The notes below the pieces were generated by a model. The model searched no databases and was not told the DNA's origin. It was given only the letters and a program-made list of their open reading frames with translations. Below, piece after piece: positions 1-64,000 of a stretch of 64,000 nt of DNA. Source of the stretch: Paramoeba atlantica (lineage: Eukaryota > Protista > Discosea); assembly GCA_977017575.1 (NCBI GenBank), contig CDRNVI010000021.1, positions 620,001 through 684,000 of the forward strand, written 5' to 3'. The position numbers and the translations under genes are program-made. How positions within the stretch are numbered: the first letter of the stretch is position 1; each line of letters starts with the position of its first letter.

Positions 1-1
1 G

Positions 2-1480
2 GCCCAAATTGTTTTAACGCCTTACAACACTTTACTGGACGCTCATGCAAGAGAAGAATGTGGTTTGCATCTAACTGGAAGCGTAGTAATCATAGACGAA
101 GCACATAATTTAATATCTTCATGTCATGCTGCGCTTTCAAAAGAAATTTGTTTAGGAAAGGTAGAAAAAATACGCTGCTGCCTTTCTGATGCGCTTCAGA
201 AGCAAGGGCAACTTACTAAAACAAGGGAAAAATTATTTGAACTTAAACGCATATGTGACAGTTTTTATTCCTTTTTTAATGCAGCATCTTATAGTGCCAA
301 TTCTAGGACCTTCCAGCAGAATACAAACTTGCATACTGTGGCATTTAATGTTGGGACATTCTTAAAAGATATTAAACTAGTGAATCACGACTTTTTGGCT
401 CTGGCGAATTTTTGTAGGGAATCCACTCTAGTTCAACAGCTTGCTCGAAGTGCCCCTCTTGATGATTTGACACAATTTCTTTCTCTTTTAGCTTCAGAAA
501 CCGGAGACATGGTTGTACTCCATACTCCGGATGCTAACTGTTTGGCACTAACTGCCTTATCTGGACGGCGTGCCTTTACCTCTTTACTTGAGGAGGCACT
601 CTGCGTTATCCTTATCGGAGGTACAATTCCACCACAGTCCATCCTAGATGCTGAGCTTTTTTCTGCGTCTGCTTTAGGGAATCGATCTCCCATTCGTGTT
701 TCCTTGCCGCACGTTATTCCTCGAAATCACGTGTGCGCTATTTGCGTCACTTCGGGACCTACCCAAACTAGCATGCGCTTCACACATGCCGCGAAGCAGT
801 CTGGTCAAGACACAGAGATGGCATTGGAGGCCGGGCGTTCGGTTCGAAATTTGGTTCAAATTGTGCCCAAAGGCATAGTATTGTTCTTTGCGTCATTCTC
901 ACATCTTGATTTTGTTTACAAAGTTTGGGAGTCCAACGGAATTTGTTTGGCCATTGAGGCGAAAAAGAAAATTTTCCGTGAGCACTCTGGCGCCAATCTT
1001 ACTACATTGTTAGAACAGTATCGCACTACCATTTCGAATTCTGAAAATGGCGCTTTGCTTTGTTCCGTTATGGGAGGACGACTCTCAGAAGGCATCAATT
1101 TTGAGGACGACTACTGTAGACTTGTTGTCATTATCGGTCTTCCATATCCTAATCCTTTCGACACAGAATCAAAGGCACGCTTGCAATACCTTCAAAATCT
1201 GAATCCCTCAATTTCAGAAGCGAACTACTATGATGCCTTGTGTATGACGACTGTTAATCAAACTATTGGTCGAGCAATACGTCACCGTGGGGATTATGCT
1301 GCCATTCTATTTTTAGACGAAAGGATGTCACAACCGAAGCTTCAATCCTTATTGCCACATTGGATACAAGAAAACATCACGCAAAAGCGTAGTGACACTT
1401 CTCAGAGCGCACTTTCTTTTTCAACTGCATTCGCCACGTTAAGGGAATTTTTCTCTTCTTTTCGAAACTTTGAAAGGTAG
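2..1480 (+). CDS. DDX11: DDX11/CHL1-like XPD-family DNA helicase, C-terminal part (5' truncated by window edge)
   Basis: The frame is open from base 2 (AQIVLTPYNTLLDAHAREECGLHL). It has Walker B VVIIDEAHNL, ILIGGTI, GIVLFFASF, SVMGGRLSEGINF and VNQTIGRAIRHRGDY (helicase_C_2 motifs). Confidence 0.9.
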   Translation, partial: AQIVLTPYNTLLDAHAREECGLHLTGSVVIIDEAHNLISSCHAALSKEICLGKVEKIRCCLSDALQKQGQLTKTREKLFELKRICDSFYSFFNAASYSANSRTFQQNTNLHTVAFNVGTFLKDIKLVNHDFLALANFCRESTLVQQLARSAPLDDLTQFLSLLASETGDMVVLHTPDANCLALTALSGRRAFTSLLEEALCVILIGGTIPPQSILDAELFSASALGNRSPIRVSLPHVIPRNHVCAICVTSGPTQTSMRFTHAAKQSGQDTEMALEAGRSVRNLVQIVPKGIVLFFASFSHLDFVYKVWESNGICLAIEAKKKIFREHSGANLTTLLEQYRTTISNSENGALLCSVMGGRLSEGINFEDDYCRLVVIIGLPYPNPFDTESKARLQYLQNLNPSISEANYYDALCMTTVNQTIGRAIRHRGDYAAILFLDERMSQPKLQSLLPHWIQENITQKRSDTSQSALSFSTAFATLREFFSSFRNFER

Positions 1481-1696
1481 TGAGAGCTTCGAAATATCGA
1501 CCTTTCCACAAGCTGGGGGACCCACATTGAAAAAACAGCAAGAATAGAGTACGTGAGCAATCACATTGGACATGTACGATTCTGTCATTTCTAGTTTCAA
1601 AGATTAATGTATGACAAGACTTTGTTACTTGGGTTAGACACTTGAAGAAAGGAACAACGTCGATTTATTCTTTCTTTCTCTTTTGACTTTCTAACA

Positions 1697-2758
1697 ATGG
1701 TGGCTGAGCGAAAACAAAAACTTTCGAATTCCACGAGCCCAGAACCCAAAAAACGTTCCGTTATGAAATCAGGCAAAGCATTGGTAGCAGCAAAGGTAAC
1801 TGAAGAATCTATTTTAGAGGGGACCATACCCTTTCAGCGGGCATCCAAGGATTCAGACTTTACTTCAGATTCCATGGTCAAGATTCTTTCCTGGAATGTA
1901 GCCGGACTCCGTGCCGTTATGAGAAACTGGGACAAGGAGTTTCACCAACTTTTCGAAACAGAACGCCCTGACGTTGTGTGTCTCCAGGAAACCAAATTAC
2001 AGCCTAATGCTGCGGAAAACGCCAAGTTAGCCAAAGTTAGTGGATATGTCTTCTATGAAAGTTGTAGCTCTGCAAAGAAAGGGTACTCTGGAACACGGAT
2101 CTATGTGCGTGATTCCGTGCCACACCGCATTTGGAGTTTTCATCCGTCAAAGCAATGCTCGGATAAGGGCAAGATGGAGATTGTGGGTGGCAACCACTCG
2201 GATTTATCCCGCGCTGAACCTCACGATGCGGAAGGTCGTATTATTGTTCTTGAGTTTGCCACGTTGTTTTTGGTGAATACTTATGTACCCAATGCTGGCA
2301 TGGAATTAAAGAGGCTTTCTTATCGTGTCTCTCAGTGGGATAGAGACATGAAGACATGCCTGCAAAAACTTCAAAGTGAGGAGAACGGGAAGAAATCTGT
2401 GATTTGGGCAGGAGATTTGAATGTTGCCGAACGTGACTACGACCGCTACTTTCAAGGAAGCTACGCTCAAATGCAGAAATGCGCTGGATTTACACCAGAA
2501 GAGCGGGCTTCATTTCGCGCACTCCTGACCGAGACTTCCATGGTGGATAGCTTTCGTCATCTTTATCCAAATGCCTCTAAAGCATATACTTTCTGGTCAG
2601 CTAGAATTGGTGGTCGTGCCAGAGGTTTAGGTTGGCGATTGGATTATTTCGTCCTCTCCCGTGCTCTTCTTACACGATTAGTGGACAGTTTTACCTTGCC
2701 AAATATACGTGGGAGTGATCATTGTCCTATTGTTCTATGGTTAAAAGGAAGGCTATGA
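1697..2758 (+). CDS. APE1: AP endonuclease / exodeoxyribonuclease III
   Basis: Motifs KILSWNVAGLRA, VVCLQETK, KKGYSGT, EGRII, YVPNAG, GDLNVA, YTFWS, GWRLDYF and GSDHCPI, with a basic N-terminal extension. Confidence 0.95.
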   Translation: MVAERKQKLSNSTSPEPKKRSVMKSGKALVAAKVTEESILEGTIPFQRASKDSDFTSDSMVKILSWNVAGLRAVMRNWDKEFHQLFETERPDVVCLQETKLQPNAAENAKLAKVSGYVFYESCSSAKKGYSGTRIYVRDSVPHRIWSFHPSKQCSDKGKMEIVGGNHSDLSRAEPHDAEGRIIVLEFATLFLVNTYVPNAGMELKRLSYRVSQWDRDMKTCLQKLQSEENGKKSVIWAGDLNVAERDYDRYFQGSYAQMQKCAGFTPEERASFRALLTETSMVDSFRHLYPNASKAYTFWSARIGGRARGLGWRLDYFVLSRALLTRLVDSFTLPNIRGSDHCPIVLWLKGRL

Positions 2759-3019
2759 AATTTTTGGAAATGCTTGTTAAAATATTTTTCATTGCAATTT
2801 ACATACCTTTTTTTTCAGCAAGATTTCAACATCAAGTGTAAGAGTAATTCGCGCATCTTGAATACATGGTGGAGGTTTAGGGGAGCATTGAACGTAGTAC
2901 AATGTATAATGTAAAATGTTGCACATCTGAATGCGCGCATATTAATCCGTAGATCCGTTTTCATCATTTTTTCTTAAACAAAGTTCGCTTTTTCTTTTCC
3001 ATTTTTTGTCTTTCGAATT

Positions 3020-3748
3020 ATGGACATTGGAAGTCGTCCTGCCAAAGTTCGTGGTGCGGGACTTCCCACAGAGTATCAAATGCATCGATTATTGCAGAAA
3101 ATGGATACGGGACGAATGGACCGAAAAGACGAGGAACCGTGTCTCTGGTCGGGTGTCGTATGTAACAGCCAACATCAAGTTGCAGAACTTCGATGGGCTG
3201 GACTTTCTCTGAGCGGCTCCTTCGATCTTACTGCTCTTCCCCCGCAACTCACTATGTGTCACGCTGACTGCAATAGTCTCAGTTCTACCATAGACCTCAC
3301 CGCTCTTCCCACATTTTTGTTTTCGCTACAATTACATCGTAATCAATTTGACGGGGTAATTGAGCTGGGCGAGCTACCATCCCACCTGGAGTATCTTCGG
3401 CTGCACCGCAACGCCTTCATCGGGAGACTTGATTTAACACAACTTCCGTGGTCTCTTCGTTCACTTGACGTCTCTCATAATGATCTCTCACGTGAAGTAG
3501 TACTAACGCAGCTTCCTCTGTGCTTCGAGGTTTTAAATTTAAATGACAATGGTTTTATTGGGGAAGTTGATCTCTCGTCTCTTCCTCATAGCATGGAACA
3601 CATTGATCTCTCGTCGAATAGATTTTCAGGAGTTGTATACGTTGATGACCTTCCTCTTGGTCTCAATTTTGTTGGTCTTGAGGATAACGCCTTCGAGGCT
3701 GTTCTTCCTGTGCCGCTTCCGCTATCTGTCCATTGGGATGGTGAGTAA
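3020..3748 (+). CDS. Leucine-rich repeat protein, dispersed family copy 1
   Basis: N-cap KVRGAGLPTEY..CLWSGVVC followed by about 7 LRRs of type LxxLxLxxNxFxGxxDLxxLP. Confidence 0.85.
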   Translation: MDIGSRPAKVRGAGLPTEYQMHRLLQKMDTGRMDRKDEEPCLWSGVVCNSQHQVAELRWAGLSLSGSFDLTALPPQLTMCHADCNSLSSTIDLTALPTFLFSLQLHRNQFDGVIELGELPSHLEYLRLHRNAFIGRLDLTQLPWSLRSLDVSHNDLSREVVLTQLPLCFEVLNLNDNGFIGEVDLSSLPHSMEHIDLSSNRFSGVVYVDDLPLGLNFVGLEDNAFEAVLPVPLPLSVHWDGE

Positions 3749-3940
3749 TCCTTGTAGTCCAGTAAAGAAATTGTAAGTTTTGGTCTTGGTAAGTAAGGAA
3801 AAGGTAAATTTTTTGCATTCAGAAAGCACTAATCATAGGAGGAAAAGAGATGTGCACATTTAAGAAAGGCGTGAGTAGTCGCCTCAAAAAAGGTAAAGTT
3901 TACAAATGAAAGTTAGAAATACTAAACTCCCTTACAAATG

Positions 3941-4086
3941 CTGTACCCCCTCCGCTAGTTATCTGTCACACATTGAGCCCCCCCCAGTTATCTGTCACAC
4001 CCCTACCTTATCCGTCACCCTACCCCCCCCCCTTACTTACCTGTCACCTTTTCCCGAAAAGTAGTGAGATAACTAGGGGGGCACAG
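3941..4086. mobile_element. Small degenerate TIR element (MITE-like)
   Basis: Imperfect inverted ends: CTGTACCCCC..CTAGTTATCT-TCAC (3941-3969) and GTGAGATAACTAGGGGGGCACAG (4064-4086). Confidence 0.4.
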
Positions 4087-4377
4087 TATATGGTGCCACG
4101 AACTTGTTTTGACACGCCGCCTCGTAGTACAGTGGTCGTCACTATTCTCAGAATCCGCAATTGAACATTGACAGGATTTTTTAATTTTCATTCTCATTTT
4201 CGCGACTATTATCATTTTCTCGTTGATTTTGCCGTTGAACGTTGACAAGAAATAGAAAAGAAGTAGAAAAAAATCTTTGGGTCACCTGCACTCAAACTGC
4301 ACCCAAAAATACGCTTTTTCAAAACAAATGATCCTTTCGACCAAATTTCCATTTAAAGTCGTTCTGAGCACTATAAT

Positions 4378-4927
4378 TTATAAACCCCTGGCCAAAATAA
4401 GGCACCCCCCTCCAAAATCCCAATGCTTCGCTTGTTTGAGCTAATTTTTGTAGCATTTTATAGATCTCAACACAAAGAGTTTGCGCGTTAAGAAACGGAA
4501 CAAAAAATACCAAATGCATACATTTGAAAGTCGGATTACTACATTTTTGCTCTCTTAAAAATTTCAAAAAAAAACTACGCCCTTTTAAACGAAAAACTCT
4601 GCCCCCCTCTAAGAACTTCAACTTCATGCGTTTTTGCTCATTTTTTTTGCAAGCGAGAGATCACGCTTTCCTCACGAAGATGATTGCTGCCCTTTTTTCA
4701 TAGGGAGGCCTCTCGTGCCCCCTGATCGCAGAATTGTGCCTTCCTGGAAAACAGAAGTGGAACATCAAGTTTTTTATATATTTTTTGTTCCAAGGTTTTG
4801 GTGGACTAAAAATGGCGGGAACGTACAGATCTCAAAAATCTGAACGAAATTATGGTATCATAACCCTACCATGCCCCCTCGTGCAAAAGATAAGGGGGGT
4901 GCCTTATTGGTGGCCAGGGGTTTATAA
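4378..4927. mobile_element. MITE with ~33-bp TIRs
   Basis: Left end TTATAAACCCCTGGCCA-AAATAAGGCACCCCCCT; right end AGGGGGGTGCCTTATTGGTGGCCAGGGGTTTATAA. No coding capacity. Confidence 0.75.
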
Positions 4928-4944
4928 CACTTACGGTATAACAA

Positions 4945-5263
4945 TACCGTAGACCCCCCCAGTAATAGACCCCCCCCAGTAACAAGGATTTGACCCTTTT
5001 TCGGCTGACCCCCAGTAACAAGGATTCGGCTCGGGAGGGTCTTTGGAGGGGGGAGGGGGTGTTTGAGCGGGTGATGGTGGCTGGGCGGGGTGAGGGCGGT
5101 TGCGAGGAGTGAATGGCGTGGTTGCGGGGTTGGATAGGCTGAAAATCAACGCACTCATGTACAAAAAATGTCTTTTCTCACCCAAAAAGCATATTCCCCC
5201 CAGTAACAAGGATTTGGCCATTTTGACCCAAAATCGATTCTATTACTGGGGGGGTCTACGGTA
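4945..5263. mobile_element. Tc1/mariner-pogo-type MITE, TA-flanked
   Basis: Perfect 25-bp inverted ends TACCGTAGACCCCCCCAGTAATAGA / TCTATTACTGGGGGGGTCTACGGTA, with internal CCCCAGTAACAAGGATT sub-repeats. Confidence 0.85.
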
Positions 5264-5955
5264 ATTCCCGAAATTTGAAAGATTGTAACCCATTTAAAGT
5301 CACTAGAAAAAAAATTAGAATTACATGTACGATAGCGCAGCAAGATCTCGGGGGGTAAACTCGTAACTGGGCGATTTTCATCAACTCCAATTTCCTTCAT
5401 TAAGACAAAATACACACCCCTGTACACAGCTGGAAGAACAATCACTAACTACTTGATCTAAGCTCATCTCAAGTATTAAAGGTAGTAATCACTACTTTTT
5501 AAGTAGTAACCATAATTAAATTACTAACATATACTCCCCCTAGTAAGGTACCCCCCAGGAAGAGAGATTTGGCCCTTCGCTCAAAAGTGAAAACCATAAT
5601 GCCTAGACGCTGAAATTTCGAAGGTCATCACCCTCACCACTGCAGTAGCTGAATTTTTATGCGGGTGTTTCCTTTTCGAGGCCCAGATTACACAACAGGG
5701 TTGTGCAACCAACAGGGTCCCTTTTGATCCATTCTCATTTTCAAAGCCCTTTTTGAGTTGAACGTTGACACGATAATTTGTCATTCTTGAGAGGTTCATT
5801 CTCATTTTCGTGACTCTCAGATTGGTGACGACCACTGTACCACATCTGTCTCAATTGTTCTGCATAAATTTTACTACCTTTGTCATCATCTATCTATCGC
5901 ATGTTTTAGCATTCCAGCGTCCATTTAAATCTTGATTGGCGCAGATTGCGCATAA

Positions 5956-7248
5956 ATGCCGTTTGAATGTCTTGGGAGTGTGTCCCTACATGCTTCAGAA
6001 TACGTCTCCAAAGTCGAAAATGTCAATTCCCATCACACAATGGCACTAACAACACAAAGTTCCTTATCCGAAGAACAGAAGCCATTGTCTCTTATTGATA
6101 TCGCCACACTACAAATCGTGAGTCGCGTATCATCATCCACTTCAAGTCGTATCACAGATTTTTCTTTTCCCGTTTTGTACAGCGACGGTTCCTCTACCCC
6201 TTTTTCTCCTCCACAACCGTCTCACCCCTCCACCCCTCATCTCCTCGCTTATTCCCACCACGATGGGACCGTGATCCTACACGACCTTCGTCAACCCTCT
6301 CCCTCCGCATGCCTTCGAGTTTGCCGCAATGCCGACACGCACACGGTGGCCTGGCAAGCCACACCCACATTCCAGCCCACCCCTCCCCAGGACACCCCCC
6401 CCACCCCCCTCGACTCACGCCGGTTCTCGTTCGACCTCCTTACGGTCGGGGACGGGGCGGATTACCTCGTGCTGGATCTTCGACAGCGACGCGTACTCAC
6501 GCGCGTCCAAAACCACAGTGACCGCGTCACCGTGCTGTGCTGTTCCCCCCATGGCGCCCCCTCTCCCGTGTTTTGCTCCGGCGCGGAAGACGGGCTTCTG
6601 TGTTGCACGGAACCCACAAAGGGTGAGCTGGGCTCCGTAAGTGCGGTGGGGAGTCCCATCCGTCGGGTCTGGGGGATGGGCGGGAAGGCAAGGAAGAGAT
6701 TGAAGCCACGAAAACGAAGCCTGGAGGGGGGGTTCGATCCGGAGAAGGGGGTGAGGGGGAGCACGACGCCGTGCTCGCTGTTGGTGGGCTTCACCTCGCT
6801 GGAGGAGGCGTTTGTGACGGATAGCAGGACGGGGGATATTTTGTTACGTGTTCCCCGTCGTGATGAGGCTTCCTATGTGGCAGAGGTTCTTCCGTACAGC
6901 TTGCCGTGGTGTGAGGAGCAAGGTTTCACACTTTGTTTGGGTCGGTATGCTGGATTAGAGGATAAGGGAAGCGGAGACTTGGAATTCTGGAATGTAAAGT
7001 CGCCCTTGGAGCAATTTGAGGATGTGGCGAAGTTGGGCAATCAGAAGAGTGGAGATTGTGTCTCCTGGAATGGCTTACTTGATTCTGGGATTGTACGGCA
7101 TGTGGATGCCATCTCAAATGCACATTCGGGTGAAGTGGTGCGTAGCATTTGCAGGGTCTCGCGTTTTGAGCGAGGACGGGGGATTTTGGGAACAGCTGGG
7201 GAGGATGGTTGCGTTGCGCTGTGGAGGATAAAAGCGATGAATGAGTAA
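5956..7248 (+). CDS. WD40-repeat protein (WDR89-like)
   Basis: WD-type segments HSDRVTVLCCSP..FCSGAEDGLL and HSGEVVRSI..LGTAGEDGCVALWRI. Confidence 0.7.
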   Translation: MPFECLGSVSLHASEYVSKVENVNSHHTMALTTQSSLSEEQKPLSLIDIATLQIVSRVSSSTSSRITDFSFPVLYSDGSSTPFSPPQPSHPSTPHLLAYSHHDGTVILHDLRQPSPSACLRVCRNADTHTVAWQATPTFQPTPPQDTPPTPLDSRRFSFDLLTVGDGADYLVLDLRQRRVLTRVQNHSDRVTVLCCSPHGAPSPVFCSGAEDGLLCCTEPTKGELGSVSAVGSPIRRVWGMGGKARKRLKPRKRSLEGGFDPEKGVRGSTTPCSLLVGFTSLEEAFVTDSRTGDILLRVPRRDEASYVAEVLPYSLPWCEEQGFTLCLGRYAGLEDKGSGDLEFWNVKSPLEQFEDVAKLGNQKSGDCVSWNGLLDSGIVRHVDAISNAHSGEVVRSICRVSRFERGRGILGTAGEDGCVALWRIKAMNE

Positions 7249-7412
7249 GATTTAAAGGTCATCGTAACGACTGTTTCTAGAAGTGGCACACTACATACGA
7301 TGCAGTGAGCTTAAATCTTTATATTGTGTACGGTAAATCATACTACGATAATAAGAAAATTTCTCAGAAGCATCAATATACATTTTCTTACTTTTTCAAC
7401 AGTTTACGTATC

Positions 7413-9857
7413 ATGCTTCGTCGCATAGGCTCGCGTACCACTGTAGGCGCTTTGTCCCGAACATCTGCTCTGTGTTATACACTTCCTTCTGGTTATCCAA
7501 TATCGTCGCTCTCTCATTCACTTCGGTTGTATGCTAAGCGTTCATCTCCGGTTCTCTCACATGTGGATGGAAATCAGAGTATAACGCCATGGCGTGGGGG
7601 AGAGGGCGGCGCTGGGTCTCGGGGCGCGAACGGCAATTCGCAAGGTGGCGAACCTTCCGGTCGTCAGTGGGTAAACCCGAAAGCTGTTCCCCAAGGTGAT
7701 CATTTAAAAAAATATGCGAGAGACCTCACCGAGGAGGCAGCCAATGGAAAGCTTGATCCCGTAATCGGTCGCGAGGAAGTTATTCGTCGAACAATTCAAG
7801 TGTTATCCCGCCGAACGAAGAACAACCCTGTGCTCATAGGAGAACCAGGCGTAGGAAAGACGGCTATTGTGGAAGGTCTTGCACAACGGATCATAAAAAA
7901 GGAAGTCCCAGAAAGCATCAAAAATAAAAAAGTGTTTGCACTGGATATTGGATCGCTGCTCGCTGGTGCAAAATTTCGTGGGGAATTTGAGGAACGACTT
8001 AAAGGAGTGCTTCGCGATACCATCGACGCTAAGGGCTCCGTTATTCTCTTTATTGATGAGCTACACACGCTGGTCGGAGCTGGGTCTTCTGGAGACGGTT
8101 CCATGGATGCCTCGAATATGCTAAAGCCTTCTCTTGCACGCGGCGAGCTCCATTGCGTCGGTGCGACAACGCTAAATGAGTATCGAAAGCATATCGAAAA
8201 GGACGCGGCCTTGGCACGACGATTCCAGAGCGTACTTGTGGAAGAGCCTACCGTAGAAGAGACCATTGCAGTTTTACGTGGTCTCAAAGGCAAATACGAG
8301 GCACACCACGGATGTATGATTAACGATAGTGCACTGATTTACTCAGCCGTGAACTCTCATAAGTATATTTCAGATCGTAAATTACCGGACAAAGCAATTG
8401 ATCTGATTGACGAAGCAGCTTCACGGCTTCGGCTACAACAGGAGAGTAAGCCGGAGATTGTAGACAGTGCCGAAAGGGAACTTGTTCGCCTTCGTATCGA
8501 GCTTGAGGCTTTACGTAAAGATCGGGACGAGTTGAGCAAAGCAAAAGTCAAAACGAAAGAAGAAGAAATCGCAGGCAAGCAGAAAGCGTACGCCGAGCTT
8601 GAAAGCAAATGGAATGAACAGAAATCTCTTTTTGATCGTATCAAGAGGCGCACCGAAGAGATCGAAAATTTACAAAGTCAACTTGATATTGCCACAAACA
8701 CGTCAGATTATCACAAAGCTTCAGAACTCAAATATAGTCGAATTCCTAAACTGAAAGCTGAAAACGAAGAAGACAAAAAGAAGGCGCGAACTGAAGATTT
8801 TATGGTATCCGAATCTGTGACTCCTATTGATATCGCCGGAGTTATTTCCAAAGCGACAGGTATTCCTGTACACAATCTGATGCAAGGCGAGCGTGACAAA
8901 CTGATCGACATGGACTCTACCCTCAAAGCACGCGTAATCGGACAGGACCATGCTATTGACTGTATCACAAATGTGGTTCGAATTTCCCGAGCCGGGCTTC
9001 ACAGCCAGAAACGACCACTTGGTAGCTTTCTTTTTCTTGGGCCTACGGGTGTGGGCAAAACAGAAGTAGCAAAGCAGCTGGCAAAGTTTCTTTTTGACGA
9101 CGAGAGCCATATTTGTCGTATTGATATGAGTGAGTATCAAGAGCGACACACCGTGCATCGCCTTATTGGCGCCCCACCAGGCTATGTGGGATATGAAGAC
9201 GGTGGTGAGCTTACCGAAAGCGTTCGACGACGACCTTACCAGATCGTTCTTTTTGATGAGTTTGAGAAAGCACATCCTTCTGTTTCAAACATTCTGCTGC
9301 AAGTGATGGACGACGGACACTTAACAGATTCTCATGGGCGTCGAGTTGACTTTAAGAACACTATTATCATACTAACAAGCAATCTTGCATCTGATCTCAT
9401 TGCAGCCCTTCCGGAGGACCAGCCGAGCAGCACAATACAAGAGGACATTATGAGAGTCGTTCAATCACGTCTTCCGCCCGAGTTCATCAATCGCTTGGAT
9501 GACATTATTCTCTTTAATCGCTTACAGCGCAAGCATATCAAACAGATCGTGAAAATCCAACTCGATCAGCTACAGGGAATCCTTTCGGAGCGTCAACTTA
9601 AGCTTAAAGTCGGTTCCAAGGCTTTGGACCAAATTTCTAGCATTGCATACAGTCCGCTTTACGGGGCCCGTCCTCTGCGCCGTATATTGCAAGGTACAGT
9701 GCTTAACCAAATTGCGCATATGTTAATAGACGGACGTATCAGAGACGGCGAAGATATACGTGTTGAAACGTCTCCTAAAGATGAATTAGGAATTGCTGTT
9801 CATCCGAATCATCCCGCACTTCGTCCTACTACTTCGGGGGCTATTACACCAAAGTAA
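7413..9857 (+). CDS. HSP78: Mitochondrial ClpB/Hsp78 AAA+ disaggregase
   Basis: Two AAA modules ([14 protein letters not shown]; [25 protein letters not shown]). It lacks the ClpB N-domain and starts MLRRIGSR like a presequence, so ATG 7413 is preferred over the ORF-track start at 7305. Confidence 0.92.
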
Positions 9858-10199
9858 GTATTGATGAGTACTAAAAGGTACTAAAAATGAGTACAAGCAT
9901 AATTATAGCAGATTTTAAAGTTTTTTTTGCTAGTTTTGTAGCTCTGTAGCTTGTTATCACTTGACAAGTGAAATTATCACTTCACGCTCCTTATTCACTT
10001 CACGCTTTTTCGATTCTTGAGGATATCTTTGTACATAAAAATGTATATATAGCAATTACATTCAATTTTTTTCTTATACACTTGTACTGTCTCTTGGTTT
10101 CCTTTTTTAAGAGCGTAGAATATCAGTTAAGTGCATAGTGCATCAGTTCAAAATATGGCGCCCCACATTATTCCTTTTTTTTCGTACTTTCCTACTGTT

Positions 10200-10650
10200 T
10201 TATGGTGTAAAAACATTTCGACGTTGTGAATTATCAGAACACACCAGAACGAGTAAAACAAAAAGTTTCAATTCCGAGTCCAATTTCCAGCCACCTACAC
10301 AGGCACGGCTAAATACGTGCTCAATGCGAGAGCAATTTTGGGCAAGTTGCTGATTGAATTCCAGCTTTTCAAGGGCTTTACTTTCATACTCATATTTTAT
10401 AGTGAGCGTTTGGGGGCCATGTTTGGTGTTCTCAAAAGGAGTAATCTTATAAGATGTTTGGTAAAAATCACCATCATCCAGGCAATGTAGGTTAAGTTTG
10501 ATAATATGTTTAATATTCCACAATCATCCATTATCATATTATCGTGGGAGTTTCAGCATGCTTAGATTGATATAATCATCCAGAACGTCGGCACAACGTG
10601 GAACTGTATCAATTACCATGCGGACATCAATGAAATAGCCCAAAAACAAA
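10200..10650 (-). pseudogene. Degenerate DDE_Tnp_4 (Harbinger/PIF-like) transposase remnant
   Basis: The minus-strand translation has DGDFY..ITPF..LT..FNQQLAQNCSRIEHVFSR, matching the C-terminal xD.GY..TP..FN..LS..R..IE..FG pattern. There are stops upstream. Confidence 0.45.
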
Positions 10651-10969
10651 TTACTGCGCTTCCTTTATACTGCGGCTTGTTCGGTACTGACTGCCCCTTG
10701 TATTCCTCCCTCGAAAGCAAAGCGTGTGCAGTCCCCCCCTATCTGTTATTGAATGAAACGGTGAAATTTAATACTAAAGTGATAAAAAGGTGAATAGCAT
10801 TTCTTAATTATTTCTTTCTTAATTGAACTCGTTGAAAAAAATCTGCACCCCCCTACTTAACTTTCACCCCTTTTTGAGAAAAAGAACTTCGCGGCGCCTG
10901 CTCCCCGAAGCCGCTCAAAAAGGACAATTAAATGTTGTCAGTTCATACCTATGACACTCTGGAATCTAA

Positions 10970-11039
10970 GTGATGATATTTCTTTATAAGTTCGTCTCCG
11001 TCTGAACTTATTTGATGACTATTTGGAATCTCATACTGA
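10970..11039 (+). ncRNA. Box C/D snoRNA candidate, copy 1
   Basis: Box C GTGATGA, D' CTGA (11002), C' TGATGA (11013) and D CTGA (11036); 70 nt. Confidence 0.65.
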
Positions 11040-11234
11040 AACGCGATATAATAAACCAGTGGGTTTTTTTGTGCACTAACCCAGCAACACAACGTAGGTC
11101 CCACATGTACAGGTCTCAAAAACAGGCATCCAGCTTATTTTTTATCACTATCATATACAACTGAATGTGTAGAATTTCCTGCTTTTTATAACTATCACTT
11201 TACCTACGAAGTGGTAATAGTAATTAGAATCTAA

Positions 11235-11304
11235 ATGATGACATTTCTTTATAAGTTCGTCTCCGTCTGAACTTATTTGATGACTATTTGGAATCTCATA
11301 CTGA
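11235..11304 (+). ncRNA. Box C/D snoRNA candidate, copy 2
   Basis: ATGATGA..CTGA..TGATGA..CTGA, near-identical to copy 1. Confidence 0.65.
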
Positions 11305-11491
11305 AATTTAAGTTTATAAAAAAGAGGTGTTTTTTGTGCACTAACCCCGACCTTAACTTTTTTGTGCCCAACTTTCAGACAAAAGTTGCTTTTTACAGAA
11401 ACGGTATATTTATCCCTTGAGTAGCTTTCCTGCACTATGCATAAAATCTCCTGCATAAAATTCTTGTATTAAATCCACCCGCATAAAATCA

Positions 11492-12127
11492 TTAAAGTAA
11501 ACAGCTATGGATGATATAAAAACAATTTGAAAAAAAATGGTCATCAACTTCTTGCGGAATTTCACAAATCTCTTCCTCATAATCAATTTCCTCTACTTCC
11601 AAGCTTTGTGCTACAGAAGGGAATAATTCTAATCTCCTTGTCCAAGCTTTTGATTGATTACCTGGATCTTCCAGGATTTGCTGAGGAATGCCAACTTTTT
11701 TCTGCTCAGAAACTGTTGCTTCACGATGGCAAGTAGTCTCCAAAGAAGCATAAGTTTTTTGAATCGCATCTCGCAATTGTGTCTTGCATAGGCGGGCTCC
11801 GAGACTTTTGGTGTTGCCAATTGGCTGGTTAGCGGTCAACTGGCCTCGACAGTAATTTAGCAAAAACTGGGTTCTATGATACACCAGTAGTGGCTTCAAG
11901 CGATTAAAAAGGCCTACGTCGCATGGCTGAAGAATTCCAGTGCATCTTGCTGGGATGTAAGTTATGCGAAGCCAAGGGTATGACCCACCTTCTTTGCATT
12001 GGCTTGTAATTTCTTCTTCAGTTTTCTGTGCGACGTGAACACTGCAGCAGTCTAGTAGTAGCAAAAGCGGCTCCTTATTCGTTAAATTCTTTTGTTGTAC
12101 GTCCTTATCGTAGTAAGTATGAAACAC
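11492..12127 (-). pseudogene. pogo/Tigger-like (DDE_1) transposase fragment
   Basis: PLLLLLDCCSVH and YIPARCTGILQPCDVGLFNRLK are the second and third catalytic-Asp motifs of pogo-family transposases. The N-terminus is missing. Confidence 0.8.
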
Positions 12128-12154
12128 GGACTATGCATGCAACGCTTCTCCAGA

Positions 12155-12646
12155 TACAGGGGGGGCGCGATGTTTCTGGGGGGTCTAAAATTTGTAATAT
12201 TTGTCTAATTTTGGAAAGTAATAGCGCATTCGAGAGCTCTTGTAAAGTCTGATGCTTTCGCGCATTTTGTTTCTACATATTCATGGGCTATCCTCATATT
12301 CTGTGGAGGGTAAAAACAAGACTTGCAGATTAGGAAAAACGGTATTTTAGGTGAAAAACCATATACTTTTGTCTTCGTAACTGGTCCAATCTCCTTTCTT
12401 CTCTGGAAGAATAAACATCCGTGTTGGCACACTTAATATAGTGCGCTCATACGTAGTCTTAGCATCGTTCGTAAGATATTTCAGGGTCTGTGGGATAATT
12501 GCGTAAAATCGAACTTTTTGAGCAAAATTGCATGTTAAAAGCATCAGACCTTCCAAGAACTCTCGATTGCGCTATTACTTTCCAAAATTGGACAAATATT
12601 ACAAATTTTGGACCCCCCCCAGAAATATTGTCCCCCTCCCTGTGTA
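12155..12646. mobile_element. TIR element with ~85-bp imperfect TIRs (TACAGGG.. ends)
   Basis: Left TTTCTGGGGGGGTCTAAAATTTGTAATATTTGTCTAATTTTGGAAAGTAATAGCGCATTCGAGAG is mirrored at about 12561-12625. A third partial copy lies near 12835-12895. Confidence 0.7.
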
Positions 12647-12690
12647 TAATGATTTTCCGTTGTAATCTCAGTCTCGCCCGATTCAACATT

Positions 12691-13519
12691 AAACCACCGT
12701 CCGGTTATTATACCTAGGGACACCTATTGTACCTCCTAGGTATAATAAGTGACCCTAGGGTCCTTATTATACCTCCCCCCCCCTACCTTCAGAGGCGGGT
12801 GCAGAACTTACAGGACCGTAAACTTTGATGTGGGAGGGGACTAAAATTTGTAAAACTTGGCCCATTTTGGAAAGTTATAGCGCATTCGAGAGCACTCGAA
12901 CAGGGCTCATGAACGTGCAGGCACGTAATCTGCTTTTGGATTTTCGAATGCACATAGATCACATTGTTTTTTGGTAGACAAAATCTTGCATTTTTCACAA
13001 TTTTTCTGATCCCCCCCCCTGATTTATGCCACAAAGGCGGGATTACGGACGATCGCCCTAACATAAACACTCCGAAAAGGTTAATTCATCGCCTGGACAC
13101 GTAAAAGCATGTTGGTGCATGCTCTTTGTTGTCGAAGCAATCTTTTCCACTCACTGCGCGTAAATTTCAATGTTGCGTTTGATAAGGGAAACTTACCAAG
13201 AAATCAGATTGACATTGTCAAGAGTTTTGACCAGTTGGGGTATGGTAACCACGAAAATACACGTATTCGTGGCATTTCATATTCTTTCACCCCTGAAGCC
13301 CCAGAAAACAATCTTACCCCCACACTCGCACACGTTTCCCCAGGCTTCCACAGGGGCAGAGGAAAACTTACAAATGGATCATAACTTGTTGTGGGCAATG
13401 TGAAAAAGAACGCGCCACGAAGCGGCGCAAAAAATTTTTTACCCTTTTTGCAAAGCAAAGTTATTATACCTAGGGACACTTATTATACTTCCTAGGTATA
13501 ATAACCCGGACGGTGGTTT
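12691..13519. mobile_element. TIR element with ~28-bp TIRs and TTATTATACCTAGG sub-repeats
   Basis: AAACCACCGTCCGGTTATTATACCTAGG at 12691 and CCTAGGTATAATAACCCGGACGGTGGTTT ending at 13519. No TSD is evident. Confidence 0.7.
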
Positions 13520-14133
13520 CCTAGGTATAGAAATCTTCCACTTAGGAACCAACCATCGAAAGAAAATAACATCTCCTTTTTATCGTCGTTCCAAAATATC
13601 GGCATACCATCCTGATTTATGGAGAAAAGCAAACTATACAGATGTATACGAAAAAAGCAAACTACACTGTATACGACTTTGTAAGAATATGCGGGAAATT
13701 CGCTCCTCCTCCAAGAGCTTGTCCAAAAAGGAATTAACCATTTCGTTTGCAGATAAAGTGAAAAGGTTTTGTAACGCTGAGTAGTGCTGAGAAATTGTTT
13801 CCTTATGATTTTCCAAAACCGCCGGATCAAGGCCTTCGGATGTGAAAACACTAGAAAACCACGCCAATTCTTTCTTTGCCCAGTGCTCAGAGTGCCGTCC
13901 GCCAAACGTTGCGAACTTATCCATCGTTCCAAAAGGTCGTTTTCGGGAGCTGATATTTTAACTAAAACTGAGTAACTAAAATTGGGGTCTATAATTTCGA
14001 AAGTGAGTTTAGAATTACAATCCTAATAACCTTTACTAACTTTTACGGACTAACTTTTTTTGAGGTTTATAATTATTAATGGGAGGTGGAGTACTACTTT
14101 ACCTACGATGTGCTAATAGTAATTGGAAGCTAA

Positions 14134-14203
14134 ATGATGACATTTCTTTATAAATTCGTCTCCGTCTGAACTTATTTGATGACTATTTGGAATCTCATAC
14201 TGA
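14134..14203 (+). ncRNA. Box C/D snoRNA candidate, copy 3
   Basis: The same 70-nt C-D'-C'-D core, with one substitution versus copy 2. Confidence 0.65.
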
Positions 14204-14516
14204 ACCGCGATATAACGCCCAGTAAAAATTTAACAAACTAAAAGTTAAATAAACGTCCAGTAAGAGGGATTCTCTTATACACTACCCCCGTAACATACGG
14301 TACGTATCGTAGGTCTCGCATGGACTGATCTCAAAAACCGGAGCTCTACTTTTTAGCACTTATTTTCACCCCGCTGTTCATAACTACCACCTTTACCCTC
14401 GAACGAAAAATTTGTTAAGGGGGGCTCCTGTGTACCGGACATTGCTTAATTACAGTTATCCTTACTTTCGGTTTTTACCTGAATTATTTAACCTAATTAT
14501 TTTACCTAAATTTATT

Positions 14517-14866
14517 TACAGTGCCGGGGGTTATTACGGAACACCTTAATTAAGGAACACCCCCTTTGGACGCCAAAGTGTTTCGTAATAAAGTGTTCTT
14601 TATTTTTCTCACTTTTGAGTCTCACTTTTTAATTTTCCTTCAATGGAACGTCATGTAGTTAGGTTTGATAAGTGAAAAACAGTCTTGGAATCTTCGGAAA
14701 AAAAAATTGTTGAGGAATGAAAATAGTTTTGTAAAAATGGCGGACCTTGTTCCGTCTCACTGGGAGCCACGCAGGCCGCGTAAGCCCCCAGGCGTTCCTT
14801 AATTAGGTGTTCCGTAATTAAATTCTTCCGTAAATAAAGTGTTCCGTAATAAAATTCGGCACTGTA
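14517..14866. mobile_element. Tc1/pogo-type MITE (TA|CAGT ends)
   Basis: TACAGTGCCG....TTATTACGGAACAC / GTGTTCCGTAATAA....CGGCACTGTA, with repeated GTGTTCCGTAAT motifs. Confidence 0.8.
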
Positions 14867-15214
14867 AGGTTCAAATAGATAATTTTATTTTAAGAGCAAA
14901 TTAATTTTTACACGCCCTGTGACTGGAATAGAGTGAGGATTCCTCGTGCAATGTGGAATGCGCCACCATGTTGCGACGTAGTATCAGATAATTGCATCAC
15001 GAGGGGCTTGGAAACATTATGACTTGGATCGTAAGAAAATAAGAAAAAGAAGTAAATCATAAGAGAATTATTAAAGTACAAACCTATTTATTGGTCTTTG
15101 TACAAAAGTGAGTCAAAGACGCCCGTAATAGTCAATATAGTTTTACTTTGTATTATGTTTTTCTTTTGCTCATTATACATATTGTATATTTTATAGGTTA
15201 ATGTTTTTACTGGC

Positions 15215-15562
15215 ATGAAATCACAAATGTTATTCTGTCCTTACTGTGGTACACAGCTCTTCCTTGAGTGTGCTGGGAGAGTGCGTTATTACTGTCGCAC
15301 TTGCCCTTATAAGCAAGATATTTCTGAACTCGATGATCAAATGCATGTGCTTGTCGAAGAATACACTCCCAAGAAGGCAGAAGATATATTAGGAGGACCG
15401 TCTCAGTTTAAACATTTGCCAAGTACGGAAATACTGTGCACGAAGGAAGCTTGCGGTAATCAAAAAGCATATTTCAGGCAAATTCAAATTCGTTCTGGCG
15501 ATGAACCTATGACAACTTTTTATTGCTGTACCGAATGTGGTGAAATATGGAGGCAAGACTAG
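15215..15562 (+). CDS. RPC11: RNA polymerase III subunit C11
   Basis: N-terminal Zn ribbon MLFCPYCG..YYCRTCPY and TFIIS-like C-terminus AYFRQIQIRSGDEPMTTFYCCTECG. Confidence 0.9.
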   Translation: MKSQMLFCPYCGTQLFLECAGRVRYYCRTCPYKQDISELDDQMHVLVEEYTPKKAEDILGGPSQFKHLPSTEILCTKEACGNQKAYFRQIQIRSGDEPMTTFYCCTECGEIWRQD

Positions 15563-15896
15563 CGTCGATGAACAAGCAAAATCCGGATTTAAAAAAGTTC
15601 AAAGTCATTTTGAGCTCCAGAAGTTACTTGCGTGCACTGAAGAAAACTTCTCGATCAGTTTTAGGGAAGTAGTGCAAGCGACACATTCATTGGTATTTCA
15701 GAAACTCGTTTCTTTTGAGGTACCGAGGAATACCTTTCCATGAAATTTAAAAATTGGGGCCAATTAAGTGCGTGTACATGTTTTCGAATAAAGTTTGTGG
15801 GGATTAGATTCCGAAAAGTAATGATGGAATACAGATGACGGAAGGGAGCTACAGCTGAATGGATGGGGCTACAGATGAATAATGGGGGGCTAGGGG

Positions 15897-16059
15897 CGGC
15901 TGGGCGGGGTGAGGGTACTTGCGCGTAATTGCAGGGTTGGCTGGGCTGAAAATCAACGCACGCATGAACAAAAGAGGTCTTTTCCCATCAACCCCCCCAG
16001 TAGCAAGGATTTGGCCATTTTGGCTCAAAATCGATTCTATTACTGGGGAGTCTACGGTA
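15897..16059. mobile_element. Truncated second copy of the 4945-5263 MITE family (right end only)
   Basis: Shares GGCTGGGCGGGGTGAGGG, GCTGAAAATCAACGCAC and CCCCCCAGTA(G/A)CAAGGATTTGGCCATTTTG..AAAATCGATTCTATTACTGGGG.GTCTACGGTA with about 5078-5263. Confidence 0.75.
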
Positions 16060-16317
16060 GAAGCGTGCATCGAATAGGAAATTCCACGTAAACATAAAAT
16101 GTGGCATTTCGCCAGTTTTTCTGTCTCTTCCCACCGAAAATACAAACCTTGGTCTCGGTGCGGTCTCGGGCGAAGTACCCGCAACCTCTCAGATTAAGTT
16201 TTTTTAACAACGATGGGTAAAAATGTATGCACTCTTACGAAAGTGCAATTATCAAATAAAAGCACGTAAATAAAAGTACTCCCCCTTTCATAATTCTTTA
16301 TAAGTTCGAACCGAAGA

Positions 16318-16359
16318 AGCTTTCTAGTTTTATATAAATTTATATAAAACTAGAAAGCT
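16318..16359. repeat. Perfect 42-bp AT-rich palindrome
   Basis: AGCTTTCTAGTTTTATATAAA|TTTATATAAAACTAGAAAGCT. Confidence 0.95.
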
Positions 16360-16493
16360 CTCGAAAAGTTCTAGAAATAGTACTGGTAAAAACGGAGCCC
16401 GCGGCGCTTCGCGCCGCCTTGTTCCTTCCTGGGTTGCGTATACAATGAGTAATATGTTACTTGGTTCTGTATTAAACTTAGGTTTCGTGTTAG

Positions 16494-17066
16494 TAAAGGG
16501 GGGGCTCGTTTATTGTTAACATTCGATTATTGTTAACAATCAATAAATTCTTTTATTGTTAACATTCGATTATTGTTAACAATGAATTAATTTCGGTTTT
16601 TTCGTGTGCCTTTTGAATTTTTTTGTTCCCTATGGTCATGTTTTATAGCGTTCACGATAAGGAAAATGATGCGCTTAACGATATGCGAAACTATGTTATT
16701 GAAACAACAGACTTTCATTCGCCCGACGATGGCATCCTCCAGAGATAAAACGTTGAGAAGGCAAGTAAACGGTACCTCACCCGACATCGCACTTCGATTC
16801 GCATAACTCAGTTTTGGATGAAACTGTATGGCAATTGAAAACTGCGCAGTTCCCTAAAGAGGTGTCATTGGAGAGTCGTTAGTAGCTCTGGCGATTGCCA
16901 GTGACCTTCAGCGACCTCCAGAGAGTGCCCAAATACTCCTCATTGTAACAATATTCGAACTTTCATTGCAACTCGTATAATGTTAACATTGGGGGATAAA
17001 AGTCCGATTATTGTTAGCAAAAAATGCTCGAAAAAATTTGTTAACAATAAACGAGCCCCCCCTTTA
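16494..17066. mobile_element. MITE with perfect 27-bp TIRs, TA ends
   Basis: TAAAGGGGGGGCTCGTTTATTGTTAAC / GTTAACAATAAACGAGCCCCCCCTTTA, with subterminal ATTATTGTTAAC repeats. Confidence 0.85.
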
Positions 17067-17788
17067 AGTGTTTCTACGGTGTTTTTATACAATCAAACCA
17101 ACTCCAATTGTTTTATGCCACGCAAGAAGGGCGAAGAAAGGCCTTCCGAGTCGCGCAGTTTGGTTACCCACTACTTGTCATCATCAGGCCAACTATCTCA
17201 ACGAGAAATTTGTCGACGGAACGAACGAGTGAGGGCGTACGTTGAATCTCATGGTGAAAAGCATGTGCTCTCTCTTCAATCTTTGTTGTCTGAATTCGTA
17301 CTCCGAGCTAACGCTTTATGTTGGCATGTTTTGTTTTCTCAAATAGAAATTGAAGAATATGTTGCAAGAAAAGAAATTTTACGTATCGAAGTTACCGAAA
17401 TGTGTTTTTGCACTCGCAATGTACTGCTTCTCTTATTTTCAGTGGGAGTGAGATTGAGCATTGACCAGAATCTTCGGACATTCCCTAGAGGAACTTCATC
17501 AAGTACTTTGAGTTCATTTGGGCGAACATCCTATTGAGGCATGGCTGCTCATAATTTATATAAATAATTTTATAAGTAAATCCATCTCGGTACCAAACAC
17601 TTATAAAGCTTTATATACTATAAATATAAATCGTCGAAACACTTATAGTTTATATTTGTAAACAATTATGAAAGGGGGAGTATTTAAATCATTTACTTAT
17701 GTACCTTGTGTCAAGAAACGCCCTATAAAAAATTGTCTATAATAAATTTTATAACTAAATTTTTATCTATAGTTTTATAGCGTATGTA

Positions 17789-18625
17789 ATGGGTCGTTAC
17801 GCTATCCTTGTTGTAGGACCAGCTGGAAGCGGCAAGACTACTTTCTGTGCTTGTTTGCAAGAACACGCACTCACAGTGGCGAGTCCAAAACGTACGGTGC
17901 ATGTAGTAAATCTTGACCCCGCTGTACTGAATGTCCCTTACAACGCAAGCTATGACGTACGCGATCTGCTCACGGTGGAGGACACACAACGCTCGGAAGG
18001 TTTGGGCCCAAACGGAGCTCTTGTCGCGCTTATGGAAGGTCTTCTAGAAGAAGAAGATTGGCTTCAACATAACTTCTCAGGTCAGTACGACGACGATTTC
18101 TTAATTTTTGACCTTCCGGGCCAAATAGAGCTCCTGTCACAAATACCGATTGTGCCACAGCTTGCACATCGACTCTCTAGGTTGGGTTCGTATCACGTAG
18201 TAGTGTGTTTTCTTCTTGATGCTCAGTCGGTTGTAATCGACCGAAATAAATACGTTAGCGGTTGTTTATGCGCTCTTAGTGCTATGGTAGCGTTGGATAC
18301 ACCCTTTCTTACCTTCTTGTCGAAAACGGATCTCTTGCAAGGACAAGAAAAGGACAATCTGGAAAGATTTTTAAACTGCGACTTCATTGATTCATCAATC
18401 AATTTTGCACTAGACAGTGATGGACGAGCGCAATCTAAGATGGGAAAATCCGAGTCTCTTCGAAATGCGTTATGCTCCTTAATCGAAGATTTTAATCTTG
18501 TAAACTTTATTCCCTGGAGCGTACACGATGAGGAGGGTATTATGAATACCTTCAGTACTTTGGACTATGTATTGCAATACGGAGAAGACGAAGATTTGCC
18601 GAATCCTCCAGAGGATAAAGAATGA
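17789..18625 (+). CDS. GPN3: GPN-loop GTPase 3
   Basis: GPAGSGKTTFC, VVNLDPA, LGPNGALV, FDLPGQIEL, LSKTDLL and YVLQYGED. Confidence 0.92.
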   Translation: MGRYAILVVGPAGSGKTTFCACLQEHALTVASPKRTVHVVNLDPAVLNVPYNASYDVRDLLTVEDTQRSEGLGPNGALVALMEGLLEEEDWLQHNFSGQYDDDFLIFDLPGQIELLSQIPIVPQLAHRLSRLGSYHVVVCFLLDAQSVVIDRNKYVSGCLCALSAMVALDTPFLTFLSKTDLLQGQEKDNLERFLNCDFIDSSINFALDSDGRAQSKMGKSESLRNALCSLIEDFNLVNFIPWSVHDEEGIMNTFSTLDYVLQYGEDEDLPNPPEDKE

Positions 18626-18834
18626 GTATTACTTATTAAGAATAATTGTTCTTACTTTGTAAGAATGCACCTCAATTGATTTACTTTTTTTATATCGCTG
18701 ACTGCAATGTGTTATTCATTGTCTTCATTATTTGAAATAATTTATTTCCATTTTAATATATACATAGTAGAAAAGCATGTGTACAGTAGGGAAGAATTTT
18801 TTAGCTTTGCAACGCATTCTAATGTTCTGCATCG

Positions 18835-20040
18835 ATGTTGAGTTCTACAAAAGCAAATCTGCTTACCTATGCCGTCCGAAGATCATCCCACCGACCAGCG
18901 CTGATCCAACACAAAGGGTTGGGGTCTGCCATCGAGCTCCGTGCTGTACTCCCTTCTCTCACCACACTTCCGGACATAAAACAGACCCTGCCGAAAGATT
19001 CTTCCTCACCAACACAACATCTCGCCTACGATCTTAACCGCGCAGGCTTTTCCTTTGTGGAAACCCCCGACACACGCGTTTCATTACCTCTCTCCAAACC
19101 CCATCATTTGGACACCCCCTCCCACAACTCCACCCCTCCTGAAGCCCCCCACCCCCACCACCGCCTCATCTTCCCCATGAGCCCTTCCCCCACCTACTGC
19201 ACACACCACTTTAAAACCCCCTTTTCCACCCTTAACACCCTTTCTACCACCACCATGCAATCTCTTTTATGTCCTCCCCCCCCATCCCCATCATCCCATC
19301 TTGATAACCCCATCCCCGATTCTTCTACCCCTCCCCTCGAGGCACGGCTCCATGCCGTCTGCCACTGCCCCTACCACCACTTCATCCCGGCCTATGAGGT
19401 CGTCGCGGTGGTCCAGCACGCGCTGTCGGCCGGGGCCTCCCGCGTGGTGCTCTCGGACTTCCTGCCCCCCGGGCCTCAAGTCCCCGGGACGCAGTACCTG
19501 CAGACGCTGCTGCGTACGCTCGCGTGCAGCGGTGTCCCGAGGGGGGCTTTGGTGTATGAACCTCGGGTGGGGGTGGGAGGGGGTGGGGGTTATTATGATA
19601 ATGACGATAAAGATAAGAATAATAATAATATGTATTTAAGAAATCAAGATTCGAATAAAAATAGAGGTCGTTATCGAAATAGAGATGATGGTGAGCGTAG
19701 AGTTAGGAACGCCATGTATTTAAGAGGTCGTCACCATGGGCTGCATGCGGTTTATGTTGCGGTAAGTAGTGGGATTACCCAAATCAGTTGTGACCCGTTG
19801 TGTGAGTTGGTGAGAACGAGCACAAGCCGGACGACAACAAAAACAGGTGAAGCCACTGGGGTTGAAACCCCGGGGGATTTGTTTCATCCCGGTGGTCTTC
19901 TTGGGGCCTCCTCGGTGATACACTTTTTGAATAGTTTGGGGATTGGATGTAGTGTGGAGAGTGAGGCACTGGAGAGGGTGGTGGCGTCCCACTTCCCGTC
20001 CGCGGCCGTGGGGAGGGGGGTGAAGGTGGGAGGAGAGTGA
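18835..20040 (+). CDS. Divergent HMG-CoA lyase-like (DRE-TIM) protein, probably mitochondrial
   Basis: C-terminal segments YEVVAVVQHAL..GASRVVLSD, LHAVYVAVSSGI and FLNSLGIGCSVESEAL align by eye with HMG-CoA lyase. The canonical RD and HxH motifs are not seen. Confidence 0.55.
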   Translation: MLSSTKANLLTYAVRRSSHRPALIQHKGLGSAIELRAVLPSLTTLPDIKQTLPKDSSSPTQHLAYDLNRAGFSFVETPDTRVSLPLSKPHHLDTPSHNSTPPEAPHPHHRLIFPMSPSPTYCTHHFKTPFSTLNTLSTTTMQSLLCPPPPSPSSHLDNPIPDSSTPPLEARLHAVCHCPYHHFIPAYEVVAVVQHALSAGASRVVLSDFLPPGPQVPGTQYLQTLLRTLACSGVPRGALVYEPRVGVGGGGGYYDNDDKDKNNNNMYLRNQDSNKNRGRYRNRDDGERRVRNAMYLRGRHHGLHAVYVAVSSGITQISCDPLCELVRTSTSRTTTKTGEATGVETPGDLFHPGGLLGASSVIHFLNSLGIGCSVESEALERVVASHFPSAAVGRGVKVGGE

Positions 20041-20441
20041 TAAGTCTGTGACGAGGAATGTGCATTCGTGTGGTGTATTTTTTCCAGGTAGAGAGGGTCA
20101 TGTGCGTGGGGATCTGACCGCATTTTTCAGAGCTGGAACAGAAAACATGACAACACGGTTGTACGACGATAAGGGGATGTTTTCTTGATATCATCCTTCC
20201 ACACCCTGGATTCAATTCGCGGTTGTTTACTACCAAATTAGAATTTGCCGAATTGGTGCGAAAATTTTTGTCTAGGAATATGAGCTCATACAGTTACATG
20301 TCGCTCAGTGGTGTTTAGCTTCATCCCTCCAGAGGTAATACTAATGCACTACTTCTTACTAGGTTACTACTGTTAATGAACATTCTTGAATAGCTTTTCA
20401 CGTTCATTATTTCACTTGAATATTCAATAATCTCGCACTGC

Positions 20442-21104
20442 ATGCATTTACTTCGAATGGCCGACTCATCACTTCGACCAAACAGAGTACGCGACACTCT
20501 GTTACCATTGGAATACACATTGTCTCGATTTGTGGGGAACCTAGTGGACAAGGAGGAATCATGGACAGAGACTACTCCCGCATGTGAGTGGCGATTTGTA
20601 CGATGCAATGCGGAAAAGCAAGTAACTGCCTTTGAGTGGGATAATAATGAACCTTGTATCCTACTTTCCGATTCTGATGACTGTGCGTATCCGGAATCTC
20701 CTACGTTGGAGGGTGAATTGTTGTGGGAATACATACCACATACGTTAATTTCCTTTACAGCGACCCTGCAGAATTTAGTAGGGCCTGTGCAGCTTCCCAT
20801 GCTACCAAATCGTTTAATGGTTTTTAAAATCGGCAGCAACGAATGCAGTGGGCCGTTAGATCTGACAGATCTACCCAGTGCATTGGAACTTTTGCATTTA
20901 GATCACAATCGATTTGAAGGCGAGATTGATCTTACCCGACTTCCTGGATGTCTGAAAGCCCTGGACCTGAGTTCGAATAATCTTTCTGGTAGTTTGGAAT
21001 TGACACGACTTTCTGTAAATGTGCGACTCAATCTTATGCAAAACTACTTTGCTACTCCTCATGGAGTGCCTAAAAACGTAATATTTGGAGATCAGAAGAA
21101 GTAA
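20442..21104 (+). CDS. LRR protein, dispersed family copy 2
   Basis: RVRDTLLPLEY..ACEWRFVRC cap followed by LRRs. Confidence 0.85.
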   Translation: MHLLRMADSSLRPNRVRDTLLPLEYTLSRFVGNLVDKEESWTETTPACEWRFVRCNAEKQVTAFEWDNNEPCILLSDSDDCAYPESPTLEGELLWEYIPHTLISFTATLQNLVGPVQLPMLPNRLMVFKIGSNECSGPLDLTDLPSALELLHLDHNRFEGEIDLTRLPGCLKALDLSSNNLSGSLELTRLSVNVRLNLMQNYFATPHGVPKNVIFGDQKK

Positions 21105-21777
21105 GGTCCTTTAGGGCATTAGTAGGTGGAAATGTGAGGAAAATCTTACCGGGTATGGAGTAAGTAAGGGGGGGTCATCTATTACTAACAACCATTTATT
21201 TTTAACAAGTAAATTATTAATCTTTCTCACTTTTTGAAGCCTTTCTAATGGAACATTTAATAAAAACAGCTATCATGGAGCTTGTATTTCAGAGAAATGG
21301 TGTTCGGGGGATAAATGTAGTTGTATAAATTGTATAAATGTAGTTATTATTATTGGTCCTTGGCCTAAGCACCCTGAATTCTTGCTGAGTTTTATTTTTG
21401 CGTTTCACATTATAGCAAATTTCCTTAGATATTCTTTGAGCTTCTTAAAATTAGAAACGTTTTTCCATGAGATACTTGAATGGCTATCCTTTGACCTAAA
21501 ATTATTTGCAATCTACACAGATTCATTTGTGATGCGCCATAAATGGCGCATTCTATGTCTTACAGAGTAATTGTTAATCCCTTAAATTGTTTTATCACGC
21601 ACTCAGAAGGCACTTTTTTGCAGAATCTCTCGTGTTTATATTCTTTCTACAGCGTTTATATACATACATGTATCTTTCTACAGAGGTTTCTTACAGAACC
21701 TTGTTATACGTAAAACACAGTATGACATTTGCCTCGTTATCCTCCCTGATTCAGTGAAACGCTGACCTGATTTTATC

Positions 21778-22749
21778 ATGGAAGTCTACGAACGCATCCT
21801 ACGAAGAGTTCAAGGCGCCATGTGGGCACATCATCGTCGCCTCATGCCCGAGCGGCAGTTCCAGCGTATACTTGGGTACGTCTACTCCCACAAATACGAG
21901 TACCAGATCCGATTTGACGAGATGGCCTGCGTCGGGACGGAGCTCAACGGTCACGTAGAGGTCACCATTACCCCCGCGGGGTTTGTGAAGCGTGTACGGG
22001 TAGACCCTTCCTTTGAGGACTACCCCTCCCACACCCAACGAATGGTACTGCTCAGTGCGTACTCCAAAGCCCGGCAAGAGGGGCGGGATCTCATGGCGCA
22101 GGCCGAGTTACGCATCTACAAACAGTTCCTTACGGACCTAAAACCCGTGGTGCTTGGCATCCGTGACAACCCGGAGTTCTACACCATCCAAACCACCCCT
22201 ACCCTAGACGGGGCTACCCCCGACATCGAAACCCCCAAAGGCACTCTCCAAGGATCTACCGCCCCTCTCCCTCACGCTCCGCATCCCTCCTCCCCCCCAT
22301 CACCACTGCGGCACGTCCACCGCACCATCCCCTACACCCGCGCCCACACCCGCCAGCAGGAGTGGGCCTACCGCCAAACCGAGTTTGCCCGGTTCATCCA
22401 CTCCCCCGCGGGGCGGGTCTGGTCCCGTACCCCCACGGGCAAGGCCACGCTCTACCACCACTACCCGGAGTACGGCAGGGGGAGCCAGCCGTACCGGCCC
22501 CCGGGGTCCCCGGGCGCCCCCGCCCCCTCCTCCATCCCCCCGCTGGACCTCCCGGTGCCCTACATGGCCATGGAGGAGACCGCGTTGCTCAAACGCAACT
22601 GGGTGGCCTACCTGGAGAACGTGGGGGTGGCACAGAGGGTGTGGACCCGGGTGCAGGGGGCGGACCGGCTCGCGAGGGAGCGCGAGATGCAGGCGAGCGG
22701 GGAGGCGTGGCACTCGGCGATACAGCCGGATGCGGTGAAGAGGTATTGA
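21778..22749 (+). CDS. Conserved hypothetical protein with YbaB/EbfC-like segment, probably mitochondrial
   Basis: GTELNGHVEVTITPAGFVKRVRVDPSF..VLLSAYSKARQEG resembles the YbaB/EbfC pattern. Confidence 0.5.
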   Translation: MEVYERILRRVQGAMWAHHRRLMPERQFQRILGYVYSHKYEYQIRFDEMACVGTELNGHVEVTITPAGFVKRVRVDPSFEDYPSHTQRMVLLSAYSKARQEGRDLMAQAELRIYKQFLTDLKPVVLGIRDNPEFYTIQTTPTLDGATPDIETPKGTLQGSTAPLPHAPHPSSPPSPLRHVHRTIPYTRAHTRQQEWAYRQTEFARFIHSPAGRVWSRTPTGKATLYHHYPEYGRGSQPYRPPGSPGAPAPSSIPPLDLPVPYMAMEETALLKRNWVAYLENVGVAQRVWTRVQGADRLAREREMQASGEAWHSAIQPDAVKRY

Positions 22750-22982
22750 AAGGGGGGAAGGGGGATTTTTTGTGTTTCGGTTTTTTGGTTTAAAACCTTT
22801 TTTTCGAACAATTTTTTTTAGGGGGGGTGGAGTGCGTGGTGTGTGTATAGAACCCGTGGAAAATGGATTGTGGTTTTTGTTGATGTTGCGTATATTTGGT
22901 GAGGAATAGAGTGGTGGGAATGCATTTAGTGCAGTAGGATCATTTTCTAGCACAATTCGAACAGTAACTTAATGTGGTCCGT

Positions 22983-23978
22983 ATGAGTCAAGATGGAACT
23001 GATCCCTTAACTGTAATCCGGTGGATTGGAGATTCCGGAAGTCCTCATTCTAACAAAAATGCGCGCAGCGTTTTTTCTAGCGAAGCGGCTCGTAGCGACG
23101 ATCATCAAACCGTGTCAGAGGCGCGCTATGGCACTGAACCCGAACCTTTGAGACCTTCCACTGTGATGTCTAAGTTAGAAATGAGTGAAGAACCGTCTAA
23201 AACCGCGAATTACATACCAAGTAGGGTCATACTTTTTGCGGCTGATGAAGCAAAGCAATCAAGTGGTCTATCCGTAGCCCCCAAACAATCGGAGAAAGAT
23301 CATATCATCAGAAGGCCATCATCTAGCCGAAACTCCAGTAACATAATTTCAAAGAATTCCTTGCAGGAAATACAGGAGAAAACAGAGTCAAAACTCAAGA
23401 ACCTGAGAGTAGTATCTACCCCTATTGGTGAATTGAGTTCGAAAATGTCTCACCAATTGAATAACGATCGCGATGAGACTCCAGATTTTGATAGCGAATT
23501 TGAGAAGGAAAAAGGGACGACTGTTGGATCACCTTGTTCTCTTTGCGGATGCGTCTTACAAGAAAACGGCACTTTTTCTTCCACCTTGAATTCGATCGTC
23601 TCTGAGCCGCTAAGAACAGAGAGAGTTCCCTTCCCTAGCTTCGACGATCTTGAGCAATTTCCAGCCTTTCCCTGCCCTGCATGTGAGAGGCGTGCAGTTT
23701 CTCTAAAATCTCAACGACCCACGGACACGGAAAAAAGTGCAAAAACTCAAACTTCTACATCACATATATCCTTACATGGTCATTTCGAACACGACGATAC
23801 TCGCTTACGGGATGAACTACAGTCACTTCCAACGTGGGAAACGGACAAAAATCGTCAGCAGCTGCGGCGGATGCTTACGGAGGATCCTTGCGCTCTGCGA
23901 GACACACGCTATACAAAGAACAAGAAAGTGTTGCCCAAGGAACCATTAGTTTCCCGTGAAATACCATACTTCTATTGA
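22983..23978 (+). CDS. Hypothetical Ser/Glu-rich protein with two CxxC pairs
   Basis: Long + strand ORF with CSLCGC and CPACE; no family recognised. First ATG is 22983. Confidence 0.6.
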   Translation: MSQDGTDPLTVIRWIGDSGSPHSNKNARSVFSSEAARSDDHQTVSEARYGTEPEPLRPSTVMSKLEMSEEPSKTANYIPSRVILFAADEAKQSSGLSVAPKQSEKDHIIRRPSSSRNSSNIISKNSLQEIQEKTESKLKNLRVVSTPIGELSSKMSHQLNNDRDETPDFDSEFEKEKGTTVGSPCSLCGCVLQENGTFSSTLNSIVSEPLRTERVPFPSFDDLEQFPAFPCPACERRAVSLKSQRPTDTEKSAKTQTSTSHISLHGHFEHDDTRLRDELQSLPTWETDKNRQQLRRMLTEDPCALRDTRYTKNKKVLPKEPLVSREIPYFY

Positions 23979-24233
23979 TGAAAATTCACATTCAATTACT
24001 TTATTGGTATTGGATACAACGTTAAATTCTCTTTCTGTTGCGGTAGTCGTACTGCGACATCTTCGATTACTGAAGCATAATAGAGAACGACTTAGTGCAA
24101 GGCTGTAGGATACCAAAAAAAGATATTTCTAAATATGGGTTGTATTTAGTGCTACAGTATACATTTAGCGCCACAATGTATGTATTTTCCGTAGTTCAAT
24201 TGTATATTTTAGTGGTCATATTTCCAAAATTAA

Positions 24234-24695
24234 ATGTCTTCAAGTGAAAAACTCGTTCTAAGCGACCTCCCTTTCTATGCCGATGTTTCTTGTGTTCAGG
24301 CCCTACTAGGACCAAATTACTCGCCATTCGTCTATTCCGTTAACCAAAAGAAAGTTCGAAATTCAGACTGCTCTGGTAACACCTTCATCATACGATGTGA
24401 CGTTGATGTTAGTGACCAAATATTAAAGGAGCTGAGCGGTGCTCAAGTCTGTGGTCAGGTTATCTCAATAAAACGCATGCAATACGAAAAACGAACAGCG
24501 CCATGCGAACGTACTGATATTGACCGCACTTCTGAGAGGAGCGCAAAAGGGGATAGTACTGAAAGTATGGGGTCTACTTTTTTTGTGGATCAAATTCGTA
24601 CGAAAAGTGATCTACAAAGTGATGCCTGTCGTTATTGTGGATCGCTTGAACATTTTTCTCGAAAGTGTCCTCGAAAAAACGAATTGAAACAATGA
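24234..24695 (+). CDS. RRM-like plus CCHC zinc-knuckle protein
   Basis: N-terminal LVLSDLP..FIIRC..LSGAQVCGQVISIK (RRM-like) and C-terminal CRYCGSLEHFSRKC. Confidence 0.7.
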   Translation: MSSSEKLVLSDLPFYADVSCVQALLGPNYSPFVYSVNQKKVRNSDCSGNTFIIRCDVDVSDQILKELSGAQVCGQVISIKRMQYEKRTAPCERTDIDRTSERSAKGDSTESMGSTFFVDQIRTKSDLQSDACRYCGSLEHFSRKCPRKNELKQ

Positions 24696-25153
24696 TAGCA
24701 CACAAAGATGGCAATTATATTACAAAGAGAAATCTTTCGCATCACTCGACTTTTAATGCCATTCTCCTTTTAATGTGCATTTCTGCATACGAAGAGGGCG
24801 TGCAATCTTTTTCCTTTTTCCGGTCTGGCAAACTCTAACCAAAACAGACAGTCGGGGCTCGTGGCGTTTCTCGTGGGGTATTTCTTTTCAGATTAAGTAC
24901 CTCCCCTATAAGTTGCACGCAGCCGCAATCCAGTCTAGTCATGTGCAATCCAGTCTAGTTATACGCTGATTAGCTTGCACTCATTAACTTCAACAGCTTA
25001 AATTGCCCATGTGGTACCCTATGCAGTAAACTGCATAGTGTACTTGTTACACGTTCATACGATCTAAAGGCTCTTCTTTATTCAATATTATCCAAATATT
25101 CTTCCGCAGTATCTTTTTCCTTAAACCCCCGTTTTCACATGACAATCTACTAG

Positions 25154-26230
25154 ATGAGTCGATCTATTTCTGCTGACGGGGCTTTACTTTTTGATACCTC
25201 CCTGGGGCCTTTCGTAGTGGACCTTTTCCCATCACTCTCACCCAAAGCAATCTGGAACGTCATACGAATGGCGCAGGAAAATTATTACGATGGCGACTTA
25301 TTCTGTTTTATTCAAAAACGTGGATTTGCAAAGTTTGGTCGCAGCTATGATGCGAACTATGCAAACACCCCACCGGTGCAGCCTCACATATTTATGAATC
25401 AATCAAATTCCTGTGGTGGATTTGAAACTTCGTTTGGCAGCACTCCCAAAGATTTATTAACCTATGGTAGCCTTTTTCTTTCGAAATGCCCCGACTCGAG
25501 GCATCAAACATCACAACTAATTTTATCACTAAGTCACAGCTTCAGTATTGTCTCACGACTTGCAGAAAAATGTGGCGATCTCATAGGAGTAACGAAAGAT
25601 GGATTGGGAACTCTGGAGCGACTCAATAAAGTGTTAACTTCTTCACATGGTGTTCCGCTACGAAAGGTGAAAATTCGTCGCGTACACGTTCTTGTGGAAC
25701 CTCACAACGCGCTTGTATCTGAAGGTCTGAGCCCCTTAGTACGAAATGCTATGATCGAACAATTACATTTTCACGCAGAGTATCAAGCAAATATGAAAGC
25801 TTTGGAGAGCGATACGGAATCTGACTCATTGTGCAACTTAGATGCTATTAAAACCGAACGACACGAACAAATTCTTAAACTCCTGGGCCGAAGAGATTCG
25901 CACAGTACATCCTTGGAGGAACCCATCCGCACCTTATTTGTCTGTAAGTTAAATCCTTTAACTACCAAGGAAGGCTTGACTCAATTTTTTGAGCAATTTG
26001 GACCTCTTCTTGAGATACAGATGCCTAGTGATGCGAAGACGCAAAGGTCATTACAATATGCGTTCGTGGAATTTGAATCCGTCGATGATTGTCGCAAAGC
26101 CTATATTAACGCCAACGGTGTACTTTTAGATGATAGAAGAATTTTAGTTGATTTTTCGCACTCTACCAGGCGTCGCAAACGTATGCTACAGAACTCCGAC
26201 ACGGACAACATAGTTCATCGTGATTCGTAG
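25154..26230 (+). CDS. PPIL4: Cyclophilin-RRM protein (PPIL4/CYP59-like)
   Basis: Degenerate cyclophilin N-terminus (TSLGPFVVDLF..PKAIWNVIRM..YYDG) and PPIL4-type RRM TLFVCKLNPLTT..SLQYAFVEFE..LLDDRRILVDFSHS. Confidence 0.85.
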   Translation: MSRSISADGALLFDTSLGPFVVDLFPSLSPKAIWNVIRMAQENYYDGDLFCFIQKRGFAKFGRSYDANYANTPPVQPHIFMNQSNSCGGFETSFGSTPKDLLTYGSLFLSKCPDSRHQTSQLILSLSHSFSIVSRLAEKCGDLIGVTKDGLGTLERLNKVLTSSHGVPLRKVKIRRVHVLVEPHNALVSEGLSPLVRNAMIEQLHFHAEYQANMKALESDTESDSLCNLDAIKTERHEQILKLLGRRDSHSTSLEEPIRTLFVCKLNPLTTKEGLTQFFEQFGPLLEIQMPSDAKTQRSLQYAFVEFESVDDCRKAYINANGVLLDDRRILVDFSHSTRRRKRMLQNSDTDNIVHRDS

Positions 26231-26508
26231 AAGTTTCTTTACAGCACTAAAGGATATCACCTTTTTGAATCATTTTTTTGAACTATTTAGTGCTGCATTA
26301 TTCGCTCCAACTAAATCCCTTTAAGTAAAATTCAGTAGTTGTCCTTTTAAAAAACTCGCGACTATGCTAGTCATATTTAAAGCTGCCATGGTGCAATAAG
26401 TTGCAGTAATTGAACGTAGAGGTACTTTTACGAGTACCGCAACTTTTTTTGTCACTTCTAGGACCTTGCTTTTTTTAAACTCAGTGTTAATTAGGAAAAC
26501 CTAAAACA

Positions 26509-27114
26509 ATGCTATTGTTCAATCAATCGGATACGTCCGTGCTGCGTAAAACAGGAAAAGTTCGCGGATCCTCCCTTCCGCTTGAGTATGCCTTAGCGCA
26601 AATTGTCGCCGAGGTTGACACAAAGCTCCCGTCGTGGTCCACATATCACCCAGCGAAAGAGTGGAAAGGCGTTACCATCGAAGGAGATAAGGATGAGGTG
26701 CGAATTAATTGGACAGATGTACGATCCGGGGGTGTACTTCATCTTGAATATCTGCCTGCATCTGTTATTGAAGTTACGTTAACGCACTATCAGTGGAGTA
26801 ATAAACATTTTTCCGGAACTGTGGATTTTACAGGTCTTCCGGATCTCTTGCACCGCCTTTGCCTCCATGGCAATGATTTTGAGGGAGAAATGAATCTCTC
26901 CCACTTGCCGTCTCATCTTTCTTATTTATCAGTCTACAATAATCGATTCCACGGCTACCTTGACTTTTCTGGGCTTCCTCCTACGTTAGGCTATCTTGAC
27001 CTCGCAAGTAACAGCGAATTGGATGGCGTATTCGATGAAGAACTTCACCAAACACTGAGCATCGACATATCAGACACAAAAATCATTAAGAAGAAACGGG
27101 CATCAAAGAAATAA
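26509..27114 (+). CDS. LRR protein, dispersed family copy 3
   Basis: GKVRGSSLPLEY..AKEWKGV cap followed by LRRs. Confidence 0.85.
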   Translation: MLLFNQSDTSVLRKTGKVRGSSLPLEYALAQIVAEVDTKLPSWSTYHPAKEWKGVTIEGDKDEVRINWTDVRSGGVLHLEYLPASVIEVTLTHYQWSNKHFSGTVDFTGLPDLLHRLCLHGNDFEGEMNLSHLPSHLSYLSVYNNRFHGYLDFSGLPPTLGYLDLASNSELDGVFDEELHQTLSIDISDTKIIKKKRASKK

Positions 27115-27490
27115 TATATCTCTAGATATTCTACCATCGGACAATGCCAACGGGATTGTTATAATAACGAAGTAAAACATGGTTATCAACAGGAATCACC
27201 ATTGATAGAAAAGTAGAATGAAGAATTGAAGCGCTCTCCTCCCCTACTCTAACGTTTCTCGTTTTTCATAAAAAGTAATGTCAATAGGGGGTATTCGCGG
27301 CAAGAGTCAAGTCCCTCAAAAGCAACCTTATTAAAGTAGGGGGTGCTCAGGTAGCCTAGGTAAAGCTAAGATAGGGGGGTGGAGTAATTCGTTTGTGTGA
27401 TTTTCGGATCTATATTTTTCGTCTTAAAATTTATTTAGTTTTCCACACATGTGAGAATCTTTAAAAAAATATATCATTTTTTTCTGGGAA

Positions 27491-30400
27491 ATGGCGACCG
27501 ATATCATGACTCTCGGTTCTCGTCAACGAATGTCTCTTCCGGATCTTGTGATTGTTATCGAAGAATTAAAAGCCTTTTTGATCGGTTCTCGTGTAAACAA
27601 TATCTACGATAACACCTCGAGAGACGGCTTTTACACATTTAAACTTACTTCACGTTCGGTGCCACATGAAAAGTTCACTGTGGCTCTTGAAAGTGGATGG
27701 CGAATTCATCGTACGTGGTATAAAAGGCCTACCGGGGTAGACCACGCGCACCCTTCTGGATTTACCATGAAACTACGAAAGCACCTTCGTAATACTGTAG
27801 TAAGAGATGTTTGCGTTGAGCGCGGAGATCGTGTAGTGTGTCTTGCTTTCGGCTTTGAAAGCGGGGCGAACTACTTCTTGGTAACGGAATGCTATGGTAA
27901 AGGTAACGTTATCTTAATGGACGCTGATCGCTTAGTACTAGCGGCGCTCCGTCCGGAACTTGTCGATCGAGGTGCTCGCAAAGTTGATAGCGAGAAGACT
28001 GCGCAAATAAACGCCGAAACAGATGGACGGAATGCGATTTCTAATGTCGACCCAAACAGACTCATCGATACTTGTGTCACAACGAGTCAGATTAATCAGA
28101 TGTTTCCATTTATTAAGGCAAAGATTTCTACTAATGATAAAGTGTGCAAATGGGAAAATGCATTTAAAACAGTGCTTTTGGAGAATTCCTCTATGCGATT
28201 ACGCCAAGCTTTGTTGCGCGCCACATTTTTAGGACCTGTTCTTATCGATCACATCCTTCACGTTGCTTTTGGTCGCATTGAAGCTGAAAATGGTCTTCAA
28301 CCAATAGATCTCTCTACCACTTGTTTGGCCGTACTGAGTCACCCTTCTCTTCTCCACAGTCTTAGTTTCGAATTGATGACCTGCGCCACAGAAATACAAG
28401 GACGAATTTCCGAACCAGAAACGAAATCTTTCGGATTTTTATATCGAAAACGTGTTCAAATTCAAGAAAGTAATCGCCAAGAACCTCCTCTTTCTCCTGC
28501 GTTACAGGTCCCTGATACTCTGGAACGAATGGAAAACTTCACAACAGATGACATGATGGAAAAAGTCTCCTTGAATCAGGGTGAGTATCAAAACTTGAAC
28601 AAGCAACTATCAACACATCAGCCGCAAGAGACAATGAGTAACTATCCACCTGTAGTATTCTCATTCCTTCCCATTGTACATTTAAAGAACATGCTCATTG
28701 AAGAACGTTTATCTTCGCTAAATCATGCTCTGGATACCTATTATACTTTTGAAGAAATACGGAACGTGGAATCGCACCGTGAAAAGTTATTCACAGAAGC
28801 AGAATCAAAAATTGTGCGTTTTGAGCGAGAGCATCGACGACGGGTTCAATCATTACAAAAGGAAGAAGTGAGAAGAGAACTGCAAGCATTGACTATCTAT
28901 CAAAATATGGATGTCGTGGAGTCACTGCTAACCGTGTTCCGTGAGGCGTTAAACCGACGTATTTCTTGGGATGATATTAGTCGCCTTGTTGCAAGACGAC
29001 ACCGTGAAGGTGATAGTCTTTTTGATCGCTTGTGTCGATTTAATCTTGAAAAACGTGAAATCACTTTAAAATTGCCCTATTCAGATCCCGGAAATGAAAA
29101 TTCAGAGGAACTATCATCTGCCACTGCAAACATGAACTCAGTTTTGGCTGAAAAGATGCGAGACAATGATTTCCTAGAAATAACGTTGTCTGTCGACCTC
29201 AATGCCTATCAGAATGCACAAACCTTTTATGATGTCCGAAAAAAACAGCATGCAAAGTTGGAAAAGACGCTTGCATCTGAATGCAAGGCCGCGAAAGGCG
29301 CTTTTCTAGCTTCTCAAAAAATACAAAGGAAACAAACTCAAATTCGTAAGGCTCCTCTTTACCAACGCGTCTCTGCTTGGTTCGAAAAGTTTCTTTGGTT
29401 CAAGACGTCTCAAAATTTTCTGGTAGTAGTAGCTCGCGATAAAACTCAAAATGAATTGTTGTGGAAGCGGTACGTATCGAAGGAGGACATTGTACTTCTA
29501 GTAGATACTAACACTTTGGAAAGCACGCCCTCATCAACTATATTTTCCTTAAATCGAGGACATGAGTTTATTTCATTGGCAGTCATAAAATTATCTTTCG
29601 CAAGCCTTGGGGTCGAAATTGGTCAGGATTTAGCTTTGAATGTCGTGAAACCCATGATTTTACACTCTCTAGAAGAAGCAGCAATATTTTCCGCATGTTA
29701 CTCCTCCATGTGGGATAAAAAGCAACGCAAACTATCGATCTGCTCTACCGAAAGGCAGGTTGTCTTTTCTTGGGCTAAGCATGCTAGGTTGGAAACAACA
29801 CAAGATGTAAATGCATTGGAGCCTGGGCCAGGCAAGCAATCGGTGTCAAATAAAAAAGTATCTTTCAATCTTACGCTTACTTTTACTGGTGAAATAGAGC
29901 GAGAGAACATTATGGCTCTGGAACTAGGGTGTACAGCATTGTGTCTTCCAAAGGAAACTCCCTCTCCGCCAATAAAACACAGATTGTCAAATGAAAATGG
30001 GACTCAATTTCGCAAGAAATCGCCGGTACATGATTCTAGTGCTCATTCTCTAATTTTTTTGAATCCAAGGACGGGTAACACCGAGCTAAATCCTGCGACT
30101 GAAGACACGAAGAGAATTTTGCAAAAGAAAGGCATCAGTAAGACTAAACTAAAGAAAATTGCGAAACATAAGGAGCAGTGGGGAGTTAACTCCACACCAG
30201 AGCAACCAATAGAAAAGAATCATGTGAATGCTTCTCTTTCCACAGAACAAGATGTAAAAATCAGCATTGATATGGAACGAAATATGAACGAATCAACCCC
30301 GATTGTAGATGATCACGATGTTGAGAATAATAGAATTTACAAAAGACCCGAAAGATTAGCATTGAACAGCATTGTTAGTCAAAATACCTCTTTCTTTTTA

Positions 30401-30769
30401 TCGAATGAAGAGAAACTGTTTTTCGGTTCTTCTACATTCATAATCCCGTCACAAGAATCGGAGGCGGTCTCTTCTATTGGTGAGACTAGTGTTGCCATTC
30501 CCGTTTGTTTACCTTGGCTTACAATCGTCCGTTCGAACGTTTCTCTTGCCGTCCGACTCAGTCCAGAAAGATGCGACTCAAAAAAATCTTTGCTTTCAAA
30601 AAAGATACTTCAACAGCTGTACAAGGCAGCGGATTTGCACCATCAATTGTCACCTCAATTGTTATCTCAAATTAGAAACTGGGAAGAAAATGACATCATT
30701 CCTCTACTTCCTTCCGGACGATGTAGAGTACATTCGTGGAAAGCATTAAAGCCAACCATAGAACTTTAG
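27491..30769 (+). CDS. NEMF: NEMF/Rqc2/Tae2 ribosome quality-control factor
   Basis: RVNNIYD, PSGFTMKLRKHLR, GDRVVCL, GNVILMD, LNAYQNAQTFYD and WFEKFLWFKTSQNFLVVVARDKTQNELLWKRY. Confidence 0.9.
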   Translation: MATDIMTLGSRQRMSLPDLVIVIEELKAFLIGSRVNNIYDNTSRDGFYTFKLTSRSVPHEKFTVALESGWRIHRTWYKRPTGVDHAHPSGFTMKLRKHLRNTVVRDVCVERGDRVVCLAFGFESGANYFLVTECYGKGNVILMDADRLVLAALRPELVDRGARKVDSEKTAQINAETDGRNAISNVDPNRLIDTCVTTSQINQMFPFIKAKISTNDKVCKWENAFKTVLLENSSMRLRQALLRATFLGPVLIDHILHVAFGRIEAENGLQPIDLSTTCLAVLSHPSLLHSLSFELMTCATEIQGRISEPETKSFGFLYRKRVQIQESNRQEPPLSPALQVPDTLERMENFTTDDMMEKVSLNQGEYQNLNKQLSTHQPQETMSNYPPVVFSFLPIVHLKNMLIEERLSSLNHALDTYYTFEEIRNVESHREKLFTEAESKIVRFEREHRRRVQSLQKEEVRRELQALTIYQNMDVVESLLTVFREALNRRISWDDISRLVARRHREGDSLFDRLCRFNLEKREITLKLPYSDPGNENSEELSSATANMNSVLAEKMRDNDFLEITLSVDLNAYQNAQTFYDVRKKQHAKLEKTLASECKAAKGAFLASQKIQRKQTQIRKAPLYQRVSAWFEKFLWFKTSQNFLVVVARDKTQNELLWKRYVSKEDIVLLVDTNTLESTPSSTIFSLNRGHEFISLAVIKLSFASLGVEIGQDLALNVVKPMILHSLEEAAIFSACYSSMWDKKQRKLSICSTERQVVFSWAKHARLETTQDVNALEPGPGKQSVSNKKVSFNLTLTFTGEIERENIMALELGCTALCLPKETPSPPIKHRLSNENGTQFRKKSPVHDSSAHSLIFLNPRTGNTELNPATEDTKRILQKKGISKTKLKKIAKHKEQWGVNSTPEQPIEKNHVNASLSTEQDVKISIDMERNMNESTPIVDDHDVENNRIYKRPERLALNSIVSQNTSFFLSNEEKLFFGSSTFIIPSQESEAVSSIGETSVAIPVCLPWLTIVRSNVSLAVRLSPERCDSKKSLLSKKILQQLYKAADLHHQLSPQLLSQIRNWEENDIIPLLPSGRCRVHSWKALKPTIEL

Positions 30770-31134
30770 AGCTGGTGAACTCTTTTTATCTCGTTTCCTA
30801 TTTTCACAAAGTCTCAGCCACATCGCACAATCCCCAAAATATGGAATATTCAACTGTAATTTTGAAAAGAATGCTGACGTACTTTTTCTACTGTCTACAT
30901 ACGCTCCATTGTGCTTTCGTTTTCATGGCGACCGGACAGGACCGATGCCTTTGGACAGATAAAATGCCTTTGGACAAATAAAGTGCCTTTGGACAGAAAA
31001 ATCGCCTCCCATCCATAAATCTTCCCCCGCCATACTTATCAGTGGTGGAGCTCCTCCGGACGGGTAAATTAAGTCACACAGCTTTCAACTTCTCTGTGAG
31101 CTCACCCGCGCTGTTTGTCCGCGTTGCACAATCC

Positions 31135-31533
31135 TAGACATAGATTCTCAGTGCGCGACCCGCGCGCTGGAGCTTTTGCCTCCAGAAGTGGGGTTCGCTC
31201 ACGGTTGGGCCTTGCTCGCAAAAGAGGGCTTTTGCCTCCAGAAGTGGGCTTCGCACAGTTGGGCCTTGCCTCTGGCCAATTCTGCGGAAGGGGTAGACAT
31301 AGGTTCTCAGTGTGCGACCCGCGCGCTGGAGCGCGCGGGTTGCCAAAAAATATAACTCTGTCCCAGGGCTACGCTCACAGTTGGTCCTTGCTCGCAAATG
31401 GGGGCTTTTGCCTCCAGAAGTGGGCTTCGCTCACAGTTGGGCCTTGACTCTGGACAATCCTGCGGAAGGGGTAGACATACAGGTTCGCAGTGACATACTA
31501 GACTTCTCGAGACATACTAGGTTCTCAGTGCGC
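31135..31533. repeat. Complex GC-rich tandem repeat (units starting TAGACATA at 31135, 31293, 31472)
   Basis: Recurrent CTTTTGCCTCCAGAAGTGGG(G/C)TTCGC..CAC.GTTGGGCCTTG and TTCTCAGTG(C/T)GCGACCCGCGCGCTGGAGC. A 10-bp hairpin lies at 31317-31340. Confidence 0.8.
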
Positions 31534-31534
31534 A

Positions 31535-31750
31535 ACCCCCGCTAAATAGGGGGGAAGGTGGCAGTTGTGGGGTATGGAGGCCTCTCGCAACTCCGTGGCC
31601 TTACCGGGAGCAAAGGTAATTTATCAGCCGGTTTATGTCGCGGACGGGTAAACAAGATCTAGCTTCTTTGGCCCGGCCGGCCCCTCCGTGCGTTCGGCCT
31701 CTCATATTCTCCAAAACAACTACCACCTTCCCCCCCTATTTAGCGGGGGT
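31535..31750. mobile_element. Small TIR element (~35-bp TIRs)
   Basis: ACCCCCGCTAAATAGGGGGGAAGGTGGCAGTTGT / ACAACTACCACCTTCCCCCCCTATTTAGCGGGGGT. Confidence 0.75.
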
Positions 31751-33245
31751 GGCGCGAGCGACACCCCCGTGTTGGAGGACAATGACGGTTCGCAGGGAGG
31801 GGAGAAGGGAGAGGTGGCGGGGGTGAATAACTATACAAAGGAAGTAACCATACAAAGGAAGTAACCGAAAAAAAGTTAGAAACGTAGGTATAGCGTATTT
31901 TGACATGAAAAACTTGAACTAGACAGTATATAAATACAAACTTACGTCGGGTCCTGATATACTGTATGTATCAGGTTCGTAGGGAAAAATTTGAGCCCCC
32001 CCCAAAAAAGAAATCCGGCGCCGCTTCGCCAAAAAGGACAATTAGGTGGTGCGGGTGGGACTACGACAATTAAGTGGGGGGGCACAGTATAAATATGGCA
32101 GCGTTATAAATTCTGGCAAATTTATAATTATTTACGAAGGGGACAGTATACAGCCCAGTGGGGGGGCAGCTATATACTGCCCCCCCCCCCACTTAAGCGC
32201 AACCGGGTTTTGGCCGAAAATTGCGCTTAAGGAGCCTGGTCAGAAATATCTCAAGGGGAAAAGATATTTCGGGCAAAAAAAATAAAAAAAAGTCGCGCAG
32301 CTTCGCGGCGCGGATAGCATCTGTGCTTCTTAGCATTTATGTTGTGTACTTATGTTTCGTGAGTCATCTTCTAATCGGTGCCGTCTCCAAACTGTTCCTC
32401 ACCTTCGTGTCCTCGGTAAGTGCGGGGGGGGTGGGATGGGATGGGATGCAACATGTTTGACGATTCTGTGCATTTGCATATTGTAGTTACGATTCGTTAA
32501 AAGAAACAGAAAATGACTAAAAGTGAAGTTGTTCTAAAAAGGAGACTGCTTGTAAATTATTTTGGTTCACCGGCACTATAAATGTAGGTTGAAAATAAGT
32601 AAAATTTGTTTGAACAATCTTTCCCAAAAGGACTCAGGAAAAAAAATTTGATCTTTCGTTGATCTCTTTTCTTATTTTTTCTTTTTGCTTACTTACCAGA
32701 CCACACGTTTTTTCGATCAGATGTGCCCCCTACCTCTAATGGTAAGACCCCAAAAAACGTCCGAAATATGGGGAGAATACGAAATATGGGGAGAATCGGG
32801 TATTTGTACCAAAAGTTGGATTATTCTGGACCGTTTCGCAATTTTTTCCTTTTTAGTCCCTTCATTAAACGCTGAAGCAGTTCTCAACGCGAAGGGAGTA
32901 GCCGTGGTGGCTTCCAAGAGGGTTCAAACTGGATGGGAGTGTCCGGGAGCGCCTGGGAGCGCACCTTATCCTTTTTACAGGTCACCAATACCAAGTAGAC
33001 CAATGTACATGTAGTAGTACTACATGTACTACATGTACATGTAGTAGACCAATGTAGTATATCCTGGGCGGTCCATTGAGTATTCCAAGCATTGAAATAT
33101 AAGTTGGAACGTCATGAGTACGAGTGGAAACGTTTTAAAAAGTCACGTAAAAGTTTTTTCGAGCGGAAAAAAATCATCAGAAAAAAATGGATTTTAACCT
33201 ACATTTATAGTTCCGGTTACCCATTATTTTTTAACATTATCACTC

Positions 33246-33314
33246 CTTCGTAAACACGCTTGTTACCGGTCCCAAGCCCGGCACCGCCATATTCGGCGGA
33301 GTGTGAGGGTGAAG
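33246..33314 (+). ncRNA. Twister self-cleaving ribozyme, type P1
   Basis: P1 CTTCG/TGAAG, U^AA, P2 ACAC/GTGT, GC, P4 CCGG/CCGG enclosing L4 TCCCAAGC, P5 CCGCC/GGCGG, then GA and GGG (T1 partner of CCC). Predicted cleavage is between 33251 and 33252. Confidence 0.88.
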
Positions 33315-33490
33315 ATTTCAATACATCTATAGCACGATTATAAACTAAATATAATTGAACTACTTGTTTCTAGTATCCAGTATAACTGCTACATTTAGCT
33401 AAACATTTAACTAAACAATCATACACGCCTGAAAATGTCACGCATCAATTCGCTTGGTCCCGGCCTGGCAGTACTTCATCATCTGTAACA

Positions 33491-33710
33491 AGGCCCATGG
33501 GCTCCGTACCCTTCGGGTATCACTGCCCCAGCAGTCGTGCTGGGAGGCCCATGGGCTCCGTGTCCTTCGGGGCACACTTGCCGTTGCATTTATACATCCT
33601 CTGTAACGAGGCCCATGGGCTCCGTACCCTTCGGGGTACCACCGCCCCAGCATTCGTGCTGGGAGGCCCATGGGCTCCGTGTCCTTCGGTGCACACTTGC
33701 CGTTCCATTT
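33491..33710 (+). repeat. 2 x ~118-bp tandem repeat, each with two AGGCCCATGGGCTCCGT sub-repeats and UUCG-type hairpins
   Basis: Sub-repeats start at 33491, 33545, 33609 and 33664. Confidence 0.9.
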
Positions 33711-33820
33711 GCGCTATACATCCTCCTCTCCAGCATGTTTTTTTAATGAAGTGAAAACAGAATAAAAACAGAAGGGAGAGGGTGGGAAGTTGTGACGTGC
33801 TATGGCATGCCTGGCACCTA

Positions 33821-33978
33821 GGGCTTGGTCCCGGTAACATGGTGCTTACGAAGGAGTGATAATGAGGGAGTTGCTATGCCCTGTCCATGGTATCATGTTC
33901 AGGGGAACAGCGACCCCCCATTATCTCGGCGTAGTAAACACGCCTTGGCTTGCCTGGCACTACGATTCCCGAAAAAAA
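33821..33978 (+). repeat. Internal complementary region (reverse complement of the element's joined ends)
   Basis: 33846-33909 is a perfect 64-nt complement of [35586-35634 joined to 33235-33253 via the shared CATT]. Confidence 0.85.
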
Positions 33979-34040
33979 ACCTTAGTTCCTTAATCCTCAC
34001 TTGAGGCATGGTAACGGGAGTCCTCCCCCCTAAGAAGATT

Positions 34041-34309
34041 TGAAGTTGAAAAATATGGAGTGTTTGGGGGCGAGAAAACAAAGGGGGAGGAGTAATGTTG
34101 GTGCGTTATAGATCCCCCCATATGGAAGTATCGAGGCACACACCGGACGTCTCGGGTTGACGCTCGGAATACGAATATGAAGTTGAAAAATATGGAGTGT
34201 TCGGGGGAGAGAAAACAAAGGGGGGGAGTATTGTTGGTGCGTTATAGATCCCCCCATACGGAAGTATCGAGGCACACACCGGACATCTCGGGTTGACGCT
34301 CGGAATACG
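34041..34309 (+). repeat. 2 x 137-bp-period tandem duplication inside the element
   Basis: TGAAGTTGAAAAATATGGAGTGTT...GGTTGACGCTCGGAATACG at 34041 and 34178. Confidence 0.9.
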
Positions 34310-34572
34310 GCTTTTCAGGATATCTCGCCTAGTAGGAATATTGAATCAGAAATTCAGACCGACGATAGTGAACGCGTTAGTGCTTATTCGGTGGAGAGAG
34401 AAAAAAGAAAACTAGAAAAAAAAAGCAAACGGTTGCTTTGCTTGATGCATTTATACCCGATATATTCTTTGTTAACGAAGATTCATCATAAATACTGAAG
34501 GAGCAACTTGGTTTCTTTACATCAACACACCTAAAACATGGTTTACCATGGGGTATCAAATGTTGCACGGCA

Positions 34573-35157
34573 TTGAAAAGTACCCAAAATTTTATTGAAT
34601 GGATAAATTGTCCCCCTTTTCACGGGAAAATAAGGAAACTAGCCTCCGGGGTTTGGTTACAACATTTATTAGAACTCGTGGAATGCGGGGTGCTACGTGT
34701 GGCACACGACTCTCGATCATCATCACGTTTATATTTACGTTACTTCGAGGCATCAAAAGGGGAGGAATTGTCAAGAAGTATTGCGGATGGAACACCACTA
34801 AATGAGATGTGCAATCGCCCTCCTTGCTTGAATTTTCCAGCTATCGCTGAAATTATCCATGTAATAGAAAATTTCCCCAACGTAAACTTTTTATCCGCTG
34901 ATATGCGACACTGGTTTCACCAGAGTGAAATACCATCAGAATCGGGGCGTACATCAGTTAGGAGATCGATGTGTAATGAGATCACGGAAATGCATGGACA
35001 GATAGGGAAACATGGACATTCTTTTCGAATTTTCCATATTAAATCTAAAGAAAACCCAGCGGACGGGTTGACTCGAGAAGAGCATAATTATGACATAAAA
35101 GAAGCACTCCTGAACTCAGCTCTAAGAGCTGGCGATGTACATGTAGACCCTATGTAA
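34573..35157 (+). pseudogene. Internally deleted reverse transcriptase / RNase H ORF
   Basis: RT N-terminal motifs LVECGVL..YFEASK..SRSIADGTPLNEMCNRPPCLNFP..FLSADMRHWFHQ are joined directly to an RNase H C-terminus GRTSVRR..IFHIKSKENPADGLTR. No YxDD is present, and the ORF start is TTG. Confidence 0.7.
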
Positions 35158-35812
35158 GAATTATAGAAAGCGTAACTGGAGGAAACAAACACACGAATCT
35201 AGAGTAATTAGTAAAATTTATGAGTGGATAGCATGAGGAATGGCAAAGAAAGTAAATCCCCCCCCAAAAGAAAAAACGTTAACCAAAGGTTTACGCCAAC
35301 CCTTTGTTCTATTGCACTCAAAGTTTTCTACTCCATTATGCAGTAAAATTTCCTTCGTATTTCTTCTTCCGAAAATTTTCTATAAATGCACCCTGGTCTC
35401 ACACCCCAGCCTTCTCGACGCATGAGTAAAACCGAGCTGCCGGGGAGATCACTCGGTTGTGGGAGCGGGCCCCTTAAGTGGGAAGCGACTGGGCTGCGAA
35501 ATGAACCGAAAATATATTTTTTTCGGCAATCGTAGTGCCAGGCAAGCCAAGGCGTGTTTACTACGCCGAGATAATGGGGAGTTGATGTTCCCCTGAACAT
35601 GATACCATGGACAGGGCATAGCAACTCCCTCATTTAGTGTGTGAACGAATCGTTTGCAACCTGCTTTCGAGAGCACGCCATGCTGTAGTGGTACGAAAAG
35701 TGTTCCCAGCATATTTTCATATCTTTGAACGAGAATGCACCCAGCCAATTTCATTAGCACTTCCCCTATGGCAACTGGTCGTATGCTTGGTTTATTTATT
35801 GTCCTAGCTGAG

Positions 35813-36946
35813 AATTTCTAGAACTTGCGTTTTCACCAAGTCTTTTCTTCCACGTAAATTCTACCAGGACCGGTGGGATCGGCCGGGATCGTTTTAGCCC
35901 TCTAAGTCAAAGTCTTCTCTTTCGCCAATACCAATCTAGAAGGATTGTAAAATCGCTGAACTCGAAAAAGCATTGGAGTATTTTTTTAGAAACAAAAATT
36001 GGGGGAAAAAAGGGAGATTCCACCGTAAAGATTCCACTTTTTGTTTAGTTTCTCCTACTGTCCCCCCCCCTCTACTTATGCGCAACCGTTTGACCCGGCC
36101 ACTTAAGCGCAATTTTGACGCATCGTTCAGAATAACAGCGCCGCAAAGCGGCGGGCATTTTTTTGGGGGGTACGAATTTTTGTACAGATTTTCACCTCTG
36201 TTGAAATGGAGAGTCTGCAGGTAGTCCCTTTGGGGAGTTCGAGAATTATCTTCATCGATCTCTAGAGATCTCCTCTGATCCACACTGACCTCCACCGATC
36301 TGTACGGCGAGTCTGCATACTGTACTGTACATCAGTCTAAGTCTGTTTTACAGGGCTTCCTTGCTGTCTTTATCGCAGGTATCTTGACGACCCTTGATAA
36401 AAACTTCTAACTTCACGCTGAATACATCCGAAACTTTGGCTTTTGGAATGGCTGCGGTTCCAACCCATTCATGTACCTCAGACACTATCGCGCCACATAA
36501 ATCATTCTTATACATGCAACGATCCGTGTCAGAAGAATGGGACATCGCTTTTGATATCGACTTTGGAGGACCGTAGAGGAAGAAGGGGGAACAAGACCAA
36601 AAGCAGAAAGCGGATTGCTAGGGGGGATAGTATACAAAAAGCAGCCCCGAAGGGTACCCCGCGTATATAACTCATGATAGAAACACGCGCCGCGAAGCGT
36701 CGCAAAAAAATTTTTTCACCCCCTTTTATGGGGCTGTTTATGCGCAATTTTAGGCCAAAACCTGGTTGCGTTTAAGTGGGGTGGTCAGTACCTTCATATG
36801 CACATTGTTTTTGATTTTTAACAATTGAATGAGTTTCCTCAAAAATAGTTGCTCTTTCTTTCGTCGAATTTCTAGAACTCGCGTTTTCACCAAATCTTTT
36901 CTTCCACGTAAATTCAACCAGGACCGGTGGGATCGGCCGGGATCGT
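35813..36946. repeat. Pair of ~80-bp direct repeats (35813-35892 and 36867-36946)
   Basis: AATTTCTAGAACT(T/C)GCGTTTTCACCAA(G/A)TCTTTTCTTCCACGTAAATTC(T/A)ACCAGGACCGGTGGGATCGGCCGGGATCGT. Confidence 0.85.
36056..36790. mobile_element. TIR element (TA|CTG-C-run ends); related solo ends at 32070-32089 and 32175-32230
   Basis: TACTGTCCCCCCCCCTCTACTTATGCGCAACC / GGTTGCGTTTAAGTGGGGTGGTCAGTA. The reverse complement of the right end closely matches 32175-32230. Confidence 0.6.
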
Positions 36947-37793
36947 AAATCTCTAGTTTCAGCCCTCTAAGTATCTACAGCCCTCTAAGTACTACTGTAT
37001 TACTACTGGTACTTTGGTTTATTATTAATTACTACTATTAAGTATCTATCGTGATGATCACACTGTTTGACGCAGTTGTTTCGAAATTACTTTTGTTCAT
37101 GAAAAATGCAGCATTTTGCTTTCTGAAAAACTATCGCAAAGTACTTTTTGTCAGAATCACACAAGATAATGTTGGCAACGGTTAGTAACATACTGTATGA
37201 CGTTGTATCTCCCTTACATGCAGTACATTTATGCATTACATACACGAGCGCAATCTTTGGAGATTCTATAGTTACCCATTGTAATCTTGCGTACGCTGTG
37301 CTACCCAGTGTGACCCACAGAAGACTTCTGCAAGGTCGCTGGTGGCGACTCCCTCGGTCACCCCGTCTGCAATGACGGGGGTGAAGACAGCACCTGAACC
37401 CGCGCAAAATTCTTCGCGCTCGGTCGATAAGGCAGACTTTACTTGTTCATCCAGAGCTCGCCACATGTTCTTAATGAGGAGAGGTGTTGGACGCTCAGGT
37501 CAAAGAAAAGGTTAATTCGCCTTTTTCACATCTTTTTAACTTGACGCTTTTTTCAAAAACAAAAATTTATCTACATACACTACTGTATGTTATTTGTATA
37601 CCTATTTTCCGTTATTTTAATTCCTGCGACAGGCAGGAACCCAGGTGGCTCAAACCATTGTTGAAACAACTAGGGACAATAAATATTGAAACTTTTTTGT
37701 GGAAATTGTCCCTGATATGTGGATTCATTACAATTACAACAGTAATTTTTTGCCAATACACGTAGTGTCATTCTTTGTTCTAAGAAAATCAGC

Positions 37794-38411
37794 ATGAATG
37801 ACTTTATACGCCCTTGTCGCATCCGAGGCAACTCCCTGCCACCTGAGTACGAGATGGCTTATTTTATTCAGCCTATTGCGAATCCACACGAAAGCTGGAC
37901 GACGCACACCCCTGTGTGCTCTTGGTTGGGTGTGAAATGTGTCGATTCCCGCGTCGTTTCGCATATTTCGTGGCAGGGAATGCTCCTACGCGGTAGTGTG
38001 CGGTGGGAACACACACCACCGCACGTAACGCACATAAACTTAGGCGCTGGACGTTACGAGCAATTTTTTCGCGTCAACTACTTAAACGGCCCGTTACCTC
38101 TTGGAGTGCTTCCCCGAACACTCGTGTTGTTTTCCGTGTTTCATGCACAGTACCATGGAGAGCTGGATATGACGGTGCTGCCTCCTGAGCTGCGATTGCT
38201 TGACTTGAAAGAAAACTTTTTCTCAGGTACGCTAGATCTTACACAGCTTCCCAGCACATTAGAAATTCTTAGCCTGAGTGGTAACTCTTTTGTTGGGGAA
38301 ATCAACTTTCTTTTATTGCCCACGCGCTTGAAGCGTTTGGACATTTTGGGGGCACAAGTCGTTCCTAAGGATGCTTTTGTTCCACCCCGTGTTGTTTTGC
38401 GACTGGGATAA
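37794..38411 (+). CDS. LRR protein, dispersed family copy 4
   Basis: RIRGNSLPPEY..VCSWLGVKC cap followed by LRRs. Confidence 0.85.
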   Translation: MNDFIRPCRIRGNSLPPEYEMAYFIQPIANPHESWTTHTPVCSWLGVKCVDSRVVSHISWQGMLLRGSVRWEHTPPHVTHINLGAGRYEQFFRVNYLNGPLPLGVLPRTLVLFSVFHAQYHGELDMTVLPPELRLLDLKENFFSGTLDLTQLPSTLEILSLSGNSFVGEINFLLLPTRLKRLDILGAQVVPKDAFVPPRVVLRLG

Positions 38412-38755
38412 GAAAACAAGAGATCTATTCTTCTTAGTTTATTAAAGTGTTGCTACGTTAGAAAATGTTATATTTATTTTATAGTTGATCGTACGAACCA
38501 TAACATACAGCGTCTGCATGTACGTTCTCTGAGTATCAGAAGTTCGCGTTTCGTAATTGATATTACGTCAGAAGATGACTCAGAAGAGTCATCCCCAGTC
38601 TGAATTCTTTGCACTTTCGGAATAAAATTTATTTTGATTTTGCTACAGGAGAAATCTTCCGAGTATTTATACTTCTATTACTACATTCAAGTCACAATTA
38701 AAGCACAACGCAGTGTAGGCAATTAGAGGTTTATGTTCTCATAAGCTTAAAATTC

Positions 38756-39628
38756 ATGTATTCGTTTGGATATGTAAGGTATGCAGCACTGTTGGTGAGC
38801 ACAGCGGATGATACTTCCTCGGCACATGTTGCCTCGCTCCGTGGTCGGGTTCGTGGATCCCAACTTCCTCCGGAATATCACCTAGATATTTTCCTTCGTA
38901 ACGTCGCCAATCTTCACGTTTCGTGGACTACGGATACTGACGCATGTTTGTGGAAGGGAGTCATCTGCGACGATTCAGGCCAAGTTGTCTCTTTGCAGTG
39001 GAGTATGACAGGGATAGGAGGATACCCACAATGGTCGCATCTACCAGACACGATTAAAACCATCTATCTTGGGGCCCTATTTACTAGTAATTCTTTACGA
39101 GGGACAATAGAATTTGCTGAACTTCCTCCCACTGTTCGTGAATTTGTGGTGGATGAAAATTGTTTTACCGGGAGGCTCATACTGCGAGACGTGCCGAAAA
39201 GTATGCAAATTCTTCACCTTCGTAGCAATCAGCTTTGTGGTGTCATAGACTGGGAAGACCTTCCTCCAATGCTCCAAGAATTGGACATAATAGGAAATAG
39301 TTTTGTCGGCACTCTTCCCTTGATTACTCTACCCTATCAGATGACACGTTTGTATGCCTCAAAAAACAATTTTTCAGGATCGCTGGAACTAGAATGTCTT
39401 CCTCAAAATATGCAACGACTACATCTTGCGAATAACCATTTTACAGGAACAATAAATATTACAGCACTACCTAAATCAATGCGTTACCTGTATTTGGAAA
39501 ATAATCAGTTCACAGGTCACGTAGATGCCTCGGCAATTCCGGATTCGATTCGCGTAGTGGATTTAAGTGGGAATCATTTTTCAAAATATAGCCCTGAACC
39601 TCTTCCGTACGAAGTCAAGGTAGGATAA
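38756..39628 (+). CDS. LRR protein, dispersed family copy 5
   Basis: RVRGSQLPPEY..ACLWKGVIC cap followed by about 8 LRRs. Confidence 0.85.
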   Translation: MYSFGYVRYAALLVSTADDTSSAHVASLRGRVRGSQLPPEYHLDIFLRNVANLHVSWTTDTDACLWKGVICDDSGQVVSLQWSMTGIGGYPQWSHLPDTIKTIYLGALFTSNSLRGTIEFAELPPTVREFVVDENCFTGRLILRDVPKSMQILHLRSNQLCGVIDWEDLPPMLQELDIIGNSFVGTLPLITLPYQMTRLYASKNNFSGSLELECLPQNMQRLHLANNHFTGTINITALPKSMRYLYLENNQFTGHVDASAIPDSIRVVDLSGNHFSKYSPEPLPYEVKVG

Positions 39629-40039
39629 TTCTTTTACCTGCTCTGCGATCTCAATGTGTTGAGACTTTCGCCGTAGCTATATTTGCCTGGAACCAAAGGC
39701 ACCGTTCTATCATGCTAACGAAAATTTTGATGGGAAATTGATGGAACAAACGTTTTTTAAACAGTTTGCTCCATTTTTTCGTAAAAATTGTCTAAACTTC
39801 TTTGTGCTAATCTCAAAGTATTGAGTCCCAGGGCACTCGCCGTCTACCTCTATGAGTTAGCAATGAATATTAGTTTATAGAAGATACATTTTACAGTCAT
39901 ATTCTTTGCGACATATTGATCGAACTCAACCTATTAGCTATTGTGCGTTATAGTTATTCAAGGGGAGCATAGCATAAGTCGTAATTATTTTGTGACACCC
40001 CAAATCAGACTAAATAAGACCTTTTGTTCCTCCTTAAAA

Positions 40040-40849
40040 ATGTTCACTAATTGGGATGATGACAGTGACGAATATGATCGCTTTTCCGATGTGACAAAAA
40101 CTGCAGTACATTCCGTTTCTATAAACGATGGCGTCTCAAAAATTGCAACTTCAAACTTCCTGGATACCAAGATTCCGAAATCTTCAAATTATAGTTCACA
40201 TACTTCTCGGGATATTGCTTTTCCTTCTTTTTTTGAACAGCAGAAAATGGTTTATTTTGTTCAAAAAGGGTGGAAATCCTCGAAACATCATAATTTATTA
40301 GTGGAGAAAACAGAGCTTGACTATTTTATGCCCTCCATCGCCTGCTATTATTCAGGTAACGATCTTTGGTATTCATCTCAAATTGAGAATCACTCATTAT
40401 ATTCTTCGATAGGGCTGCGAATGCACAAGGCCTATATTAGACAAAGGGTGAAACAGACACGGCAAACTGAACGCGTGTATGCTGTGCAACAGTCGATGCG
40501 TCGTAATAATTGTGACACGGAAGAGACTTTATTGCAAATTCTTTATACATGTGCTTCTGTCGGTCATGGTAGTCTACGCAGAAACGAGATCAATAATCGT
40601 ACAGCTAACAAAAATAAAACATCCGTCAGTTTTACGCCTTTTGAGTTCTTTGAGCACATGCACACAGGTTATTTTCGTGACAAAATGAGAAAACGATTTC
40701 GCAGCGACCAAGAAGGCAACAAAGAGGGTTCTTTTGAAACAAATGACAGTTGGAAAGTGCAAGTTTATCCCGCCCTGCGCTTGGCATGGAGTGGACTGAC
40801 TCCTTGTGAAAAATTTATGTATTATTCTTCGTTCATTACACGGACTTAA
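40040..40849 (+). CDS. Hypothetical protein with C-terminal HMG-box-like helix
   Basis: C-terminal ALRLAWSGLTPCEKFMY resembles the HMG-box W..L...EK..Y pattern. First ATG is 40040. Confidence 0.5.
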   Translation: MFTNWDDDSDEYDRFSDVTKTAVHSVSINDGVSKIATSNFLDTKIPKSSNYSSHTSRDIAFPSFFEQQKMVYFVQKGWKSSKHHNLLVEKTELDYFMPSIACYYSGNDLWYSSQIENHSLYSSIGLRMHKAYIRQRVKQTRQTERVYAVQQSMRRNNCDTEETLLQILYTCASVGHGSLRRNEINNRTANKNKTSVSFTPFEFFEHMHTGYFRDKMRKRFRSDQEGNKEGSFETNDSWKVQVYPALRLAWSGLTPCEKFMYYSSFITRT

Positions 40850-41008
40850 ATAGTAATACGCACTATATCTTTTACTGGACACTTAAGTGCGACGTATTCT
40901 AACTTTTTACTCGCTGCTAACTTATTCCGACCACACATTGCTTCTATCACAAGCAATGTTTTCTAAATTTCCGATTTATCTGAATTTTTTGCTTAAAACA
41001 TATTTTTT

Positions 41009-41665
41009 GTGGTGGACACCCCATTGCGTCCTTCCAAAGTTCACTGCGTACCATTGCCTGTGGAGTTCGACCTAGCACGATTGACACAACACGTTAAGAA
41101 CCGTCATAGCACCTGGACAACGCACACGCCAGGATGTCAATGGTCGGGCATAACTTGTAATTCGCAGGATTCCATAGTGGAAATTGACTGGACGAAGAGA
41201 ATGCTACGGGGCCTACTTACATGGTTGTATATTCCGAGTACGATTCTGACTTTCGATGCAAGCAGTAACTTTTTTAACGGAGTCCTTGAGACCGATACAC
41301 GTTGGGTTTCTCTACAGGTATTTTTTATCTCGGATAATCTTATGACAGGAGAATTTCCTTCGGAGAAGCTACCCTTCAATTTGGAGCATTTGGATCTCAG
41401 TTATAACGCTTTATCGGGTGTAGTAGATTTCACGACACTGCCTGTTACTCTACAGAGCTTATGGATAGTGGGTAATCGCTTCGAAGGTGTGCTAAATTTA
41501 TCGTGTCTTCCTCCTCTAATTGTTGAAATGAATCTATCGCGTAATCAATTTACTGGTGCAGCCGATTTTTCTTTGCTACCTGATTCACTGATCTGTATTA
41601 ACGTCACGGGGAATCAGATCTCATCCTTTAAACCCGATTCTTTGCCGGCATTTGTGTTAGCATGA
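41009..41665 (+). CDS. LRR protein, dispersed family copy 6 (5' end possibly frameshifted)
   Basis: SKVHCVPLPVEF..GCQWSGITC cap followed by LRRs. There is no in-frame ATG before the cap. Confidence 0.75.
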   Translation: MVDTPLRPSKVHCVPLPVEFDLARLTQHVKNRHSTWTTHTPGCQWSGITCNSQDSIVEIDWTKRMLRGLLTWLYIPSTILTFDASSNFFNGVLETDTRWVSLQVFFISDNLMTGEFPSEKLPFNLEHLDLSYNALSGVVDFTTLPVTLQSLWIVGNRFEGVLNLSCLPPLIVEMNLSRNQFTGAADFSLLPDSLICINVTGNQISSFKPDSLPAFVLA

Positions 41666-41962
41666 ACATAGTCATCCTGAGTAAGATAGTTGTGAGTAAG
41701 ATAGTTGAGTAAGATACTTGGCCGTTTTATTGTTTGAATTATTTTTATGTTTTTTTTCTTATTTTATAGTTTAGATTGAAGTTCGTAATGGATGGACTTC
41801 CATCACTTTCATTCGTCCATTTTCAGTCCACTTCAGGAGGATGTATTCTTTCTGTCAACAATAGTACATTTAGAGCCACATTTAGTCGTTAAAAAAGCGC
41901 TATTTATCTTGCAACAAACTTTTTTACAAAGATAACGATATTTCAATTCTTGCCTCTGATAC

Positions 41963-42355
41963 ATGTTACGACTGAGTAAACACAGTCTAAGACCTTTCCG
42001 CCAGACCCGTTTTCGTTATGGACGCCCACCTCCGATACCATACTTTCTACACGGAAAGGAGTGGGGTTCGTACGACCCGGAACAAGCTCCACGGGGTTCT
42101 GAGTGCACGGGTCTATTTTGTGTACCGTACACTGGGCTTTTCACTCCTCTACGATTCGTCGATCCTTTCTGGCAGATGAATCGATTTACAGCCCTTGGCA
42201 AGGAAGGGTACTTTTGTACTCCTTTTTTTCTTTTCTTGGGTTGGCTGATCTATTATTACGTACCAATGACTGCGATGTACGGAGATAAGCTCCCACCAGA
42301 GGAAGTAGATTGGAATGATGAAAAGACGGGGTATTTACCAGATAGGTTGCAGTAA
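41963..42355 (+). CDS. Euglenozoan mitochondrial ATP synthase subunit k-like protein
   Basis: Presequence MLRLSKHSLR and one TM segment. The pattern C.G.F..LRFVD..WQMNR..A..E..TP..W..GD..PP..DWN.E.TG.LP matches my recollection of T. brucei subunit k (not verified by search). Confidence 0.6.
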   Translation: MLRLSKHSLRPFRQTRFRYGRPPPIPYFLHGKEWGSYDPEQAPRGSECTGLFCVPYTGLFTPLRFVDPFWQMNRFTALGKEGYFCTPFFLFLGWLIYYYVPMTAMYGDKLPPEEVDWNDEKTGYLPDRLQ

Positions 42356-42897
42356 AGAGTACATTGTTGTGAAGGAGTACCTCATCCTACATTTTTGACC
42401 TCATCCTATATTTTAGAAGGTGTTCGTGCAGATATTTTCGTGTATCTAATTTTCATAAATTATTTAAATTAATAACGTGCACCCTTTAAATTTTCCAATT
42501 ATCTTTTTAGATTTTCAAGTCCATTGAGACCTTTAATTTTTTAAAGTTAAGTTTAATATCAAATCGCACATTTCAAAATAGTACTAACATTCAACAGAAT
42601 TCGGTATTCAGTCCCCCAATTCCATTCTTTTTTTGCTATTCCTAAGAAGGTTGTTTCGCATTGCTTATTGCAATATTTGTTTATATAGCAAACTTATCTG
42701 TTCACTCTTTATCATTATCTTTTAATCGAGTAAGGCGCTGTACTTACTGTATATTATATTCGCTCGAGGTCCACATTGTATTTCTAAGTCCTATAGCTCC
42801 ATTAATCTTGCTTGGAGTCTTAAACGGAGCCCCTCACATCTTGCTTCACAGGACACCGACAATTCACCCACTTGCATCATAACCGTAAATAAGAGCG

Positions 42898-45800
42898 ATG
42901 ATACCAAAACAAATCGATGAATCCTCTACCTCAGAGTTGGGATCATTGAAAAACTCTACTTCCCTAAATACATTAGGTACACCTGAAGACTTTTGTCAGG
43001 CCTCGAATTTTAAAACCAATTTTCTAAGAGAGGAACCGAATACAAATTCACAGTCTAAAAATTCGCCCCATTCACCAGAGTCTAATAAGGACACCACCCT
43101 GGAAGACAATTCCTATTTGGATATGCTAGGTGCGCTTGGTCTGAATTTTTCTAGCACGTCGCCATATACGGGAGAAGCCTCTGAAAATAGTTTTACGTTA
43201 CATTCCATTCAGGAGACTTCTCAAGACAAACCTTTATCTTCCTTTGCTTCAGCCTGGTCTTTTTCAGAATCTGACGAGAAGATAAATGCGAAATTCCCTT
43301 CAGTTAACAGAGACGCGAGCACTATCAAAGCTGCAGCCGATAAAACATATTTTGAATATAACGCACCGAACAACTATCAAGAAACTATTCAGGTTCCTTT
43401 TTCGCCTATCAATAAGATATTGGACTCTGCGGATTCCGCATCTTCATATGCAGGTTCGGACATATCTACGGGTATATGGACTGCGTATGAATTTGCTCCA
43501 GATACAGTCGATGTAACGAACCAAAACAGTGCAGAAATGGAACCGATAGGAAGTGAGGTACGCTGTGGATTCCAGAATACTAAAGAAGATAAATGGGTGG
43601 AAAAGGCTCTTCAAAAAACTCTAACACAGACGGCAAAATCTTTCGAGGTCGACAATGTCTCTTCTTTTGTTGTCAATGACATATCGGAACAACATAGTAC
43701 TAATTTAAAGTTAAATGAAGAAACGAATAATCTGGATCAGATAGAGAACAAAAATCAACCGACATGGGCATTGAGCTCACAAGACTATGCATCAGCCAAA
43801 AAGACGTTACCAGCTCCAACCAACAGCCTTACACCTCCACTGCTAGATTCCGAGGGTAAAACGAATTGTGCAGCATCCTCAGTGGAGCATTCGTCCATCA
43901 ATCTCTTGCCCACTATGACCCATTCCCGTGTAAATCCATCATTTTCCCTTCAAAACACTTCGGAAGATCCGGAAAAGAGGGCAATACATCCGGTAAGTTA
44001 TTTTTCCTCTTCCTGGGCAACCCCTCCGCAGGAAAATAATTCTACTCAAAAGACTAATCCCGTTTTGAAAGAGGTCACGCATTCTAATACTTTTTCTACT
44101 CGGCGTCCCATTGTTCCAGCTATTCCCTTACCTGCACTCCTTGGGACGGACCCTGGGCCCTTTCCATTTCCGGTGAATCAGATTCCTCCCATAGATCGCA
44201 CCACGATATCTTCTCAATTGCAAGAGTTTCCTACCCTCCCATTTCAGCAACGAAATCTCCCGCCCAAGGCAAGCAGCGTCGTGATACCAGGCCCTCCGAA
44301 TGCTCCGCAAGTTGGACAGCTCACAGCTACTCATCGAAAGGACCACTATCTTCCCGTCACTGAAATCTCATCAATGCAACAACAATCTACGGAAAATGTT
44401 CCGGAGGAGGAGCTCGCCTTGACGCACTGCACATGGATTGTCAATCCCGATTTGGAGAGCTATCGCAACGAAGGTGTTAAAGGCACCTCTGGGCAACGTG
44501 GCCCGATGTCCGGTGCAGTTAGCTATCATGTCATTCAATTTCGAAGCCTGATCCAGCACTGCTTTTACCTCCCTATCCCAGAATGGCTCTATGAGACGCC
44601 CAGCGTAAATCTCTATCGCACACCCGAAGGTCTATATGGCTTATTTGTCGGGCAAAGTACATACCGCACTACACCTCTGGTACTGCACTACCTCTTTCGA
44701 CGTATTTGCAACGTTGAGTTGGTATATGTGGAGGTCATGCGCCGACAACCCTGCGCTTTCTTCTACGTTTATTGCCGTACCGAATCGGAACGCTCCCGGG
44801 CAATTGCGTTGCTACACAAAAAAGTTCTCATGGATGCCCACGGTGCATGGGTGGCGAAAACTACAGCGCAGGAAACCGCCCTGCGTGAGTTTGTCTCCAC
44901 CGATCGCGACAAGATGTTCCCCGCAGTACCTTTGCCACGGCAATGCCTTGTGGTGGAGTTACGCACGGCCGTGCGAAACACGCGAGGGGGTCAGTCTTCC
45001 AATGTCAGCTCGACCACCGCACTTCCTACAACTATGGCCCCGGTGCCGCTAAATGCCTCCGTCAATCCTCCTCCTGTGTTGCAACCCCACCGAGACAGGG
45101 CACGGACATCATTTGGGCCTACACAACTGCAAGGCGCTGCCCCTCTCTCCCTGTCACAGTCGCCTTCGTTGCAGTTGCCGAAGACGTTCCCCGGCCCTAC
45201 AGCACCGACACAATCACAGTCTTTAACACTGCCCCTTCACTCGCATTTGGCACAGCATGTGTCCTCTATATCTACTCCACCATCTGGAAGACTTGAAGAA
45301 AAAGAGAAAGAGCGGGCCCCCATGGCGCCACCTCCCACCCCTCCTCTATCCATGAATATGCCACTCCCCACGCCATCGCTCCCGGGTTTGCCACTCCACC
45401 AAGCGAAATATCCAGAATCCATAACACCTCCCTCCCTTCCACCCCTCTCCTCTTCGTCCGATCCACCCCCCTCACAAAGCCTCTCCTCCCTGAACCGCAA
45501 CGCCCCCCAGTTCTTTCCCAGCCACCCCATCCCCCATCCCTCCCCCGATACCCTCTTGTCCACCCCCACCGGCACTGGCGAAACCCGACCTCTGTCTCAC
45601 CCCCACAACCGACAACCCCCCACCCCCCCTTACCCCCTGCCCCCCCACCCTCCTTTCCCCCACGGCGGCTCTACCCCCACCCTCCCCTCCCTACCCCCCT
45701 ATGACCCCAACCGGCCTCATCCCCCCACTACCCGTAGTCATACCCGTGGGAGCAGTAGTAACACACCTACGCTCACTTCACTACCCAGCAACACCAGCAC

Positions 45801-46020
45801 CAGCAACACCACCCTCAGCCCCAACCCTCCCCTCTCTACCCTCCCCCAGCCTCTCCCCCTCCCCCCCGCTGCCCACCCACGGCCAGGGTCCCACCCCCTA
45901 CTCCCCCCCTTCCCCCCTCCCCTGTGGGGCCTTCCCCCCCTACCCCCCCGTGGGCTTCCCCTGGGCGCCCCTCCCCCGATGCCCACGCTCCCGAACACAG
46001 CAAGGGGGGGAGCGTTTCAA

Positions 46021-46052
<32 letters not shown>

Positions 46053-46647
46053 GCAGCCATCTGCTGCTGCAGCTGCAGTTACTCCGGGAATGGCCTCGAG
46101 TCCCTCAGGGGGGTTTGCCCCCGGGAGTGGTGGGAGGGAAGGGGTGACGCAACGGAGAGGTGGAGGGATGGGGATGGGGGGTGCGACGGGGGGCGTGATG
46201 GCTGTAGGGGGGAAAGGGATGGGATGGGGAGAAGGGGGAGGGGGTGAGAGGGAGGGTGGGGGTGTAGGGGGTACAGTGCAACAGGAAGGGGTGGGAGGTG
46301 GGAAGGAGGGGATGAAGAGGGGGTGGGAGGGAAGTATGGAGCAGGGTGTGTCGGGGGTGGTGGTGTCGGAGTTGGAAAACCGGAAAGGGTTGTCGCAGGA
46401 AGTTGACGTGGGTTCTACTACGGAAGTATCGCGTGCCGCAACAAATGTAACTGAGGTGCAGGTGGAAGGAGAAGCGGGGAATCGGAGAATAGCTTCCTCG
46501 GAAGCGGCAGGATTTGCTTCTAGCTCGGTACCAAAGCCTCGGATGGCATTTACTACCACAACTTCTACCATGGAATGGAGCAAAACAAGTCAAGTCATGC
46601 AGCTCAATCGAAATGTGTTCTCCATCGAGCCTGAATCTTTGGAGTGA
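42898..46647 (+). CDS. Large low-complexity protein with central RRM-like domain, Pro-rich region, polyQ and Gly-rich tail
   Basis: 1249-aa ORF with YGLFVGQ..VEVMRRQPCAFFYVYC..AIALLHKKVLMD (RRM-like, about 44630-44980) and a CAG/CAA run at 46021-46056. Confidence 0.7.
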
Positions 46648-47258
46648 GGTATTGGAAGTTTTCTATTTACTTGATAGAGTAGTATCAACAGAGTATATTA
46701 TAATGTTTCTTTAGCGTAAATTGTGCTGAATTCATGTTATAACGGGATGAGTGCCGTTTTAGAAAACGGAAAAGCATTTTTTATGCTCAACAAAACTCAA
46801 ATACTGAAAGGATAGTTTTTTTCTTAAAAATGTTTCATGTATTTTTCATATAGTATCTGGGAAAGTATGCACAGACACAAGCACTTATATAATTTCTCGC
46901 CCTTTGCATAGTATTCATACAATCGGTGCACTTTTTTTCAATCTTTTTGCCGCTGGATATTGTAGTGCTGTCGTTATGAATATTGCTACAGCTGCTAGCA
47001 AATTTAGTAAAATTTCAAAATCAATAGAGTAAATCCGCTCACAACAACTTCTTTCAACAGTTTATCACCCACTATGTTTTGCCTTTAAACTGTGTTTATT
47101 TTTGTGTTTTTGACACTTCACTATTCAAACGAGCACAACTCGAGGCTTGTACTCGAGTCTTATAAGTTTTGTATCATTTGAATAGCACACAAACCTTGGG
47201 AATATATTTCTTTAACAAATTAGATTTTAGTTTCCTCGTAGTTTCTTTGTGCTCGCCA

Positions 47259-48710
47259 ATGTTTCGCTTCCTACGACGTCGTCTTGAACAAAGGAAACTC
47301 ACCGATAAAGAAATTCTAAAACAACTTCGGTGTCAAAAAATTTTACCTCGCGAACTCGAAGCGAAACTACATCCCGACTACACGCGCGCTGTTCACTTGC
47401 GTCGAACTTACATCGAGTCTCTCCTACCCAAGCCAGCGAGGCCGAAAAACACTTCCCAAAAACGTAGCCCAATACCAAACTCCAAAAAAGCCACCCCATC
47501 TACCCTTTCCACCCCCTCTACCACCCCCGACACTCCCCCCGACACCCCCCTCGCCCCCCTCCCCTACCACCCCTACCCCTGGTCCTCCGTCTCCGGCCGC
47601 AACTGCGAAAACGTCATCGGGTTCGTCCCCCTCCCCGTCGGTCTCGCCGGCCCCCTCACCCTCGACGCCCACTACACCCCCCACCTCCCCCTCGCCACCA
47701 CCGAGGGCGCCCTGGTCGCCTCCACCTCCCGCGGCGCCCGCGCCCTCTCCGCCCACCCCCCCGGCGTCACCACCCGTCTCACCCACCCCGGCATGACCCG
47801 CGCCCCCGTGCTCGCGCTCCCCAGCCTCGACCGGGCCGCCGCGCTGCAACAATGGTGCCAGCACCACTTTGCCGAGATCGCAGCCGCCTTCGACGCCCCC
47901 TCCCGGTTCGCCCGGCTCCGGGCCCTCCACGTCACGGTGGCCGGGAACAAGGCGTTCCTGCGGTTCGCCGCGACCACCGGGGACGCCATGGGGATGAATA
48001 TGGTCACCCAGGGGGCCGCCGCCGCGGTGGGGTTCATCACACGCGCCGCGTTCCCCGAGGCCGTGCTCGTGAGCCTCAGCGGGAACGCGTGCGCGGACAA
48101 GAAACCCGCGGCGGTGAACTGGGTACGGGGCCGCGGGCGGGGGGTGTGCGCGGAGGGGGTGCTGTCGGGGCAGACCCTGGGGAGGGTGCTGAAGACCACC
48201 GCGGGGGCGTTGATGGAGGTGCACCATTGTAAGGTGATGTTGGGCTCCGCGGTGGCGGGGTCGGTGGGGGGGTTTAACGCGCACGCGGCGAATGTCGTCG
48301 CGGCACTGTTTGTGGCGTGTGGACAGGATGTGGCGCAGGTTGTGGAGAGCGCGCAGTGTGTGACGGATATGCAGGTGGAGGGGGGGGATGGGATTCGGGT
48401 CTCGGTGACGATGCCTTGTGTGGAGGTCGGTACCGTGGGTGGGGGGACGGAGCTGCCGGCACAGAAGGCGATGCTGCGACTGCTGGGGTGTGCCGGGGCG
48501 TGTGAGGAACGACCCGGGGCGCATGCCGATAAGCTCGCGCGGGTGGTGTGTGGGGCGGTGTTGTGTGGGGAGGTCTCGTTGCTGGCGGCCCAGGCCACAG
48601 GGGACTTGTTGAGTGCACATATGAGGTTGAATCGGGGCCAGGGAGGTGGGTCGTGTGCCCCAGAGGGTGCAAAAAAGGGGAGAAAAGCGGGAAGGAGGGC
48701 TTCGCCTTAA
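47259..48710 (+). CDS. HMGR: Class I HMG-CoA reductase, soluble kinetoplastid type
   Basis: CENVIG, LATTEGALVAS, TTGDAMGMNMV, SGNACADKK, GGFNAHAAN, EVGTVGGGT and GEVSLLAA..HMRLNR. There is no membrane domain. ATG 47259. Confidence 0.95.
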   Translation: MFRFLRRRLEQRKLTDKEILKQLRCQKILPRELEAKLHPDYTRAVHLRRTYIESLLPKPARPKNTSQKRSPIPNSKKATPSTLSTPSTTPDTPPDTPLAPLPYHPYPWSSVSGRNCENVIGFVPLPVGLAGPLTLDAHYTPHLPLATTEGALVASTSRGARALSAHPPGVTTRLTHPGMTRAPVLALPSLDRAAALQQWCQHHFAEIAAAFDAPSRFARLRALHVTVAGNKAFLRFAATTGDAMGMNMVTQGAAAAVGFITRAAFPEAVLVSLSGNACADKKPAAVNWVRGRGRGVCAEGVLSGQTLGRVLKTTAGALMEVHHCKVMLGSAVAGSVGGFNAHAANVVAALFVACGQDVAQVVESAQCVTDMQVEGGDGIRVSVTMPCVEVGTVGGGTELPAQKAMLRLLGCAGACEERPGAHADKLARVVCGAVLCGEVSLLAAQATGDLLSAHMRLNRGQGGGSCAPEGAKKGRKAGRRASP

Positions 48711-48964
48711 CGTGGCATCCATACCACATAACCGTGGAGGTCATCAACATACTCCGTTTATTGATTATTTTCTAAACACTAAGCCTTTGTGTACGTCCAA
48801 AAAAGCATTTAGAAATTTGGTATATCGGGTCTTCTAATTGATATGTACGAGTCAAGTTTCTCTAACGACTTAACAAAGTATGATTCATAATTATTGCAAT
48901 ATTTTTCGGTTTCCTAAAAAACGTCATCCTTGTCGCTGATTCACTTTCCGCAATATTTTCTTAA

Positions 48965-49597
48965 ATGGCGCGCTTGTACTTCGGGTATCTGAGCATTCTT
49001 TCCGAAATCACGGCTGCTGATACTCCCTCCTATTTGCGTCCCAGCAAAATACGCGGTGTCGCTCTTCCTTCTGACTATGAACTTGTGTGTTTCATCCAAA
49101 ATATTTCTAACGCGGACTCCTCCTGGGTACCTGAAAGACCAGCATGCGAGTGGGCGGGTGTGTACTGCAATGCTCGACAAGAGGTAACCGAGGTGAACTG
49201 GGGTGGTAAACAACTACGGGGAACTCCGCGTTGGCAACACCTCCCTGAGACGCTTTTGTCCCTAGACCTTGGTGAGCGTAGTGGCGAATGTAACCACCTT
49301 TGTGGAGAAGTTGATTTTTGTGCACTTTCAAGTAAAATTACGGGATTGAGTTTGGAATTGAACAAGTTCTCAGGAGAGCTGGATTTGGCCAGTCTCCCCC
49401 AAACTTTGGTAGATGTGTTCCTACAAGACAATTTATTTTCCGGAGAAGTGGAGTTCACCAGTTTGCCTTTCGCGCTGCAACGTCTCGATCTATCTGGAAA
49501 TTCTGAGCTGCGTGGGGTGCTACATAGAAATAAAATACCTACCACGGTATCAACTATATGGATTGAAGGAACGAAAATTCGTCTGAAACGGGACTGA
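48965..49597 (+). CDS. LRR protein, dispersed family copy 7
   Basis: SKIRGVALPSDY..ACEWAGVYC cap followed by LRRs. Confidence 0.85.
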   Translation: MARLYFGYLSILSEITAADTPSYLRPSKIRGVALPSDYELVCFIQNISNADSSWVPERPACEWAGVYCNARQEVTEVNWGGKQLRGTPRWQHLPETLLSLDLGERSGECNHLCGEVDFCALSSKITGLSLELNKFSGELDLASLPQTLVDVFLQDNLFSGEVEFTSLPFALQRLDLSGNSELRGVLHRNKIPTTVSTIWIEGTKIRLKRD

Positions 49598-50023
49598 ATG
49601 CGTATTCCGTTCCGTAATAGTCGAAATGGGGTATTTTTGATGGTATTTTTTATCTATGAAAGACAGACTCTGTATTTTGGGGCGAATTTAAAAGAATTTT
49701 TGGGTCGAATTTAAAAGATATTTTGGGGCGAATTCGAAAGAGAATTTAAAAGCATGAACTTGCTCTAGGTTCGTGTTTCAAGTTGAAAACCTTGAAGAAA
49801 CGAAGAGAAAGTTGCGTAAAGGACACTCCTGTGTGCTCCATGGGAGTATCTTATTTTATGAAAAATATTTTTTTCAACTTTTTTTAGGTCTATTTTCCCA
49901 TTAGTTACACGGCTTTTAAAAAAATAGCGTTAAGGATTATGGTTTTTGAGCTCATATTTCCTTTCTTTAAAACATGCTGTACGTCTTTAAGACAGGATTT
50001 AAACTAACTTTTTTCATTAATTT

Positions 50024-51298
50024 ATGACGCGCACCACTCTGGGCACCTGGCGCGGAGGTTTGCCTCGAATTTATTACCCATGGATGAAACCCGGAAGCCT
50101 TACCCGTCGGCACTTTGAAAAGATGCAAAACCCCTATGTGGATCTGGACAATGGTACTTCGATTTATTACCGCGACGTGCGGCAGCCTGCGGAGAGTGCG
50201 TTTGCTCAGGCCGACGCGTATGGCCCGAAGGGTTATGACAGTAATATTGATCTCCACAACGAATACAAGGTGGTTCCTGACGTCTACCCCGAGGGCTTTA
50301 CCTGGCGTCATCGTCTCAACACGGAGTACAACCAGTGGCGCAGCAACACCTGGTGGACACCTGAAATGATGCCCGCCGAGCACCGCGGCAGGTTTCTTTG
50401 TAATTTCTATCTTAACATGGTCGACATAGGCACACGTCGGATAAAGTTTGGACCTTTTGATTCCCGACACTGGAGTTATGTCTCGCTGTATGTTGGCACA
50501 GGAAAAGGAATGGCAGGATTTGGTGATGGCATTGGCCCTTCCATGCGGGAGGCTAAGACGGAGGCCGTTCGTAACGCTTTTGAGAATGTTATTGCAGTAG
50601 ACCTCGAGGATGAGGGGCCACGATACCCAGTAAACATCAACTATGAGGGAAAACGTATCCTACTTTACCCCTCGAATCGAATTTGTGGCCACGCGTTGTA
50701 CGCTGATATCCTGTGCGCCTTTGGGTTTAACCGTGGTGGTGTCAAATATGGACTCACAGCACACCGGACGCAGGGTAACGTCACTCCACTGATTGTCCGA
50801 GGTATTTTTGAGGCGATACGTCGCTACCGTAGCATTAATGAAGTCGCGCACTCCCGAGGTCGCGTCCCTGGTAGTTTATTACATAATTACTACCCCTACC
50901 TTGAGGAAGTGCGTCGGCGGAAGGGAATGATGGCGCAGCATCCTCAGGGAAAGGATCGACCCATGTTGTTTCATCCAAATCGTGTGGTGGACAACCGTCT
51001 GCCGGATCACTTGAAGAAGGGGTATTATGACGACGTTTATTGGCGCGACTTTTTTGCTGGTCAGGACCCTTCCCGACTACACGACCCCAAATTGGGACTC
51101 CGAGGGGATGAACAGCGCTCCCAGCTTACATTGAATCCTAACTACAAGGGTTCCACAACCCCAGGACGCCGCACTCTGGCGGATGTTTTGCAGCGTATGG
51201 GAAAGTCTATGAAGGATTTGTATTCCCTAGAAGTACGTAATCCGTATATTGATCAACCTATTTCGGAGCATTGGAAAGAAACGTATCCTTACACTTGA
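50024..51298 (+). CDS. MRPS5: Mitochondrial ribosomal protein uS5m (kinetoplastid type)
   Basis: S5-type core SLYVGTGKGMAGFGDG..EAKTEAVRNAFENVIAV..ADILCAFGF, with long Trp/Tyr-rich extensions. Confidence 0.75.
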   Translation: MTRTTLGTWRGGLPRIYYPWMKPGSLTRRHFEKMQNPYVDLDNGTSIYYRDVRQPAESAFAQADAYGPKGYDSNIDLHNEYKVVPDVYPEGFTWRHRLNTEYNQWRSNTWWTPEMMPAEHRGRFLCNFYLNMVDIGTRRIKFGPFDSRHWSYVSLYVGTGKGMAGFGDGIGPSMREAKTEAVRNAFENVIAVDLEDEGPRYPVNINYEGKRILLYPSNRICGHALYADILCAFGFNRGGVKYGLTAHRTQGNVTPLIVRGIFEAIRRYRSINEVAHSRGRVPGSLLHNYYPYLEEVRRRKGMMAQHPQGKDRPMLFHPNRVVDNRLPDHLKKGYYDDVYWRDFFAGQDPSRLHDPKLGLRGDEQRSQLTLNPNYKGSTTPGRRTLADVLQRMGKSMKDLYSLEVRNPYIDQPISEHWKETYPYT

Positions 51299-51574
51299 AG
51301 CTGTCTGTTTTGCTCAGGGTATGTCCGGAGCAACCTTTTTATTATTTTTGAAAATTAATCTTTACTAACATTGGCTCTCTATTGGAGAGTCTCTAGTATC
51401 GACGTTTGGTTTGCATAGTTCTAAGTCAAAGAAATAAAAAAAAATCTCTTATTACTTTTCTACGTTTTATTTGCTCTCCCAGTACACAGTAGTGTACGAC
51501 AATACACAATACGTAGCAATACATGTAGCATGCAAATCACCTTGTAAAACGTTTTCTCTTGAAACTTCTATTTC

Positions 51575-52477
51575 ATGTCATTTTCTGCACTTGTGTTCTC
51601 GTTCTTCATCCAGAAATATTTTATTGGTTTCCACCTTTTCGTCTGCTTTTCTCACTGTCAAACCAAGGAATCGTACGACTCCCTGCGGAGTTCCAAAATT
51701 GGTGGGTCTAACTTGCCTCTCCATTTGCAAATGTCCCGCTTATTCCAACCTATTCGGAATCCTCACCCCTCGTGGAAGGAAGGAACACACGCTAGTACCT
51801 GGTATGGAATCGGTATAAGCAATAGTACAATCCGAATCAACTTGGCTGGTATCGGCAATCATACTCGTTTTCGTGGATCTCTTCACTGGTCTCACATGCC
51901 GCATGGAGTGGAGTTAATATCACTCCATAAGAATCTTTTCAATGGAACTCTGCCCTTAGGTTTGCTTCCCGATAGTATAAAAGAAATGTACGTCTCGCAG
52001 AACCGGTTTTCTGGAAGGCTTGCTTTGGATGAGCTTCCCGCCTCTATTGAGTTTGCTGATTTCTCTGAGAACCTTTTTTACGGAAATTTGCAATTAGAAA
52101 ATCTTCCTCAAGGGTTGGTATCTCTGAATGTAAACCATAATCAGTTTCAGCATGGTCTTGAACTATCGCAGTTGCCTCTGTCGTTGCAGGAGTTAGACGT
52201 CGGTCATAATCAGCTCACTGGTGAAATTTGCCTGTCTTGCCTTCCCAAGCAGATGAGTCTCATTATTATCTCTCACAATCATTTGAGTGGTCTTATCGAT
52301 CTTATATCGCTGCCTGAATCTATGTCACACCTTGATTTGTCATCGAATCAATTTACTGGACATGTTGATTTGGAATTAATTTTTATTCCTGCAATCAATG
52401 TTGATTTTTCCCGTAATTTTTTATCTTTTGAGGGCGTAAGACATTCGCGATATATTTGCGAGCCACAAAAAACGTAA
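51575..52477 (+). CDS. LRR protein, dispersed family copy 8
   Basis: SKIGGSNLPLHL..ASTWYGI cap followed by about 8 LRRs. Confidence 0.85.
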   Translation: MSFSALVFSFFIQKYFIGFHLFVCFSHCQTKESYDSLRSSKIGGSNLPLHLQMSRLFQPIRNPHPSWKEGTHASTWYGIGISNSTIRINLAGIGNHTRFRGSLHWSHMPHGVELISLHKNLFNGTLPLGLLPDSIKEMYVSQNRFSGRLALDELPASIEFADFSENLFYGNLQLENLPQGLVSLNVNHNQFQHGLELSQLPLSLQELDVGHNQLTGEICLSCLPKQMSLIIISHNHLSGLIDLISLPESMSHLDLSSNQFTGHVDLELIFIPAINVDFSRNFLSFEGVRHSRYICEPQKT

Positions 52478-52748
52478 AAAAAATGAGTACTTCTTGACCA
52501 AATGAGCACTTGACCAGAAGAATAGATAACTTTTCCCATTTTGGTCTGTATGCATTAAAAGTTTTAAATTGCCTGGAAAATTGCATTAACCCTCTTGGTG
52601 TTAATTGAACTGTTTTATTTTTTTGTAAGAAATAGATCATATGAAAAACTTTTCAAATCTTGTCTTCAAGTCTTTAAAAAAGAGGAGCAACAACTCTTAA
52701 AAAGCCAAAATATAATCTTTCTTACTTTTGAACTTCCACATAAACATA

Positions 52749-54842
52749 ATGTCTCAACCGCTATCTGGTGAAGAGTCCAATGAGGATTTGACCTGTGTGA
52801 ACTATCTTAGGGCTCTCTCTGTGGACTGTGTCCAAGCCGCAAACTCCGGTCACCCAGGGATGCCTCTCGGTATGGCTCCAGCAGCGTACATTCTCTTTAC
52901 TGAATTTCTAAAATTCGATCCCTTGAAGCCGAATTGGTTTGATCGTGACCGATTTGTTCTGTCCAACGGTCACGGCTCCGCGTTGCTTTACTCCTTGTTG
53001 CATCTCTCAGGGTACAACCTCTCCATGGAGGACCTAAAACAATTTCGCCAACTGCACTCCAAGACTCCCGGACATCCCGAGCGTGGCGTCACGGATGGGG
53101 TGGAGGTCACCACGGGACCTCTGGGACAAGGCATTGCGAATGCGGTCGGGATGTGCATCGCGGAGGCCCACCTTCGTGCTAAGTTTTGTGCTAAGGTCGT
53201 GGATCACTACACGTACGTGTTCTGCGGGGATGGCTGTTTAATGGAGGGCGTTGGCCAGGAAGCGCTCTCCCTTGCGGGTCATCTGGGTCTGGAAAAGCTG
53301 GTCATTATCTATGATGACAATGGGATCTCTATTGACGGCTCGACGGATTTGTCCTACACGGAGAAGAAGACGGAGAAATATGCCGCACTGGGGTTTCATT
53401 GTATTGTCGTGCCTAATGGGGACTCTGACTTAGACAGTATTCGCAAGGCCTTGCGCAGCGCGAACACCTCTCGTGGCAAGCCGACCATGATTTTCTTGTC
53501 TACCACGATTGGGTACGGGTCCGAAATGAAGGGAACCGCCAAGGTTCACGGTGCGCCTCTCGGGGTGGAGGGTGTCAAGAAAATGAAAGCAAACTTTGGG
53601 CTGGACCCCGAGAAATCGTTTTACTTGCCGGAGAACGTGCTAGCGCGGTTTCGCCAAGCGGGTACGCGTGGGTGTGAGAAACGAGCGCAGTGGGAAACAC
53701 GAGAGCAGGATTTCTCTGCCGCTGACCCTTCTCTCGGTGCTCTCTTTCGAAGTTTCGTGCAAGGGGAATTTCCATCCGGGTGGGAGGAGGCGCTCCCCGT
53801 CAACGCCTCCCCCGTCGCGACCCGTAAAGCCAGCGAGCTCTGTCTCTCCTCTCTCGTTCCCCGAATCCAGAACCTCCTCGGGGGCAGTGCTGACCTCACC
53901 GGGTCCAACCTCACCCAAGTCGCCTCCCAGACCGGGTTCCAAAAATCCTCCGAGCACGGGCGCTACCTCTACTACGGCGTCCGTGAGCACGCCATGGCGG
54001 CCATCTGCAACGGCATCGCCGCCCACGGAGGTCTCATCCCCTACTGCGGCACCTTTCTCAATTTTATCGGCTACGCCCTCGGGGCCGTCCGTCTCTCCGC
54101 GCTCGCCGCCCTTGGCGTGATCTACGTCGCCACCCATGACAGCATCGCGCTCGGGGAGGACGGCCCCACGCACCAGCCCGTGGAGCTCCCCACCGTGCTG
54201 CGCGCGATGCCCAACCTCCACCTCTTTCGCCCCGCGGACCAAACCGAGACCTCCGCGTGCTGGGCGCTCGCGCTGAAGGCACGCACGACGCCCAGTGTGC
54301 TGTGTCTCACCCGCCAGGCCCTCCCCCCCCTCCCGGGGACCCACGCCGCGGGGGTAGCCCGCGGGGGGTATGTCGTGGCCCAGGGGTCGGGGTTTAACAC
54401 GGCCATGGAGACCGCAGAGAAGATGGAGAATAACAACAGTAACCACAACAACCGTATTGTGTTACTCTCCACAGGGTCGGAACTTCACCTCTGCGTGAAG
54501 GCGAGTGAGGGGTTAATGGCAGCGACCCCGGGCCTTCACGTGCGGGTGGTGTCGATGCCCTGTATGGGGTTATTCGCGGCACAGTCTCGGGAGTACCGTA
54601 AGGGGGTACTCCCGGAGGGGGTGCCGGTGTTAGCCGTGGAGGCGTGGAGTAGCCAGCCTTGGGGGTGTTATGCCCACGCGGTGGTGGGGTTGGATCGCTG
54701 GGGGGAGAGTGCCCCGGGGGAGAAGTGTCTCGCGACGTTGGGGTTCACTGTGGAGTCGGTGGTGGAAAAGGCAAAGGCGCTGGTGGCGTACTATGGAGGG
54801 TCCAGGCCCGCCCCCGTGGGTCGTGAGTTTGTGGAGCTGTAG
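52749..54842 (+). CDS. TKT: Transketolase
   Basis: AANSGHPGMPLG, DRFVLSNGHGS, TPGHPE, TTGPLGQG, GDGCLMEG, YGVREHAM, THDSIALGEDGPTHQP and RVVSMPC. ATG 52749. Confidence 0.97.
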   Translation: MSQPLSGEESNEDLTCVNYLRALSVDCVQAANSGHPGMPLGMAPAAYILFTEFLKFDPLKPNWFDRDRFVLSNGHGSALLYSLLHLSGYNLSMEDLKQFRQLHSKTPGHPERGVTDGVEVTTGPLGQGIANAVGMCIAEAHLRAKFCAKVVDHYTYVFCGDGCLMEGVGQEALSLAGHLGLEKLVIIYDDNGISIDGSTDLSYTEKKTEKYAALGFHCIVVPNGDSDLDSIRKALRSANTSRGKPTMIFLSTTIGYGSEMKGTAKVHGAPLGVEGVKKMKANFGLDPEKSFYLPENVLARFRQAGTRGCEKRAQWETREQDFSAADPSLGALFRSFVQGEFPSGWEEALPVNASPVATRKASELCLSSLVPRIQNLLGGSADLTGSNLTQVASQTGFQKSSEHGRYLYYGVREHAMAAICNGIAAHGGLIPYCGTFLNFIGYALGAVRLSALAALGVIYVATHDSIALGEDGPTHQPVELPTVLRAMPNLHLFRPADQTETSACWALALKARTTPSVLCLTRQALPPLPGTHAAGVARGGYVVAQGSGFNTAMETAEKMENNNSNHNNRIVLLSTGSELHLCVKASEGLMAATPGLHVRVVSMPCMGLFAAQSREYRKGVLPEGVPVLAVEAWSSQPWGCYAHAVVGLDRWGESAPGEKCLATLGFTVESVVEKAKALVAYYGGSRPAPVGREFVEL

Positions 54843-55412
54843 AGCTCTAAGGAGTTTTGGATTGCTGTGGAGGTGGGAAGAGGGTAGTAAAGTCTTGCGC
54901 GATGTGAGTCTGGGCGGGTTGCATGTGTTGAGCGAAGAGAAAAACAGTTGTTTCTTGTGGTAACAGGTAGTTCGGTGATTTTTCGGGGTCGTTACGTTGG
55001 TTGTGGTTCTAGTGTGTATGATGCGTCTGGAGCTTATGAAGTAAATTCCAGTGTTGGTTTCTTGCGACATAGAGCGGACTGGGCTTAACCTTTATCATTA
55101 GTTGCACGAGGGTATTTATGACGCTGAACGTCGTTAAGGTTACTTATTTTCTAAGTTTCATGTTGCATTCTATTGTACACGATTTTTTATCTCGTTACGT
55201 ATTTTGATTGCATTTTCCTTATTTCTTACTGGCTTCTCTCTGCAAACCTATCATACAGTACTCTTGTATTTTTTAAAGTTAAATTTTCACAATGACTGCC
55301 TTTGCTTCCTACACTTTGCAAAGTGTCACTTCGTTCCCCTGCATCGGTCTCCTGACTAACGGTACAGACCTGATACAGGTCTCATGGTCCGACCACTGAT
55401 AGTATTTTTGAC

Positions 55413-56225
55413 ATGCGTCGTCGCCTTCTGCAACACATAACTATGTCTCGTACACCTTTTGTGTTACGCCGTGCTTGTACTCAATGGTCCTGCGCCACTC
55501 GATGGTGGAGTCAGCCCGCGCGTTCCCCTTTGCTTTCCGCGCTTCATAACTTACCCTACCTCTTTGCGCATCGCAGTCCTAGTTCCCTCTTTGGACACTT
55601 CACCGAGGAACGGCTTCGTGTGAGTTTCCGCGATGCTCTTGAACTTGGATTGCTTCCCGGGACTACACACTGCTCGGGTCCGCAACTCGATGGATTCTGG
55701 TATTACTTAAGTACCCCTTTGCCGCGGAGTCTTCATCCGCATATTCCACTGCACAGAGTTGGATTAAATATTCCTTTCGACTCATTGCGAGTGAATTTGT
55801 GGTCAGGGGTGGGAGTGCACACGGCTACCCACCGTGATGGAGATCACATGCACAATCTGTTCCTCCAAGTTCGTGGAGAAAAGGCGTTTGCGTTGGTTTC
55901 GCCGAAATACAGCCCGGAAATGGAACCAATAGATCGATTCGGGATGTCGAATGCAAGTGATTTGTCTCTTTTCGAAGAGTTAGCAAAGCGAGACAAAGGT
56001 GTTTCTGCTTCAGGAAATGTAGTTATGAGTAAGTCGAACCCCAATAAAGAGAGACCTGCTAATTTTGCTGAGTTTGATGTTCAGTCTTATTCTGACTTCC
56101 CGATCCATAGCTCATTACTACATACTGGAGACATACTTTACGTCCCTCCAGGTTGGTGGCATGAATTTAAGGCCCCTCAAGACAACCCTACACACAGTGT
56201 ATCTCTCTCCTGTTGGTTTCGGTGA
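55413..56225 (+). CDS. JmjC/cupin-like 2-oxoglutarate oxygenase
   Basis: NLWSG..TATHRDGDHMHNLFLQVRGEKAFAL..LHTGDILYVPPGWWHEF..SVSLSCWF, with the HxD..H triad. Confidence 0.88.
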   Translation: MRRRLLQHITMSRTPFVLRRACTQWSCATRWWSQPARSPLLSALHNLPYLFAHRSPSSLFGHFTEERLRVSFRDALELGLLPGTTHCSGPQLDGFWYYLSTPLPRSLHPHIPLHRVGLNIPFDSLRVNLWSGVGVHTATHRDGDHMHNLFLQVRGEKAFALVSPKYSPEMEPIDRFGMSNASDLSLFEELAKRDKGVSASGNVVMSKSNPNKERPANFAEFDVQSYSDFPIHSSLLHTGDILYVPPGWWHEFKAPQDNPTHSVSLSCWFR

Positions 56226-56604
56226 TTACTCTGCAAACATCATGTCAAATGAAGTCCAATGGTCATGTAGCATAGATACATCATACCTAGTCTGATGTAG
56301 TTACGTAGTACGTAACTGTACCTTGTTTGCTTTTTCTCGTACACTGTGTGTGCATGTATGTTTCAACACTCTACGTACCCCCCTCTTCGAACACATTAAA
56401 CATCCTTCTTTTGTGATGCAGTTTAATATTATACCCTACTCTACCTGGACACATGCGAACTAATTCTCTTGGGCTTGTACGGGAGATCAATGCATATCCG
56501 TATACAGGAGTTAGCGAGGTACGAAACGGGTACTACAACTTTTTTTGTTGGCGCCTTCCTTAGTGCATTGTGTGTTGAAAGTCCACATACATTGATATTC
56601 TAGT

Positions 56605-59265
56605 ATGTGTGGAATTTCTTGTTTCTTGGGGTTTCTCTGCCAAGATTGTGAAAAAGTTTTCCTGAACGTTTCTTCGAAATTCCTTCCTTCGAAACAGCAA
56701 ACTGTGCCCGACATTATCATTCGAGGACTTCGTAGTAGAGGTCCCGATCACATTCAAAGCATTCAGCTTTCTTCTGAGGAAGAAGCAAACTTGCTATCAG
56801 AACGACAAGGTCTTCTTATTTGTTCCGTGCTGTCAATGAGAAACACTCCTGTAGTACCCCAACCTATACATAACGCTGATTTCGTTCTATCATGGAATGG
56901 TGAGATGTTTGGGCTTGATAAGACTCTCCATAATTCAAGAAATCTTTCTTCTCCCTCTCTTGACGAGTCTGATACGCGCTGGGTCGAAAAACATCTAGAG
57001 AAAATAGTATTAAATCATTATTCTGATGTTCAAAAGCAGCATGATCAATTTCTAAATTTTGAAAATTCTTCTTCTAAAAGTTGTTTTGTGGATACTGGAT
57101 GTCATAGTCAGCAAAAGATTCGTGGTCAATCCCACTGTTTATGTGAAATATGTGCTCCTCATGCTTTAGCAAAGGATTTCGTCGAGTTCTTAGAGTGCAT
57201 TCAAGGTCCATACGCCTTCGTGGTCTTTTTTCCTCGTTACCGCATGCTTTGCTATGGAAGAGATCCAATGGGGCGTCGAAGTTTACTACGAAGGACAGTC
57301 GTAGTTGAAAGACAAGGCGCTTTCGGTACAAAAAAGCTACGCTACCTTCTATCAATTTCATCTATTGTTCCACCATTTCCTTCTTTGGAGTCCAGTACTT
57401 TTGATGGTGTTGAGGTCACTGAAGTTTCTGTCAATGGGATGTATTACCACATTCTTCCCCACACAGGTTCACAGAAAAACATGCCCCGTGACGAAGCCTT
57501 GATTTGTTCTTCCTGTATCCTTGAAAATGGAAAAGTCCGTAGTCTTGTTTCCGTACAGAAAGATTGTGTTATATCCTACAATGATCTGACATCGGAAAAT
57601 GCGAAGACAGTCGCCAGGCGAAATTCAACAAGCTTAAGTGAGTCTTTGGCTTCTAACTCGTCGCCTGATCAACAAGTAGATACCGAAAACATTGATTCAA
57701 CCAATTGGGTCATCTTTAACATGAATGGAGTTGAGTCCGAAATCAAGGAATATTGTGTTCCATGGGCTCAGCCTCCTCTCAGAACACATCCTCTTAGTGA
57801 TACTGCATGGGAAGACGCAAAACTATGCGAACCCGTCATCAATAATTATGATAAAAGTATGAATACATCTTCGCCTTTGCACGACGTCGTATCGGGGTCT
57901 CTAAAAGAGTATTACTTTCTTTCTCTTCAACGTGCGGTACGTTGCCGCATTCAAGGGGCTCCTCAGCCGATCGGCATTCTTTTCTCCGGAGGACTTGACT
58001 GCATGGTTCTTGCCGCGCTGACCGCACTGGTGCTAAGAGAGGAAAACGCAAAGGACGTAAAACTTGATTCTTCTACCTCTGTTTTGCCTATTGAACTTCT
58101 CAACGTGGCCTTTACAGATTTTCCTGAATACACTCCTGACCGTATCAGCGCTCGTGACGGCTACAAGGAGCTCTGCCAAAGATTCTCTCCAGATGAATTC
58201 ACTTTAATTTGTATCGATATTCCTTCTTCCGAGGTTAGTGATAATCAATCACAAATTCTCAGTTTAATTAAGCCTTCAAGCACGGTAATGGATCTAAATA
58301 TTGCTACAGCAATTTGGTTTGCGGCTCGTGGTAAAGGCATTCAAGTTAAGTCGATAGACCAACTTGAAGACAATAAATCAAATACTACCTCCACAAACAG
58401 TTTATTTTGTGGCACTGTTTCCGGGACTAATTGCCATAAACTGCTGTGTGATTCAGAGAATTCTTTAAAGTTTGAATGCTTATGTGCGATTCTGAATCAT
58501 TCAAACAATCGTGGACTGGGACAAGATGAAGCCAGTGGAAAATTTCGCCTTAGTGAACTTGGAAAACATTATTCGATTCCCTATCGCCAATACGGTTACG
58601 CTAAACTTTCGCGGTACTTACAAGATGCACAAAAGGAAGGGATATGTCATCTTGGTTACGATCAATTTGGGCCTTTTATAGCTGCTGGTGGAAGACTTAA
58701 AAAGGATCACGAAGTGTCATCCTCTAAAGAGGATTTTTCATCATCAAAGTGTGATGCCCGTATGCCTTTCCTTTCTGATACAGTTATCCGAAAATCGTCG
58801 AACTCCGAACATTACACTTCCACTTGTCGTGTGCTATTATGTGGAAGTGGAGCGGACGAAACTCTTGGGGGATATGCGAGATATCGCACAGCTTTTCATC
58901 GGAATGGGTACGCGGGAGTTCGCGCCGAACTTAACAAAGATTGTGCACGGTTGTGGAAACGTAATTTAGGTAGAGATGATCGAATTACATCCGATTGGAG
59001 TCGTGAATTGCGCACTCCTTACTTGGACGAAAATGTGCTACAATGCCTCTTCACGCACGCTACTTCCTTTGCAGACTTATGTGATTTCGACCTTCCTCCA
59101 GGGCAGGGAGATAAGAAGCTTTTACGTGGAATAGCAAAAGATCTTGGACTGGACGGTGCCTCAGGTCGACTGAAAAGGGCTATTCAATTCGGATCTCGGA
59201 TTGCTAACAATAAAATAAAGGGAACCGCTCGTCTGGATACACAGGCGAATAAGCTTCTAGCTTAA
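56605..59265 (+). CDS. ASNSD1: Asparagine synthetase domain-containing protein 1
   Basis: N-terminal MCGI, RGPD, LSWNGE, YGRDPMGRRSLL, ILFSGGLDCMVLA, GSGADETLGGY, RNLGRDDR, GDKKLLR and KRAIQFGSR. Confidence 0.9.
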   Translation: MCGISCFLGFLCQDCEKVFLNVSSKFLPSKQQTVPDIIIRGLRSRGPDHIQSIQLSSEEEANLLSERQGLLICSVLSMRNTPVVPQPIHNADFVLSWNGEMFGLDKTLHNSRNLSSPSLDESDTRWVEKHLEKIVLNHYSDVQKQHDQFLNFENSSSKSCFVDTGCHSQQKIRGQSHCLCEICAPHALAKDFVEFLECIQGPYAFVVFFPRYRMLCYGRDPMGRRSLLRRTVVVERQGAFGTKKLRYLLSISSIVPPFPSLESSTFDGVEVTEVSVNGMYYHILPHTGSQKNMPRDEALICSSCILENGKVRSLVSVQKDCVISYNDLTSENAKTVARRNSTSLSESLASNSSPDQQVDTENIDSTNWVIFNMNGVESEIKEYCVPWAQPPLRTHPLSDTAWEDAKLCEPVINNYDKSMNTSSPLHDVVSGSLKEYYFLSLQRAVRCRIQGAPQPIGILFSGGLDCMVLAALTALVLREENAKDVKLDSSTSVLPIELLNVAFTDFPEYTPDRISARDGYKELCQRFSPDEFTLICIDIPSSEVSDNQSQILSLIKPSSTVMDLNIATAIWFAARGKGIQVKSIDQLEDNKSNTTSTNSLFCGTVSGTNCHKLLCDSENSLKFECLCAILNHSNNRGLGQDEASGKFRLSELGKHYSIPYRQYGYAKLSRYLQDAQKEGICHLGYDQFGPFIAAGGRLKKDHEVSSSKEDFSSSKCDARMPFLSDTVIRKSSNSEHYTSTCRVLLCGSGADETLGGYARYRTAFHRNGYAGVRAELNKDCARLWKRNLGRDDRITSDWSRELRTPYLDENVLQCLFTHATSFADLCDFDLPPGQGDKKLLRGIAKDLGLDGASGRLKRAIQFGSRIANNKIKGTARLDTQANKLLA

Positions 59266-59487
59266 TTTTGTCATGCATACACATTTTCAGGAATCCCCTT
59301 AACTTCTTTTATTTCTTTTACTTTGAAAGTTCTGTTGCAACCCCTTGAAAAAAATGGACCTTACTGCAATTACAAGTCGGGAAAAAACGTACGAATAATT
59401 TTTTTAGGTTTTTCAGCAAGTAGTTGTCTTTTTTAACCAAAAGCTTATTTTCCGTCAGTTTTCTGTTCTGTTCTTAACCTTTTCAAC

Positions 59488-60330
59488 ATGCTTCGAACAT
59501 TCTTATTTGTGAACACATGGGACAGTCAACCAGCAAAGAACATCAAAACGCGCGGAAAAAAAGTTAGTGGATTGGTGCTTCCACCTTTATTCCTATTGCA
59601 GAAATTGCTCTCTAACGTGACTGGCAAACCCCCAGAGTGGGACCTCGAAGAGGAAGTTTGTGAATGGGGTGGATTAACTTGTGACGAAGAAAAACAAGTA
59701 ATCCGCATTTCCTGGGAAGGAATGAAATTGAAAGGCACATTGTCGTGGAAAAATCTTCCCCCCACCCTTACCGTGCTGCAGCTCGGCATTTACAATTTTG
59801 GAAATGAACTCACCGGTTCTGTAGAAACAAGCCTTCTGCCCGTTGACCTTCAAATGCTTCGCATTGATTCCAACTTGTTTTTTGGTCACTTGTCGTTGGC
59901 AGAGCTTCCTCCCGCACTTCTTCATCTCAGTGTATCATTTAACCAGTTCTCCCACAACCTGGACACCTCACGTCTGCCCCTTTCTCTGAGACGTCTACGG
60001 CTATCTCACAATGCCTTCCACGGGCCTCTTTGCCTTTCCTCTCTCCCTCCAGGGCTAAAGCTACTACAAGCCACAAACAATCATTTCGCAGGTGAACTCA
60101 TGCTGGGCTCCTTGCCTCCCCGTTTGGGTATTCTTCACTTACAATTCAACAGTTTTGTTGGTCATCTGGATATCACCCAGCTCCCTAACTCATTGCGCGA
60201 ACTTTTCGTGCACAACAACCGGTTAGAGGGAAAGTTGGATTTTTCTCGCTTACCTTCATTTCTTCAACTCTACAAGTTTTATAACAATTCTTTTGTAAAA
60301 TGTGAGACACCACTGAACGTTCAACTGTGA
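59488..60330 (+). CDS. LRR protein, dispersed family copy 9
   Basis: KKVSGLVLPPLF..VCEWGGLTC cap followed by LRRs. Confidence 0.85.
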   Translation: MLRTFLFVNTWDSQPAKNIKTRGKKVSGLVLPPLFLLQKLLSNVTGKPPEWDLEEEVCEWGGLTCDEEKQVIRISWEGMKLKGTLSWKNLPPTLTVLQLGIYNFGNELTGSVETSLLPVDLQMLRIDSNLFFGHLSLAELPPALLHLSVSFNQFSHNLDTSRLPLSLRRLRLSHNAFHGPLCLSSLPPGLKLLQATNNHFAGELMLGSLPPRLGILHLQFNSFVGHLDITQLPNSLRELFVHNNRLEGKLDFSRLPSFLQLYKFYNNSFVKCETPLNVQL

Positions 60331-60603
60331 TTAAAGAATTTCGAAAACGCTATGACTTTGTGGGACACACACTGAAAATATCACTCACGGGATTTTAACG
60401 AAAGTAAATCCTTGAAATGGATTTTATTTCATTTATTCTCATACATCGTGTTCTCACGTACCGGTAATATACCGAGTGATTTTCACCTGGAAAGTTATTG
60501 ATTGCACTTTAGTATCTAACTTATCGTTTTCTAAGAAAGCTTTCTAAATTTCAGTTTAGTTAATACATTTTATATCTCTTGCAGTATTTGCCTGCACTTT
60601 TTC

Positions 60604-61518
60604 ATGAAGCTCACCTCACTGTACATCCTGTTCACAGCGGATGATCAACCACAACCTCGCTGTCGTCCACGGAAAGCTCACCGTTCTCTACTGCCTTTAG
60701 AGTTACAACTTGATGCGTTTGTTTCTGGCATCACTAGAATGAAACCGCGTTCCTGGAACGTGAGCAATGCGGGATGCGAATGGGGCGGGGTGCAATGTGA
60801 CGCATCTCAGGTGGCACGCAAAATCGACTGGCGAGGGTTATATCTTAAAGGTACACTCAACTGGATCCATCTTCCTTCAACAGTAATTTGGTTTCTTCTT
60901 GACCCTGCGTTAGGGGTCAAAAACGAATGTACAGGCGTGGTCAATTTTGGTGCCCTTCCACATGGGTTTCAGCGGTTTCATCTAGGTGAAAACGATTTTT
61001 CAGGCACTATTTCAACGGAAGACCTTCCAAGAACTTTGCAACGACTCTGTATAAATAACAATGATTTCGAAGGAGCCATAAACTGGAGTACACTTCCTCA
61101 TAATCTTCAATACGTTGACATAAGTAACAATCGATTGAAAGGGCATGTGAATTGTGCTGAATTACATTTTGGCTTGCGTCGGCTCAACGTGTCAAACAAT
61201 GCTTTCGACGGAATGCTGGTACTAGAAGACCTACCCGCTACGTTACTTGTATTTAAAGCACGAAATAACGCATTTACCGGAACACCACGCTTCGACAGTC
61301 TTCCACCAGAAATTAAATGCATACAGCTGAATCGAAATCTATTCAGTGGTCATGTGGATGTTTCTCGTTTACCTCGCGGCATGAGTGAGCTATGTCTAAG
61401 TGAGAATCGTATCGAATCGTTCACGCCTCAAAAACTTCCGAAATGTGTTCTACTTTGTAACACTCCCGCTTGGAAGAAACACTGTGACATAACTCCTTTA
61501 ATATACACCCCCTTATAA
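60604..61518 (+). CDS. LRR protein, dispersed family copy 10
   Basis: RKAHRSLLPLEL..GCEWGGVQC cap followed by LRRs. Confidence 0.85.
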   Translation: MKLTSLYILFTADDQPQPRCRPRKAHRSLLPLELQLDAFVSGITRMKPRSWNVSNAGCEWGGVQCDASQVARKIDWRGLYLKGTLNWIHLPSTVIWFLLDPALGVKNECTGVVNFGALPHGFQRFHLGENDFSGTISTEDLPRTLQRLCINNNDFEGAINWSTLPHNLQYVDISNNRLKGHVNCAELHFGLRRLNVSNNAFDGMLVLEDLPATLLVFKARNNAFTGTPRFDSLPPEIKCIQLNRNLFSGHVDVSRLPRGMSELCLSENRIESFTPQKLPKCVLLCNTPAWKKHCDITPLIYTPL

Positions 61519-61911
61519 TTAAATTACCCCTTTACTATATACCCCCCCTCAGACCCCCCTTTAATAGAGATAAAAAATATCGTGAAGAGGGACTCCTCTA
61601 TGGATCCTTCTGCCTCGAAAAATGTAGGCGCCGCGAAGCGGTACCAAATTGTTTTTATTGTTTCCTATTCTCTTTCAGACTCTCCTTTGGTGTAGACAAC
61701 ACAATTTTTTGTCTACTCCCGTTCCCGTTACGGGGGCATACTTTAAAGGGGTCACAGCAATCTAGTTGTGCACTGTCGAGGCAGTGATGGTTAAAATGGT
61801 TGATAAAAAGGAGACGAAAGGTAACCTTCTTTGCTCCGAAAAAAGGAACCATGCTCTTCCAGTTTGCCGTTAAACCTTTTCGTGTTGAAAACAAAGTGTC
61901 ATAAAAAAACA

Positions 61912-62907
61912 TACCGTTACCCCCCCCTTACTTCGCCTCCCCCCTTACTTCACCACATTTAGTCGCTGGACGTGTGGTGAAGTAAGGGGGGTGTCGGATT
62001 TGTCTCAGACAACTTACCACCTCTTTACACAGCCGGAGGGGTGCACTGCAACCGACCGTTGCATCGGGGTAAGGCGAGGCAGAGCCACGCCCAGTGGCCT
62101 TCAAGGAGGGACACAGATGGCGCACAAACACCGATGAACAAAGGTTATTGGTGCACACGTCGGTGAAGACGACGCCGTCATACCAGGATTTTAAACAACA
62201 GTCCGGTTTAACGTTCCGGGGGGAAATGATAACGGTTACAGGAATGCTACGTAGCTGCAGGAATGATAACTTTTGAAGATTGTCTTGAGTTTACCGTACG
62301 ATTCGTCGACGCAACGGGTTGGTAGCAGCACGTTGTTGCCGCCTTGTACTAACGAAAACAGGTAGAGGACTTCGGCCTCGAAACTTCCAAATCTATCTGT
62401 GAAGGGTCTGGCTTGCCAGTGACCGATCGGAGCTATCCGGAATGATTTAGTATGTTGAACCATTTCTAATTCAGAACGATTTTCTTCCGTGTCAGTTTCA
62501 TCATCATGTCAGTTTGATCATAAAGTTGCGCCACACTGTTTTGTAGTTCTAAAATATAAATTGGTGTTCAATGGGTTATGTTCTGCGACATCATTTAAAT
62601 TTCACGATGTAAGAAATTTTCATGGGGGGGGGAAGTTAAAAGCCCATGGGACATTGTAGACAAGCTAAACGAAACATAAAATATAGAATGTGCAACACGA
62701 GGTATTACAACACTCAAGAAAAGGAAATTACGCCCAATGTCGATAGCATAGTGTACTTCAATAACTTGAGGATTTTCGAGAGAACTATAAATTGATCGAA
62801 CTTTAAATCATTTATTCACCCCCCTTACTTCACCACCCCCCTTACTTCACCACAAAGTACGGGTCTTGGGCCAAAAAGTGGGGGCTAAATAAGGGGGTGG
62901 TAACGTA
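61912..62907. mobile_element. Degenerate TIR element with CCCCTTACTTCACCAC sub-repeats
   Basis: TACCGTTACCCCCCCCTTACTT at the left end and AAATAAGGGGGTGGTAACGTA at the right end. Sub-repeats lie near 61925-61990 and 62820-62855. Confidence 0.5.
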
Positions 62908-63076
62908 ATTTATTTTTATTAACGTTGCATAGCTTCGACAATAACTATACATACTGTACATGTATTTTGAACAATTTTTGGTGGGATTGTAAGGACTTTC
63001 AAGCATGTGAGCCGTGCTCTGTGAGGTCATAATGTCGGCAAAGGCTTCTATTCCTACATCTGAGAATTCGTTGTGC

Positions 63077-64000
63077 ATGACTTCCTCTACATTTCACCTT
63101 CGACAGAAGGTCCTAGCGCGGCAAAAAGGCTGTGAAATTTGGAAAAATGCTGTAATATGTGATAAATCTGTTCGCGACGGAGGAGTGGCTTGGTATTATG
63201 TGCACTGGCTGGACCAAAACCGAAGAATGGACGAGTGGGTTACGCAAGATCGACTTCGAGTTTCTGGCAACGCTCGACGTTTGCGTTTTTCTCCCGATTT
63301 AGAGTTGCTAAACGCTCCTTCCATGATCACACGTCGCCGAAGTAAAACTCTGAACGTGGAGAAAATACAAACCCCCGCTTATAGTCAGCCTTTGAAGAAA
63401 GAGACGTACCGACTTCCTAAACCACCTGTCCGCCCGCGTTACGATGACCGCGCCAAAAATGTTGCTTTGGTTCATTTTGGGGACTGGATACTTGAATCTT
63501 GGTATTACTCCCCTTACCCTCTATTACATCCCTCTATTGTGCCTTCTCACAGTACAGACTCAACCAAGGAGGGGGGGCGCAAAGTTTTTCGAAACTTTTT
63601 TAAACTTCAAGAACCAACAAATCTAAATATGTATGAAAATTCGGATACATGTGAAACACCATCACTACATAATTACGCTACCAACCCACCATTGTCCGTG
63701 GTAGGTAATCACTTGCCTCAACTATACATCTGTGAAAAGTGTTTAAAAGCCCACCTATCGGCTAGCGAACTGGAGGAATACCACACACCATACTGCACAT
63801 TTCAACATCCCCCGGGGAATGAAATCTATCGCGACACCGTACAGAATATACTCGTCTTCGAGGTCGACGGCGTCTCGCAACCTCACTACTGTGAGCGCCT
63901 GTGTCTACTCTCGCGCTTGTTTCTTGAGCACAAATGTGTGGAGTGGGACACCAGTCCTTTTCTTTTTTATATTCTAGCCCACGTGGACACTCACGGTCTC
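63077..64000 (+). CDS. MYST-family histone acetyltransferase (3' truncated by window edge; absent from the ORF track)
   Basis: My translation gives a Tudor-knot YYVHWLDQNRRMDEWV, FGDWILESWYYSPYP, zinc finger LYICEKCLK..H, HPPGNEIYRD, VFEVDG and YCERLCLLSRLFLEHK..PFLFYIL. The frame is open to base 64000. Confidence 0.9.
   Translation, partial: MTSSTFHLRQKVLARQKGCEIWKNAVICDKSVRDGGVAWYYVHWLDQNRRMDEWVTQDRLRVSGNARRLRFSPDLELLNAPSMITRRRSKTLNVEKIQTPAYSQPLKKETYRLPKPPVRPRYDDRAKNVALVHFGDWILESWYYSPYPLLHPSIVPSHSTDSTKEGGRKVFRNFFKLQEPTNLNMYENSDTCETPSLHNYATNPPLSVVGNHLPQLYICEKCLKAHLSASELEEYHTPYCTFQHPPGNEIYRDTVQNILVFEVDGVSQPHYCERLCLLSRLFLEHKCVEWDTSPFLFYILAHVDTHGL

Follow-up and report, generated by a model that had tools for sequence, protein, structure and literature searches.

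Anatomy of the element

The window, which is the whole 64,000-nt stretch of Paramoeba atlantica DNA analyzed here, contains a short retrotransposon copy whose borders, 33235 and 35634, are the exact points beyond which the flanks diverge when copies are compared. Contig word depth drops to about zero after 35632 in three runs (X1–X3; these are Logan contigs, and no begin or end pile-ups are reported for them). The features of this copy are the following:

33235..35634, + strand: whole element, a 2.4-kb family-A copy of a tyrosine-recombinase retrotransposon, internally deleted and non-autonomous
33235..33251, + strand: the 17 nt that precede the predicted twister cut; 33246-33250 form the 5' strand of P1
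33246..33314, + strand: putative type-P1 twister ribozyme, with a full-length, sub-threshold Rfam alignment and an exact 16-nt core
33252..33279, + strand: 5' segment kept after the predicted cleavage, an imperfect complement of ICR 33821-33848
33468..33725, + strand: UUCG-capped hairpins arrayed in tandem units of ~120 nt, in the interval from ribozyme to ICR
33821..33978, + strand: the whole internal complementary region (ICR), reverse complement of the right-end/left-end circle junction
33821..33864, + strand: left half of the ICR, reverse complement of the first 45 nt of the element
33861..33978, + strand: right half of the ICR, reverse complement of the last 118 nt of the element (97%)
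34573..35157, + strand: 194-aa ORF remnant, matching the start of the RT ORF in families B and D
35517..35634, + strand: right end, complementary to ICR 33861-33978 and terminating in CATT

By string comparison, the 17 nt that precede the predicted cut have a perfect complement in the ICR (33848-33864), and they are invariant in three family-A copies with differing flanks. A single CATT, read as AATG at 33861-33864, is common to both halves of the ICR, and an inverted copy of the left terminus (25 nt, 80% match) lies inside the right end at 35552-35576. The layout of the hairpin array is found again in families B and E, and the array is highly abundant in reads. The 194-aa ORF has no Pfam match of its own; beyond the internal deletion, it matches the C-terminal part of the polymerase region of family B (motif ENPADGLTR).

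Coding capacity and genomic setting

Besides the window copy, we compared seven related copies belonging to families A, B, and E, all of them from one ENA assembly. While the window copy keeps only the 194-aa remnant, related autonomous copies encode both RT/RNase H and a tyrosine recombinase. For P0007, RVT_3 scored 22.2 bits (cut-off 21.6) and RVT_1 28.5 bits (cut-off 29.6). A 293-aa ORF of the L068 copy aligned to Phage_int_SAM_4 and then to Phage_integrase, in the right order and with both below cut-off; a BLASTP match to a PF00589 protein spans the HxLRHG motif, and the ESM Atlas gave further leads. The genes are ordered gag, YR, RT/RH in L061, L064, and L068, and the lineage of the element is that of the tyrosine-recombinase (DIRS-order) retrotransposons with this order. 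Adjacent complements of the outer ends of both termini are present in the window copy and in families B and E; in family D (L064, whose left end is missing, the contig beginning inside the element) only the right half was found. In families A, B, and E, the ICR precedes gag, at a distance of 0.6–1.5 kb from the left end. Approximately 27 of the 32 long ORFs in the window lie on one strand, and both the window copy and the family-E copy are in sense orientation within such one-strand gene clusters.

A candidate twister ribozyme at the left terminus

Scanning the whole window with Rfam at the gathering threshold returned no match. Region-restricted E-value scans, the only ones to yield the twister, gave a full-length alignment to twister-P1 (RF03160) at 33247-33313 that places the scissile U-A at 33251/33252. 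The scores of the window copy (28.2 bits), family E (37.4), and family C (23.4) are all below the RF03160 gathering threshold of 67.2 bits, low values that reflect the absence of the model's P3 hairpin and the insertion of an extra one. In this alignment, all conserved consensus letters are matched except one C of GCC, and the conserved core is present, comprising P1, UAA, P2, GC, P4 with loop (G)UCCCAAGC, GAGGG, and T1 and T2 complementarity. The predicted helices are P1 (33246-50/33310-14), P2 (33254-57/33301-04), P4 with its loop (33266-81), and the extra hairpin (33284-99), with the GC at 33258-59 and GAGGG at 33305-09. The S. mansoni twisters tabulated in PMC8501958 share this layout.

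The sub-threshold scores, together with core-base mutations in decayed copies, are what would be expected were the ribozyme a fossil or a chance motif, and its relationship to the ICR the coincidental decay of two old inverted repeats. We consider this scarcely credible. The 16-nt core is exact in the window copy and in E61, L063, and L068 (0.06 matches are expected at two or fewer mismatches), and compensatory changes, resting on few independent lineages, are found both in P1, where U-A in family A becomes C-G in family B, and in pseudoknot T2, where C-G becomes A-U in the unrelated family C. The closing pair of P1 is G.U in family A and A-U in family E. An 11-nt insertion in the twister of E61 is private to that copy and missing from the second one of family B.

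The identity between termini and ICR

The preliminary description had claimed that identity between the left end and the ICR is lost just beyond the predicted cut, and direct string comparison bears this out: 33235-33253 is an exact 19/19 complement of 33846-33864, and the first ungapped mismatch (A vs. G) falls at 33254, after two matching bases past U33251/A33252. Further inward, the window copy has a 1-nt gap at 33258 and substitutions at 33260 (T/A) and 33270-33271 (TC/GA). Our comparison also agrees that the outer 49 nt of the right end (35586-35634) are perfect and that its four mismatches are all internal; 35517-35634 matches ICR 33861-33978 at 114 of 118 positions, the mismatches being at 35527, 35580, 35583, and 35585, all of them 50 nt or more from the terminus.

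The break at the left end exceeds chance, as six differences within 26 inner positions have P = 2e-4, given the 4/118 rate of the right-end/ICR pair, and the same differences recur in other copies and families. We therefore rejected decay as the source of these inner mismatches; the same sites differ in an intact copy of family E, and the P value likewise weighs against a coincidental decay of old repeats. The right-end pattern, which had been described as “likewise” a footprint, did not survive this scrutiny: every one of its mismatches is private to the window copy, and by chance all four would land among the inner 69 of the 118 positions with a probability of 0.11, pointing to random, copy-private decay.

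Families A, B, and E, otherwise ~23% divergent, all keep the same three differences between left end and ICR, which in the window copy are at 33254, 33258, and 33270-71: A/G at cut+3, a gap of 1 nt at cut+7, and the dinucleotide of the P4 loop (TC vs. GA, or TC vs. AC in family B). The intact family-E copy (L068 5178-12432), a 7.3-kb gag-YR-RT element, is 99% identical between right end and ICR over 121 nt, and its left end still differs from the ICR at exactly these three sites. Because the differences are present in so young and intact a copy, a finding that also tells against the ribozyme being a fossil, they do not represent decay; as judged from the alignments, the identity break is a fixed feature of the family.

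Outside these sites, the stretch before the cut follows the family. The terminal 17–18 nt are family-specific in A, B, and E, and in each of the three the terminus through cut+2 is identical to the ICR of its own family, with no mismatch before the cut in any family consensus. Between families A and B this stretch differs by four substitutions, and between A and E by one extra base and a G-to-A change. The prediction that 33235-33251 would co-vary with its own ICR was thus upheld between families, but the companion prediction, that 33254-33279 would not, was contradicted at 33261 and 33263, which co-vary too. Taken as a whole, the earlier interpretation is sustained by the family-wide identity of terminus and ICR and by the retained differences, and has to be given up where it relied on the right end and on a lack of inner co-variation. 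In another copy (L003), two derived variants are common to the right end and the ICR, which shows homogenization of ICR and terminus.

The ICR versions of the three sites would alter core positions of the twister, such that the left end cannot derive from the ICR beyond about cut+2. Copying of the whole 45-nt left end from the ICR was accordingly rejected, as it would put non-twister bases in the core, and these are seen in no left end. In the unrelated, twister-headed family C, the left-end sequence made up of the 27 nt that precede the cut and the 9 nt that follow it recurs in inverted orientation with 36/36 identity; the right end of this family was not found in 20 kb, and we therefore only presume that the inverted copy is an ICR.

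A model for restoration of the left terminus

The anatomy of the element, the family-wide pattern of identity, and the coding capacity of the relatives are direct observations. The explanation that we consider best, with a probability of roughly 0.6, is that the twister frees the element RNA, that the ICR restores the first 17 nt thereby lost, and that the resulting circle is then inserted; we infer cleavage and templating, and with them every step below, from sequence. Having no evident promoter of its own, the element would be transcribed within a longer host transcript. The type-P1 twister, flush with the left terminus, would cut at U33251/A33252 and release the element RNA; the first 17 nt of the element, among them the 5' P1 strand, would stay with the upstream fragment. 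The ICR, lying between ribozyme and gag and mirroring the circle junction as its reverse complement, could then act as splint: the 3' end of the minus-strand cDNA (the complement of 33252 onward) would anneal intramolecularly to the ICR copy and be extended until the 17 missing bases are filled in and the annealed 5' end of the cDNA is reached. Sealing of the nick would produce a circle, which the recombinase would insert at a CATT-like site. Each new copy would, by this mechanism, take bases 1–17 (the identity shows 1–19) via the ICR and bases 18 onward from the RNA, and the ribozyme would be reassembled from two halves inherited separately.

The observed pattern is supported as the footprint that would be expected if pre-cut bases come from the ICR and post-cut bases from the RNA, although the identity brackets the templating boundary only to between base 17/18 and base 19/20. 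The proposal extends the accepted model of DIRS-1, according to which a subgenomic transcript lacks termini that the ICR then restores (PMC7192593).

The twister core starts exactly at the cut, and unequal selective constraint could place the break there too. The same position is predicted by an ordinary DIRS-type splint in which the 5' end of the template is not set by the twister, the template being uncut read-through or promoter-started RNA, and in which the break arises from the constraint on core bases in the left end but not in the ICR. The twister would then act otherwise, for instance by removing upstream host RNA to the benefit of stability or translation, or by freeing the hairpin-array RNA. 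This reading, which we consider unlikely, accommodates the inner non-core positions, which co-vary with the ICR as the outer ones do, and it is in keeping with the single RNA-labelled run (X5), which contains no reads of the element and therefore shows no sign of cleavage or of a 5' end at 33252. It leaves unexplained, however, why three such divergent families have the same non-twister bases in the ICR, why the ribozyme is flush with the terminus in four families, one of them with unrelated termini, and why pre-cut mismatches are missing from every family consensus. Restoration by the ICR, in turn, needs an extra assumption to account for the co-variation of the inner linker, either selection for annealing or occasional deeper templating, and we count against it that it gives no reason for the ICR to keep the three differences across families.

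A splint could also operate at the level of RNA. The RNA duplexes predicted with the ICR have energies of -26.4 kcal/mol (17 nt before the cut) and -36.5 kcal/mol (28 nt after the cut), so the nick would fall within a long helix, and there are known retroelements that carry ribozymes and have circular RNAs (PMC4918200, PMC7761336). The ICR might thus pair across the twister nick in unit-length RNA, derived from tandem copies or from transcripts of circular DNA, and hold the 5'-OH and the 2',3'-cyclic phosphate for a tRNA-ligase-type enzyme or for reversal of the twister reaction, giving a circular RNA template as in retrozymes. This seems to us very improbable: the copies seen are single insertions, not tandems, no second ribozyme was found near the right end on either strand, and the recombinase of the relatives fits a DNA circle.

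Restoration from the ICR, our preferred explanation, leads to a broader proposal that we regard as evenly balanced, namely that these elements constitute an undescribed lineage that is excised from host co-transcripts by a twister, re-creates its end in each generation from a 5'-proximal inverted “memory” copy, and uses the three differences as a barrier. Since the twister cuts inside itself, such a lineage would have to re-create both the 5' strand of the ribozyme and its terminus from the ICR. Such a barrier would protect the catalytic core either from being overwritten with ICR-type bases or from being sequestered by the ICR.

Comparison with known elements

Experiments show that the ICR of DIRS-1 of Dictyostelium discoideum is essential, and its presumed function is to restore missing termini (PMC7192593). 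DIRS-1 and DIRS1-like elements (model of Cappello et al. 1985; tested in PMC7192593) encode RT and a tyrosine recombinase, as do the relatives described here, and DIRS-1 has the same adjacent internal complements of both termini, equivalent to the circle junction, with the same proposed role of restoring termini that the RNA lacks. In either case, each end carries a short sequence that the ICR contains a single time; it is a trinucleotide in DIRS and CATT here. On the other hand, DIRS1-like elements have long inverted terminal repeats, whereas the only one found here is the 25-nt, 80% repeat, offset 58 nt from the right end; their ICR is next to the right repeat rather than 5' of gag; and the gag-YR-RT/RH order is unlike that of DIRS-1. 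The RNA 5' end is set by a left-repeat promoter in DIRS-1, compared with the proposed ribozyme here, and the missing piece is ~300 nt rather than 17 nt.

The gag, YR, RT/RH order is that of VIPER/TATE of kinetoplastids (PMC6681497), a likeness of layout. The host genome of VIPER/TATE is likewise organized in one-strand gene clusters, and short non-autonomous derivatives occur in both cases (SIRE for VIPER/TATE, the 2.4-kb copy here). VIPER/TATE elements, however, have split direct repeats, A1 ... B1-A2-B2 (PMC6681497), and we found no such direct copies in our element, in which the junction copy is inverted and 5'-proximal; nor has a ribozyme been reported for VIPER/TATE, in contrast to the twister here.

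The problem that the ICR would solve is a real one, as in Perere-3 the 5' P1 strand is lost following cleavage by a 5' twister (PMC8501958). In that co-transcribed retrotransposon the layout is the same, with a twister at the 5' end and a U-A cut next to P1 that removes its 5' strand. New copies of Perere-3 begin at the cut, and because their 5' P1 strand is flanking or target-site-duplication sequence, P1 varies. Copies that start at the cut with a variable flank upstream were not found here: the flanks diverge only before CATT, and all left ends bear, 5' of the cut, a constant, family-specific 17–18 nt matching the internal stored copy.

The HDV-like ribozymes of L1Tc, NARTc, and R2 (PMC5814959) free retrotransposon RNA from a host or polycistronic co-transcript, as we propose for the twister here; those ribozymes, unlike the twister, cut at their own 5' edge, lose no sequence, and thus require no stored copy, and their hosts are non-LTR elements, unlike this one. 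Small self-cleaving ribozymes are also built into retrozymes and Penelope-like elements (PMC4918200, PMC7761336), in this case of the hammerhead class rather than twisters. Retrozymes depend on two cuts and a circular RNA, and have neither recombinase nor ICR.

We found no link in the literature between the twister and DIRS-type elements, and the combination of a 5'-proximal inverted ICR with the gag-YR-RT order was not found in the descriptions of DIRS, Ngaro/PAT, or VIPER that we consulted; relative to these, the layout adds a terminal architecture. Twister ribozymes are widespread, and few have an assigned biological role. Likewise, DIRS-type retrotransposition is largely a model, in which the templating role of the ICR has indirect support only. 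The family described here offers a natural marker for both, in that the predicted ribozyme would give the RNA a base-precise 5' end and the fixed differences beyond it would mark where ICR-templated sequence stops and RNA-derived sequence starts, making restoration by the ICR testable at single-base resolution. It would also show how a ribozyme that cuts within itself can persist in a retroelement without degrading, whereas in Perere-3 the lost strand is not restored. If the proposal is true, the two halves of one ribozyme helix are inherited by different routes.

Additional relatives

The search with the right-end ORF identified only one relative. L065 and L066 are short contigs from metagenomes and lack the 5' part, and L067 is a degenerate fragment with neither twister nor ICR. 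In metagenomes, an 18-mer conserved in both right end and ICR gave 57 single matches, none of which aligns to the element; all were therefore attributed to chance. Separately, the reads hint at a further subfamily beginning CATTATCACAGA.

Element anatomy and related copies

The repeat structure of the element, a short copy of a DIRS-order retrotransposon, was established with a repeat finder and direct string comparison. The left-end bases 33235-33253 are, as the preliminary description stated, a perfect 19-nt complement of 33846-33864 within the internal complementary region (ICR, 33821-33978); past 33253 the complementarity is imperfect and extends to 33279/33821. At the right end, 114 of the 118 bases in 35517-35634 pair as complements with 33861-33978. 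The two blocks share a four-base overlap (AATG, 33861-33864), so that the ICR is the reverse complement of the right end joined to the left end, with a single CATT. Contig depth was approximately zero beyond 35632 in three read runs.

This copy is 2.4 kb long, and its sole sizeable open reading frame (34573-35157), for which no Pfam match was found, matches the start of the relatives' reverse-transcriptase (RT) frame and, past a deletion, the C-terminal piece of their polymerase region; the copy is thus non-autonomous. Seven further copies, all from one ENA assembly, were reached through protein look-ups.

Copies of the element, by family
Family A, window 33235-35634: whole element; similarity to other copies stops exactly outside these points
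Family A, L001 4457-5940: ICR deleted
Family A, L002 3802-6613: complete
Family A, L003 3756-6042: without the 5' part; 610-bp insertion within the ICR
Family B (77% identical to A), L061 15373-10034, minus strand: 5.3 kb; gag, tyrosine recombinase (YR) and RT/RNase H (RH) frameshifted
Family B, L063 2867-9272: complete except for an inserted DNA transposon
Family D, L064: left end lost, contig starts there
Family E, L068 5178-12432: 7.3 kb; intact frames of 347 aa, 293 aa (YR) and 480 aa (RT)

Families A, B and E share one order of parts: twister, spacer, tandem hairpin array, ICR, gag, YR, RT/RH and right end. The domain evidence for RT and YR is individually weak but consistent: the relatives gave RVT_1 matches of 28.5 and 23.8 bits and an RVT_3 match of 22.2 bits, one frame holds Phage_int_SAM_4 followed by Phage_integrase, a BLASTP match spans the HxLRHG motif of a Pfam-annotated integrase, and ESM Atlas neighbours carry RVT_1 and Phage_int_SAM_1. 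The RT piece was matched by only 99 of 1.84 billion representative proteins (E <= 1e-3), indicating a lineage rare in public data.

The tandem array (33468-33725), between ribozyme and ICR, consists of units of about 120 nt with UUCG-capped hairpins, and arrays are also present in L061, L063 and L068. Its word depth exceeds that found elsewhere in the element 10- to 100-fold, reaching 47,116 in run X2, which implies that it is common to many other repeats. A 136-137-nt tandem duplication (34038-34309, 95% identical) also lies inside the element, with one or two units in other copies. Other insertions interrupt L063 (2999-5059, a DDE_3 transposase gene), L003 (3857-4467, the 610 bp, exactly inside the ICR) and L002 (5473-6152).

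A predicted twister ribozyme at the left end

Rfam returned no match anywhere in the window at the gathering threshold. When the search was limited to the left end, the twister-P1 model aligned full length at 33247-33313 with 28.2 bits, below its gathering score of 67.2 bits. The low score is explained by a 6-nt linker replacing the model's P3 hairpin and by an extra inserted hairpin (33284-99).

Twister features from the twister-P1 alignment
33246-50/33310-14: P1
33251-53: UAA
33254-57/33301-04: P2
33258-59: GC
33266-81: P4 with loop UCCCAAGC
33305-09: GAGGG

The exact 16-nt P4 core is present, where 0.06 occurrences would be expected in the window even allowing two mismatches. The helices are retained in homologous ribozymes of related copies through compensatory changes: at one P1 pair family A has U-A where family B has C-G; the closing P1 pair is G.U in family A and A-U in family E; and in the unrelated twister of family C (discussed later) A-U replaces C-G in the T2 pseudoknot. 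From these sequence features we regard the ribozyme as real, and its cleavage as predicted. That it is a fossil motif is unlikely, since the family-E copy is intact. As twister cleavage occurs at the L1 U-A step, a single base 3' of P1 (PMC8501958), the alignment places the predicted cut at U33251/A33252, in agreement with the preliminary description.

In read contigs, several other repeat families share the twister as far as 33282 before diverging, a further subfamily has a CATTATCACAGA start before CTTCG (loose ends at 33246), and the termini exceed the interior of the element in abundance 10- to 20-fold.

Left end and ICR across families

The preliminary description had proposed that the bases before the cut are lost from the RNA and recopied from the ICR, and had called for a comparison among copies. 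For families A, B and E, we therefore aligned each left end with the reverse-complemented ICR.

Left-end starts (slash, predicted cut)
Family A: CATTATCAC-TC-CTTCG-T/AA
Family B: CATTATCAC-AG-CTCCA-T/AA
Family E: CATTATCAC-AGG-CTTCA-T/AA

In each, the consensus from the first base through the AA after the cut equals that of the same family's ICR. A and B differ before the cut by four substitutions, and A and E by an extra base and a G-to-A change; all of these are mirrored in the ICRs, which is the co-variation that had been anticipated. The identity break just past the cut likewise recurs: the first difference falls at 33254 (cut+3) in all left ends and ICRs. The fixed differences are A versus G at cut+3, the absence from the ICR of one base at cut+7 (33258), and, in the P4 loop (33270-71), TC in the left end against GA in the ICR (AC in family B, which has one further gap).

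Decay as the source of these inner differences was ruled out: they were seen again in seven independent sequences of families A and B; nothing else separates left end and ICR in the young family-E copy, whose right end is 99% identical to its ICR over 121 nt; and in the window copy six of 26 positions differ, compared with a background of 4/118 (P = 2e-4). The ICR versions change the twister core (L1, the GC of T1 and the T2 loop), such that a left end copied from the ICR past about cut+2 would carry a damaged ribozyme; ICR-type bases at the fixed sites were found in none of the left ends compared. A less probable alternative is that the twister serves some other purpose and that the break arises solely because the two regions are under different constraints. 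Such constraints explain where the break falls, but leave unexplained both the conserved ICR-specific bases and why the ribozyme lies flush with the terminus in four families.

Independence of 33254-33279 from the ICR, also predicted, did not hold: the linker (TGTTA in A, AGATA in B, TGATA in E) is identical in left end and ICR, suggesting either selection for annealing or occasional deeper templating in which only conversions sparing the ribozyme core survive. Old copies carry private mutations (e.g., three in the ICR of L002), as expected if left end and ICR drift after insertion, and these carry no information on recopying from the ICR.

Family C, an unrelated twister-headed element, appears to show the same logic in its sequence, its stored inverted copy comprising all pre-cut bases plus a short overlap past the cut. 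Its twister (L001 2295-2180, minus strand, equal to L062 7945-8060) scored 23.4 bits, with flanking sequence unrelated to the other families. Its opening 36 nt, of which 27 precede the cut and nine follow it, recur as a perfect inverted copy (36/36) 2 kb downstream (L062 9976-10011). No right end of this element was found in 20 kb, so the junction nature of the inverted copy is presumed. Hairpin arrays follow the family C ribozyme, and RNase_H and Phage_integrase frames lie 4-7 kb further on.

Right end and termini

The four right-end mismatches are, as described previously, all internal (35527, 35580, 35583 and 35585), but they do not form a footprint like that of the left end: they are private to the window copy, three arose on its ICR side, and their placing is unremarkable (P = 0.11). 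No fixed difference between right end and ICR was found in any family compared. In L003, right end and ICR share two derived bases, 29 and 52 nt from the terminus, sequence evidence that the two were probably homogenised at the last transposition.

CATT occurs at both ends of integrated copies (window 33235-33238 and 35631-35634; ends of L001, L002, L003, L061, L063 and L068) and once in the ICR (33861-33864), resembling the junction trinucleotides of DIRS elements. L002 and L068 terminate in CAGT instead, which might be the target's own core rather than a mutation. The left flank ends in A in five of six cases, and right flanks begin with T or A. Within the right end, 58 nt in from its terminus, 35552-35576 repeats the left terminus in inverted orientation at 80% identity, with the TAAACACGC cut-site motif included. 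As a consequence, the ICR carries at 33919-33943 a second "pseudo-left-end", in direct orientation, in a hairpin with a 6-bp stem. Families A, B, D and E all preserve it, and it may serve for protein binding or priming.

Proposed cycle and comparison with known elements

In DIRS-1 the ICR is essential (Malicki et al., PMC7192593) and is believed to supply, through intramolecular annealing followed by DNA synthesis, the ends that a subgenomic transcript lacks; integrated copies are flanked by short junction sequences (PMC7192593). This scheme fits the present elements, the difference being a proposed new route to the subgenomic RNA, the twister. We infer that co-transcribed element RNA would be freed by the twister cut, leaving the 5' strand of P1 behind, and that the cDNA end from the retained 5' segment would anneal to the ICR and be extended across the 17 missing bases. 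Pairing of the retained segment with the ICR is predicted to be strong despite the mismatches (-36.5 kcal/mol in A, -37.6 in B and -15.6 in C, where the overlap is 9 nt), and the two terminal cDNA bases would be matched, making this extension plausible. An ICR acting instead as an RNA-level splint for circularisation is very improbable, as no second ribozyme was found near the right end on either strand and the copies seen are single insertions.

The window and family-E copies lie in sense orientation within gene clusters almost wholly on one strand, a placement that would allow them to be co-transcribed and then released by the ribozyme, in the manner proposed for L1Tc with its HDV-like ribozyme (PMC5814959). 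An HDV-like ribozyme cleaves at its 5' edge, so no sequence is lost, whereas a twister cuts beyond the 5' P1 strand. Each Perere-3 insertion takes up flanking sequence in place of that strand (PMC8501958); in the present elements the strand is constant, with a copy kept in the ICR. VIPER and TATE have the same gene order as the present elements, but their direct repeats are split (PMC6681497).

We found no literature joining "twister ribozyme" and DIRS, or linking self-cleaving ribozymes to an ICR, and "twister ribozyme" was absent from the best-ranked literature matches for kinetoplastid, Bodo saltans, Euglenozoa or diplonemid. We regard the element as a new variation on known kinds, of the DIRS order but combining a 5'-proximal inverted ICR with a predicted twister-defined RNA start.

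Surrounding repeats

The element may sit in a nest of other repeats, between frames ending at 30769 and starting at 37794. It adjoins a unit of about 680 bp (32553-33233), possibly a MITE, bounded by 42-nt inverted repeats (32553-32594/33192-33233); 33040-33234 is multi-copy in read contigs. Two 53-nt inverted repeats (32184-32236/36732-36784), separated by 4.5 kb, enclose the whole region; downstream there is a direct repeat of 81 nt (35812-35892/36866-36946).

Follow-up and report, generated by a model that had tools for sequence, protein, structure and literature searches.

The stretch of 64,000 nucleotides analysed here (the window) harbours at positions 33235-35634 what is quite probably a complete, non-autonomous deletion derivative of a tyrosine-recombinase retrotransposon, of DIRS order with a VIPER-like gene order, for which a cycle based on a twister ribozyme, an internal complementary region (ICR) and the core sequence CANT is proposed. 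We lean towards placing its family in a lineage of tyrosine-recombinase retroelements not described before, whose 5' module invariably consists of twister, hairpin array and ICR. In this reading the ribozyme sets the 5' end of the RNA and destroys its own P1 in each round, and leader and P1 are restored from the ICR as a heritable master. The unit is 2,400 bp long, with sharp ends and boundaries common to the copies, and comprises the following features.

33235..33238, + strand: left core CATT, forming bases 1-4 of the element; all copies start CATTATCAC, the sequence upstream being unrelated
33235..33251, + strand: leader of 17 nt, 5' of the predicted twister cut; contains the P1 5' strand
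33246..33314, + strand: predicted type-P1 twister with P5 hairpin; predicted cut U33251/A33252; core motifs and covariation
33477..33710, + strand: hairpin array, two copies of a 119-nt unit with UUCG-type loops
33821..33978, + strand: ICR; 33821-33864 complementary to the left end, 33861-33978 complementary to the right end
34041..34309, + strand: tandem repeat, two copies of a 136-nt unit, where relatives have gag
34549..35157, + strand: internally deleted RT/RNase H gene; open frame 34573-35157, 194 aa
35385..35516, + strand: structured conserved 3' domain, common to autonomous relatives
35517..35634, + strand: right end, complementary to ICR 33861-33978; inverted left-end bases 1-25 at 35552-35576; terminal hairpin 35573-35634
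35631..35634, + strand: right core CATT, a CANT that most likely stems from the target

Three inverted repeats define the internal block: one of 118 nt between 33861-33978 and 35517-35634 (97%), and two adjacent ones pairing 33235-33257 with 33842-33864 (23 nt, 96%) and 33261-33279 with 33821-33839 (19 nt, 89%). Taken in reverse complement, 33821-33978 thus gives the right end followed directly by the left end, as the initial annotation had it, with a right part of 118 nt and a left part of 45 nt whose halves overlap in a single AATG, the reverse complement of CATT, at 33861-33864. The order then given for the unit (A - hairpin array - A'B - tandem repeat - RT/RNase H remnant - B') was recovered with every part in its assigned place, as was CATT at both termini (33235-33238 and 35631-35634) and once at the internal junction. 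The statement that long ITRs are missing held in that no long ones exist, but the ends do carry an imperfect subterminal inverted repeat: the first 25 nt recur inverted at 35552-35576 (80%), 58 nt inside the right end. Split direct repeats were likewise correctly described as absent, the end repeats being inverted and located in the 5' part. The terminal architecture is therefore different, as had been proposed, with an ICR in the 5' part upstream of gag, without long ITRs and without split direct repeats. An ordinary VIPER/TATE or Ngaro-type element, regenerating its ends through split direct repeats (A1 ... B1 A2 B2), would agree with the gene order gag-recombinase-RT/RNase H and the host type, both of which fit VIPER-like elements (PMC6681497). 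With end repeats that are inverted rather than direct and placed 5', and with the 25-nt left end repeated within the ICR as the sole direct repeat involving a terminus, this very improbable assignment was rejected. A chance inverted repeat is excluded, because the same layout and end points recur in many copies with unrelated flanks. The possibility that A/A' and B/B' are the ends of two unrelated adjacent elements, one of the outcomes named beforehand as refuting the reading, was rejected, and none of the other outcomes so named was met.

The search for further copies recommended in the initial annotation revealed a multi-copy family with shared boundaries and unrelated flanks; 22 exact left ends and 22 exact ICR junctions were counted genome-wide, always in opposite orientation. 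The genome is rich in repeats, and nested or rearranged copies are frequent in it. Longer relatives of the autonomous type were also found, encoding a gag-like protein, a tyrosine recombinase and RT/RNase H, in that order. The intact relative studied, L055 (4404-11660), comes from an ENA assembly and is composed of twister, hairpin array, ICR, a gag-like ORF (347 aa), recombinase (293 aa) and RT/RNase H, and the window's own genome has intact 587-aa frames of RT/RNase H that adjoin recombinase genes in the same gene order. The catalytic residues to be expected of such a recombinase (R..K..HxxR..HY) were present in the relatives, AALR, K, HTLRHGG and HY being invariant in all six recombinase proteins compared. 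Pfam Phage_integrase and the SAM-like N-domain scored below cut-off, and in a language-model atlas the protein fell among tyrosine recombinases. For the relatives' RT/RNase H, RVT_1 matched weakly in the RT of L055 and in P0009, the latter with an RVT_3 match and readable RNase H motifs. The anticipated YxDD was not encountered: motif C read (W/Y)(I/V/Y)DN in each of the 11 relatives inspected. Database searches returned six ENA proteins without names for the recombinase and three for the RT, and a cluster look-up gave 'hypothetical protein' only.

The 194-aa ORF of the window copy (34573-35157) had no Pfam match, and its identity rests on comparison with the intact relative. In tblastn with the L055 proteins it aligned to RT residues 72-205 at 49% identity and then to the last 68 RNase H residues, also at 49%; it is an RT N-terminus joined in frame to an RNase H C-terminus with about 300 residues deleted between them, and intact 587-aa frames have the two retained parts separated by about 300 residues. 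The same comparison showed no remaining similarity to gag or recombinase in the window element. With gag, recombinase and about 300 residues of RT/RNase H lost, the copy is non-autonomous, and its affiliation to a tyrosine-recombinase family, inferred in the initial annotation without sight of other copies, is borne out by longer copies that share ends, twister and ICR and carry the gag-like ORF, recombinase and RT/RNase H. An autonomous partner with an RT close to that of subfamily A was not found; the best other RTs were only about 53% identical, hence the mobiliser of the window copy has not been identified. The element C2/C12 shows 90% identity with the window copy across the first 939 nt and contains a 334-aa ORF at the gag position, for which no comparison with the gag-like ORF of L055 was made, together with recombinase fragments. 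As a master copy it was rejected, having no right end within 9.8 kb.

The predicted twister (33246-33314) possesses P1 CUUCG/UGAAG, P2 ACAC/GUGU, P4 CCGG/CCGG, the loop UCCCAAGC and GAGGG. The conserved core nucleotides, the U-A cut site, P1, P2, P4 and the potential for the pseudoknots T1 and T2 are all met. The layout was compared with a published description (PMC8501958). Comparison with the rice twister sequence served as a lead only. Among the subfamilies the core is invariant, P5 stems of 5, 7 and 8 bp have unrelated sequence, and in P1 G-U changes to A-U; a covariance model found the twister in subfamily C and in four metagenome contigs. In the alignment 97.3% of cells were paired, against 32-42% with the partners slid, no shuffle out of 500 did as well, and compensatory changes, seen in P1 and P5 across subfamilies and metagenome relatives, affected 10 of the 18 pairs (P1 5/5, P5 5/5), with the caveat that this alignment had been fitted to the model. 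Rfam at gathering thresholds had no match in the whole window. At loose thresholds only a loop-level Twister-P5 match appeared (17.9 bits, gathering 37.6), and twister-P1 gave 18.3 bits for this copy and up to 39.1 elsewhere in the genome (gathering 67.2); relatives were matched by twister-P1 over its full length with up to 37.4 bits (E 2.7e-5). That the twister gives the element RNA its 5' end, as the initial annotation had suggested, is thus supported in silico by two independent lines, the conserved covarying core and an identity boundary at the predicted cut; cleavage itself has not been observed.

The identity boundary is found where the ICR is compared with the left end. In subfamilies A, B and B2 the ICR, taken in reverse complement, agrees with the left end at every base for 19-20 nt, as far as U^AA; in subfamily C (L040) the only difference is at core position 3 (CACT against CATT). 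Past the cut, all subfamilies share one set of fixed mismatches. The leader sequence differs between subfamilies (TCC, AGAC, AGGC and AGCT variants) yet tracks its own ICR copy, and the ICR of a subfamily corresponds to that subfamily's termini and not to those of the others. An unrelated element on a metagenome contig, L056, obeys the same rule. The ICR lies 590-750 nt from the left end in the window copy and upstream of gag in L055. This pattern, perfect up to the putative cut with fixed mismatches beyond, fits a DIRS-1-type ICR that would restore a cleaved-off leader. A conserved A-to-G mismatch at +3 is unexplained by a simple fill-in model.

Two other explanations bear on this pattern. 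The A'B block might be a functionless relic of a dimer junction or of a second, backwards-inserted copy, for which the nested and rearranged copies of this genome could be adduced, but the block occupies the same place in all subfamilies and in L056, matches the termini of its own element only, with fixed differences shared across subfamilies, and together with the termini is about 80% identical where the RT is only about 50% identical; we find a relic scarcely credible. Alternatively, an internal transcription start near base 18-20 could set the RNA 5' end, leaving the twister to another use (e.g., freeing the element from an upstream host messenger), idle or as a decaying passenger. The identity boundary indicates only where the RNA begins and not how its end is made, and the DIRS-1 transcript does start within the left repeat, the ICR restoring the remainder (PMC7192593). 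This unlikely start site would have to keep within 2 nt of the predicted cut across differing leader lengths (17 and 18 nt in the family, about 27 nt in L056), and it does not account for a twister core that remained intact with compensatory stem changes while the RT is only about 50% identical. Moreover, gene-specific promoters are unusual under kinetoplastid-type polycistronic transcription. The host is inferred to be kinetoplastid-like from one-strand gene arrays, an SL-like 26-mer and Euglenozoa as the nearest atlas clusters. Sense orientation to the polycistron, pointed out in the initial annotation, was confirmed for this copy only; that a promoter may be dispensable, also suggested there, is an inference.

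Integration can be followed at a repeated target. The SL-like 26-mer AAAGATACAGTTTCTGTACCTTGTTG occurs 778 times uninterrupted, and insertions of the sister subfamily B split it as GATA/CATT...CCCT-CAGT/TTCTG, without target duplication and with one CANT core at each end; the right CAGT belongs to the target. Left ends are CATT in every copy except L040 (CACT) and right ends vary (CATT, CAAT, CAGT); the flanks of subfamily A likewise lack a duplication and the right core varies among the same three. The right core CATT of the window copy is thus most likely the target's own CANT. The proposed search for empty sites therefore succeeded for subfamily B, with uninterrupted targets that show no duplication when occupied, but not for the window locus, for which the assembly contains no unoccupied allele. 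The first 177 nt flanking the element on the right are found nowhere but in C21 and its duplicate C32, and a further dispersed repeat flanks it on the left. Public reads, covered as Logan contigs of four DNA runs and one possible RNA run that was empty, yielded no RNA start, empty site or circle junction.

From these observations the following cycle is proposed. The element would be transcribed, here probably within the + strand polycistron, and the twister would cut at U33251/A33252, creating a defined 5'-OH RNA end and removing the first 17 nt including one strand of its own P1, as inferred from the sequence. An RT supplied in trans by an autonomous relative would copy the RNA into minus-strand cDNA, for which, speculatively, the 3'-terminal hairpin may serve as primer. 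In the cDNA copy the ICR would read right end-CATT-left end, so that both cDNA ends could anneal there as in the Cappello model for DIRS-1; synthesis from the cDNA 3' end would fill in the 17 missing bases as far as the 5' end, and the two ends would then be joined. The resulting circle with the junction CCCT-CATT-ATCAC would be integrated at CANT by the recombinase, a step whose enzymology is inferred; its outcome, no target duplication with the element's CATT at the left and the target's CANT at the right, is seen in the sequence. A retrozyme-like RNA circle presents a different use of the same parts: the twister would cut unit-length RNAs out of transcripts made from DNA copies in tandem or circular form, the leader would be kept at the RNA 3' end, and the circular RNA would have the junction ...CCCUCAUUAUCACUCCUUCGU/AAACAC. 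In such an RNA, pairing of the ICR with its complements at the two ends would keep these next to each other, and twister products carry ends that RtcB-type RNA ligases join. Ribozyme-bearing retroelements that make circular RNA are known (PMC4918200, PMC7229834). We consider this quite unlikely, since a circle or head-to-tail junction with intact twister is absent from the assembly (0 matches), the integrated single copy has no downstream twister, and fixed mismatches immediately 3' of the cut would destabilise an RNA splint right at the nick.

The cDNA-based cycle has its closest counterpart in DIRS-1, whose ICR was shown by experiment to be essential for retrotransposition and was proposed to restore missing ends, and whose short circle-junction sequence is found at both ends after integration (PMC7192593). 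DIRS1-like elements and this family share RT/RNase H, a gag-like ORF and a tyrosine recombinase; the ICR joins the complements of both outer ends in DIRS-1 (88 bp = 33 + 55) and here (about 158 bp = 45 + 118), a short sequence recurs at the junction and at both ends, and integration duplicates the target in neither case. The element differs from DIRS-1 in its 25-nt, 80% inverted repeat instead of ITRs of about 300 bp, in an ICR 5' of gag instead of beside the right repeat, in a twister placed to make the RNA 5' end that a transcription start provides there, and in only 17-18 nt to be restored. The attributes of the DIRS order that were examined are all present (a retroelement RT/RNase H and a tyrosine recombinase, both in the relatives, and integration without duplication at a short sequence common to junction and target), whereas of the DIRS1-like ones the ICR complementary to both outer ends is present and long ITRs with the ICR beside the right repeat are not. 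With VIPER and TATE the family has in common the host group and the order of gag-like gene, recombinase and RT/RNase H, and, as with SIRE, short non-autonomous derivatives sharing ends; like subfamily B, TATE also targets a single position within a repetitive host sequence (PMC6681497). Those elements are reported with split direct repeats A1 ... B1 A2 B2 and without ICR or ribozyme (PMC6681497), in contrast to the inverted end repeats, ICR and twister here, so that of the VIPER-like features the gene order in a kinetoplastid-type host is met and the split direct repeats are not.

Ribozymes at retroelement 5' ends have precedents. The twister-type ribozyme at the 5' end of the co-transcribed Perere-3 processes its RNA (PMC8501958), but this is a target-primed non-LTR element in which the P1 strand upstream of the cut comes from the target-site duplication, whereas here it belongs to the element, with a back-up copy in the ICR. 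In L1Tc of Trypanosoma cruzi a self-cleaving HDV-like ribozyme frees the RNA 5' end of a kinetoplastid retroelement (PMC3185411); this class cuts at its own 5' edge, nothing being lost, and the element is non-LTR, without recombinase or ICR. Retrozymes are also non-autonomous retroelements with small self-cleaving ribozymes (PMC4918200), but with hammerheads in both direct repeats, circular RNAs and borrowed LTR or non-LTR machinery, against one twister, no direct repeats and recombinase-based integration here. The pairing of a ribozyme with a DIRS-type repair splint was not found in the literature searched.

If the interpretation is correct, the family would give the canonical twister a defined natural role and provide a clean test system for the DIRS end-repair model. 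The canonical twister is present in thousands of genomes almost without an assigned function, the one case being the twister variants in a schistosome non-LTR element (PMC8501958), and DIRS end rebuilding has for forty years rested on a model with one direct test, in Dictyostelium (PMC7192593). The RNA end of this family is predictable to the base, and repair is needed for just 17-18 nt; with a repair template marked by subfamily-specific natural variants, this leads to the sharp, testable prediction that a change in the ICR reappears at the left end of progeny, while one in the left end itself is lost. The family also shows that a ribozyme needing sequence upstream of its cut can still ride in a retroelement, and that split direct repeats are not universal among kinetoplastid-type recombinase elements. 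As the 5' module is also present in unrelated environmental sequences, the lineage would, if real, be widespread among protists.

The hairpin array folds with a z of -4.75; its copy number differs among copies, and arrays of unrelated sequence take the equivalent position in L055 and L056. The 3' domain (35385-35516) shares about 80% identity with its counterparts in subfamilies that show no more than about 50% in the RT, and RNAalifold over 35385-35634 predicted 81 pairs, 19 of them with compensatory changes. The terminal hairpin of the right end (35573-35634; -38.6 kcal/mol, z -5.26) is predicted to pair the 3' CAUU with AAUG, and its stem covaries between subfamilies.

The 2,400-bp element at 33235-35634 is securely identified as a real and complete, non-autonomous member of a family of recombinase-encoding retroelements in which known parts are combined in a new way. 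Direct reading of the sequence from 32900 to 36000 and a repeat scan confirmed the layout proposed in the initial annotation. CATT is present at both termini (33235-33238 and 35631-35634). The segment 33861-33978 forms an inverted repeat of 118 nt (97 % identity) with the right end, 35517-35634, while the left end is matched by two adjoining inverted repeats, 33235-33257 with 33842-33864 (23 nt, 96 %) and 33261-33279 with 33821-33839 (19 nt, 89 %). Thus the opposite strand of the internal complementary region (ICR, 33821-33978) runs from the right end through a single CATT into the left end; the proposed identity of the ICR as the reverse complement of the joined ends is borne out by these repeats. 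The ICR reads ...CGTAAGCACC and can be distinguished from the true circle junction, which is predicted to be ...CTCCCT-CATT-ATCACTCCTTCGTAAACACGC. The internal features are:

33246-33314, putative twister: P1 CUUCG, U^AA, P2 ACAC, GC, linker, P4 CCGG, loop UCCCAAGC, CCGG, P5 hairpin, P2' GUGU, GAGGG, P1' UGAAG
33477-33710, hairpin array: 119-nt unit, two copies (Tandem Repeats Finder); a string of hairpins on folding, z -4.75
34041-34309, tandem repeat: 136-nt unit, two copies (Tandem Repeats Finder)

Expansion of the 119-nt unit into long arrays was observed in several copies (contig positions C34:92878-95877, C28:17414-20636, C37:161236-163203 and C99:107081-108566), seen as many matches to element bases 241-491. 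The length of the hairpin array is therefore unstable.

The entire 2,400 bp were found repeated across the 45.7-Mb assembly with 94-99 % identity, and weaker matches (~80 %) covered the ends and the internal block only. Every left end begins CATTATCAC, preceded by sequence unrelated between copies, and every right end stops at ...CTCA(T/A/G)T, followed by unrelated sequence. The alternative that would have refuted the initial annotation, an origin of the terminal and internal blocks from two unrelated elements lying side by side, does not hold. Exact-pattern scans of the genome yielded 22 each of left ends and internal junctions, which invariably point in opposite directions. Flanks were in common between four pairs of loci (contigs C21/C32, C2/C12, C67/C185 and C54/C99); these pairs were interpreted as haplotigs or products of recent duplication rather than as independent insertions, and after discounting them about 8-9 independent insertions of subfamily A, to which the window copy belongs, remained.

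The ends and the internal block are also present in longer copies. The subfamily C element L040 contains an ORF of 312 aa with weak matches to Phage_integrase and a SAM-like N-domain, and relatives of this recombinase ORF in the genome lie directly upstream of frames resembling the 194-aa ORF of the window copy, some of which are open for 587 aa. A recombinase of this type (P0001) was traced to L055, an ENA assembly contig with a near-intact element of 7.26 kb. The features of the L055 element are:

4404, left end with twister
~4820-5500, hairpin array
~5900-6046, internal block
gag-position ORF, 347 aa, no known domain
recombinase, 293 aa
reverse transcriptase (RT), 480 aa, then a frame break and the RNase H C-terminus
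right end, present as last feature after the RNase H C-terminus

The residues AALR, K, HTLRHGG and HY were invariant in six of six recombinases and correspond to the R-K-HxxR-HY set of tyrosine recombinases. The window ORF aligns with residues 72-205 of the L055 RT and then, without a change of frame, with the C-terminal 68 residues of RNase H; identity is 49 % in each alignment. Gag, recombinase, the catalytic core of RT and the greater part of RNase H have therefore been lost from the window copy. This deletion derivative has in turn increased in copy number and is hence non-autonomous. The claimed membership in a recombinase retroelement family thus holds, with longer copies carrying recombinase and RT and an internally deleted gene in the window. 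No RT closer than ~53 % to the subfamily A remnant was found, and the helper was not identified. Among atlas clusters, those nearest to the RT were from Euglenozoa. Each of the 11 related RT/RNase H proteins that were inspected has (W/Y)(I/V/Y)DN in place of YxDD as RT motif C, and this variant occurred also in intact RTs with 38 % mutual identity (L055 9227-10669; proteins P0009 and P0013-P0026). A first look with RVT_1 gave 1,851 candidates in the 45.7-Mb genome, many with open frames of more than 1,000 aa; for a kinetoplastid-like organism, this is an unusually high retroelement content.

Rfam reported nothing for the window copy at the gathering threshold. Twister-P5 scored 17.9 bits and twister-P1 18.3 bits, the latter model reaching up to 37.4 bits (E 2.7e-5) for a full-length relative, against its gathering score of 67.2. 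The assignment of 33246-33314 as the twister, a ribozyme named in the initial annotation, consequently rests on core conservation and covariation, and cleavage itself is inferred. The core bases were all kept in three subfamilies, in which the P5 stems are unrelated in sequence and 5, 7 and 8 bp long, and a G-U pair of P1 is changed to A-U. A covariance model built from five copies recovered subfamily C at 58 bits and, at 33-58 bits, four metagenome contigs. In its alignment, which is fitted to the model, 97.3 % of the cells pair, compared with 32-42 % for slid partners; compensatory changes were present in ten of ten pairs of P1 and P5, and none of 500 shuffles reached the observed values. 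Genome-wide, twister-P1 had 56 full-length sub-threshold matches (18-39 bits). Many of these lie outside copies of the family, hence twisters may head other element families in this genome.

Removal of the 17-nt leader by cleavage between U33251 and A33252 would require its restoration, for which the ICR is the proposed template. In subfamilies A, B, B2 and C, the left end of each element was aligned with the reverse-complemented ICR of that element. In A, B and B2 the two agree at every one of the first 19-20 nt, through U^AA; C has a single mismatch there, at core position 3 (CACT vs CATT). The leaders themselves vary by subfamily (...CAC-TCC-TTCG, -AGAC-TTCA, -AGGC-TTCA and -AGCT-CCA). Past the cut site all subfamilies share an A to G difference at +3 and the loss of G from ACACGC; GGUCCC is changed to GGGACC in A, B and B2, the further differences in C being at other bases. 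Similarly, the part of the ICR complementary to the right end matches the right end of its own element. Such a pattern would be expected if the leader of new copies is copied from the ICR and everything from about +3 onward from RNA. The putative RNA 5' end, which is itself inferred, is thereby placed no more than 2 nt from the predicted cut, independently of the ribozyme prediction. The environmental contig L056 (Ga0169931_10319762, minus strand 546-1105) holds an element of unrelated sequence and leader with the same 5' module: a twister, an array of short hairpins (CAGGG-AAGA-CCCUG, ~12 copies) and an internal, inverted leader copy, identical to the left end through UAA and then G. Its core appears to be TTC. 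Further twisters of the L056 subtype are present on the metagenome contigs L057-L059. That the first difference between left end and ICR is always A to G at +3, in four subfamilies and an unrelated metagenome element, is unexplained (window 33842-33845 and equivalents in L033, L055, L040 and L056).

Integration was traced in subfamily B, whose left flank reads ...GATAAAGATA and whose right flank is CAGT followed by TTCTGTACCTTGTTG. Without an insertion, the 26-mer AAAGATACAGTTTCTGTACCTTGTTG is present at 778 genomic positions, scattered over both strands and with differing sequence after it; these positions are empty sites. The element (CATT...CCCT) sits between GATA and CAGT of the 26-mer without a duplication; the left junction is the CATT of the element and the right junction the CAGT of the target. 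Copies of subfamily A have CATT, CAAT or CAGT as right core, which fits a CANT target. The 26-mer, also seen in the flanks of the loci L031, L033, L034 and L037, appears to resemble the 3' part of kinetoplastid spliced leaders; retroposed trans-spliced RNAs are one possibility for its dispersal.

The last 250 nt are ~80 % identical between subfamilies, whereas their RTs share only ~50 %, and adopt a common fold of 81 pairs, 19 of them with compensatory changes. The final 62 nt form a hairpin with the 3' CAUU paired to AAUG (z -5.26), and across the junction its stem extends into the left end. Long ITRs are indeed absent, as had been claimed, but 35552-35576 is an inverted copy (80 %) of left-end bases 1-25 that is nearly invariant across subfamilies; judged by this subterminal copy, a short, vestigial ITR is thus present in the family. 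In DIRS-1, a 3' hairpin was suggested as primer (PMC7192593), and by analogy the same role for the terminal hairpin is speculation.

Comparative evidence supports the mechanism well, though it was not observed. DIRS-1 possesses long inverted repeats and an 88-bp ICR adjoining the right repeat, and cannot retrotranspose without this ICR (PMC7192593). The kinetoplastid elements VIPER and TATE share their gene order with the present family, but differ by their reported split direct repeats (PMC6681497). Ribozymes at 5' ends have precedents in a schistosome non-LTR element, where twister variants process the 5' end and the upstream P1 strand derives from the target duplication (PMC8501958), and in L1Tc with an HDV-like ribozyme (PMC3185411). 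Within open-access papers and bioRxiv, no literature was found combining twister with tyrosine recombinase/DIRS or with kinetoplastid retrotransposons.

For the window locus the empty site would read ...TTATTTTTTAA-CATT-TAGTGTGTG...; neither an empty allele nor a tandem junction was present in the assembly, and contigs of four DNA runs likewise lacked both an empty site and a circle junction. Immediately to the left of the element, 32553-33233 is a ~680-bp repeat with 42-nt inverted ends (81 %) and at least 17 genome copies (84-88 % identity), most of which terminate only a few bases from 33233 or at it; the repeat resembles a DNA transposon of the MITE type. The right flank contains dispersed repeats at 35812-35892 (~80 nt, 95-98 % identity, at least 18 other loci) and 35903-36034 (~120 nt, 83-93 % identity, at least 20 loci).

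Follow-up and report, generated by a model that had tools for sequence, protein, structure and literature searches.

A predicted type-P1 twister ribozyme at the 5′ end of DIRS-like tyrosine-recombinase retrotransposons

Introduction

One of the closest described counterparts of the locus reported here is Perere-3, an RTE-type non-LTR retrotransposon of Schistosoma mansoni that carries variants of the twister ribozyme at its 5′ end (PMC8501958). HDV-like ribozymes head the L1Tc/NARTc elements of Trypanosoma cruzi and the R2 elements (PMC6765202). Twisters cleave between the U and the A of a UAA loop, one nucleotide 3′ of helix P1 (PMC8501958), and they have a conserved catalytic guanine at the bottom of helix P2 (PMC6154101). 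DIRS-type retrotransposons are defined by an internal complementary region (ICR), which is the complement of the joined ends of the element, that is, of the circle junction (PMC6681497).

Canonical twisters are widespread, and the only role defined for a twister in the literature that we searched is that of the relaxed variants in one schistosome non-LTR element. The same search returned no paper on twisters in tyrosine-recombinase (YR) or DIRS elements, none of relevance on twisters in trypanosomes or other kinetoplastids, none linking self-cleaving ribozymes to tyrosine-recombinase elements, and no report of a ribozyme in a DIRS element. Here we describe a twister motif within a stretch of 64 kb, the whole of which we call the window, together with the retroelement that contains it and its relatives in the same genome. 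A sequence-only reading of the window had suggested that release of the RNA of a kinetoplastid YR element by a twister was unreported; we likewise found no paper on a twister in a kinetoplastid YR element, but a twister at the head of a retrotransposon as such has a precedent in Perere-3 (PMC8501958).

Results

Structure of the motif

The motif lies at 33246-33314 on the forward strand and reads CTTCG-TAA-ACAC-GC-TTGTTA-CCGG-TCCCAAGC-CCGG-CA-CCGCC-ATATTC-GGCGG-A-GTGT-GA-GGG-TGAAG. The sequence-only reading had described it as a complete type-P1 twister, and the letters are as stated there, with P1, P2, P4, P5, both pseudoknots, the cut site and the GA all found. P1 pairs 33246-50 (CUUCG) with 33310-14 (UGAAG), including a closing G-U pair, and is followed by the L1 loop U33251-A33252-A33253. 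P2 is formed by 33254-57 (ACAC) and 33301-04 (GUGU), P4 by 33266-69 (CCGG) and 33278-81 (CCGG), which closes the L4 loop UCCCAAGC at 33270-77, and the P5 hairpin CCGCC-AUAUUC-GGCGG by 33284-88 and 33295-99. Both pseudoknots can pair, T1 between GGG at 33307-09 and C33271-C33273, and T2 between G33258-C33259 and G33276-C33277. The nucleotides conserved among twisters (UAA, GC, the L4 loop, and GA with GGG) are present at 33251-53, 33258-59, 33270-77 and 33305-09, and this copy has no disruptive change in conserved positions or helices. The twister family rule (PMC8501958) predicts cleavage between U33251 and A33252, the same bond that had been proposed from the letters, and G33305, within the GA at 33305-06, corresponds to the conserved guanine at the bottom of P2 and is the candidate catalytic G.

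A pseudoknot-free minimum-free-energy fold of the motif yields P1, P2, P4 and P5. The stability of this fold is unremarkable (z = -1.1), and z-scores were weak overall (-1.1 to -2.3), a thermodynamic measure that is not decisive for a pseudoknotted ribozyme.

The low folding z-score could be taken to mean that the motif resembles the twister consensus by chance, as could the score given by Rfam. With the Rfam twister-P1 model (RF03160), the window copy reached 18.3 bits (E ~8) against a gathering threshold of 67.2 bits. The sequence-only reading had named this search as a check that could refute it, and the absence of any hit at the gathering threshold in the 64 kb formally speaks against it on that count. 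Over the whole assembly (45.7 Mb in 248 contigs), the same model gave 56 matches of 18-39 bits, the best at 39.1 and all under 67.2, and the Twister-P5 model, run at permissive thresholds, gave 17.9 bits in the window for the core only. In the RF03160 alignments of sister copies, the 21-position P3 stem-loop is deleted and P5 appears as an insertion, and the conserved core positions all match (UAA, GC, CCGGUCCCAAGCCCGG, GAGGG). The scores are low because the model expects P3, which is absent here, and has no P5; we therefore rejected the shortfall as evidence against a twister and ascribe it to a limitation of the model. Annotated twisters have P3 in 78% of cases and P5 in 1% (PMC6154101), and the architecture found here is therefore rare but allowed. 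Twisters that lack P3 and bear P5 are probably under-annotated in eukaryotic genomes, since Rfam twister-P1 misses them.

Several lines of evidence are at odds with a chance resemblance. The 16-nt core CCGGTCCCAAGCCCGG is identical to the Rfam twister consensus cCGGUCCCAAGCCCGg and occurs a single time in the window, where shuffled sequences lead one to expect 0.06 matches with up to two mismatches. A strict descriptor, TAA-N4-GC...TCCCAAGC...GAGGG, has 41 sites in the 45.7-Mb genome, compared to none for a reversed control pattern. We also built our own covariance model from an alignment of 43 distinct genomic copies with the structure written out; with this model, the window copy scores 76.8 bits and is the only match in the window, and at least 143 sites are found genome-wide at E ≤ 0.001.

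Covariation among genomic copies

We sorted 44 distinct genomic sequences into three classes. Class A twisters have a P2 of ACAC/GUGU and include the window copy, which belongs to subfamily A1; class B twisters have CUCC/GGAG. In class C, P2 pairs CCCU with AGGK, and the loop UCCAAAGC pairs with UGG, not with GGG. We also observed a decayed class B twister at L012:8028-8097, located just downstream of a non-LTR RT ORF, in which the loop has mutated to GCCCGAAGCC and the 3′ half has been lost.

In the 43-sequence alignment, 87.2% of the paired cells hold a base pair, compared to 37-47% when the partners are slid by 1-3 columns, and changes on both sides are seen in 18 of the 25 pairs. Compensatory changes occur in P1, P2, P4, P5 and T1. 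Both-sided changes affect all six pairs of P1, a helix that like P5 and T1 was not used in selecting the copies, and all four pairs of P2, where the pairing is partly circular given that the copies were selected on P2 and P4 complementarity (at least three of four pairs). The same circularity bears on P4, in which pair 25-36 is GC in 27 copies, AU in 13 and UA in one. In T1, pair 30-88 is CG in 34 copies, AU in nine and unpaired in none. The T2 pairs are invariant across the copies, which is compatible with the fold and uninformative. The strict descriptor, the core alignment and this covariation effectively refute the idea of a chance resemblance. Judged from its sequence, the motif at 33246-33314 is a genuine and structurally intact type-P1 twister of uncommon architecture, with P3 absent and P5 present, for which cleavage is predicted.

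The host element

The sequence-only reading had placed the twister at the 5′ end of a YR element, and comparisons between copies bear out the position and support the type of element. Homology between copies starts at 33234/33235, 17 nt before the cut, and delimits an element at 33235-35634 on the forward strand, which is an internally deleted, non-autonomous member of subfamily A1. About 15 copies of this 2.4-kb unit are present, with 89-99% identity. The 17 nt upstream of the cut (33235-33251) comprise the 5′ strand of P1 (33246-33250) and U33251, and a cleaved RNA would lose them. Tandem repeats fill part of the leader at 33468-33710 (+), with units of ~54-119 nt and a copy number that differs between copies. 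An ORF of 194 aa at 34573-35157 (+) is a remnant of an RT/RNase H gene; it has no Pfam match by itself, and it fuses residues ~72-207 and 518-585 of the 587-aa ORF3 of its relatives. The two parts are separated in ORF3, and the window copy is therefore an internal-deletion derivative. It has no Gag or YR ORF and its RT is deleted, and the ribozyme of this defective copy may serve no present purpose. The 3′-terminal 118 nt (35517-35634, +) are 97% complementary to an arm of the ICR at 33861-33978.

The full-length relatives of subfamily A2 are 6.95 kb long and contain behind the same kind of twister 78-bp tandem repeats, an ICR, a Gag-like ORF1 of 351 aa, an ORF2 of 293 aa and an ORF3 of 587 aa. 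ORF2, examined in relative L021, has sub-threshold Pfam matches only, to Phage_int_SAM_4 (E 7e-4) and Phage_integrase (E 9e-3), and 48 matches to it are present in the genome. ORF3 matches RVT_1 (E 8e-5) and RVT_3, and an exhaustive HMMER search recovered 984 relatives with conserved RT and RNase H motifs; a word-based protein search had returned two and then five proteins. This arrangement of Gag-like, putative YR and RT/RNase H ORFs points to a YR element. In both the window copy and the 6.95-kb relatives, we found no inverted or direct repeats between the 5′ and 3′ termini, the only repeats being those between the ICR and the termini.

The tandem-repeat units between the twister and the ICR measure ~119 nt in A1 and 78 nt in A2 (L022, reverse strand 615-979), and the copy number of the leader repeats is highly variable, with long arrays on contigs C28, C34 and C37. 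The flank immediately upstream of the element (33180-33236) belongs to a different repeat found in at least 12 other places at 91-98% identity, such that the element lies in or beside another repeat. Near-identical pairs of loci (99-100%) were observed on contigs C21/C32, C2/C12, C29/C49, C19/C43 and C67/C185, which suggests separately assembled haplotypes or a recent segmental duplication; copy counts for the element families are therefore inflated.

Elsewhere in the window, a host gene of ordinary type, located shortly before the repeat cluster begins, encodes a homologue of NEMF/Tae2, a ribosome quality control protein, in a 1092-aa ORF at 27491-30769 with NFACT_N, NFACT-R_1 and NFACT-C domains. 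An array of leucine-rich-repeat ORFs (205, 290 and 218 aa; Pfam LRR, LRRNT_2) with the N-terminal motif SWTTHTP..C.W.G..C occupies 37794-41665, and a similar leucine-rich-repeat ORF follows another twister at L012:2271-2891. A 1249-aa ORF at 42898-46647 is rich in Pro, Ser and Gly and contains a poly-Q run, and the GC skew at 44001-46000 is -0.37.

Association with recombinase genes

Across the genome, a twister is found on the same strand and within 8 kb upstream at 27 of 38 YR loci, and downstream at none of them. Viewed from the 143 twisters, YR or RT homology lies downstream of 40, upstream of three and antisense at five. This pattern is not restricted to class A, as YR and RT homology follows the class B twisters L017 and L019, and seven class C twisters, whose context was established by coordinate correlation, lie 2.5-4 kb upstream and on the same strand of YR matches with 22-28% identity. 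Twisters of all three classes thus stand at the head of YR elements, with recombinases that are just 22-28% identical.

Kinetoplastid-like genomes are transcribed polycistronically. It is conceivable in such a genome that the host uses twisters to process its own polycistronic transcripts and that the link to the element is incidental. The genome studied here is kinetoplastid-like, and a kinetoplastid-type, spliced-leader-like 19-mer is present in about ten dispersed copies, compared to none for a control pattern. We consider this explanation highly improbable in view of the placement of the motif, which in all copies is enclosed by the repeat unit and lies 17 nt from the end of that unit. Twisters furthermore show a strong preference for positions upstream of YR or RT genes in the same orientation, and among the loci examined none lay outside a repeat context. 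As a separate observation, one of the spliced-leader-like sequences, AACTTTAACGATAAAGATACAGTTTCTGTACTTTGTTG at L028:1470-1520 (G000:C3:645479-645529), is immediately preceded by an A-run and immediately followed by a 5′ UTR and ATG; judged by this arrangement, it looks like an SL-capped mRNA that has been retroposed, and not like an array of SL RNA genes.

The internal complementary region

The ICR of the window copy occupies 33821-33978, in the orientation of the reverse strand. It corresponds, in reverse complement, to the two element ends fused 3′ (35517-35634) to 5′ (33235-33279), and it spans the cut site. Two of its segments match the 5′ end in reverse complement, 33842-33864 matching 33235-33257 and 33821-33839 matching 33261-33279, and the block that they form abuts the arm complementary to the 3′ end. 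The complement of 33848-33864 is 100% identical to 33235-33251, the 17 nt upstream of the cut. The five differences between the ICR and the 5′ end all fall downstream of the cut (TAAACACGC vs TAAGCAC-C, and GGTCCC vs GGGACC).

An ICR that spans the cut is present in subfamilies A1, A2, A2b, A4, B1 and B2. Ahead of the cut, identity to the ICR is 100% over 17 nt in A1, 18-19 nt in A2, 18 nt in A2b and 29 nt in B2, and mismatches in the 5′-end arm of the ICR lie downstream of the cut in class A and in B2. This pattern is the one predicted if each new copy drew its sequence 5′ of the cut from the ICR and its sequence 3′ of the cut from the cleaved RNA. The class A differences are common to its subfamilies and amount to about one independent observation, and B2 contributes another. 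B1 fits less neatly, as both of its mismatches are located ahead of the cut. The distance of the cut from the element start is 17 nt in the window and 17-29 nt in other subfamilies, and in these the cut does not fall at the first nucleotide.

The motif might also be a true twister by descent that is now a dead relic, carried along in the leader with no role either at this locus or in the life cycle of the element. The deleted, non-autonomous state of the window copy is compatible with this, as are the disruptive mutations in several sister copies, which include a U-to-A change at the cut site in L010 and L021 and mismatches in P2 or P4 in L032, L035 and L036. When we sought the stretch in sequencing runs, it had no match in one possible RNA run, which would also be compatible with a relic; contigs from one study were of DNA type, showed repeat-type variation and gave no informative ends. 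A relic is nevertheless unlikely in our assessment, as three deeply diverged lineages (YR identity 22-28%) have retained the twister in an equivalent position, its fold being maintained by compensatory changes, the ICR is co-located with the cut site, and the window copy itself is free of disruptive change in its conserved positions and helices. Separately, one contig starts at 33251, and we considered this start as a possible RNA end and rejected it, as it is a unitig boundary of a DNA contig.

Search beyond this genome

Among the RT relatives, we found no twister within reach on L070, L074 and L075, of which L070 has just 1.6 kb upstream of ORF1 and is therefore of little weight as a negative, and the contigs L071-L073 are too short to show one. 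A metagenome scan for the P4 core together with T1 returned at least 120 stretches, and 41 of the 80 that were examined parse as P1-type twisters; the short contigs carrying these 41 contain no YR or RT homology. The most similar metagenome twister, on L080 (JGI Ga0172372_10070299), has the P2 ACAC/GUGU, the loop UCCAAAGC with UGG, a P5 and no P3. It lies on the minus strand, starts 449 nt from the minus-strand 5′ end and has a 5-bp P1, and it mixes the P2 of class A with the T1 of class C. The 2.7 kb downstream contain a 345-aa ORF in which YR or RT homology is not detectable. The pairing of twister and YR is thus seen in this genome, and the search beyond it met few long eukaryotic contigs.

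Discussion

Taken as a whole, the results are best explained by a genuine twister that serves as the first functional module of a DIRS-like YR retrotransposon with a mechanism of RNA release and ICR-based repair, and we consider this explanation probable. In the mechanism we propose, the element would be transcribed within a longer read-through or polycistronic RNA, in which the twister, to judge by its fold and the family-wide covariation, would fold co-transcriptionally and cut between U33251 and A33252. The released element RNA would start with a 5′-OH at A33252 and would lack the first 17 nt of the element. By analogy with the model for DIRS-1, the ICR, whose sequence is present in the element, may act as a template or splint in reverse transcription; it overlaps the 5′ end of the RNA by 28 nt and holds the missing 17 nt, such that the lost bases could be restored and the circle junction formed. 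The circular DNA would then be integrated by the tyrosine recombinase, which for the deleted window copy would have to act in trans.

Two parts of this mechanism differ in how firmly we hold them. Because the twisters lie strictly upstream, on the same strand, of the YR genes and the ICR stores the bases that are cut off, we infer that the twister would release the RNA of the element when it is embedded in read-through or polycistronic transcripts, as is the case for L1Tc, and this fits all the evidence. The further proposal is that twister and ICR are one device, in which, in a genome that is transcribed polycistronically, a cut 17-29 nt inside the element replaces a promoter-defined start and the ICR restores those bases and closes the circle in every round; we find this plausible and about equally open to doubt.

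The twister could alternatively serve mainly to make unit-length RNA with 5′-OH and 2′,3′-cyclic phosphate ends, which would be ligated into a circular RNA template in the manner of retrozymes. DIRS-type elements use a circular intermediate, which accords with such a scheme. Retrozymes are known to have circular RNAs bounded by ribozymes (PMC4918200, PMC7761336). Each element here has, however, a single twister, at its 5′ end, and our own model finds none at the 3′ end of full-length copies, so that a second cut would require tandem copies; this makes ligation into circular RNA quite improbable as the main function. Returning to release and ICR-based repair, a strict twister here heads several deeply diverged families of DIRS-like YR elements, and if the twister/ICR device is real, it would give canonical twisters a defined role in a second class of retrotransposons and would assign a specific function, one that is open to test, to the ICR of DIRS-type elements, which has long been puzzling. 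The match between cut site and ICR makes DIRS-type replication testable as the conversion of a truncated RNA into a complete circular DNA.

At the level of the ribozyme, the copies described here resemble the type-P1 twister (RF03160, clan CL00120; Oryza sativa Osa-1-4, PDB 4OJI) in the UAA cut-site loop, P1, P2 and P4, the L4 loop UCCCAAGC, GA-GGG, the T1/T2 double pseudoknot and the open P1. They differ in that they are without P3 and always have P5, score 18-39 bits with RF03160 compared to the threshold of 67.2, and include one class with CCA:UGG in T1 instead of CCC:GGG. The hammerheads of Penelope-like elements and of plant and animal retrozymes (PMC4918200, PMC7761336) are likewise small self-cleaving ribozymes built into the termini of retroelements, but they belong to another ribozyme class, are present in both terminal repeats and give circular RNAs as products.

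At the level of the element, the VIPER/TATE elements (PMC6681497), which we compared by description only, are alike in their kinetoplastid host group and in their layout of a Gag-like, a YR (here putative) and an RT/RNase H gene; they are described with split direct repeats, and the survey is silent on ribozymes. DIRS-1 of Dictyostelium and other DIRS-type elements with ITRs and an ICR (PMC6681497) share the set of Gag, YR (here putative) and RT/RNase H as well as an ICR that complements the joined ends. The element described here is no textbook DIRS-1, since its two ends do not form an inverted repeat; the sole long inverted repeat is that between the ICR and the 3′ end, and the ICR is located in the leader, upstream of the ORFs.

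With regard to ribozyme-headed retrotransposons, the HDV-like ribozyme of L1Tc/NARTc (PMC6765202) provides a parallel from a kinetoplastid, in that it cuts the RNA of a retroelement out of long or polycistronic transcripts. L1Tc and R2 are, however, non-LTR elements with another class of ribozyme, and the HDV-like ribozyme cuts at its own first nucleotide, so that no bases of the element are lost. In Perere-3 (PMC8501958), as here, the retrotransposon begins with a twister as its first module, the cut is near the 5′ end, and 5′ processing of a co-transcript has been proposed. Perere-3, a non-LTR element, relies on target-primed reverse transcription; its twister cuts at the border of the element, and P1 takes its 5′ strand from the variable target-site duplication. 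The element here is a YR element of DIRS-like type with a predicted cut 17 nt from its start, and it encodes the P1 5′ strand itself, with a mirror copy in the ICR. Ribozyme-headed retrotransposons as such were thus already known, and what is new is the class of element and an ICR that stores the bases that are cut off.
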